A stretch of 61,078 nt of DNA, the filler included, from Basidiobolus ranarum (Eukaryota), in the NCBI GenBank assembly GCA_040143965.1. It is 14 parts of 14 records of this genome, joined end to end, with 100 filler letters (N's around TTAATTAATTAA, not from the genome) between each part and the next. Parts side by side here need not be neighbours in the genome. Positions count along the whole stretch, not along the records: positions 21,892 to 26,164 come from JASJQH010008912.1; 13 more parts are not named here. One strand, given 5' to 3'. The notes beneath the pieces are model-generated. The model ran no database searches, was not told where the DNA came from, and saw nothing but the letters and a program-made list of their open reading frames with translations. This document shows, piece by piece, positions 1-61,078 of this stretch. Position numbers and translations under genes: made by a program. Numbering within the stretch: position 1 is the first letter of the stretch; each line of letters begins with the position of its first letter.

Positions 1-921
1 TGTTGAATGTCAATGTGCTTACTTCTAGCATGAAACTTGGGATTTTTAGCCAAAGAAATACAACTTTGATTATCCTTGAAAATTATGGTGGGTGAACTTC
101 ACAAAACACCCAAGTCTTTAAACAGTTTCCTTAGCCACATAGCCTCCTTTGTTGTATGAGATGCTACCGTGTATTCTGCGTCAGTTGTTGAAAGTGCTAT
201 GGTGGGTTATTTCTTGCTATTCCAAGATATGGCTGCTTCACTATAAAGAAAGGTATATCCAGTGATAGATCTTCTGTCCTCAATATCACATCCCCAATCT
301 GCAACACTCAAACCAATTAGATCCTTATTCTCATAAGAATATGTGTATCTTAGTCCCAGATCAATTGTCCCCTTCAAATATCTGAAAATCCACTTAACTG
401 CTGCATGATGCTCAGATCCTGGGTTTTACACATGCTGGCTGACTACTCCCGCTGTAAAAGAGATATCTAGCCAGGTTCCACTCATAGCATAGATCAAACA
501 ACCTACCATAGATTGATAAGGGAACTCAGGGCTTGCAAATGACATATTTTGAGGCATATTTTGCTGATTTTCATCAGTTTTGAAGGGATTTTGACTAGTT
601 TCACACCTGGATCCATGGGAGTTGCTACTGGCTTCCAATTCTCCATCCTGTAACGTCTGAGAATGTCTGATATGTATTTAGATTGATTCAGAGTAATAGA
701 TTTACTCAATATATCTGTATGGATCTGCAGACCTATAAAATGTGTAAGTTCACCAAAATTGGTCATCTTGCATTGGACTGATAGTTCTCTTTTGGTGTTC
801 TTGAGAGCTTCATAATTATTGGTAGCTATAATCAGATCATGAAATTAAACTTTACTACAGGAGCAAATATTTCATTGTAGTTTACTCCTTCCATTTAAGA
901 GTATCCTTTAGCCACAAGTCG
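1..921 (-). mobile_element. Ty1/Copia RT-RNase H remnant
   Basis: Translated pieces LVAKGYS, LNQSKYISDILRRYRMENWKPVATPMD, PYQSMVGCLIYAMSGT and ADWG-x-DIEDRRSITGY. Positions 1-330 are nearly identical to 1846-2175. Contains stops, frameshifts and an internal deletion. Confidence 0.93.
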
Positions 922-1673
922 TATTGGGAAAATATGGCTCTTTGGAGGAACTTTAGAAAAGTGGAGTTATGAATAGTTTTGTGAGATAATTGTTTATTGT
1001 CCAGAAATAAAGCATTTATACATTTTGGTGGAAATACAGAAAATAGCACTGGGGTTGTGTTCAGAACATCTGTGGGAGTTAAATGAGCTATCTTTGGGGC
1101 AATTTGGACAAGTTTGAAATTTCTAATATGGAATTGCTAATTCTCACATTATTCACATATATATATAATATATGTTCCAATTTTCAGCTAAGTGATATTT
1201 GACTGGGTAATGTCAACTAACTTATATGTGATATTTGAAATAGTTAGGTGTATAAAGATAGAGATAACAAATTTGATAAAGACAATAAACTTCAATATTG
1301 GGAAAATATGGGCTGTTTGGAGGAACTTTAGAAAAGTGGAGTTGAGAATATCTTTGTGAGATAATTGTTTATTGTCCAGAAATAAAGCATTTATACTTTT
1401 TGGTGGAAATGTAGAGAACTAACACTGGGGTTGTGTTCAGAACATCTGTGGGAGTTAAATGAGCTATCTTTGGGGCAATTTGGACAAGTTTGAAATTTCC
1501 ATTATGGAATTGCTAATTCTCACATTAGTCACGTATATATATAATGTATGTTCCGATTTTCAGCTAAGTGATATTTGACTAAGTAATGTTAGCTAACTTA
1601 TGTGTGATATATGAAATAGTTAGGTGTATAAAGATAGAGGCAACAAATATGACAAAGACAATAAACTTCAACA
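922..1673 (-). repeat. Two tandem copies of LTR family A (about 375 bp each; 922-1297 and 1296-1673)
   Basis: Direct repeat visible by eye. On the minus strand the 1296-1673 copy runs TGTTGAAGTTTATTG...TTTTCCCAATA; the 922-1297 copy starts TATTGAAG at the shared junction TA. Follows the Copia PPT. Other copies at 40221-40592 and 49367-49743. Confidence 0.9.
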
Positions 1674-1680
1674 TTCAACA

Positions 1681-1690
1681 CTCCCACTCA
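1681..1690 (-). promoter_or_regulatory. Polypurine tract of Copia element (TGAGTGGGAG)
   Basis: Lies between the RNase H stop (1692) and the TGTTGAA LTR start. A related GAGTGGGA tract occurs at about 20674-20682. Confidence 0.8.
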
Positions 1691-1691
1691 A

Positions 1692-4283
1692 CTAAAAATT
1701 CATATATCTTAATCCTAACTTAAATCTTAATTCTTCAAATTTTGGCTTGGGTAATGGTTTGGTAAGGATGTCGGTAATCATGTCCTCAGTTGGACAGTAC
1801 TGTAGTTGGACATGCTTATTCTCAATAGCTTCCCTAACAAAGTGATGTTGAATGTCAATATGCTTACTTCTAGCATGAAACTTGGGATTTTTAGCTAAAG
1901 AAATACAACTTTGATTCTCCTTGAAAACTTTGGTGGGTGAACTTTGAATAATGCCCAAGTCTTTGAGCAGTTTCCTTAACCACATAGCCTCCTTTGTTGT
2001 ATGTGATGCTGCCATGTATTCTGCATCAGTTGTTGAAAGTGCTATGGTGGGTTGTTTCTTGCTATTCCAAGATATGGCTGCTTCACTATAAAGAAAGGTA
2101 TATCCAGTGATGGATCTTCTGTCCTCAATATCATGTCCCCAATCTGCATCACTAAACCAATTTAGATCCATATTTTCAGGCCCTGGGTGATTGTTTAAGT
2201 CCATACAGTGACTTTTGTAGCTTACGCATATCCTCAGGGTGCTCAGGATCCACAAAACCATCTGGTTGATCCATGAATATATCCTCTTCCATGTCCACAT
2301 TCAAAAAAGCAGTTTTAACATCCATTTAATGGATTTTTAAGCTGTGTTTTGCTGCTACTGCTAGTATGGTTCTGATGGAATTAAACTTTGCTACAGAAGC
2401 AGAAGTTTCATTGTAGTGCACTCCTTCCATTTGAGAGTATCCTTTAGCCACAAGCCTGGCTTTATACCTCTCTAAAGATCCATCATCTTGCTGTTTAACT
2501 TCAAACACCAATTTGCATCCAATTGATTTTTGGTCCTCAGGTACCTTAACCAAAGTCCAAGCTTGGTTATCTACATGCAACTGATACTCCTCTACCATTG
2601 CAGCACTCCAAAGCTTTGTGCTGGGACTCTCTATAGCCTCCTGTACTGATTTGGGTTCTTCAGAAATGGCTAAATTAGCACTAGGCTCCTTTTGGCCAGT
2701 GTGAGAGTAGTAATCTGGCAGAGATCTTGTCCAATTGGATCTCCTAAAATGGGAAATTGGCACTACAACTTCTGGTACCAGTTTAGGCAATGAAACCACC
2801 TCAGGCTTGGTTGAGGAGACTCCAGGTGAGAGATTTTCAGTGCTTTTCTCACTGATCATGATCTGGTGAGAAAAAGATGAATTTTCATCAAATTTTGTTT
2901 GTTTTTCTTGATCCTGGATTGTTTTGATTAAAAATTTTTTTTCTTCAGCAAATTCTATGTCCCTTGACTCGATTAGCTTCTTATTTACAGTGTCATACAG
3001 TCTGTACCCTTTTATCCCATCACAATATCTCAAAAAAAGACATTTCTGGCTTTTTTGGTCTAATTTTGATCTCTTCTGGTCTGGAATCATTGCATATGCA
3101 GTACTTCCAAAAACTCTGCAAATAGCCACATCAGGCTTACTTCCAAACCCAGCAGGATAAGGTGTCATAGCCAATAGAGACCTAGGAGTACATCTATTCC
3201 TAATATATACTGCAGTTGCAACCAATTCAGCCCAGAACTCTTTTGGTAAATCATGAGCATGAAGCATTGATCTTGCCTTTTCCATTATGGATCTGTTTGC
3301 ACATTCTGCTACTCCATTCTGCTGTAGAGAATATGGCTCTGTAGTCTGCTATTTTATCCAATGTGTTGAGCAGAAGTTAAAGAAGAGTTTTGAGGTATAT
3401 TCCCCTCCATTATCAGTATGGATAATCTTAATCTTTAGACCTGTTTCAGTATTCACCATTGCTTTGAACTTCTTGAAGGTATCAAAGGCTTCATCCTTAC
3501 TGGCCAGAAAGTACACCTAAGTATACTTTGTCTTATCATCAATGAAGGTCATAAAATACCTTTTTCTGCCTGAGGATTATGTCTGCATTGGGCCACACAG
3601 ATGTGAGTGAATCAGGCCCAGTTTTTGATCAATTGTGCTCATTCCAGAGCCCACAAACGGCTCTCTATGTTGCCTATCATATAGGTAACCTTCACATAGC
3701 TCCAAATCCAGTGGAATTACAAAAGTTAGTCCCAAAACCATCTTGTTTTTGATTAAATTTCTCATATTTTCATCTCCTAGATGACCCAATCTCCTATGCC
3801 AGATTTTCCAGTCTATCTCTTCAGTAGCAGCAGTATTAACTTGTTCATATATTGGCCTAATACAATGAAGTTTATACAAGTTATTTTGCTTAGCCCCAGA
3901 AGCTACGTAATTCCCTTTTTGATCCCTGACTGCACAGCCATTTTAATCAAAATTAAAGCTATATCCCTCAGATGTAGCTTTACTCACTGATAACAAATGT
4001 TTTGCTATCCCAGGCCCATATAGCACATTTTTCAGTGTCAAATACATGTCCCCAAAGGTGCCCCCAAGATCCACTTCAATTTCTCCCACTCCCAGAGCTT
4101 CTGGTGGCCAGTCTTCTCCCATATAAACCTTTTTGTTTATGTCAGTTTTGAGTGTCTTAAACCAGTTTTTTTGATTAGAGAAATGTTGAGAGGCTCCAGA
4201 ATCAATATACTTCAACCTACAGTCTTGTTCAGAGGTCACTGATAGGGCAGAAATGAATAAAACTTCTTCTTTGGTTGAAACCT
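1692..4283 (-). mobile_element. Ty1/Copia pol pseudogene (protease, GAG-pre-integrase, integrase, RT, RNase H)
   Basis: Motifs in Copia order: YIDSGASQH, WHRRLGHLG, HSHLCGPM, MEKARSML, YKARLVAKGYSQ, SDADWG, SWNSKKQPTIALSTTDAEY, HARSKHIDIQHHFVRE, DILTKPL. Frameshifts, plus an internal RT deletion near 2180. Confidence 0.96.
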
Positions 4284-4383
4284 NNNNNNNNNNNNNNNNN
4301 NNNNNNNNNNNNNNNNNNNNNNNNNNNTTAATTAATTAANNNNNNNNNNNNNNNNNNNNNNNNNNNNNNNNNNNNNNNNNNNN
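4284..4383. other. Artificial contig spacer (44 N + TTAATTAATTAA + 44 N); first of 13
   Basis: Same 100-nt linker (stops in all six frames) also at 8664, 13043, 17418, 21792, 26165, 30536, 34907, 39277, 43640, 48001, 52361 and 56720. Contig lengths fall steadily from 4283 to 4259 bp. Confidence 0.98.
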
Positions 4384-5098
4384 TATTTAACCCGCGAGTC
4401 AGTATCGGAATCAGCGGAAAGAGGACGATACGCCGAACTGCAATGTTTATCAAACGTTTGGCATCTCGTGCCTGAGAGTCATAGATGTCCCCGGAGCTAA
4501 GAATCCTTCGGCTTTGTCGGGCCAATTTAATAACTGTACATACGGATATGACCAACAGGTAGACAGTAGTCAACACAATCCACATATGTTGTGCAAGCCA
4601 CTCCCATAACAGAGTTGATCGAGATCCCAGATCGACGAACCAACAGTTATAAGGACGTATAGGATCGTAGCCCAATTTTTTGGATATAGTAGGACCGGTG
4701 GCTATCAAAGTAGCTGCTAGAAAAGAGCCGCTAACAAAGTATCTTTCAAAATGGCGGATGTTTTTACAGCCTTGTAGAAATACAACCTGAAGGTTGAATG
4801 CGACAGTCACATTGAGGAAAATAAAACTGAGATCTGCCCATAACACCCCCCAAGCGAGGAATACACAAAAAGTACTAGTTCCTGCCATCGTGAAAGCCAG
4901 TATAGAAAATACTGAGTATAGTATGTCTACCCATGCAATTACATACGTGATTCGGAATGAGACTCTGTCTGCCTGTTCCCGATTGTGGACAAACAAATAG
5001 GCTATCCCTGCTATGGTCACGAATGAGCACAGAATAGACAGGAAGTGTAGGACCACAGACATTAACTGGAGAAATTTCTCCTTATCACTTGGTGTCAT
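4384..5098 (-). CDS. GPCR-like 7TM protein (cAMP-receptor/Git3-like), 3' truncated by contig end
   Basis: Successive TM helices, TM3-proximal C (TFCVFLAW), loop motif NCWF, and RRIVLFPLIPIL before TM6. Intact and CpG-rich. Confidence 0.7.
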
Positions 5099-8000
5099 AT
5101 TTGTTTACCGACGATGAAAAATCGGAGCCCAAGGGATCATAAGAAAGGTTTACTTCATTATTTTCTGACCATTTCTCTACCCAGTACATTTAAATACTTG
5201 ACTTGGTACACTGTTTCAGACAGTGGTGGCACCTGACTTTGAAGGTATATATACTCTATGAGCCCTTGTTTTAATAAGTTAAAGCAAGATTTTCTTTTGT
5301 CTCAAATGCCAAACGTAAAAAGAGCACTCAGACGAATCGCCAACACACCTACTCAAAGTGTTCCACATGTAAATGATGAATCGCATAAATTTTATGGGAA
5401 ATGGTATTTTGTTTAATCATACCACAATGACAGATGTCAAACGTTAGCAGATTCATGCAAACTTGATGGACAGCCACCTAAATCTGGAAATTGCCTTCAA
5501 GTGATTTGCTCCGCCTGCCATGATATCTCTGATGACCAACCATCTACAACTATATCCTTGAAGAAGGACTTCGACATGCATTAGTGTCTTTGTTGGGAAA
5601 TTTTACGTTGCAGTCTTGAAGTCATTACATCTGCCATTGCATCATTTAGCAGGTAAAGTAAGGAAGAAGCAATAGTTATAGTGCACTCACAGGTACAATT
5701 CATCAAAAACTGATACTATGATTTATGCTGGGAACTGCACCCTGAGTTGACTTTAACTTGCTGATTTGCCTTCTGGTTGCATAAAAAGGTGCATTCATGA
5801 AAATCAAGTGATCTTACTCCATCAGAAAAAGCATAGTTTATTTATTGCTTAATATACATCTGTAAGCTATATATTCTGAGTTTGGCAGCATCAGACTTTA
5901 CTCTCTAACACTTGAGTAGCAGTGCATCATATCAGCAGTAGTTATATGGGACGATTTCCTACCCACATGTGCATCCTGAGGAGCATGTTGTAGTGAAGGA
6001 TGCTACACATCATGTAAAAGCACAATAATACGTTCACTCCGACAGTCGTAGGTACACTGTGGTAGAAAATAACAACTTTCTGGTTAGTTATCTTAGATAT
6101 TGCTCAAATGGCAATTGGGTGGATTTCACAACGTGATCTACAATTGAGTCACCTCCATACCTGATGTTACGATACAGAAGATTCGAATTCTTCAAGATTA
6201 GCTCATCGTCCATGAGCTAGTCATAAAATTCACTTCAATCGGAGTTTCAAGTCTGTCTTAAGCGAAGTATGCATTGATCATTATCAGCCACCCACCCAAC
6301 TCTTTCCTTACGTTAACAGAAAATAATGTACCAGAGCGAATGATGAGGGGCCTTTCAATAGATGAAATCGAATTTACCACCAACCTTATGCCCAGATGAA
6401 CCCCAAAGCTACCACTCATTACATAGAAGTCAAAGCATCATTTGAATCACTACAACGCATGTTATGGATTTCATCGAAAATGGTATTGACTGAAGAGATG
6501 TCAGCTGATTTGGAACAGGCTGAGAAACCACATTCTCCTTAACCGGATGTCGGTTAATCTTTATTCAATATTGTTGCATGGACTAATTTAGGTTTGGACT
6601 TTCTAATCACTTTAGAGGCTGGGGTCTAGCTGGATTATCTTGATTTATTGACCCAGAATTACGTCATTTATCGCTTTCAATTGAGGTCTCTTTTTTTCAT
6701 ATTGCCATTCAGAGCAACTGTATGGTTTGTCTCTAAATTGCGCAACTACATTCAACCAATACGAATCACTAGCTAACTCTAAGCTACACTTGCATGGAAA
6801 AGTAAATTTAATTATTGAGTGGTTTTACTTGCGACAAAGCAAGTGTCAGGCGTCCATACAAGTAGATGGAGCACTAGCGCGAAGTTACCGAATCTTGGTA
6901 AGTTGAATTGCTCACCTACAATACCGTCTCAAAGCATCCAACCAGATCCTGGCTATTGTTTCGACAACCTGTGCTGGGTAGGGGGCTTATACGATGGTAA
7001 GATTACACCTGTACACGATCAAGCAAAGAAAGCCTGTTATGACACAACTGGATGAGAGGGCCATTTTCGCCTTCGCTTGAGTAGGAAAATGATATGTCTA
7101 TCCGCCCAACCGATGAGAAATCATTTACTTGCAGGCAACACAATCTCTGTGAAACATGGGAATGGAAGGCTTAGGTTTTACATACGGAAGCACATCGCTC
7201 GACAGCTGGATCCACCAAAATTAATTGATTTCACACGACAAAGTTAGCGATATGTGACAGCTTATAACAACGTTTTAAACGTTACTCACTAGGACCGATT
7301 ATCTGAGTACCTCTGCATCCACTTGTCGTATAACAACAGTGTGCGTACGTAAATCTCCTTGATCATTAATCGTATTCCCACTTCATGATCTATATCTCCT
7401 AAATTTGGAGAAATGAGAGTCAAGTGAAACAACAGGAGGAATTAGACGATCAATGTTTAGGATGGACTTCCACCACACCTCTTAGGAGACTGCAGCTCAC
7501 CCCCTAATGTAGCCTTCGTAGATGGGCGAGAATGAAGTCTGAGCTAACGTGTAGGATATTCAGGTTAAGGCGGACTTGCAACTGTCACACTTTATGCTCG
7601 AAAGCCCAATCCGGAGCTCTCCATGGAACATGGGGAACGTTCACTGCAAATTGTTTGTTGTCCATCAATTTAGAAATGCACATTAGTCATGGCTAATAAT
7701 CTGTCGAATGAACGGGTGTGCTCAGAGAGCAAATAAAGAACCACAAAGGCAACTTCAACCAATGGATCTATCTTACCATCCAATGGAAAGAGTATTCTAA
7801 GTTATTTTGATCTTTCTGGGTGTGGAGGTGACAAAGAGAGACATCAAGGTGGAGGGTGAAGTGGTCTGGGAAATCTTAAGTGAAGATGCAGAGAACATAT
7901 CAGGTGTTTTGTGTGATCGAACGAATTATCCACCTCGAATCACTCAAACCGTCTTGTCATTGGCAATTAAAGCAATCAATTCCAGCACAGATGCTAGCCA

Positions 8001-8763
8001 ATAATACTTGACGCACCACCAGCCTGACGGTCTGACTTGACCAGGTTGTTGGACTAAGCATTGCTTCTCTGGGAACTGTACTCCCAGAGCTAATGAAATT
8101 TGTGATCAAAGAACAGTACATCCACGAGCAGATATTCTGAAATGATCGGAGAATTATAAAGAACAATATCGTATTTCAAGAGCATCTTTCCTCTTAATAG
8201 TTCCTTATCTTCGTGTTCTAGATGGCTGAGAAATCGTCTCTAGCCAATGGCATCCCCCAGAAGGCTGAGCAGCCATCAGGTGACTGTTGTTCACCTGGTT
8301 TGTACTCAGTACTTGACCTTCCAAGGCAATCAAATAGGCTCTCGGTTGGAGGGCATTGCGGGTAGCAAGCCACTGCTTACCGTGATATACCCTGCTGGAA
8401 TGAGTAAGTACCGCTAGGAGTGCTTCTAACCTCAATGTTCAGTAGGTTCATACTTTTATTGCAACCCAGTCCATCTAATGTTGCTCAGTTGATTCATAAA
8501 TATATATTCCAGTTACGTAATTTACCCATCCTAGGCTTATGGGTTGACAGATCCATTATCCTCACAATGAGCCAGTCCAGTTTAATTCTTTATTTAGACA
8601 AATGCTGGTTCGATGTATTTATACCTGCATCCTTGATTCTCCACTGAACTTGGGCGCCGCTATNNNNNNNNNNNNNNNNNNNNNNNNNNNNNNNNNNNNN
8701 NNNNNNNTTAATTAATTAANNNNNNNNNNNNNNNNNNNNNNNNNNNNNNNNNNNNNNNNNNNN

Positions 8764-11390
8764 CTCCTCGATTCCAAGAGACTCTAGACTTGGCATACTG
8801 ACTGGCTTCTCTTTGCAAACTTCCCAAAATTGCAATAAGAATGAGCGATCATACTGAAGTTTTCCCGTTTCCCTAACTGAAGAAGGCGCCTGGATGTTAG
8901 GAGGGTAAGATACATGATTCATTTGCTCATGATTAAGTACGCTTGGTACAGGAAGGGTAACATCTGATTTATTCGAAACCACATTTTTCTCTTCTAGGGT
9001 TTCCTTTGGTTCATCTTCAATGCTTATCTCCTCATCTACATTGTCCGATTCATTAACAATAGGTTTTTCTGCCTCTTCAATGGGATCTGGTATACTATCT
9101 AATTTTTCATCGGACGGTTCCGGGCGGCTGTCCAAGTTAGTGACGAGTGTTTTTTCTAATTCAACCGACGGCTCTGGCTCTTGTTCCACAGAACACTCAA
9201 CAGAGTCCACAGTTTGGATGTGTGGCTTGGACTCTTCAAAATTACCGTTGATTTCGTCATTTTTATGAGAAGACTCGACTGGTAAGGTAGTAGTTGGTGT
9301 AATATCATTTGCATCCATTGTTGCTTTATCTTCTTCAATACTAGTAACAATATCACCACTGCTTTGTTGGGTTTCTTGTACAATATTGGGTTCGTGATCG
9401 TCAGGTTGAGTTTTAAGAATTGAAGGCACTTCATTTGATACAGACTTCTCTTCAAGAACTGACTCCTCTGGCTTGATTTCAAGATCGATAGATGTTTCCG
9501 TATCTTTGATACTTTGTTTAGAAATCTCGTCTGTATTCATTACATCTACAATTGCACTTTGATTCTCTGAAACGGGAGTTATGATATCTTCTTTTATCTC
9601 TAACTCTTGTACGATGCTCTTGACATCTTCCTTTTCGTCATGGTCATCCGAATTATGAGATTTAGTAGCTGGATTAACGATTGGTATAGCTTTAGAAATC
9701 TTTTTCTGGGGTACACTAAAGAATTCAGCATCGGAATCCAGAGATTTAGGATCTCTATCTTTCTTCTCTACTGGTTTCTCCGTAATGGGGAGATGTTCAA
9801 TGGAAGGGGATTTTTTCGATATGTTAACTACACCACCTGTTTCTGGATTCACAATTTTCACCGCCTTACTTTGCTTGGGTTGGGGTGCTACAAACACGTT
9901 TGAACTGGACGGGACTCGTTGCTGAGGGATACCCCCAGGCATATGAGGTATAATTCCATACGGCATTGGATATACTGGTCTGTAGAAGGCCTGTTGCGTT
10001 GAAGGATCAAACTGTGCAGGATAGCCAGCGTATTGATAAGGATACTAGATGTAAAAGAAGTGTTAATAGAACTGATGTCAAATGAATATGTCAAAGCAGT
10101 ATCTTTCTCAAATATACATACATATGGTGCACCCCAAGTTTGAACCGGAGTACCTGGAGGAATCCCCATGGACATCGGTGACATACTAGGTGATAAAGTG
10201 ACATGAGGAATCGGAGGAGTAAGTGGGATTTGAGCTGGACTAAGACCAGGCTTCTCTCTACCTCTTTGCTGTGGAGAAGTGAAAGATCCGTGGATTACAG
10301 GGCCACTATTCATGATTGGGGAAGCCATATTCATAGATATAGGGGATTGTGGATATGGTGGACGAATGTGTGTTTGGAGAGGTGAGGGGTGAGGTTGATG
10401 CATCTGTAAGGGAGATTGAGGATGGAAATGTTGGGGCTGTTGGTGAGGGTGTGGAGCATGGTGTACAGTAGGAGAAGACATGTTCGGTGGTCTCGGGGAT
10501 TGTTGTGGTGTCCGATGAATAGACTGAGGTTCCGGATATCCATTGGGATGGATAATATGTGATTTTGACTTTGAACCGTCATTCAATGGTTGACCTCTGT
10601 AATTGGTATTTGTTGGATTTTTCGAATGGTAGTTACCATAAGATTTGTTTGGGTTATCTGGGTGACGACTGTGAGGTTGTGGAGAGTTTGGTCCACCACG
10701 AGGGCCATTTTGGTATCTTATGTTATTTCCCCCTACTGGTCTGATAAGTGGAGGGGGCCTTGGTGAAGGTTGTAATGGAGAGGACTTCAAAAAGATTAGG
10801 TATAATATCTTTGTAATTTTTCAATAGTACAAAACGCTTACCATTGCTTCTTTGGGAATTACAACTGGCGAAGTCGGATTATTGCCGAAAGGTCGTTCAG
10901 AATTTAAAGGACCTTGACCAAGGGTTCCAAATTGAATACCAGGAGCTATATTGAAATCATATTAAGAGAGTTGGAAACAGATACACAACAAAATATATCA
11001 AGTCTACCTGTAGCACCAGGATTGAGGTGAGAGGGGTTCTCTACAGACTTTGAAAATGGTTTTTTACCCCAGGCATTATTACTAGAGTTCAGATGTGGAG
11101 GGTTCCGTGGCCCTGATCTAATAATACAATTGGTATTAAGGAAAATTGTAATAGAATAGTTGCAGTAAAGTTTATCCAACTAATTGTAAAAAATAAGGAT
11201 ACGGGTATTGTGTTGTCCTTCCCGAGGTAGAAGGAGTCCCATTTGTATTTTTGTGTTGTGCAGACGGAATAACAGGTACAGTTTCTGCTTGAGTGGATTT
11301 CAATTGAGTAGTAGGTGACTGTCTAGTGGTTTGAGCATATGTAATTTGAGGCGGTGCACCATTACTGAAATTATTGGACTTTCGGTTCAT
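8764..11390 (-). CDS. TIF4631: Translation initiation factor eIF4G, multi-exon N-terminal half (truncated by contig end)
   Basis: Canonical eIF4E-binding motif YDRSFLL followed by QFWEVCKEKP; KAVKIVNPETG and KAIPIVNP motifs; Pro/Gln-rich N-terminus. ATG at 11390 and the intron boundaries are inferred. Confidence 0.85.
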
Positions 11391-12634
11391 AACTAGTGAT
11401 GCTTTGAGGTGCAAACCGTTAAGGTTTAAAGACTTGAAACAATAGAGTAGACCAGGGTTTGATTGAACGCACGTTTAGGTGCCAGCAGTCAGGGGGTATT
11501 CTGAGGATAGAATGGATTAATGAATTAAATCTAGAAATATGCGATGTTACCTCCATATTAGCCGAATTAATTCCAGGCGCATCTTTTCGATAGTTATTGA
11601 AGTCCCAAATATATTAAGTTCAGTAGTTTAGTCATTAAAGCAATATAAATCATCATCCATTAGATGGAAGATTGTAGCGGCAGAGTGACTTCACTTTCCT
11701 GTCCACACATTTTGGAAGCTAAGCTAATGTACAGTCCCAGTCTATAGAGTAGGTATCCTTGGAATACGGCTAGGATTTAGTTAAGGTACAGTTAGGCCCG
11801 CCACATAATATAGGCGCATGTAAGATTATCGCTGCTAATGTTAGATACGGCGGTTCAAACCAGATCGAATAACAACTCCACCAATCAGTCTCCATTCCAA
11901 CAATGTGGAAATCTATGGGATTCCTTGACAATGTCATCTCACTTCACTTTGATCCCAATCTCCTCATGAAATCTTAGGGAACTTGGAGATGATTTCAATA
12001 TATTTATGCTAACCAATCACTGTATTCCTCTCCTAGTTATTTCGTAAGGACGACTGTCATTTACTCATCTTTGGGAACAAAGGCTATAGTAGTATGCTTG
12101 AGAGCCTTCACTCCGAGCTGACGTCATCGTATGTAAATATGGATTAATTCTAGGTAACAGTCGCACTACCCAATCAACGCAACAAGAAGCGAAAATACCA
12201 GTCAATTTCCCATGATTTGGAGCAATTTAGAGTGATTTTCAATAATTGGCATTATTATATATATTATTAGCATTATGCTGTGTAACCCATTTGATATGGT
12301 ACCACACTAAAACCAAATGAATCCTTCCAGAGAATCCCGCTGTCAATGGATAAGTAACCTATCAATGAAGGCCAACCAAGGTTAAGAGTGATGCTACCAT
12401 TATATTTCCTCAATTGACTCGCGGGTTAGACTTAGATGCTGTTCTAGCTCTCCAACAGGATCGAATATGATGCTTAGATGTAGACACATTTTATAGAAAG
12501 GGGAATATCGGCTGAACAGGTATGATTTATGTTGTGTGTGGCATTTGAGTGAGATGGATTTAGATTAGCTAGTAATGAAAGCAACAGGTATTGTTGTTGT
12601 GTTATTGTGGTAAAAAACATGACTAAATAGATGG

Positions 12635-13042
12635 TTATGCCCATGCATTGACCATCAATTTTTGTACAGCAAGTAGAGCTTGATATCTAACATCCGAGTT
12701 CTCATGCACCATAAGTTCCATGATGCGTTGCTTTGTTCCGATGTCTTGGATTACTTTCTTGCCATTGGCGAAATGCTTCACATATTGTCCAACATCGTGA
12801 GCTCCGACAGCCAAGACGAGAGGGTCGCTAGAGGTGACGAGAAGTCTTCCAAGGCGTCTAGGAACAACGGTAAAATTCAGTTCTAGCAATGAATTGAAGT
12901 AGTTAGTTTAAACACTGATGCTTACCTCAGTAATTCATAGTCATTCTCATTGAGACGGCTACTATTTTGCACCCAGAACTGCTCTGATTGATGAGGAGGT
13001 GACCATGACAATTTGCCGGAATCCAATTCACTTACATACTCA
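12635..13042 (-). CDS. VMA13: V-type ATPase subunit H, 3' end (intron 12925-12858)
   Basis: Spliced product EYVSELDSGKLSWSPPHQSEQFWVQN...ELLR/RLGRLL...VLAVGAHDVGQYVKH...KQRIMELMVHENSDVRYQALLAVQKLM. Confidence 0.95.
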
Positions 13043-13142
13043 NNNNNNNNNNNNNNNNNNNNNNNNNNNNNNNNNNNNNNNNNNNNTTAATTAATTAANN
13101 NNNNNNNNNNNNNNNNNNNNNNNNNNNNNNNNNNNNNNNNNN

Positions 13143-13246
13143 AAAACTATAAATGTCAACTTTCTACTCAATAAATCAATAAGTGAAAACCACCAATTCC
13201 TCTAATTCTCCAAACCACTTCCAACAGGCTCCCAAATACTTTAACA
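13143..13246 (+). repeat. LTR family B, 3' part
   Basis: Ends CCAAACCACTTCCAACAGGCTCCCAAATACTTTAACA, like the other family-B LTRs. Confidence 0.85.
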
Positions 13247-13730
13247 AAAGGACTATTATTTCTCAATGGATTTGTAGCTGGAACCACCACCAGAATCATG
13301 ATTGACTTATGAGCATCACATGAGTGCATGTCCTCTCAGTTTGCCAACAAAGCAATAATCTACTCAGAGTCTATACCCTAATAAGAGACTTGTTGGTTGA
13401 CCTAAAGTTAGGGTAGGGTTAACTCAGTATCTTAACCATTAGAGACACTTCTGCAGATGGAAGAGCTCACTGTATATCTCAAGTCACAAGTCCCTTGCAG
13501 AACTCTATTGGGGAACACCACAGTGACATACAAACCTACTTATTTGAAAGCTGCAATTTTTACTTTGTGCTTTGAAAGACTTGGCTATTTCAGCATAATC
13601 CAAATATTGACTGGAGAACTCATGAATATATCAGACCAAGCAAGGCAACATGGGGAACCCCAGTCTTGTTTGTCCAGAAGAAAGATGGGACCCTCAGAAT
13701 GTGTGTGAATTGTAAAGCATTGAACTCAGT
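13247..13730 (+). mobile_element. Ty3/Gypsy protease and RT fragments
   Basis: LFLNGFVAG...IMIDL*ASH (decayed aspartic protease) and WGTPVLFVQKKDGTLRMCVNCKALN (RT N-terminus). Confidence 0.8.
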
Positions 13731-13769
13731 CTACAGCAATGTGATAGTACTGAATACAAAAGCTCAGCC

Positions 13770-15194
13770 AATAATCTTTGACTTGTGTTTCATTCCAAAC
13801 CAGATGGAGTTTGAAGATGACCCAAGAGATGAAGCTTACAGTGCACTGGTTGGATATAAGCCCTTAGAATTCATTACCCAGGTAAGTGGATCCCAACTCT
13901 ATATGGCTAATCATGTTTTCTAAATTTCTTTTCTAGGCCCGACAGCACTCCAAAGTAAAGCTTACTTGGGATGATGATGATGTTGATTGTATACGAGTGA
14001 CTAGACAGAAGTTCTGTAAGGAAGACTTGGAGGCTTATATTGCTTCCTCATCCAACTCTAATTCTGACGAAGACAACGTGGATAAAATCAAGCGAAAGTA
14101 TCAGAACTTTCGTGCTAAAGCTGAGGAAGAGCAGGAGAACATTGATCAAGATATGGAGATCACATTTGCATCACGATTGAGTGAAGCCGCTAGCGGATTG
14201 TTGGAGAGGAAGAAGGAAAGAGAGGTATTGCGTGTTACATCTCCACTCCCTCAACCCCTCATACTCATCTATTAATATTTAATAGAACGTGGAAAACGAA
14301 ATATCGATTGAAACATACATGCAAAAGCAAAAGGAGAAGAGACAGAAGAAAAAGCAGGCCAAGAAGGAAGAAAACGAGACTGAAGGTGATGCTGAAGATC
14401 AAGGACAACTCTTCTCTGACGATGAAGTTAACATCGATCAAAGTGATCCATTCTTCCAAAGTGAAATCGGACAAGGCATGGCTCCCAAGAGCTCAAGGAA
14501 ATGTATGTACACTATGTAAGAGTGACTGTTTGATCTACATTCAATCAACTCTTGTTTTAATAGCTGAGTCTAAAAACAGAAAGAACAAAAAGCTGACCGC
14601 GGAAGAGAAGGCTGAAGAGGCTAAGAAACAAGCAGAGCTCGAGCTATTGGTTGTGGATGCTGATGATGGAAGAAAACATTTCAACATGAAAGATATCATC
14701 AAGAAAGAGAAGAAAGGAAAGAAGGGTAAGAAAATCACTGAAGATACTGATAAATTTGAAATCAATGTCAGCGATCCTCGTTTCACTGCGCTTCATGACT
14801 CCCATCATTTTGCCATTGATCCTACCAATCCTCAGCAAGTGCTTACTAAACATTTGAATGTGGCTAATGCTAGATAGCTAATTGTGAACAATTACAATGT
14901 GATTAGGTTCAAGAAGACTAAGTCATGTTCAAATTACTCGAAGAATGCCAAAGACGTCAAGTCACAAGTATTAACCAAAATGGGGACCAAGTTGATTCGT
15001 TAAATGATCAACCCAAGTCCAACGTCAAAGACGCCAGTATTAGTCGCTTAGTGGATTCTGTATGTATATTTCATTTTGTCTTCTTAGCACATGCAAACTT
15101 GGCTAATGCTCTCTCGTAGATTAAACGAAAATCCACCAGCAACGTCGCAGACTACGAGGATCTTGGGGCATATGCTGAATATGGATCTCCATAG
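13770..15194 (+). pseudogene. ESF1: ESF1 pre-rRNA processing protein, 5'-truncated and damaged copy
   Basis: FDLCFIP...YKPLEFITQ/ARQHSKVKLTWDDDD, DMEITF, HFNMKDIIK and NUC153 motif DPRFTALHDSHHFAIDPTNPQFKKTK. Introns 13882-13936, 14225-14285, 14503-14563, 14835-14906 (GC-AG) and 15060-15119. A 1-nt frameshift near 14923; Gypsy DNA replaces the 5' half. Confidence 0.85.
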
Positions 15195-15764
15195 GTGCTT
15201 CTAGACGTTTCTGGTCAGCACAATTTAGTTGATGGGCAGTATGAGCTAAGAATCCTTCTACCATGGTGAAATTTCTCTATATACCAATAAATCCCCGATT
15301 GTGAGAAGTAGCCTGCATACAGCATATACCATAATCACTCTTAACAGTATTCTTACACAATAACTCAAATTCTAAATATTTCCCCGAGATAGATTGGCAA
15401 CTGAGAAGTCTTCTAAATAAGCCTTCCTTCAAATCTCAACACAGATTGCCCTTGTAAATTAGGGCCAGTATTAGTACATACTCCATTATATCATATTCAG
15501 ACAATAAACCTATTTCTTAATGAACCGATCACATGTTTGATGATCATAGCCGTGTTGATTATTTGATGAATCGAAGAAAAATCCATATCAGGAAACGTCG
15601 ATATCACGAAATGGGCTAGAACAGTCTTGGGTTTCTGAGAATCTGCACATTAATCATCGAATGAGGTTTATGGGATTTGTTCAGTAGTTTCACCTGCCGT
15701 CCTTTATAACTGTAGCCTTCTCAAATCTTTTTTATTTGTATTAAATCTAACTTTTCTAGTCTCC

Positions 15765-16855
15765 ATGCTTCCTGATGTATACGCTTTCCAGTGCGAGAAC
15801 ACAGAAAGTGACATTCATACTGACAACGACTGGGAAGCATACTTTCATAATCAACTATTAATCTCCAATGGTAGCTTGATTGTATACTGCTTTGTCGCTA
15901 TTCTCTTCTTCACCGGAATATGGAGTATCCTCAAACTGAACTTCCTATCCCAGCCACGTCCGATGGTCACTTTGTGTTTAGCAAGCTGTATGTTCGGCTT
16001 TAGTGGCTCTATAATTATCATAATATATTACTTCTTCTTTGATATGAATTGTATTGCTCGTAATGCCTTCTCGCTAGTTCTCTTCCAACTCTCTGCTTCT
16101 TGTACAGACCTCGTATTACTCATGAGGGCATATGTAGTTAATGACAAACAGACAGTACTCTTGTACATTGGAGTGGTACTATGCGCTAGTAAATATATTC
16201 CGTTCTGTTTCGTTCTAGTGAATCTGGAGTCTCCACTGTCGAGCGTATTACATGTTTGTGAATATGTCAACCTTCCTTTTGAACTCAACTATGTTATGGG
16301 GATCGACCTTGTTGCCAATTTTTTCTTCTGCCTCCTTTTCATAATTGCTATACGAAGGCACATACATCTGATCAAGACCGAGCTCGAACCAACTCTATTT
16401 CAAACTGACCTCTCCCAAAGGATTAAAGCTTACTATCAAATAGTCAAAAAAAGTGTTCACTTTTTTATTATCAGCGCCATCACTATGTTTATAGTCATTT
16501 TGATGACTTTGTTAGCCGACAACAACATTACCAACACCATTCTTCCTTATTATCTAGGCAGTAAGTGAAAACAGTGTTCCAGTATTATTCCCTAAAGTTA
16601 ACGTACTAATCGTGATATTCTATAGTGGCTCTCGCGTCTAGATTCCTAACCAACGCTGTTGTAGCGTTTAGGGCTCGCGAATCACGCTCTTCTGTTTCCC
16701 ACTCAACTGCCAATAATACTGAACCGACTTTTGATGCTACTGAAGAACTTTCCTCGGAGATGACATCTGTGACCATACCGGACTCGAACGATCCAAGTTG
16801 TATGGTCGTTGAGACAAAATTGCGGGATTCAAAGCAACAGCATCAACACTTGTAA
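15765..16855 (+). CDS. Multi-pass (about 7TM) membrane protein, GPCR-like (intron 16561-16625)
   Basis: The 267-aa ORF has several TM helices and splices in frame (GTAAGT...TATAG) to the 16625-16855 ORF, which gives a Ser/Thr-rich tail. Confidence 0.65.
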
Positions 16856-17517
16856 TACTCGCCCAGCTTTAGACATTGTAAAATAGTCGTATTATATCCC
16901 TCACTTTGTGTACATACCAACATCAATAAACACTTTAGAGTATGGCTTGATTTTATCGTTACAGAAGAGTTGAAACAGTGTAGCTTAATTCTTGAACGGT
17001 CCATATAGTGGTTTCACATTCCACATTAATGATCTGAAATGGCCATTTATGTACGCCCTATACGGGTGTTTATATATATATCAGCATCTGGCCAAATCAA
17101 GGCAAGTGTGGAGTAATGGTTATCTTTGACCAACTTTAATACAAGCTGTATTTGGTATGAATACTCCCTATGCTAGAAACGATGGGGTAATGACAACAGA
17201 TGCCGGAAATCATCGATTATTGCTCAATCCCGATGTTTAAATTTATTGATTTATTGAATTTGGACGAATTGTTGATATGCGAAGGAAATGAATGTGTTAG
17301 TTAGATGGTGTATACTGGAATGGTTGAATGAGAATATTCGTTCTGGAATATATGATAATCTTCATGCCAATTATTTTTGAAGAACACGCTTGACAACATC
17401 AGTAATCAAGTCAGTGGNNNNNNNNNNNNNNNNNNNNNNNNNNNNNNNNNNNNNNNNNNNNTTAATTAATTAANNNNNNNNNNNNNNNNNNNNNNNNNNN
17501 NNNNNNNNNNNNNNNNN

Positions 17518-17666
17518 ACACAAACTCCTGAATATCTCAAACAATTGATTTACTTTTCTACTATATAAGTCACCATATACTCTTAAGAATAAACTAACTA
17601 AAACACACTATCATAAGTTGCTTCTAAAACTCAAAGTCTACCCCATTATGTCAAGATCCTCCAACA
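17518..17666 (+). repeat. LTR-like repeat family C, 3' part
   Basis: Aligns by eye to 52987-53135 (ATATCTCAAACAATTGATTTACTT...ATGTCAAGATCCT). Ends in AACA exactly where the CACTA transposase is cut (SGPKS|). Confidence 0.7.
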
Positions 17667-18570
17667 GATTTAGGTCCAGATGTGATGGATAGTATCAAAA
17701 TATTATGAGTCCTATGCCATTCAGAAGGAGGAAGACTTAAATAAACTAACAATATTGGCCAGCAAGCCTTTCCAACGGTATATTTGTTTAGAAAGAAACC
17801 ATCCAGAGCCAATAGAAATGCATGATCATATGTGTTCTCAAACAAACCTTGACCTTTCAGATTCTGATAGTGATATCCATTAATTATATTACTAATACCA
17901 TCATCTTTAAGGTGAGTACTTTGGTATTGGATCAATGATCTACATTTGGGTGATTTCATCAAAACTTCAAGAAGGGGAATCATTGGTATGTAAGCCAAAT
18001 AAGAATGATCTTTACCTGATTCAGTGATTGCCAATTGCGTGCAAACAGTACATGACTTCAGGTTTTTCAGATCACTGGTGAAAGCCAAACAACCATTTGG
18101 ACATGAAGGTAGTTTAAATACTGAAGGATTCTAAGTCATACAATTGGCAAGTGTTTTCCACTTGTGCCAGGTCTGTGGCAATCAACAGTTGCCAATCAAC
18201 TGTGGTAAAAGTATAAGAAAACCAATAAGCACCTGGTTGCTACAATTGGATTGAGCTCTCCACATCTCATAAATCAAACAGCTTGCTTTACTGTAAGTGT
18301 TATGAGTGGACTAATGCTAGCCAAAAACAAAGAGTCTGTAACAAAACCATCATCTTCTTCAACTTCTGATATACTAACATCAGTACTGGAATAGCCAAGG
18401 TCAACATCTAGCAGCATGTCCTCAAAGTTGTCTGGACTTACTGGTCTGACCAAAGTTGCATTTCTATCCACATCATTCTGGTCATATAACTGTGATAACT
18501 CCATGGTATCTTGACTTTCAGTAGTGTTACCATAATTTTGATGCAAAGTATAGTCAGTGGACATAGCGAG
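17667..18570 (-). mobile_element. CACTA/En-Spm (Tnp2/Transposase_21-like) transposase pseudogene, copy 1
   Basis: CPNGCLAF...CTVC zinc motif, then LALDGFFLNK...CWPILLVYLSLPP...ILILSITSGPKS. Confidence 0.85.
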
Positions 18571-18998
18571 CAAAACCAAAGTCAATTTTGTGCACTTATT
18601 ACTTTTGATATTCACCAGGCTTTGTGCAGCTGGTGGTTTTGTACCATGACCATGCTTGTGATTATTTTTTCTATGAAGCCTCTGGCTTTTATAGCACAAG
18701 AATTTGTGACAATAATTGCAGGGCTACTTTAAATGTTTGAGTTGTGGCATGAGAAGGATATTGTGCAAAAAAGAACACCTCCTATGTTAGGGTGGTATTT
18801 TATATGTAGCCCATCACATCATCAGCTAATTTTGAGATGGTGTCACAGATGAGTCATCAGGGGATTTACAAGATATTTCTGATAATGGATGGCAATTTAG
18901 GTTTATTTTAAGCTGTTTATAAGCAATTTCATTAAACTAAGTTTACCATCTGAAACTTTCAATCCTATTCAATAGACATTCAACATCTGAATCAAAAA

Positions 18999-19530
18999 AT
19001 GGCTTCTAAGCCAAAGCCTGCTGGTGCAAAAGGAAAAAAACCCACAAGAATAGAGGACTTAATTGATGAGCAGTCTAGCAATCCACTATCTACTTTGGAA
19101 GGCATTACCATGCTGGAAACTAACTCCAGTAATGATGAAGCATTAATCAGTTTACCAGAAGTGTTCATTTCCAGCAATAGTGCAAGTGAAGATATTGTAA
19201 TCCACAAATTATATAGTAAATTAATAGTTGAGCTAAGTTTAACCCAAATAGCATCAAGACCATTCACTTCCAAATTGGCTACTTTGCCCACTAGTGAACA
19301 AATCTCCACAGAAAATTTAGATTGAACATTTACAAGGGTATCACAGGCAGAACACCATAATGATTTCTATGTGATCATAAATAAAAACTACAAAGTTGCT
19401 ATATAGGCCATGACAATTATAACACCACAATATTGCATTAATGCAGCATTTGGAAGCAAATAGTCAACAGTTAGAGAGTCACTGAACAATGATGCAAGAC
19501 CTTCAGAATGCTATATTTGAGCTAAAGCAA
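18999..19530 (+). pseudogene. Decayed ORF divergent from the CACTA transposase (probable element accessory ORF)
   Basis: 108-aa ORF whose frame continues past sparse TGA/TAG stops. CpG-depleted like the neighbouring TE DNA. No recognised domain. Confidence 0.35.
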
Positions 19531-19569
19531 AATGCTGTTCCCTCCATCTCTGGCTCCACCTGATCACCT

Positions 19570-20330
19570 TTAGCAATATAATCTTAGGCTATGGCTAATC
19601 CCAAGTTTGATGACAGACTGACTCTTTGGTGAGTTGTAATCAGTGAGCATGTTGAAATCTGACTGGGCTCTTGATGGTAAAATCATACAGTTTAGTGTTG
19701 TATTTGGACAGTAGGAATGTTTATGCCTGGTAGAGTAAACTCCATGGATATGACAAACCGTACAGCAAGATAGTGCATTGCGCCTGCAAAAACCTCCAAG
19801 TTTACTGGTGGCAGGTGTTTCACCAACACATATGGTGATATTAGCTTTGAAAAAATATTTACCCATATGAACCCCATTAGACAACTATTAAAATTCTGCA
19901 AGCAGAGGCTGCAAGAAGCTATCTATAAGCACTGGTGATTTAGGCCCAGATATGATGGATAGAATCAGAATCTTATACCATTTGGAGTGAGGAAAATTTA
20001 AGTTAATTAAAATTATTAGCCAGCAAGCTTTTCTACAGGTATATTTGTTTAGTGAGAAACCATCTAGAGCTATTGTGAATGTATGATCATACACATTGTC
20101 AAAGAAACCTTGACTTTTCATATTTTGGTAATAATATCTATCAGAAACACTGGTAATAGTCTTCTTTTTTATTGGATAAACTACCATCAGTACTGGACAA
20201 GACAAGGTGAGCAGCTAGCAGCATATTCTCCAAATATATGGACTTACTGGTTTGACTGAAGCTGCATTTCTATCTATATCATTCTGTTCATATAACTGTG
20301 GTAAAATGATAGTATCTTGACTGATAAATG
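19570..20330 (-). mobile_element. CACTA/En-Spm transposase pseudogene, copy 2 (internally deleted)
   Basis: IALDGFSLNK...CWLIILINLNFP...SGPKSP..IDSFLQPLLAEF and ETPATSKLGGF...CCTVCHIHG. 20218-20330 is homologous to 18409-18520. Confidence 0.85.
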
Positions 20331-20389
20331 TGCTCAGGGGATGTGGAATTGTTTTGGACAAGTATTGGATTTGTGAAGTAGACACTTAA

Positions 20390-21460
20390 GTCATATTGAT
20401 TGAATATGTCCTATTTATGGTTTACTATGAAATAGGACTATTGGACATTCTTAAATCATAACAAGCATGCCTGTTAAGCATGGGTGAGAATTTGAGATGA
20501 TTTGAACAGGTTTTGAGAAAATAGTGATAATTGGTAAAAGTGATTTAATTGATATTTCTATCAATGAGAGCAATAAGAACAAATCTTTCAATGACAGAAT
20601 TGAGTACTAAATAATCAGAATGTAAATAAACTAACTACTGAATAATGAGTTGCTATTTACCTAATTTCAATGTTCCCACTCATCTAACTATTTTGTGTTT
20701 CTCTTAAACTTAATATATATTTAATAATTCAACTTGTGCTTTTGCTAAAGGTTTGGTTAGGATGTCAGCAAATATTTCCTCAGAAAGGCACTGGACAAGT
20801 TCAAATATATCATTCTCTATTGTTTCTCTAACAAAATGATGCCTAATATCTACATATTTTGCTCTAGCATGAAATGTAGGGTTTAGCTAATCCAATACAA
20901 CTTTGATTTTCTTCAAATTCAGTAATAGCATATTTTTGCATGTAACAGAAGTCTTTAAATAAATTTTTTAACCACATAGCTTCTTGTGCAGTCTCAGAGG
21001 CAGCCATATACTCTGCTCCTATAGTAAAAAGTGCCATGATTAGTTGCTTCTTACTATTCCAAGTTATGGCTTCATTACTACAGAGAAAAGTGCACCCAGA
21101 TGCTAATCTTTTATCATGAAGGTTTCTTCCCCAGTCTGCATCACTATAGCCTTCAAAATTTCATGCATCAGAGGTGTCAGAGTAATCCAGAACTAGATCT
21201 ACAGTTCCTCTCAAATACTTGAATATGTGTTTCGCTGCAGTTTTGTGCTCAGGTCCTGGGTCTTTGAGACATTGATAGACAGTTCCCACTGCTACACCAA
21301 TAACTGAACATGTTCCACCATTGTGTACATTGACCTACTCATAATGAATTTATAAGGGAACTACTAGCTTTGTTTTAGTCATTTTGGGTCAAATTGGATG
21401 ATATTTTGATTAATTTCACATTGAGATCCATTGGTGTTGATACAGGCTTGCTATTCTCCT
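20390..21460 (-). mobile_element. Ty1/Copia RT-RNase H remnant with PPT and putative 3' LTR
   Basis: Minus strand reads KPVSTPMD, GYSDADWG, TWNSKKQ, HARAKYVDIRHHFVRE, ADILTKPL. PPT at about 20674-20682. The left LTR boundary is uncertain. Confidence 0.85.
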
Positions 21461-21791
21461 TAAGAGAGTCCATGAACAATTAATATCTGAGTTGCAGCAT
21501 GCTCAATCCCAATACAAGAACTTTGCTGATCAGAAAAGAAAGCCAAGCCCAGATCTCAAGCCACAAGATTAAGTTTGGCTACTCCATATAAATATCAAAA
21601 CCACTAGACCTTGTGATCAGCTTGTTCATAAAAGACTAGGGCCTTGTAAGATTATTAAGCAAATCAATTCAGTAGCCTTCAACCTTGAACTTTCAGCCCA
21701 TTTCAAAGTCCACAATGTATTCCATGTGTCTCTCTTAGAGCCACATGCCAGAATCACCTTCCAGGGCCAATCTATTGACCCACCCCCAGCA
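21461..21791 (+). mobile_element. Ty3/Gypsy (Tf2/chromovirus-like) integrase C-terminal GPY/F-SH3 region
   Basis: AQSQYKNFADQKRKPSPDLKPQD*VWL...KRLGPCKIIKQINSVAFNLEL...VHNVFHVSLLEP. Confidence 0.9.
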
Positions 21792-21891
21792 NNNNNNNNN
21801 NNNNNNNNNNNNNNNNNNNNNNNNNNNNNNNNNNNTTAATTAATTAANNNNNNNNNNNNNNNNNNNNNNNNNNNNNNNNNNNNNNNNNNNN

Positions 21892-22150
21892 TGCAAGGGC
21901 CAATAATCTCTAAGCATTGTGAAAGATGCAGCAGTGAATGCATTGAATACCAGCAAAGATTCAATCTATCTTCTTCAAACCTATAATAAAGTTTTTCATA
22001 TCCAATTACAAAATCTTTGTACAGTTGCTGTATCTGCCTGAGATCTGCCAATATGAGTTGATGCCATAAAATATGATAACAATATCCACAAACAACTCCC
22101 AATGTTGCAAATACTTATCAGGAAGAAATCTTTTCAAAATTCCACTTGAA
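21892..22150 (-). mobile_element. CACTA/En-Spm transposase C-terminal fragment
   Basis: FVIGYEKLYYRFEEDRLNLCWYSMHSLLHLSQCLEIIGP matches the H-x-L-x-H...GP motif of Tnp2-type transposases. Confidence 0.8.
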
Positions 22151-22248
22151 TAAATACAGGACTTGTTCCATTGTGCCAGGATTTATTGGACCTTGGATCA
22201 TTATATTAGAGTAAATGTGATTGAATTTAATCATGCCAGAGGGTGCTG

Positions 22249-22325
22249 GATAGTGCCAAATTGTGCCGCATAAATTTTAGAATACTTTATCCAATACGAT
22301 ATATACAGCACAATTTGGCACTATC
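22249..22325. repeat. Inverted repeat: 18-bp perfect arms (24 bp with 2 mismatches)
   Basis: GATAGTGCCAAATTGTGC (22249-22266) and GCACAATTTGGCACTATC (22308-22325); extends inward to 22272/22302. Confidence 0.92.
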
Positions 22326-24005
22326 ACAGAGAACAAGTCCTATGTACCCGGTATAAAATATCTTATTTTGTATAACGGTTCTAGTTTCGACAATTATTAT
22401 GTCACAAGAGCTTTGATAGATAGAAATACGCCATTATCATCCGATAATAGCATTGTTTATCATAATAAAATACTTAGAATATGTTGTAGAGGTATTATTA
22501 CGTGGGATTTATGCCAATTTGCTAAACTTAGTTTGAATGACGAATGCAAATCATATGGTTTGGACAACAAGAAGAAAGATGTTGATTATAAGATAATACA
22601 AAAAATATTTGAGCAACATGGATTTTTTGAACAAAAGGTATTTGATGATGTTGAATTTAAAAACATGAATGTAGAGGAATACTGTAAACAAGATGTTAGT
22701 TTATTGGAAAAATTGTTTTACATTATATACAAAGAATTACATGAAATAACCAACATAAATCCCTTGTCTAAACCAACTTTATGCAGTTTGAGTAATTCAC
22801 ATCTCAGAAAAAATTGGAAGCAAAATAAAATAAAAGTAGAACCAATTCCATTTAAATATGATAAAATATTTTCCAGTGTACCTGGTGGAAGAGTTCAGGC
22901 TATCAAAAATGGTGTATACAAAGATCAGACATATGTACAAATGGATATAAACAGTATGTATCCTTATATATGTATGGTTAATAAATTCCCCATAGGTAGT
23001 ATAAGGAAGCAAAACAGATACAAAGGTGATGAATTATATATGTGTTTGTGTGATGTTGATCAGAGTAAACTCAAATATAAAATCGTTGGTATTAGGAACA
23101 AACAAGATAGATTAAATTGGATGATGAATCATGTGCAGAATGTTTGGTTATGGAAAGAAGAAGTAGAAACATTATTAAAATATAAAGTAAAGTTGAGACA
23201 AAATTATATTTAATTTGGGATAAACAAGATTATATATTTGACATTATGAAACTATATAAAGATGTACGTGTGAAAGCTAAACAAGTAAAAATAAACTTAA
23301 GGAAAACATGGCCAAAATGTTAGGTAATGGTAACACAGGCAAGTTGATAGAAAAAAATCATGATGATGTATGGCAAATAGGGTATTTGTATCATGATGCA
23401 CAAAATTTTGTAAACAAATATGGTGTTGAAGAAACATTGTTTGAATTAATGGGGGTCATGAACAGAATTCTGCTAAATCTTTTAAAGATTCAGATGAGTA
23501 CTTATCTAAACTGAGACATATAGGATGTAGAATATATGCATTATCCAGGTTATATTTGTGGAATTTGATGATGTTGTGTGATAACGTACTATATATTGAT
23601 ACTGATAGTCTTATTATATCTAAACATGAAATGGAAAAACTACCCGTAGGAGATGATTATGGTATGTTAAAAATGGAAGAATTGGGTGATGAAGTAATTA
23701 TTGTTAGTCCCAAAAGTTACATGATATGTAACAAGACAAGACTTAATGGTTATAAAAATGGTGATATATGGGAAGCCAGAAAACAAATAGATAACAAAGT
23801 GTTATATACAGATAATAAAATATGTAAGAAATTATACAAATATCTTATTAACAAAGAAACTTACGTTATTACAAAGTTTAATAAATTAACCAAACGTTTT
23901 ATATCAAAAAATAACAATATGTGGGAATTATTTACTTTAAACAAGACATACACAGAAAAAAAATTGGAATCATATGGTGGCAATTTTTTTAAAAATGGAA
24001 TTTAA
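22326..24005 (+). pseudogene. Protein-primed family-B DNA polymerase (DNA_pol_B_2 type), 5' truncated, 3 frameshifts
   Basis: ExoII YNGSSFD, ExoIII YCKQDV, PGGRV, motif A DINSMYP..M...FPIG, motif B KMLGNGNTGKL, IYALSR, motif C YIDTDS and PKSY, in the correct order. Frameshifts at about 23189-23191, 23287-23291 and 23451-23455. ExoI is missing. Confidence 0.92.
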
Positions 24006-24813
24006 TTTTGGATCAAACATATTATGCCTGTTAAAGTAGTGACCAGGATGCCTCCTGCAATTAAAATGGGGGTCAGCTCTTCAATTAATACAAGTGAAAT
24101 TGCAGCCACCCCCAATGGAATCAAAATGGCTTTAATTACTTTAAAAATTTTGTAAAAATCAAAATCATGTTTGTCTGCAAAAAACAACTCTGTTGGATTT
24201 TGTTCAAAAAAGCCAAGTAAAATTTCCAATTTGGATTTCCTAATTTCTGCAGTATTAGGGATATTATTAGGGAAATCTACTCCTACAAAATTAACAGCAC
24301 CATATTTCTTTTTCAAGTCTTGCATGTTATTACTAATCCAATCAGTGTCATCCATATGAGTAATTATTACTAATGTATTTTTACTACCTCTTTCTTTTAA
24401 GCCTTTAAAATTATCAAGAAAATGATAGGATTTGATGTATCTACCTTGTTTAGTCACAAAACAGTACCAATGATAACCGTGTTTAGTTAAATCAAGAAAA
24501 ATAAATAGTTTTTTAATATATGTTTTCAAATAGTTTAAAATGTGTGGAATATTATTAGTTGCAAAACTATTGGTAATAGTTTTGAATTTGTACTCAACAT
24601 CAGTGGCACATAACCCAATGGTGTCAGTTACAAAAACTCTGAATTATTGCTATAAGCTGAAGTAATACTCAACAAGACGGATTCAACACTATCCCCAACA
24701 GGAAATTTATTATTCAAGTCAAATAATTCACCCTGTGTAACCATATTTGAGATAGTAGACTTGCCATCACCGGTTTTACCAATTAAAAAGATTTTTGTAC
24801 AAAGACGTGACAT
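24002..24813 (-). pseudogene. AIG1/GIMAP-like P-loop GTPase 2 with C-terminal hydrophobic anchor (one frameshift)
   Basis: G1 GKTGDGKST. Adding one T in the run at 24632-24636 joins it to VTDTIGL (G3), then FVTKQGR and VIITHMD (G4), and a hydrophobic C-terminus ILIPLGVAAISLVL...ILIAGGILVTTLTGIICLI. Confidence 0.85.
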
Positions 24814-24851
24814 TATATATAATTGTCATATTGTATGATACAAATAAAATC

Positions 24852-25694
24852 TCAATTGATGTTATATGTATTATATATATAACTATGGGTATTTTTAATA
24901 TAATCTGTTAATTTTTGATTTCTATCATAATTATATAACCCAACAAATGGGATTTTTTGGTTAAAAATATATTCATAAATATTTTTCTGTGCTTCCTTAT
25001 CCAATAATAAATTTATATAATTTTTAATATTATTGGACGTTAAAAAAAATACAAAATACTTTTGTAGATTTTGTAATAAAAAACTTTCATCTATATCATA
25101 TTTAAATTTGGGATAAAAGTTGTTTGAAAATAAATTACAAATGATTAAAGTATTTTTGTCATGAATTTATTGATACTAATTAATATAATGTGGCTTAAGA
25201 CCGGGAACAATTTCTGGGAGATTAATAGATTGTATTTTATAGTATTTGAAAACATCTGGGATAGAATTTTTATTTCTTTCATACCGTTCATCATTGCTAT
25301 TGGTTAAAACAATTATTTTATTAATGTCACAAACATTAAAAAACACAGAATGGAAAAAGTCCATAAAATATTTAATGGGTTTTGTGTGCAACCTGTCTCT
25401 TTTGACAACAAGAACAATGAGATTAAAATCTTTATTGTTAAAACTAAGGAATTGTTTTTTATATTCAAAAATCTCGTTACTTAATGTGTCAGAATCATCA
25501 GTGAGGCTCTTAAAAGGGAATCCTGGTGTATCATGTACTAAAATACTATGATCACTAGAAAAACCGGATGTAATAATTGTTGTACAACTATTAAGAGATG
25601 AGGATGACTGAAATATATTATTGCCGGTTATAGCTTTAGCCAAATTGGACTTGCCGGAACTTTGTAAACCTAGTAACAAAATGCTAAACACCAT
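24852..25694 (-). pseudogene. AIG1/GIMAP-like P-loop GTPase 1 (two in-frame stops)
   Basis: ILLLGLQSSGKSNLAKAITG..FQSSSSLNSCTT (G1/G2), VHDTPGF (G3), LVVKRDR, IVLTNSN (G4). The frame stays open for about 100 more codons after TAG 25176-25178 and TAA 25167-25169, to TGA at 24852. Confidence 0.85.
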
Positions 25695-26264
25695 ATGTAG
25701 ATATATACATTATACATAAACCATGCAAGACAAATTTATACTCACTTATAGGGGAAAATTGGGGGGAATCATTTCTCATAACCAACAATTGGGCACAACA
25801 GCTCCTGCATTACAAAACACCAGTAGTTTTGGCACACCGGTGACAAATCACAGCACTTGATGATGGATTAATCTGCAGTATGATAGTAGTGATCAGGATC
25901 GCTTGATTCATCATTTTAGATCAGCAAATTATTTATTCAATCATGTAAGCTTCTAATTGGGTGAAAATGTGAATGGATTGAGCCATATCAAGCTAATACG
26001 GCTGCTCAAGCTTTTTATTGACAGACATTTTTCATTTGATTGTAGTGAAATCGCTTGTATTAATAGGCTATCATTGATTTTTTTGATATATGACAATTTC
26101 ACGCTATCAGTGTTTCATAAACACATAGGCAATTGTGATCTAACTAAAGCGATTTATGCTATATNNNNNNNNNNNNNNNNNNNNNNNNNNNNNNNNNNNN
26201 NNNNNNNNTTAATTAATTAANNNNNNNNNNNNNNNNNNNNNNNNNNNNNNNNNNNNNNNNNNNN

Positions 26265-26907
26265 TTGTGTTCATTGGGGAACTCTGTGTCCAGAGCAGCT
26301 CTGAGCTCTTTGAGAAGTAGCAAATAGTTAGCGCTGTCACTTTTATCAACAATGTTACAGATGGCAGCCTGTCTTCCAGGATATTCCCAATCGATATCGA
26401 TTCCATCAAGATCCCAGCCATCAGGGTTGGCATCATAGTCAGGCTTGGTGTTTTTGCGGACAAATACAAGAGCATTATTGATGAACTTCTTGCGTAGTGC
26501 CGCATCACGTACAACAGTGGAGAAGGTTTGACTACCAGTCCAGCCACCCAACGAGATCAGAGTCTTTACACCCTTTGCACTGGCTACTTGCTTGAGTTTA
26601 CGAATTCTGTTGCCATCATAGTATCTGTCGATAGTGATTTCGGTAGGGTCAGCAGTTTTCTTGGTAAGTACTCCAAATCCTGAAGCAGACAGATTAATGT
26701 TAGTGACATGCAATTATTATTGAGCAATTTCGGGAGCCTACCGTAATTAATATGGGTAACCTTGTCCAAGCTTAGCTGTTCTGGTTCCACTTTACCCCAA
26801 GGCACATAGTAGCCAACAACAACCTTATCATCGGCAGCCAAGCTTCCAAGTGGAGCAAATAGTAAGGTTGCAGATAGTGTTGAAAGTATGAAGATAGAGA
26901 GCCTCAT
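26265..26907 (-). CDS. Secreted GH18 chitinase, 3' truncated (intron 26741-26680)
   Basis: Signal peptide, VVGYYVPW, THINYG/GFG, KTLISLGGWTGS, catalytic DGIDIDWEYPG (DxDxE). Confidence 0.95.
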
Positions 26908-28207
26908 TATGTAATTCTTGAATGAATACTACTCGGAAATTTGTTCAGGTTTTATAGGAAAATAATGAGTGGTGTGATTACTCGAGCGGAGGAAAGCCCT
27001 CTGACTTTGATGTGGCGGCACAGCATTTAATTAAGCTATCAACTGTATATCGTTTCCTAAAGCACTCAAATTCGACCTAGTTAGTACATATTATACAACT
27101 TGGTTACACTCGCTACTTCGATCCTGAATTCATCTTGAATATAAATACTCTTGTGTACTCTACTTGACTACTTATGTCGAAGGCCAATTCTAAATACTGG
27201 ATATTAAACACGTACTAAAACCAGGATAGGTAGAGTGAGTATACTGGGCCGAGGGTATATGTAATATGATTTTGACTCTAACTCGTGCACGGGAGTTTCT
27301 ATATGTGTATGCAATAGACATTGGAGTTACTACTTCAGTAGGTGATGAAAATTACAAACTTAGATAAATAGGATCCAATGCGTGTAACTTGGACCCTTAC
27401 GTGATTATTATTGATATTATATAATTTAAAGAACAAGCATGGTTACACCCATTGACCGGTTAGCTACTATAGATATTTTACTCTAGTTACGAATAAAAGG
27501 TATACTAGATCGTGTTTGTGCGTGCAACACAAGATGTGTTTCAATATTGTGGAAAGTATTTTGAAACTGGAATAGAAGAATACTAATATATTGAGTTGTA
27601 CATAAATACTTAGAGTACCAACATCGTTTTGCTAATCGGTTTATTGCAAAGCTAACTCAACTTAGATCCCAATTAAGCTTAACGATCATACTTAGTGTAT
27701 AATCCTAGCTAACACTGACTTTGGCTATGACCATGAACTGTAAACATTGCGTACCACATTATTGATTTGTGCAAGACCCGGACATTTGTATGCTTAATAT
27801 CCTAGACTACATATAACCAGTAGTTACTACAAAATCCATTCTTTCAATCTCATAAAGTGCATTCGGTACTACATCTTAAATCCTTTTTTTTGTAGGTATC
27901 TGCATATTAAATCCCCTTTTAATATCCCGTTCATTAATAAACAAGTTGCCCAACTTCTTCGTAGTATAACTTCCCCCCTATTCTGTACTTTAAGGAGCGT
28001 TATCATGGATAGTTGCATTGACTGCAGTCAAGGGTTTAGGGTTAGCCAGTCAACTTGGTATAATAAAGAAATAGAATCACCAGTAAAATATGGACGAAAG
28101 GTATAAGATCCGCTTTGGGTTCCGGCCCATGGCTGAGTTAAATTACTGGTCCATCCTCTAGAGATTTCATTAAGCATCCATACCATACTTCCTTAATTTA
28201 GCGAGTG

Positions 28208-29284
28208 ATGAAGTGGCTTGTGTTAATAGTTATCTCATTGATATTTAGCTATACAACCTCTGCAACTCCAATCACTAGTCATTCAATTATTGACGGTCAA
28301 GAGTTAGATGACCTCAAAGTCCATGCTAAGTACGCTTCTGCTGCGTACTGTCCACAGACTCAATTGACAGATTGGTCATGTGGGGAAAGTTGTGTGGGCA
28401 GACTGAACGTAACCTCTTACTTTACCAATGTAACCACAGGTATAGCTGGATATATTGGCTACAGCAACGAAGATAAGAAGATCGTTGTTTCATTCCGCGG
28501 GTATGGATTTTTAGGTGTTGTAAATGAGAACTGATCAAGAACTAATTGTATGTATAAATTTTTCTAGGTCGTCTAATTGGTCAAATTGGGCAAAGAATAT
28601 GGAGTTCCTTCCCCGAACATTTGTCTATCCCATGGCCAATGAAGATGTTCAGGTCCACAGTGGGTTCTATGCGACGTATGCTAGTGTCGAGAGTACTGTT
28701 CGCGCAGAGCTCAAGCTGGTCTTAGCATTGTTACAAAACCATACGGATACCTACAAATTAATCATCACTGGCCATTCTTTGGTGAGTTGAATACATGTAT
28801 GCTATAGTTTTTACTTGTCATTCTTTAGTAACTAATACCGTTGGAATAGGGAGGTGCAGTTGCAACCTTTTGTGCGATGGATATCAAGCGGAGTTACTTG
28901 AATCCTAAAAGTAAAAGGTCATTCGAATCAGAGTTACAAATAATCGATAGTTCTCAAATATACTTGCATACATATGGCCAACCAAGAGCTGGAAACTTGC
29001 ACTTTTCTCAGCTAGTACATAAGACCTTTGCCTTGAATAGCACGAGTACAACTTTGGCAAGAATCACCAATAAAGGTGACCCAGTCACTAGACTACCACC
29101 GCGAAAGATGGGGTATCTTCACCATCCACATGAGATTTACATTCGCCATGACAATACTACGGTAAGCTGTCAAGATACGGTCGACAACAAAGTAAACGAA
29201 GACCCTAGTTGCATTTTAGGAGTCCTTCTTCCAATCAATTATAGAGAACACTCTAACTACTGGGATGTCACCTTTGGTTGTTAA
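28208..29284 (+). CDS. Secreted class-3 lipase (two introns, about 28501-28568 and 28782-28849)
   Basis: Signal peptide, YASAAYC, IVVSFRG, VHSGF, spliced GHSLGGAVA, TYGQPRAGN, DPVTRLPP, YLHHPHEIY, catalytic His (EHSNYW). Confidence 0.95.
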
Positions 29285-30155
29285 AGTAATGGTGCATTTT
29301 ACCTCTCGATTTGAATAGATTCTTTCAGCTTATAGCGGTTAGTAAGAGAGTAAGTTTAGATTTTCGAAGATGTATATGAATTTTGGTGATAATGCGAAAT
29401 CAAGTGTAATAAATCCTTCTTTTTGAACTAGTAAATCAGTATATGATTGTGCACGAAAGCCTTGATTGCACACACTAGTATATGGGAAGAATCGGGCTTG
29501 CCCAAATTTTCCAAACGTCAGATCTCTGACCTACGACTCAACTAAGGAAGAGAAACTGTTGACAATATTGCTACCAAGCACTCTCTAATCTGTATAGCTT
29601 TTATTAATTTTGCAACCATTTGCATATTTTAAATATTTGATAATACTTTATTTTTACTTGATTTAATATATATATTCTACTAACCTCTCCAGGACACAAT
29701 TTAAGGGTTCTGACTCCTGCAAATACTGATGAGCAGTCTTATCTTGAGATAGAAAATTCTGCAGCTGTATGGCAGTAATCCAAAGGCACTAATTGTTGCA
29801 TATTTATAAGGGCCCTCAGAAAGTTGAGAAACCAAGTAAGTGGTTCAAAAGACTGAAAATGTGTCCAGTTTGGTGAAGTCCTTGATAGTGAGAGGAAGAA
29901 GTAGGATGCCTAACTCTAGAAATGGAAATACCAACTATTTGAGCAGAAGTAGATAATTCAGAGCAGATGTAAGACTTGCTCCATTTTATTGAGCCAGATC
30001 AGGCCAGCTAAAAAGTGTGCCAGCACAGTTTGGCATGATTGGACACTATCCAGCATGATGTTATCTACCAGGGTATAGATGTTCTGGTAAGGGTAAGGGA
30101 GGGTAAGGATGAAATGAGGGGGTCTAGGGGATTGCATCCCCTATGTACACCCTTC

Positions 30156-30535
30156 TGTCACTGTTGTGCACCAACATTAAAAGTTGTCTAACTTATGCCA
30201 TATCTATACAACATGCATGAATATCTGTTTAGTTTATCATTATTGCTAACAAGTCACCTGACCTTATCCAGTGACTTTATCATGTGACCTATCACCTGAC
30301 TAACTATCTATATGCTTATCCTTTATATCAGATCATATGACCAATCACATGATCATTATCCAATCAGTATTAACCTCTGAGTCATCTGCCTAGACACAAG
30401 TCAATAAGAGTCACAAGATTCAATACCAATGATCTTTCACTGCCAAGACTTCAGCTGATGCATGACTCACTTATCTATCTATCTATCTATCCAATCACAT
30501 TTTCTTCTATCAGAATTAGTCATCTAATATCTTGG
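30156..30535 (+). repeat. Putative Gypsy-type LTR with decayed TCACGTGA-like motif array and (CTAT)n tract
   Basis: Starts TGTCAC. Contains repeated TCACCTGA, TCATGTGA, TCATATGA and TCACATGA; essentially CpG-free. Confidence 0.4.
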
Positions 30536-30635
30536 NNNNNNNNNNNNNNNNNNNNNNNNNNNNNNNNNNNNNNNNNNNNTTAATTAATTAANNNNNNNNN
30601 NNNNNNNNNNNNNNNNNNNNNNNNNNNNNNNNNNN

Positions 30636-31062
30636 CGAGTGCAAAAAATACTCGATTCTTTTGTCTGGCGTAAAGGGAGCAGGGTATGTACCTCTTGTTG
30701 CTATAATACAAGTTTTCTATTAATGCGTCGTTACCTGGGCTTACGAAAATTGACCACTTCCCCGACTCTTTATAAAGGAAGTATAGACAAACAATAAACT
30801 TCATAATTTCAGCAAAAAAAACCACAGTTGAGGCTATATAAAGGGGCTGTCCAGGCTGCTGTACAATACGGGAGTAGCGCAGTAACAAGACAAGAGCGCT
30901 GTTTTGCACAACCAAAGTACATAGACTCAGGTATTTCCTGAACGTCTCATCACCTTTTGTAAATAATGTTTAGTAGAGGGTTTCATCAAGGGTCATGGCT
31001 ATTAGTCACTTACTCTTAGTTTTGACAACATTGGGTAAAGGTAAATCCAGATCACCCTTCAT
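30636..31062 (-). CDS. Nucleotide-sugar (UDP-galactose type, SLC35A-like) transporter, 5' part
   Basis: Spliced MKGDLDLPLP...KYLSLCTLVVQNSALVLLLRYSR...YIASTVVFFAEIMKFIVCL. ATG at 31062 is inferred from an in-frame GT-AG intron. Confidence 0.85.
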
Positions 31063-34014
31063 TTTACTAATGAGATGAACAGGGGAGCAAACTAGGAGTG
31101 TAGGAAGGGAAGATGAGGTCAGCAGTAGAAGGTTGGAGGAAGTGAAAACGACTTATGGTAAAGATCAGTAGGTGATGTGTACGGGAAAAATGCGGAGTTG
31201 GTCGGTTAAAAGGAGGCAATCGTAAAATGAAGTAATGGCTGAAAGAAAAAGGAGAGGAGAGAATATGAGGAGAGAAAGGTTATGGAGAAATTTTCGGGTT
31301 AAAAAGAAAATAGACTCTCCATTTCAATATCACAAATCCTTAATTGGTATTCGCAATTAGTAGATGAAGATATATAATGTGACACAAAAATAGACAACCG
31401 GAAGCAAGTGCCCACTTTTCCCTTAACAATCGCAGTGAATCTATGTATCTAATACATGCGAGTTTCTGAGTACGATATTTCATTTTTCTATAACAATGCA
31501 GATGTTGTTTACCTGTGTGTTGGTGATGAACGGAGAGAATCTGTTAGTCTTGATAATTTACGTAAGATACTATCGAGATCCTACTGTAGAGTAGAAGTAA
31601 CTCTATTTCTCAGTTGATCCCATCTTCTGTAGAATCAAGTAGTCTAAAAGCAATAAGGTGCAATGGAATATCTAACTCCGTATATTCTCTGTAAGGTTAA
31701 CCATAAAAAAGTTCTAGCCAATTATACTCTAGCCAAATCGTGCATCGCATTTGTTGGGTCAGCATTTTGCATAGCTGGTAAATTCTAGTATGGTTGTATC
31801 CAGATGAAAGGATCACGTGGTACCTTCAGGGCGATCTAGGCTATCTCGATAATATATATCATTGAGTGAGTCAAACAATCTCAAATTAATAAACACCGTT
31901 TGTTTCAAGATGTTTTAGTTTCATAATTAGCAAATATACCATCAACAAGCGATAATATTGCTGTATTATAGATGCATAACTCGCTACAAAGCCACAATTT
32001 GGCCATACAACAAGCACTCTTTCCCCAACGCCTCCAATACCTACTCTGATTGTAGTATTACTAATCGATGGTCATATCCATGACCCCTAGATGCACTACT
32101 TCACTCCAATATAACTAGGCCATAAAGCGAGCTTCTCTTGTTCGCATCGATAAGGCGTAGTTGAGTGGTTTATATGAAGTCTTTTCTACACACAAATGCT
32201 CGCGTTCTTGACACCCATATTGGCCAAATCTACTATGTCTCATTTAGGTATATGGCATGTCTTCAGTGCTCCGAAGCTGAAGGGGACTATGTATATAAAT
32301 AGATAGGTGAATAATGTCCTTTAAAAACACTAAGCATATAGACAAGATCATGGCTTTTACTGCTTGAAACCTGCTATCTTGTCCATTGTATGCATTGAGA
32401 TGAGAAAATCTTCAAACAGAAATTATATCATCTGTTGTACGACTTCCATTGGGTGTTTCTAATGTTAGCGCCACCTAATTATAGTAGGAGAGATTATTTG
32501 CACATCCAACTGCATTCGTTCTAGATACATTAATCAAGATGACTTGCTGCATTCCAGTTACTGTAAACCAGACATGGTCACCAATAATAGTACAGTTCCA
32601 CGTAGAACTATAGAAGCAACCAGCGTCAGTTTGGTTTTAGGTGAAATACTGCACTAACATGGGTCAGGGATTGTCCTTAGAGGGTTTGTAATTAGTAGAT
32701 AACAAGGTACTCATTGGATCGCAACCTGAGAGGCTTAGTAACATAGGTAAAGTTGCAACAAAAACAGTATGCTGTAACTCTGTAACTCCCTGCCGATGAT
32801 GAACACTGAATGCAGTCATATCAGTGACATATATGTGGGGTACGGGATATTGAAATAGAGGACATTAAAGCAATATAAAAAATTTCGCAAGCTATAGGCT
32901 GCTGTGATGTTGATTAAAATCATTATTTCTTGCTGATGCGCCTCAATCCCATAGTATACCAGGTATCTTCATACTGGGCGTTTTGAAACTTCATATTTAA
33001 ACAAGAATTCTTTAGATCTAAATTGAAGCGTGATCTTTCTGACTTTGTATTGGTTGCCATTGAGCATTTCTAACTAATGCTATGAGATATGAAAAAGTAT
33101 TGCGTGATTACTATATCCTTGTGTAAAACCTGGAAGAATTGTTTTAAGGACCATACCCACTAATGAATATCTTTATGTATGTACTAGTATAGAATTCGAC
33201 GTAGTAAATCGCACAGCATCCTGGTTATGGGGTAATTTCAGTTGAACGGAGAGATCACTGCCCCTTTTCAAAATGGCGTAGTGGGTGTTTTCGCAGAAAA
33301 GAAACCTACGAGACAATGTGGCTACAGTCGTTGTATCACAAGAGCTTCATCCCAAGCTTAAAGTAACAGTAACCTTCATACCTGGCTTGTTTATCGGAAA
33401 TCTAGCCAATTATATGATTGCCATACAATTTGGGCCTTTACAACAATCTTAAAGTTTATCTTGATAGATAAGTAACACCTAGATATTTGAGTGGCACTTT
33501 TTAAAGAAACATAAGCCACAGATTTCTACTTACAACCGCCACCAAATAATTATAGATGAGTGTCTCCTGTGCAGAGAATTCATTGGTATTTTAGGCACTC
33601 CCACTATTGTAGCAACATCAGCTCTTGGACTTTCGGTATATTACCTCTGGATGTTATTGGTTTTTATCATATCCATGAGTATCTAGTTAAGTATCAGCAA
33701 ACTTTACCAGGCCAAAAACAACAGCAGACCCAAAATATCCTCCATAACATTGGAGATTATATATCTGAGAGGAAAGTTTCCTCAAGGCCTCTTCCAAAAA
33801 CATCACCTAACTTATATAACTAGTATTCATACTCTTTGACATCAGTAACATACTATTTTTCATATTCCTTGATGACTTTGAATGAAGCTTCCAGACAAAC
33901 CTCAATACTTATCTACTTCTTTCTTTTGTTACTATTATATTGTACATTGGGAGAAAAGTATAGAGAAAATGAGACAACTGTTGAAATCAACATATCCTAT
34001 TGAAGAGATATAGC

Positions 34015-34607
34015 TGTTGAAATTAGCATTGCCTAAACACCTATATAGTCATATATAGCTTAGTATTTAGTTATTCCACATTTCACTAAGATATCACACA
34101 CTATTTTCAAATGGAATTTACTTAGAATATTGTTACCAACTTATCCAAGAAGCCCCAAATTCTCCACACATGTTCCTGGTGTTAAAGTATCTTGGGAATC
34201 TGTTGGAAGTGGCTTGGAGAACTAGAGGAATTGATGGTTTTAACTTAATGATTTATTGAGTTAAAACTTGAAAGTTGAGATCTATAGTTTTGTAAATTGA
34301 AATTGAGAATAGTGCATGATATCTTAGTGAAATGTGGAATAAATAAATTTCAATTAACTTGGAATATTTCTTACCAACTTAGAAGTTCTCGGATATATAG
34401 ATTTTTCAAACTTGTGCTAGAAGTCCAAAGCCTTGCACACATGTTTTTTGGACCTTTCTTGACATACTCTATATGTTTTTTTGCTTACATCTTGACAAAA
34501 CTATAGATCTCAACTTTCAAGTTTTAACTCAATAAATCATTAAGTGATAACCATCAATTCCTCTAGTTCTCCAAACCACTTCCAACAAGCTCCCAAATAC
34601 TTTAACA
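34015..34607 (+). repeat. Rearranged LTR family B cluster with inverted segments
   Basis: LTR 5' end at 34015; inverted LTR 3' end at 34180-34293; inverted internal piece at about 34296-34345; forward LTR 3' portion ending TTTAACA at 34607. Confidence 0.85.
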
Positions 34608-34906
34608 GGTTATGAGCCCTAATCTTGCACTCTCTGTAAAGTCTACTTCTCAGATTTATGGAACTTTTCCCTCTTCTGAAAAATTGGATGAAACCAATTA
34701 TCAGGTTTAGAAAATTATAATGAATATGCTGCTGCAAGAAAAAGGACTTTGGGACACTATTGTAGGAGAAGAAAACAATGCAAAACTATCTGAAACCAAA
34801 ACTTTACTCCTAGTTAAACAAGAACAAAGTGCCTTTAACACAATTTGTCTTAATGTTGAAGACAAATTGCTAATTCATTGTTCAAGAGCTAAAACTGCCA
34901 AGAAGG
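34608..34906 (+). mobile_element. Copia PBS (GGTTATGAGCCC) and gag N-terminus
   Basis: PBS abuts the LTR end. Gag reads MNMLLQEKGLWDTIVG...AFNTICLNVEDKLLIHCSRAKTAK; same family as 53760 onward. Confidence 0.88.
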
Positions 34907-36312
34907 NNNNNNNNNNNNNNNNNNNNNNNNNNNNNNNNNNNNNNNNNNNNTTAATTAATTAANNNNNNNNNNNNNNNNNNNNNNNNNNNNNNNNNNNNNN
35001 NNNNNNTTCGATCTCGGTTTTTACTACATTCAATAATCTTTTATCAATTTCATGCATTTTTTCTGGATGGACTTTTTGCAGCTAGAATGATTCATTTAGG
35101 TAATTTATGAAGATCATACGATGATATATTTATCAAGCCAGTTTGCTGACAGGCTGCTCAAGATAAGATGTAGACCAGTGGCATATCATTATTGTCGTGC
35201 TGATCGTAGGAGATATCGCCGTGAGATGCGTTATTGGATGGCAAGTAGCAAATCAAATTCTGGCTCAGCATGTATACCGCTTAGATTGAAATGGTATATC
35301 CGGAGTGATGCACAGTGGGGGAGATATTACCTTAACAGTTATGTCAATACGATGGCTACTCCTTGTATGATCCAAACACATAACCACTGCACTCTTACAC
35401 AGCTGATTATGCCGTTTTAAGTGGCTTCTGGTCATCTGGATGCTGTTGATTTTAACAAGGCGAACCACACAAGTGCAATGGATGAGCTGATCCTTGGGTC
35501 CAGAGGCTATCGAACAGCACTCAGGTAGTGCTACTTGCCTTTTCATTGTAAGTGTACAGGCTATTTCAACTCCAAATTGCAGGCGACTCCCTCTCCGACG
35601 CTAGTGGGCCAAAGCTGTAGAACCAGTAGATTGTTGATGTGCCTCATTGACATGACTGGTTTGCCGGCCTGCCCAATCCACACGGCAACTCCCTTTGGGG
35701 CAAGAATAGAGGTGACCTAATTGCCAATAGTGTGTTTAGTGCAAAACCATATCCTACTTTGTGATAGGTGGGCATTCTCTGCCAATGGCCAAGTATAATG
35801 ACCAGCTAAAATCCGCCCTTTTCTGATTGAGATCACACGCATGATGTAGAGCTGGTTGACTGTAGTTGTGATTGTCCATGATAGTTACATAGTTGTAATC
35901 CTATTTCAAAGGCAGATGCATTCCACAAAACCGAAACCAGAGCGACTTCAAATTAAGGATGATTAGGTAGAGTGGAGTAAATAAAGAGACACGCATGTTG
36001 TTTATTATATGTGCATAATGAATTATTATCTATTGCAGATGACAGATTGGGGTAGGTCTTAGTTTCATTGCAAAGTTTGGATTCCTATTGACTTGGACTT
36101 CTATTCGTTTGACTGATAGGACGATCAGCTATTCGTTTGACTAAAATCGCAATCACCTGAGTGAGCAGAAACCCTGTCTGAATGTTCCTATAAAAGCCTG
36201 ACTTCTTAGTAAAGAGAATCCTACCTAAGTTATCTCCATCTATTCAGTTCAGATCTTACTTGGTTCATTATTTACTTCACTAGATTTCATCCTCTCACCC
36301 TACTGACCCCGC

Positions 36313-38040
36313 ATGGACACCAAAGAATTGAAATCGGATCACCGGCAAGAGGTTGGGCACGAAGAAGGCGTGGCCCAAACACAATATAGAGAGCAAGATT
36401 CTGAAGGTTTGCGCCGTATTGCCGACAAAATCCCAATTGCTGCTTGGTTTATCATTATCAGTGAGTACCCGTATCCAGCGCTTTTCATCATGTACATATA
36501 CTAAATGAGCTGTTGTGTCCCAGATGAATTTTGTGAACGATTTGCCTATTATGGAGGATCTGCCCCTTTCACAAATTATGTCCAGTTCCCTCCTGGCGAT
36601 CCCAACCAAGCCGGTGCATTAAACAAAGGCCAGGCTACCGCTACGGCTTGGAAACAGTTTTTCACTTTCTTTTGCTACTTGACTCCTCTGATCGGCGCCA
36701 TCATTGCTGATCAGTATCTGGGAAAATATAAAACGATTTTGATTTTTTCTTCTATATACATGCTTGGTTGGTTTATTTTAACAATCACATCTATCCCATC
36801 GATAATGGGCCAAGCTGGATATCCTGGTTATATCGTCTCCCTCTTCGTTATCGGTTTGGGCACAGGCGGTATCAAACCTCTTGTTTCTCCTATGGCAGCT
36901 GATCAATATACCCAGAAGGAGATAGAGTATCGAGTGGTCAAAGGAGAACGCGTTATTGTTGATCCAGAATTGAATACCCAGCACTTGTATAATTGGTTTT
37001 ACTGGGCAATCAACGTTGGCTCGCTAATAGGTGGCATTGTTACTCCACAGCTAGAGCTTCACATTGGATTTTGGCTTGCTTACCTCGTTCCAACTGCTAT
37101 GTTTGGTCTTGCTATTATTGTTTTTGTTTCAGGTAATAAAATGTACAACAAGGTTCCTCCTAGTGGGGAGTCCACAATTGTTAAGGCATATCGAACCATC
37201 GTGTACGCACGCCACCGAATCCGCAAAGCTGGAGTGAAGCCTAAGCACTTTTTGGATGCTGCCAAAAGTAACCCGGAAGGGTTTCCACCTGAAACTGAGG
37301 AAGAGCAGGCCCGTCGCAGATGGGATGATCGCTTTGTTGATGATCTGAAGCAAACCCTTATGGCTTGTAAAATCTTCATTCCATTGACTGTCTATTGGAT
37401 TTCATACAATCAAATCACTTCCAACCTTATATCCCAGGCAGCAGTGATGAAACTTCCGCCTAGCCTCCCTAACGATATTATCACCAATATTGATCCTATT
37501 GCATTGGTCATCCTTATTCCCATCATGGATATTGCCATTTACCCAGCCCTTCGAAAAATCAGGTTAAACCCTCGGCCGATGACTCGAATCTTTCTTGGGT
37601 TTATGCTCGGAGCTCTTGCGATGCTTGCCTCAGCGCTAGTTCAGAATGAAATTTACCGTCGCCGTGATGCTGGCGAAGAGCTACTGAATGTTTGGTGGCA
37701 AATCCCAGCATATGTTTTCATCGCTGTATCGGAAATCTTCGCCAGTATTACATCACTCGAGTATTCGTATACCCACGCTCCAGACTCACTTAAGGGTATG
37801 GTATCTGCTTTGTCGCTCTTGCCTAATGCCATCGCGGCGCTTATTGGCATCTTACTTTCGCCCGTTTCCCAGGATCCATATCTGACCTGGATGTATGCTG
37901 GTGTTTCTATTGCCTGCTTTGTGGTAGGAATTTTGTTCTGGTTTGTGTTCAAACACTATGACCGCCTCGACGATGAAATTAAGCGTAACAGGTCCGAGCA
38001 ACGAGGCCGAGAAGTAGAAGATCACAAACTGGAGAGCTAA
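36313..38040 (+). CDS. PTR2: POT/PTR-family di/tripeptide transporter (intron 36461-36523)
   Basis: EFCERFAYYG, GAIIADQYLGKY, GTGGIKP, FYWAINVGSL, EIFASITSLEYSYTHAP. Intact. Confidence 0.96.
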
Positions 38041-39213
38041 GTGTGGAACCAATTACGAGCTCCAACTAAATACCGATATTGTTCAATATTCGGCCTTATT
38101 ATATCGACTCAAGTTTGATATATAGCATCAATATCTCTTCTACCTCCGAATTCCATTTTACATTCCCCCCATTCATCTTTTCTATTTAGCAGAGTTATGT
38201 GCACCTCCTTTTCTTTGTTGATTGACTTATGTACGATTTTGAGTGAGAATTTATAATAAAAAAAGCAATAATATTACCATTGTTGTCAACATGTATCTTG
38301 TCAATCTGCAACTTACTTGATGAGCCACTAAGGAGAGTCAGCAATTCAAACGCGATCAGTGGAGCATAGAGTACCTCTTATTTGCTAATCTTCAAATCAG
38401 AATAATATGAGAACCACCTCGGATCAAGACATGTTTATATGCGTGACTGAAAAGTTACTCATCACTCACATATATGGACGGGACAGGAGGGCATGAAGGA
38501 GAGCATACATGTAGGCTATGGATTGCTATTGGTACATTGATATACAAAGTAGACACTATAGTCGAAAGAGAATCCTACATTGTAGGTCATGGGGTCATGT
38601 GTTTCTGACATTCATCAGCCTACCAAGGTCAAAGTTAAATTGAATCATTCTGAAATATGTTCATATGCATCACAAGTAATTCTTATTAAACTCCAATCTA
38701 CACACGTCATATCCACGCGTCCATACAACATTGATTTGCTTTCAAGTTACTTGTTTTCTGATAATCCCTGTTTGAGAAATATCGAACGCCTTTTCAAGTT
38801 CTCAGGTAGAGAGACGGAGTCACGGAATATATTTCTGCCTTGTATTAAGCAGTACATGCGTTGGTATAAACAAAGTTAAAGAATTGCTCAAAATTGGGAG
38901 AAAACAGCTGTATCTAAATATTTTTACACTTATAACCAATTGACTAGTCAAGATTATCAGCAATATTCACAATAATGCACTACTATTCACCTGATACTCT
39001 TCGGGATTTCTATCAAAATGCATGGGATGCGGCGCATGTGGTTAGCAGACTACCTGCCTTTTGCATGCTACTATAGTACCATTTTTATAATCTTTTAAAT
39101 CTTGATGTAAATTTTCCTATATCATATTTAACATGAGTAATATTGGATTCGTGCAAAACTACTCAAACTTCCCCTAGCAACATAGCCCTGTTATTATTAC
39201 TGTTCTTTGTAAT

Positions 39214-39276
39214 TGTTGAAGTATTTTGAGAGTTTGTAGCAAGTGGCTTGGAGAACTAGAAGAATTGATGGTATTC
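39214..39276 (-). repeat. LTR family B fragment at contig end
   Basis: Reverse-complement match to the LTR-B 3' end (AAGTGGCTTGGAGAACTAGAAGAATTGATGG). Confidence 0.7.
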
Positions 39277-39479
39277 NNNNNNNNNNNNNNNNNNNNNNNN
39301 NNNNNNNNNNNNNNNNNNNNTTAATTAATTAANNNNNNNNNNNNNNNNNNNNNNNNNNNNNNNNNNNNNNNNNNNNGCATTTGTCAGGCCAAAGCTGAGT
39401 ATCATGGACTCAAAGTATCCATATCTTATACTAAAGGCAGTTTTGGGGAGGTCAGAGGCCTTGATTCTAACTTGGTAAT

Positions 39480-39826
39480 TGTCAAGGTATTCTGGAAGTT
39501 TGTTGGAACTTGATTGGAGATATAAAGAAATTGGTGGTTTCACTTATTGCCTTATTTAACAGCAAATAAACATTGACAGTTTTGTCAAGATGTAAACAAA
39601 CTAGAAAGTAAAATATATCAAGTATGGTCCCAGAAACATATTTGCAAAGTTTGGGGCTTCTAGCACAAGTTTGAAAAATATATATATCTGAGAACTTCTA
39701 AGTTGGTAAAAAATTTTAAATAAACTCCAATTGGGAATAATGGGAGATGTATTAGGGAGACATAGGACAACTAAACACTAAGCTACATATAACTATATGG
39801 GTATTAGGGCCATGCTAATTTCAACA
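39480..39826 (-). repeat. Solo LTR family B with 5-bp target-site duplication, inserted in Gypsy RT
   Basis: TG...CA ends, flanked by GTAAT (39475-39479) and ATAAT (39827-39831). Removing it restores SGYYQVRI. Confidence 0.88.
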
Positions 39827-40220
39827 ATAATATCCTGAAGTAAGGTCAATGCTCCTGAATATCTAGGCACCATGTAGCTTATCCATAAGTTTCTCAACTC
39901 TTGGTAGCACATATCTGTTTTTTACTGTGACTGATTTCAGGGCACTGTAGTCCACACACATCATTAAGGAACCATCTTTCTTGGGGACAAAGAGTATGGA
40001 GGATCCCCATGGAGACTTATTTGGTCTGATGAATGCCTTATTTAGTAGTTCTTGCATTTTGTCCTTCAAAGTATATAAATCCTTGAGGCTCAAGGAGTAG
40101 ATAAAACTGGCAACAGGTGTAGTATCAAAGGTCTCTATTTTAAGGTCAGCATCTCTGTGAAGGGGAAGTATTGGGAAATCTCAGTGAGAATGGGAATGAC
40201 AAGGATTGTGATAAGAAAGT

Positions 40221-40592
40221 TATTGAAGTTTATTGTGTTCATCTTATCTATTATCATTATCTTTTTTCACCTAACTATTTCATATATCAGACTTATGTCA
40301 GTTAACAATATTTAGTCAAAAATCACTCAGCTGAAAATTGGAACATATATTTTATATATGTGAATTATCTGAGATTAGTAACTCTATACTGGAAATTTCA
40401 AACTTGTCTAAATTGCCCCTAAGATAGCTCATTTTACTCCCACAGATGTTCTGAACATAACCACAGTGTTATTTTATGTATTTCTACCAAAATGTATAAA
40501 TGCTTTATTTCTAGACAATAAATCAATATCTTTCAAGCCAATCACAACTGTATTTTTCTACAGTTCCTGCAAATAGCCCATATTTTTCCAAT
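40221..40592 (+). repeat. LTR family A copy
   Basis: Reverse complement of the 922-1673 units (GGAAATTTCAAACTTGTC...CCCACAGATGTTCTGAAC). Confidence 0.88.
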
Positions 40593-42099
40593 CAAGGTGT
40601 GGCTTTCACTTGTTGGTATAGTAGCTGAAGCTTTAGTATTTACATTTTATCATAAGTCCCATAACTTGATACTGTATTGTGGTAGAAAAAATATCAAGAT
40701 ACTGTGTACAAATCTTTTGGGCCTTAGGACAGCTTTGAAATTGCTGATAAATTTCAACATCCTAAATATCATTAATCAGAATCAATTAAAAACAAAATTA
40801 ATTTCTCCAAAAATTTGATGACTGACTTAACTATATATGAAGTAATAGGTGTATATTCAAACAGGAAGGCTTTCCAGTTCCTTTTCAAAGACTTCAAGGA
40901 ACTGATCCTGGAGTTGTTTAACATATTAGGGCTTATGATATTCTTCTGTATCCCGCAATAAAGCAATGTGATTAGAACTTCCAGGTTGTACATCTCTGGC
41001 AAAGTCAGATAGAGTAGATGTACACTGACATGTAGATCCACTTAGTTTGTTTAGTACTCTTCCAGTAAAATATAATATATATGTCTGGGTGTGGGCCAGC
41101 ATGGCAGTCTGGTTGGTCCTCTGGTCATTTGCCAGCTTATGCCTCCACAAAAGAGGCTTACCAAATAGAATGTCAAAATTTGTATTTGGGAATATCAAAG
41201 GCTTTAGCTGCTCCTTCAATGTACCAAGAGTGATAGATATATCTGTACATTGCCTATTGATGCTTATTGAGTGTTGATTAGCAATGGTTGTTGGTTAGGC
41301 ATAATGCCTACTGTAGTGGGCTGGAGCATGTCCACAACTTTAAATCTACAATCTCTAGCATAATGCCTCATCTTCCCACAGTTGTAGGATCTAATCCTTG
41401 ATAGCTGGTTGGTCTTTGGTCCCTATTATTATAAGAGCTCATTTGATTGATGTGATACACTTCCATTGGTACCAGGTGGTTAGTCCTGGGTGATGACTGG
41501 TTGGGACAATTCTGGTGATAAGCTGTTAATGCAAGGCATGCACAATTATAGGTATTAGCTTATATCTTGCTGAATTCCAGGTACTTGGGAATATATAGGC
41601 TACTTCTTGCCTGGTCTTAGTGCTTAATCCTCTGAAGAAGTATTGTATCTTGTCATCTTCTACCACAGCAATGATCTGTGCTAATATGTTCTTGAAGTTT
41701 TGAACATATTCCAAGACATTATTCTTCTGTTTGAGGCTTTCTAACTGTGTTATGAGGATTAATAAGAATCTTGATGTTAAAAAGAAGGCTTTGATATTGG
41801 CTTTGAATGCACTCCAGCTTGGGAAGGCCATTGTGCTCTGAGCTTCTGCATGGAAAAGTATCTCATGAAACCAAGATAAAGCTAGGTCTTGGGGACAGCA
41901 TCCTCCTGGCAGAAATATGAGAATTGTTATTGCAAGAAACCTTTCACAATTTTAATCCATTTTGGATTGACTGCTTACCTCCCATTGTAAAATTGTGAAG
42001 TAGGATTTGATTTTAATCAGTTTTTTCAGTTTCAGGAGTGAAATTTAAAGATCTTGTAAAACATTTGCAGATGCTTGGTTACAATATCAGAAAACTATG

Positions 42100-42900
42100 G
42101 ATCAACACATGTGCAAAAAAAGAAACTCATATTTCACACCTTTACCACTTGAATGCTAATTTGTCACCTTTGAAGTCTCTAGTTTCTTTGATATATTCTC
42201 CTGAATATTTTTATAGAGTTCTTCATACCCAAGGTTTAGCTCATATCCAACACAAGTTTGTATCATTTTCTCCATCAAAGCCTACTGTGGTATTAATGTT
42301 GCTGAATCAACATTCTTCCAGCTATCTGGTGGATTACCTGTCATATTATGCCACTCTGAATTAAGTTCTTCCCAGATATTTGCCTGTTCAGCACCAGACT
42401 GTATGTCAAGTTGAAAGACCTTCTTCAGAAGCCACTTTCTGCATACCTGCACTGCATTTTCTCCTTCACACTTCAGTACATACTCTTCAAACACTTTTAC
42501 TATTTCTATACATCCCTGCAGTGTGACACAACTCTGTGTGCTTTGTGGTGATTGGACGGCTTTTTGCTTGCCTCAATGTTTGGGGCTAACTTTGACTCTT
42601 TGCAAAATTCCACTTGAGGTTGGAGAGCCATGAGTTTTCTTTGCTGGTGTTCTAGCTTGCTGAGAGATGCCAGGTGTGAGTTAAACTTCCAACTTTTGCA
42701 CTCTTCCAAATGGTGTATTTGGTTGCATGGTAAAATCAAGCCTTTTTGCCAGTATATCTGACTCCCATAATATAGATCTTTGCAATGGTGTGATGAATTT
42801 GGTAAGTGGAACAGTAGAGCCTAAGATTACTGGCTCCTCTGTTTTTTCCTTGGGCTTACTGACTCCCTGCTCCTTGAATACATTTTTAGCTGCTTTTCTT
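42100..42900 (-). pseudogene. Fossil ORF of unknown function in CpG-depleted DNA
   Basis: One frame runs RKAAKNVFKEQG...VFEEYVLKC...WEELNSEWHNM...YEELYKNIQE with only sparse TAA/TGA/TAG stops. Confidence 0.45.
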
Positions 42901-43235
42901 TATTTTCCAAGTCACTGATTGCAAACATTTTTGAGATGTTTCATTAATAGGCCTACACTGGCCCAATAGCCATTTCTTGCAAAAAACCAAGGACATGCCA
43001 CATGAAATAAGTCAAGAATATTCTGAATAAAGCCTGGTCTTTGATTTTTCCATGATTAGCTCATATCAAGGTGAATTTGGGCAAGATTCTGCACAGTTTC
43101 AAAAATGTTAAACCATTCATCATCAGAGCAAGTGACAGCAACTCTGATATTCAGAGTCCTTGGGTTTGCTGGTTCTCCTATAAGATTTCTACATTCATGT
43201 GCCCAGGCAATTTTAGGTCATTGTGTCAGCACAAT

Positions 43236-43405
43236 GGTCCAACACATATTCTGGGACCTTCCTTAGCATGTTCTCCATGTTAGTTTGTTTACATCTTTGA
43301 CAAAACTATAAATGTCAACTTTCAACCCAATAAATCAATAAGTGAAAACCACCAATTCCTCTAATTCTCCAAACCACTTCCAATAGGCTCCCAAATACTT
43401 TAACA
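43236..43405 (+). repeat. LTR family B, 3' half
   Basis: GGGACCTTCCTT...CTCCCAAATACTTTAACA. Confidence 0.85.
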
Positions 43406-43739
43406 TAATTAACCATGTGAAAATTGGTTTTTTCCAATAATTGTTGGAAGTTAAATAACACATGCCAAATTAGAGTATCAATATTTCAGAATGTATGATT
43501 ACCATTATGATACTGTTGAGAAGCTGCCATTTCACCATCAAAATCTCTGGCAGAATGCAAGCTGCCAAAATTGTGATGGTCCTCTGATGGTTTTATGCTC
43601 CAGAAAGGTAGATACAATCCAAATCATATCAATTGGATTNNNNNNNNNNNNNNNNNNNNNNNNNNNNNNNNNNNNNNNNNNNNTTAATTAATTAANNNNN
43701 NNNNNNNNNNNNNNNNNNNNNNNNNNNNNNNNNNNNNNN

Positions 43740-44391
43740 CACCTACCAAATGAAAATTCTCTCGACTGCCTTGTTCTCAGTGATCCTTTTGGGTAAAAGA
43801 CTGTCTCGTAATAAATGGATCAGTCTAGTTCTGCTGATGGTTGGAGTGATTTTGGTTCAATTGCCAGCCTCCTCCAAAGTGGCCACATCGGCCACTGACG
43901 AAGAAACCAGTCTTGTTAATGGTCAAAATCCTTTGATTGGCTTTGTTGCCGTCATTGCAGCATGTCTCTCTTCAGGTTTCGCTGGCTGTTACTTTGAGAA
44001 GATGCTCAAGAGAAATGCTACAAGTATGTGGGTACGTAATATTCAGCTAGGGATCCCTGGGACTCTTTTCTCTCTCATTGCCATGCTATGCAATGATGGC
44101 CAGACGATCGCCACTCATGGACTTTTCCAAGGCTATGATTTTCTTACCTGGGTGGTTGTGGTGAATCAAGCACTTGGAGGATTGTTGGTTGCTGTAGTTG
44201 TCAAATATGCCGATAATATTCTCAAAGGGTTTGCCACCTCACTGTCCATCATTATTTCCAGTGTTATATCTTTCTACCTTTTCAATTTCCATCCTTCGCC
44301 TCAGTTCGCTTTAGGAGCACTCATTGTGATTACCTCTACATTTATGTATGGACGCCCGGAAAGAACACAACCAACCTCGCCAACATTCTAA
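43740..44391 (+). CDS. Nucleotide-sugar (UDP-galactose type) transporter, 3' part
   Basis: TYQMKILSTALFS, SGFAGCYFEKMLK, SMWVRNIQL, GGLLVAVVVKYADNILKGFATSLSII. Confidence 0.95.
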
Positions 44392-46897
44392 AGTTCGAAG
44401 GGAGACCACTACGCTTTCCTTCAATAGTCCATTTAGTTAGCATATTTGAACTCTGATTTACCAGCTTAACAGGGTACACTTTGGATATATACTTGCTCGA
44501 AGTTAGCAGCCATTTTCAGTGCATCCATTCACATTCCTTTTTCCCTTGTTTTTTTCTTTAATCACGCCTGGAAATAGATTACTAATACCCTTTCTTCTCT
44601 TGTACTTTAAACTTGACAGAAATACTCTTTTCATATTGATATCCTTGTTCCCTTCACCCAATATCTTCTAACACATCCGTTTTTTTGAATTTGTATGAAA
44701 ATTTTAAATTATAAAGTTTTACATGTATAGACCCATTTTATCCCGCTCTGATGTTACTCAAAATCACTCGATGGTTTTTGAATTATCACGAAATATGAGA
44801 AACAGTTTAATGCACCAATCAACACACTGCCCCTCCCCCATTCAATAGCAAAACTAAGTACCTATCCAAAACCTATCATTTTACCTCGTTACAAGCCACT
44901 TAATGCTCGTTTTCCATTTGAAGCAACGATCCCATGATCGAGGTAACAACAAAAACTACGGGATGGAATTGTATTTATAGAAGAGGTAATTTGCATTGGT
45001 AGATATGGGGATGAGGGGAGGCGAGATGTGGGAGAATTTCAGGCTAGTCCAAAAATAGACTACCCATGAACGAATGAAGTCACTGTGTTAGATGGATTGA
45101 TTTGAGAAAGTTCAAAAAGGCACCAATATTAATGCATAAATCCATATCTGGGTTTTTTTAGCATACACTTCTACCTAATTGAATTATAATCATCAAATCT
45201 CTGGAATGCCTATGAATTCTACGAGTCAATTCCCTCCTACTTTCTGTGCAACTGAGTCCGTCTGAAAGCATGTAAATGTAAGTTTGAGGGGACAAGGGTA
45301 CCAAATAGAGCTAGGGCTCTATGGCTTGGCGAAATGACGGGATATCAACTAGAATAATAGATACTCTATTCAGGCACAGCAAATCCAACTGGTTACTCTG
45401 ACCCAAAGTATCGGGAAAAGAGTGCCAGACATGTTTAACATGGTTTTCATCCAATCAACCTCCCTGTTCGGAGATCCGTGTATCCTACCTAACCACGGAT
45501 TGGATCCAAAATAGCCAGTTCAGACTTGATGGATCTTTTATCTCTCCTGTAGGTGTGTGTACTTGAGATCCAGATGCATTCTCTTGGATTGCCGTTTTGA
45601 ATATGTATTGGCCCTAAGAACATATTCAACAGATGGAAATAATCGGTTTGAATCTATGTATGGTTCTTCCACTTGAAAAATACCTCCAACAATGATTCAT
45701 GCTGAGAAAACTTACTCTGATGAAGCCGATTTGGCTCCTGAATTCGAGCAGTTGAAGAGTCAAGGTGTTATGTTTTAACTGGTTTATCAGGTGCCTAGTA
45801 TATCTCATATATACCAGAACTGAAGGATATACAGAAACCAAAGGTTGTATAAATGCTATAAACGAGAGTAAAATTCATCAGGGATTTCGCCAGTTTTGTC
45901 AACGTGCGTGAAAGCTGTCGATTGTTTCAACTGCAATTTTGAACTAGATGAGCTACTCCTATCGCCAACAACCTCTTGACCACAGGATTCTATTGCTATA
46001 TAAACAGTCCTATAGGGATTGATAACGATTTTAAGAGCTATGAATATACTGGATCAAATGCCACACTGTGTGTACAATACTTAACACCGAATACACATGT
46101 AAGTAATGAGTATTGGAAATGTTGATCAAGCTGCACAATATGATTCAGTCTTGTCACGCAGATTGCGAAGCACTAACCTGGTCTTCCATTGCTAATCACA
46201 CTAATATTCTAATTAAATTCAGTGCATTGGGTCCAAATTTTTCAAACTTTATTTTGTATATCTATGAGTTATATAGCTCTCAAGTTCATGCGTTATTGAG
46301 TCGGCAGTATTTCTACCTAATAGAATCTTTGTCTCCTTGCTTACTCACCATTATTAGGCGTAGTTCTATAATGATGCTTTGGTGTTTGAGAGGTGATCAT
46401 GAGGAATTGGGGTTAATATGAAATTGTGAGATTCTTATTCAATGATCTCAATTTAAGAATCAAATATTTGAAAGTATCACTGAAGAGACAATGTAGTTAT
46501 GCATTGAAGTTTGTTATAGATTTATATCTTGCTAGACATTTCTAACAAATGAATGTACTATTTCAGCAGTCATGAAACCTGTTGTGAAAATTGTCACTTT
46601 CGATAATTTGAGTTGTTTATTTAGCTTGGAGATAGGGATCCATAGACAGTTATTATAGACCCAGAGGTGAAACCATCTAACCTTACTATTTCTAAGATCT
46701 CTATGAAGAAAAATCAAGAAACCATCAGTGGTATCTGTTTGGGTATTAAGGATTCACAACTTATGAACATTCAGATTGCAGGGTCTCTCATGTATATTGT
46801 AAGAATGGTTTAAGCTTTCTATCTCTATCGTGTTTATTATTCCTATCATCATACAGTTAACTACTGTCAATACTATTGAAATTAGCATTGCCTAAAC

Positions 46898-48000
46898 TGT
46901 TAAAGTATTTGGGAGCCTGTTGGAAGTGGTTTGGAGAATTAGAGGAATTGGTGTTTTTCACTCATTGATTTATTGATTAGAAAGTTGACATTTATAGTTT
47001 TGTCAAGATGTAAACAAACTAACATGTAGAATATGTTAAGGAAGGTCCCAGGAACATGTGTGCAGAGTTTGGGGCTTCTGGCACAGGTTTGAAAAATCCA
47101 TATATCTGAGAACTTCTAAGTTAGTAAAAATATTCCAAGTAATTCCAATTGAAAATAATGAGTAATATCTTAGAAAACTATAAGATAACTAAGTACTAAG
47201 CTATATGTGACTATATAGATACTTAGATAATGGTAATCTTAATACTCTCCCTGAATTACATAGTCATTTAAACTAATTCTCAGGATGATCTAAATTTCCC
47301 AAATTTCTGTCTAGCTAATGGTTTGGTTAATAAATCAGCAATCATGTCTTCTGTACAACAATAACTTAGGTCAATAAACTTATTCTCTATAGTCTCTCTA
47401 ATGATGTGATGTCTAATATCTATATGTTTGCTTCTATTGTGAAACATGGGCTTTTTAGCTAATTTGATACAACTTTGATTATCTTCAAATATTATAGTTG
47501 GTGAATTTTGGTTATAATCTAACTCTATTAAGAGTTTTCTTAGCCATATTGCTGCTTTGGTTGCTTCACAGGCAGCCATGTGTTCTGCTTCTGTTGTTGA
47601 AAGAGCTATGGTCGGTTGCTTCTTTGAATTTCAAGAAATAGCTTCATTCAAGCAAAGAAACAAGTATCCTGTTATAGATCTCTTGTCTTCAATATCTCTT
47701 CCCCAATTTGCATCTGAATATCCTATCAGATCAAAGTTTGATCCAGAATATGTGTATTTTAAGCACAGATCCACTGTATCTTTCAAATATCTAAAAATCC
47801 ACTTAACTGCTATGATTTGATCAGATCCATAATTTTGAAGATATTGGCACATAACTCCCACAGAATATACAATATATAGCCATGTTCCAACTGTGATATA
47901 CATCAAACTACCAACCATAGATTGATAGGGAAATTTCTGGCAATCATTTGAATCCAAGAACATCTGATTTGAGCCATTTTGGGTCAAGTTAAGATTTGTC
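46898..48000 (-). mobile_element. Ty1/Copia 3' end: RT/RNase H, PPT (about 47245-47255) and 3' LTR family B (46898-47244)
   Basis: PYQSMVGSLMY, GYSDANWGRDIEDKRSITGY, FHNRSKHIDIRHH, ADLLTKPL. The purine tract abuts the LTR, linking LTR-B to Copia. Confidence 0.93.
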
Positions 48001-49366
48001 NNNNNNNNNNNNNNNNNNNNNNNNNNNNNNNNNNNNNNNNNNNNTTAATTAATTAANNNNNNNNNNNNNNNNNNNNNNNNNNNNNNNNNNNNNNNNNNNN
48101 CAAAGACCACCACCTCCCTACCCGCACCCAACCACGGGCCCTGCCCGCGGCCCGGGCCCTGCCCGGCATGGCCCCGGGGGGGGGGGGCAGGTAGGGTAGA
48201 GATGATGTTCGTGGGATTCTAGTGGAAATTGTTCCTCCAAAGACTGAGAGATGAACTTAACCTATTAAAGCTGAAGTATGTTTTATCATCTTTCTGGCTC
48301 ATTTAGCGATGTCACGAGCACTAGCGCAAGAATGTCTACTTGGCCTGCCTTCCTTTAAGCGTGTAGCAATCTGACTAGCACTTAATAGCTGTTTGTTTTG
48401 GCCACTGGGGAAAGCTTCTGAATGATTACTTAGTAAATTAATCATACTCCTGGTGATAGATTCCGTTCTGTTGGCACCGTTGTATACCACCACCAGTGGT
48501 AATTCTAATCTTCCTGGCATCATAAACACATTCCTGTTACCTTCTTCACCAGAGCTACTGTTACCAGCACTATTACTATTTGCAATCTCCTCAAAAAATT
48601 TTGGCAAATCGAAGTGGGTAATAATAGATTGTTTAGCAAAAGTCTTTTATTATTGACTGTAATTCTGGAAAAATCAAGGAAAAATATTCACTAAATAAGT
48701 TTTAAAAGAAGCAAAGAAAGAAAATTAAGATATTTAAAAAGAATGGAAGCCAGGTGAACTCTAATTCTCCATGCAGTATATTGACAAGTGTCTGATGCTA
48801 TACCACTGTATAGTAATCTTTATTAAATTTGAATGTAGTCAGAATATACAATCCTGTGTGCACCTCAAGTACAGGCTATGAGAAAAAAACACCAATGCCA
48901 TGTGTGAATTGGGCCATAACTCTAGATTTGCTAAGATGTATCTAAGAAGACAATTCTTCAACTGACAATGCAGCTTGGTGAAGACATTAAACTACTCATC
49001 AATAGTGCTACTACCTTAGTGGATGAATTGTAATGCATTGCAGTACCTATTACTGATCTGTATGCCACAGTTATATTTCAGATGATATAACTATCAAGAA
49101 TCAGCAATATTAGCAGGGTAGATGTAACTCTGATGGTATCTCTAACTAGAAGTCTGCCTAGAACAATGTAATGCTTGATTAATGACTCAGACTTCAATCC
49201 AAATGAAGGATTCAGTACAACTGTAAAAGTGAAGAAGACTACAAACTAAACTGGACCCCCATCTTGAATATTAAAGCCTCATTGAGTTGTATTGGAATCT
49301 TGTTTATCATTACACAATATAGGCTAAAATATCTTGTATAAGAAAGGATAGGGGATATATGGCAGC

Positions 49367-49743
49367 TGTTGAAGTTTTTGTCTTTATCATATTTATTTTC
49401 TCTATCTTCATACACTTGACTATTTCATATATCATATATTAGTTAGTCAACATTACATAGCTAAATATCACTTAACTCAAAAACAAAACCTATGTTATAT
49501 ATATATGTGAATTATGTGAGAATTAGCAATTCTATGTTGGAAATTTCAAATTTGTCCAAATTGCCCTAAAGATAGCTCATTTTACTCCCACAGATGTTCT
49601 GAACACAACCCCAGTGTTAGTTTTCTGTATTTCCACCAAAATATATAAATGCTTTAATTCTGGACAATAAATAATTATCTCAGAAAGCTATTCACAACTC
49701 CACTTTTCTAAAGTTCCTCCAAACAGCCCCTATTTTCCCAATA
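49367..49743 (+). repeat. Full-length solo LTR family A (TG...TA ends)
   Basis: TGTTGAAG...TTTTCCCAATA. No clear TSD. Confidence 0.88.

Positions 49744-61078: not shown

Follow-up and report, generated by a model that had tools for sequence, protein, structure and literature searches.

How do a protein-primed DNA polymerase gene and two genes for AIG1/GIMAP-like GTPases come to share a few kilobases of the Basidiobolus ranarum genome, and to what did they once belong? The locus lies in a stretch of 61,078 nucleotides (the window), which consists of 14 contigs of about 4.3 kb, ordered by length, with N spacers between them; the block in question sits on a 4.27-kb contig at positions 21893-26165. 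The original prediction saw there a possibly undescribed, self-replicating element or endogenous DNA virus carrying immune-type GTPases. On the analysis given here, it is moderately probable that the block, 22326-25760, is a dead, 5′-truncated fragment of an AT-rich, intronless, protein-primed linear dsDNA element, flanked by ordinary-looking host DNA.

Composition and gene content of the block

The block is about 3.4 kb long and has a GC content of about 27%, the four 1-kb intervals across it having GC fractions of 0.305, 0.271, 0.282 and 0.293. GC falls below 0.30 in 5 of the 61 1-kb intervals of the window; three of these are inside the block and the other two, outside it, are equally AT-rich. 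At a resolution of 300 nt the flanks lie at 0.34–0.36 compared to 0.17–0.32 in the block, a moderate contrast that bears out the expected AT-rich segment distinct from its surroundings. The left flank (21893-22248, minus strand; GC about 0.34–0.35) contains a 70-codon open frame (21893-22102) that runs off the contig end. We take this frame to resemble the C-terminal region of a transposase of the CACTA/KDZ type; a Pfam search with it returned no family at E ≤ 1. The right flank (25761-26165; GC about 0.35–0.36) is without a recognised gene.

Directly before the start of polymerase homology there is a 77-nt palindrome (22249-22325) with perfect arms of 18 nt (27 nt at 89%) and a computed DNA folding energy of −19.6 kcal/mol (z −6.1). 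It is found nowhere else in the window (2 matches vs. 0.04 expected). A search for inverted repeats yielded none pairing the left with the right flank, the block ends or the contig ends; missing terminal inverted repeats (TIRs) are to be expected if the copy is truncated.

The polymerase pseudogene (22344-24005, plus strand; stop TAA at 24003-24005) retains the C-terminal 560 or so codons, from ExoII to the end. It is read in four pieces (22320-23210, about 23200-23316, 23305-23511 and 23478-24002), with three frameshifts near 23185-23200, 23285-23305 and 23470-23480, and the pieces are collinear with relatives from ExoII to the C-terminus. The first piece matches Pfam DNA_pol_B_2 with 81.6 bits against a curated cut-off of 25.8 (E 7.6e-23), as the proposed family assignment predicted. 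Alignment to full-length relatives revealed the motifs ExoII (YNGSSFD), ExoIII (EYCKQDV), A (DINSMYP), B (KMLGNGNTGK) and C (YIDTDS), all five of which had been predicted, but the gene is not whole: it begins at ExoII after the palindrome and is without roughly its first 420–580 codons, about half its length. ExoI (FFDxET), present in the relatives, has been lost here through the truncation. With TGG read as Trp, the frames stay open under the standard code.

GTPase 2 (24002-24813, minus strand; stop at 24002-24004) is convergent with the polymerase, and the two stop codons overlap in the tetranucleotide TTAA at 24002-24005. It is an AIG1-like gene with a C-terminal hydrophobic anchor. One frameshift near 24631-24645 breaks it in two: the P-loop lies in the piece 24813-24631, and the other piece, of 212 codons, covers 24640-24005. 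GTPase 1 (25176-25694, minus strand; coding 25694-25179) has 172 codons and encodes an AIG1/GIMAP-like G domain with the motifs GLQSSGKS, DTPG, LIVLVVKRDRL, which is similar to the conserved box, and VLTNSND. It ends at a TAG (25176-25178), followed two codons on by a TAA (25167-25169). Behind these stops and in frame with GTPase 1 there is an open frame of 104 codons (24852-25166, minus strand; frame 25166-24855) with 17–22% GC, for which no Pfam family, no similarity to the GTPase family and no relative could be detected; either the tail of GTPase 1 has decayed into it, or it is a small ORF in its own right. The predicted 38-bp spacing of the two GTPase genes thus holds only if GTPase 1 is read through TAG and TAA into this frame; measured from the first stop it is 362 bp. 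The short sequence ATNTGA is an upstream motif of yeast plasmids. By eye it precedes GTPase 2 but is not seen before GTPase 1; a motif so short carries no meaning here.

The analysis confirms a protein-primed family-B polymerase converging on two AIG1-like GTPases. Disabling lesions are present in all three genes, and all three are dead, so that a self-replicating element, as originally proposed, is not what this 5′-truncated copy represents. We infer that the polymerase and the two GTPases belonged to one element and are not chance neighbors, from their shared low GC content, their intronless reading, the stop overlap and the lesions in all of them. The linkage has been observed once, at one locus. 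A literature search covering articles returned no paper joining these gene families, and the word "GTPase" is absent from the main text of PMC13348850.

Relatives of the polymerase and the GTPases

The closest polymerases are three full-length or near full-length proteins, about 1,130 amino acids long where intact, and 45–49% identical over 90–94% of the first piece. The best of them is MVEG_12429 of Podila verticillata, encoded on a 10,171-bp contig; the relatives P0002 and P0003 are on contigs of 5.5 kb and 3.6 kb. In the relatives an invariant CFYxC...HYxI pair (Cys and His) precedes the exonuclease domain. A low-confidence model of this pre-exonuclease region (pLDDT 54.5), compared with all of 48,161 chains by VIA-align, placed OTU deubiquitinases, viral OTUs or arterivirus PLP2 at ranks 1–28 with modest Z scores of 5.4–3.1, values that apply to the relatives, the window copy being without the region; Foldseek gave no match with the same model. 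A TP-vOTU-EXO-PALM architecture is described as common to polinton polymerases, and mitochondrial plasmid polymerases as being without vOTU, in the account given in PMC11161782. Since the N-terminal region of the relatives appears OTU-protease-like, the polymerase lineage is indicated to be that of the polinton and cytoplasmic linear plasmid branch rather than the mitochondrial plasmid branch.

Other searches with the polymerase gave less. In the ESM Atlas the clusters nearest to one relative (P0003) were DNA_pol_B_2 clusters from Preplasmiviricota and Parabasalia (score 0.95), which is treated as a lead. Scans of IMG/VR with this relative and with the polymerase alignment found no relatives, which is weak evidence, given that the scans tested pattern-matched stretches. 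A single metagenome scan gave one locus (L001), with a polymerase piece just 24% identical, and a PDB sequence search with the polymerase profile returned matches at chance level.

GTPase 1 reaches 33.9 bits with Pfam AIG1 (cut-off 27), in agreement with the prediction; the GTPase 2 P-loop piece reaches only 15.7 bits, and in its case the domain call comes from the family, AIG1 being matched by 9 of the 10 members of the family alignment to which its homologues P0051 and P0062 belong. The model of GTPase 1 (pLDDT 73.2) was matched by Foldseek at ranks 1–10 exclusively to human GIMAP2, GIMAP7, GIMAP1 and GIMAP4 (E 2e-7 to 1.1e-6; TM 0.54–0.65), followed by Toc33/34, FeoB and Era. In a PDB sequence search, GIMAP5, GIMAP7 and GIMAP4 were in the top five of seven matches (E 0.14–0.25). 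Its sequence relatives are distant and mostly animal GIMAPs: among 1.84 billion representatives the best E value is 4.9e-17, none is ≤1e-30, and identity to any of them is at most 39% over about 105 residues.

GTPase 2, on the other hand, shares homology with a conserved family of nuclear genes in Mortierellomycotina. The P-loop piece is 56–61% identical to this family (E 4e-8 and 8e-11) and the C-terminal piece 24–28% (E 6e-12 and 6e-11). Among the nearest named relatives is a gene with at least 90% identity across Podila and Haplosporangium and a location on a 3.3-Mb scaffold; this relative is a host gene. Neither GTPase 1 nor the long GTPase 2 piece retrieved anything of near length in word-indexed homologue searches. 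A scan of IMG/VR with the GTPase 2 family alignment, in which pattern-matched stretches were tested, found no relatives, and the ESM Atlas gave sub-threshold leads (0.82). The two GTPases are barely similar to each other (BLASTP E 0.012 over 21 residues), which rules out a recent tandem duplication.

Both proteins share with the AIG1/GIMAP (IAN) family a P-loop, DTxG, a conserved-box-like strand and a T/N-x-x-D G4 motif, and GTPase 1 is predicted to have a GIMAP-like fold. Some GIMAPs are tail-anchored, as GTPase 2 appears to be. Unlike family members elsewhere, both are very divergent, single-domain, intronless, AT-rich and broken, and they adjoin a plasmid-type polymerase.

The class of element and its alternatives

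Pfam searches of eight translated pieces of the contig found no helper (YKP) gene and, as the original prediction had it, no capsid, packaging ATPase, integrase or RNA polymerase. An rve integrase, double jelly-roll capsid, penton, A32-type ATPase and Ulp1-like protease were each absent from these pieces, which represent just 3.4 kb of surviving element. Since TIRs are missing as well, the class assignment draws on the polymerase lineage and the style of the block.

The layout fits best the virus-like elements (VLEs) of Mucoromycota and Zoopagomycota, which are linear dsDNA plasmids of the cytoplasm (Heneghan, Salzberg and Wolfe, 2026; PMC13348850). As described there, VLE contigs span 3.9–14.5 kb, one of them being a 10-kb contig from Podila, and encode a DNAP alongside a small number of ORFs whose function is unknown, a HET-domain protein and kinases among them. 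The block is therefore probably not of an undescribed class, as had been suggested, but of a kind reported in that paper. The two have in common their early-diverging terrestrial fungal hosts, Podila among them, a B-type protein-primed DNAP with a few small intronless ORFs on a few kilobases, conflict-type cargo (a HET domain and kinases there, putatively the GTPases here) and frameshifted DNAP pseudogenes, 9 of 45 DNAP genes being pseudogenes in one isolate (PMC13348850). In contrast to VLEs, the window copy is truncated, is without TIRs or helper genes, and has other DNA on both sides.

In pGKL1 and pGKL2, the yeast killer/helper plasmids of Kluyveromyces lactis, the terminal protein is fused to a protein-primed polymerase, and the genome is very AT-rich and compact, with genes on both strands. 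The block is like them, as described, in its protein-primed polymerase, its AT-rich compact layout and its use of both strands, but it is without chitinase, gamma-toxin or immunity genes, and its presumed cargo is GTPases. PMC11161782 and PMC13348850 give part of this description of the pGKL-type plasmids.

It is rather unlikely that the fragment comes from a Polinton/Maverick, an integrating virus-like transposon, with the GTPases as Polinton cargo and with the genes for capsid, ATPase, protease and integrase either lost or located past the truncation. Polintons share nuclear residence, variable cargo and the TP-vOTU-EXO-PALM polymerase (PMC11161782), which is inferred here from the relatives; the Preplasmiviricota and Parabasalia clusters of the ESM Atlas are a Polinton lead, and the fragment is surrounded by non-element DNA, as for an integrating element. 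Nevertheless, the contig ORFs are without integrase, capsid proteins, packaging ATPase or maturation protease, though so little of the element survives, and the closest named relative is on a contig of small-plasmid size. The block is also more AT-rich than its flanks, and this bias and the overlapping convergent stops presumably suit cytoplasmic plasmids better than Polintons. The OTU-like domain indicated in the relatives argues against a mitochondrial linear plasmid inserted in nuclear DNA, since mitochondrial plasmid polymerases are without it in the description of PMC11161782. Mucoromycota are reported to have such plasmids inserted in their nuclear genomes (PMC10583447), and the block is AT-rich, but its frames are open under the standard code with TGG as Trp and the contig has no RNA polymerase gene; the chance that this is the origin of the block seems very slight indeed.

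Two further explanations do away with the element as a unit or with its integration. The GTPases could be decayed host genes beside which a polymerase fragment lies by chance, with no functional link: GTPase 2 belongs with a nuclear family, AIG1 domains are reported to be expanded as host genes in Glomeromycotina (PMC8778642), and the linkage is known from one locus. This is quite unlikely, as the GTPases are as low in GC as the polymerase and read without introns, GTPase 1 is without a close relative in 1.84 billion representatives, and the stop overlap of GTPase 2 and the polymerase leaves no room for the separate 3′ ends of nuclear genes. The contig could also be an assembly chimera, or derive from a contaminant or a free plasmid of high copy number that became fused with unrelated sequence, nothing being integrated. 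This is suggested by the very fragmented assembly with contigs of about 4.3 kb and by the palindrome at the left junction, a structure able to mislead assemblers; free VLEs may also have frameshifted DNAP genes (PMC13348850). We consider it improbable, in view of a polymerase cut in mid-gene with about half of it gone, which would be intolerable in a replicating plasmid unless another polymerase served it, and of a contig on which no TIRs were found. The truncated plasmid fragment, which would have become integrated in the nucleus, is thus preferred.

AIG1-like GTPases as possible plasmid cargo

Intact members of this lineage would combine a priming region at the N-terminus with an OTU-like protease, an exonuclease and a palm domain, an arrangement found in polintons and in the cytoplasmic linear plasmids that descend from them. 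In the ancestor, priming by the polymerase may have taken place at terminal inverted repeats and used the enzyme's own N-terminal domain, with the OTU domain releasing the primer by cutting, and the genes would have been transcribed without splicing. The two AIG1-like GTPases, one of them tail-anchored in a membrane, may have been accessory cargo for maintenance or conflict, as the HET-domain and kinase cargo of VLEs suggests by analogy. Given the kinship of GTPase 2 to a nuclear Mortierellomycotina family, the earlier suggestion of viral cargo is one of two directions of exchange. It is possible, and is put forward tentatively, that membrane-anchored GTPases of the AIG1/GIMAP type are cargo of plasmid-like elements in early-diverging fungi and have been exchanged with small nuclear AIG1-like genes of Mortierellomycotina.

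Most likely, then, the kind of element is known from early-diverging fungi and its GTPase cargo has not been reported before. With one decayed fragment as the present evidence, this is a lead for a targeted search, not a result. Cytoplasmic linear plasmids were long known from budding yeasts only; in 2026 their great age and diversity in other fungal phyla were shown, and much of their cargo there is of unknown role. If the proposed association is true, a polymerase with AIG1/GIMAP-like GTPases would constitute a new class of cargo for such plasmids and a route for immune-type GTPases between mobile elements and fungal genomes. Immune-type GTPases of fungi would then be in part a trait of mobile elements, serving in plasmid maintenance, the exclusion of rivals or the manipulation of the host.

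A truncated polymerase and two GTPases in an AT-rich block

The core of the original prediction, a polymerase and two GTPases in an AT-rich block, is real, as seen in Pfam matches, motifs and GC content. The GC contents of the four 1-kb windows of the block (22326–25760, within the contig at 21893–26165) are 0.305, 0.271, 0.282 and 0.293; GC falls below 0.30 in just 5 of the 61 1-kb windows of the whole window, three of which lie within the block. At 300-nt resolution, GC is 0.17–0.32 in the block compared to 0.34–0.36 in the flanks of the same contig.

The family-B polymerase matches Pfam DNA_pol_B_2 at 22320–23210 on the plus strand (E 7.6e-23). When the three forward frames were aligned to full-length relatives, all the claimed motifs were found: ExoII (YNGSSFD), ExoIII (EYCKQDV), A (DINSMYP), B (KMLGNGNTGK) and C (YIDTDS). 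The gene is collinear with its relatives from ExoII to the natural C-terminus and lies in four frame pieces, which implies three frameshifts, near 23185–23200, 23285–23305 and 23470–23480 on the plus strand when the pieces are set against the relatives. Homology begins at about 22344, with everything upstream of ExoII missing; the lost N-terminal part occupies 420–580 codons in the relatives and includes ExoI. Because of this truncation and the frameshifts, the copy is dead and not the self-replicating element that had been proposed. A palindrome of 77 nt (22249–22325; 18-nt perfect arms, 41-nt loop) sits immediately upstream of the break; it is present once in the window, and its single-stranded DNA fold is far better than those of shuffled sequences (z −6.1). 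A foldback or MITE-like insertion could account for it, as could a scar of the truncating break.

Both GTPase genes are on the minus strand. GTPase 1 (25694–25179, 172 codons) ends in TAG, with a TAA two codons on, and exceeds the Pfam AIG1 cut-off (33.9 bits vs. 27), in agreement with its assignment as AIG1-like. Behind these stops an open frame of 104 codons (25166–24855; 17–22% GC) continues in the same frame; no relatives of it were detected in searches that included Pfam. The 38 bp said to separate the GTPase genes is correct from the stop of this open frame to GTPase 2, but from the TAG of GTPase 1 the distance is 362 bp. One frameshift separates the P-loop piece of GTPase 2 (24813–24631) from a 212-codon piece (24640–24005), in which the C-terminal 40 or so residues are hydrophobic. 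The polymerase and GTPase 2 genes converge, and their stops overlap in a common TTAA (24002–24005), so that there is zero intergenic DNA between them, which is unusual for nuclear genes.

Relatives of the polymerase and the GTPases

Three relatives of the polymerase (P0001–P0003) were found by searching longer proteins: Podila verticillata MVEG_12429 (partial, 946 aa, on a contig of 10,171 bp), with 49% identity, and two of 1,126 and 1,143 aa, with 45% identity each. All three have a long N-terminal region followed by DNA_pol_B_2. A CFYxC...HYxI pair in the N-terminal region is invariant among them, as is CxxCGSxxH, located after an OTU-like His and before the exonuclease domain; from its sequence, the latter resembles a small element for binding zinc, set between the protease and exonuclease domains. 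The N-terminal region was modelled from the three-sequence alignment; the model is poor (pLDDT 54.5), and Foldseek gave no match to it. When the model was compared with 48,161 representative chains, ranks 1–28 all went to OTU deubiquitinases, viral OTU proteases or arterivirus PLP2; the scores are modest (Z 5.4 to 3.1), the consistency striking. According to one study the vOTU domain is absent from mitochondrial linear plasmids (PMC11161782). With an OTU-like fold, the polymerase lineage would thus fall within the polinton-derived branch; this assessment concerns the relatives, not the copy in the window. A distant polymerase match (24% identity) was found at 10001–10729 of L001, a 17-kb metagenome contig with just two ORFs of at least 100 aa in 13.6 kb under table 11, which may be read with a different genetic code or have undergone heavy decay.

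When GTPase 1 was the query of an exhaustive HMMER search, 85 proteins reached E ≤ 1e-3, 7 reached ≤ 1e-10 and none ≤ 1e-30. Thirty of the 85 were looked up: 19 are animal GIMAP/AIG1 proteins (fish, molluscs, bird, lizard, hemichordate), 9 are metagenomic, and 2, P0051 and P0062, come from Mortierellomycotina and are about 250 aa long. Podila and Haplosporangium both conserve the P0062 cluster, which is located on a 3.3-Mb scaffold. With a model of GTPase 1 (pLDDT 73), the top ten Foldseek matches were all human GIMAPs. By sequence comparison GTPase 2 clearly belongs to the P0051/P0062 family, with 56–61% identity in the P-loop piece (E 4e-8 and 8e-11) and 24–28% in the C-terminal piece (E 6e-12 and 6e-11); GTPases 1 and 2 are barely similar to each other. 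AIG1 is matched by 9 of 10 members of the GTPase family alignment, and AIG1 domains are known in host genes of Glomeromycotina (PMC8778642; PMC6872716).

Other contigs in the window

The window is made up of 14 unrelated contigs of about 4.26–4.37 kb, arranged from longest to shortest; N50-TTAATTAATTAA-N50 spacers join them, and its neighbours are therefore not linked in the genome. Elsewhere it holds a peptide transporter, a nucleotide-sugar transporter, a GH18 chitinase and copia-type retrotransposon pieces (1692–3285, 20864–21037 and 54019–56767), with repeats common to different contigs; an open frame at 17651–18088 resembles a KDZ/CACTA-type transposase. From this gene content the source appears to be a fungus. 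Transposable elements are abundant in the small contigs of this assembly. The chitinase fragment (26213–26907, next contig) has a signal-peptide-like start, a DGIDIDWEYP motif and host-like GC, and is split over two frames, probably by an intron. Some fungal killer plasmids carry chitinases as cargo; this contig is unlinked to the block and not plasmid-like in appearance.

Probable origin and class of the element

The best reading is that the GTPases are cargo of a polymerase-bearing element. They resemble the polymerase in base composition and extent of decay, both are intronless, and the stop of one overlaps that of the polymerase; however, the arrangement was observed just once, and one of the two GTPases has host relatives. 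No paper that mentions AIG1 together with polinton, or GIMAP together with protein-primed, turned up in literature searches, and the word GTPase is absent from the main texts of PMC13348850, PMC10583447 and PMC13215967.

As to class, Heneghan, Salzberg and Wolfe describe cytoplasmic linear plasmids, or virus-like elements (VLEs), in Mucoromycota and Zoopagomycota, on contigs of 3.9–14.5 kb with a DNAP and a few ORFs of unknown function (PMC13348850). Their examples include a 10-kb contig from Podila clonocystis, an 8-kb Umbelopsis VLE with a HET-domain protein, Coemansia VLEs with kinase ORF families, and one isolate in which frameshifts or stops interrupt 9 of the 45 DNAP genes. As far as these elements are described there, the block is like them in its protein-primed polymerase, small opposite-strand cargo genes, lack of introns, tight packing and low GC, and its best polymerase match is from Podila. 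Counting against the VLE class, the contig has no terminal repeats and no helper genes, and a Pfam scan showed no capsid, integrase or RNA polymerase on it. Since just 3.4 kb survives, the block is possibly a Polinton fragment; for P0003, an ESM Atlas lead goes to clusters labelled Preplasmiviricota and Parabasalia. A study devoted to mavirus-related polymerases reports among them a lineage from fungi whose elements are plasmid-like and lack capsids (PMC13215967). Mavirus polymerases, as described there, have lost most of the exonuclease domain, in contrast to the ExoII and ExoIII retained here.

On balance, and with slightly better than even confidence, the block is taken to be what is left of a linear element, VLE-type or polinton-derived, that carried AIG1-like GTPases as cargo and is now dead and truncated. 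The suggestion of a possibly undescribed element is probably superseded, since VLEs of the same style are reported from Mucoromycota and Zoopagomycota. The block is a lead for targeted search, and its element class is probably not an undescribed one.
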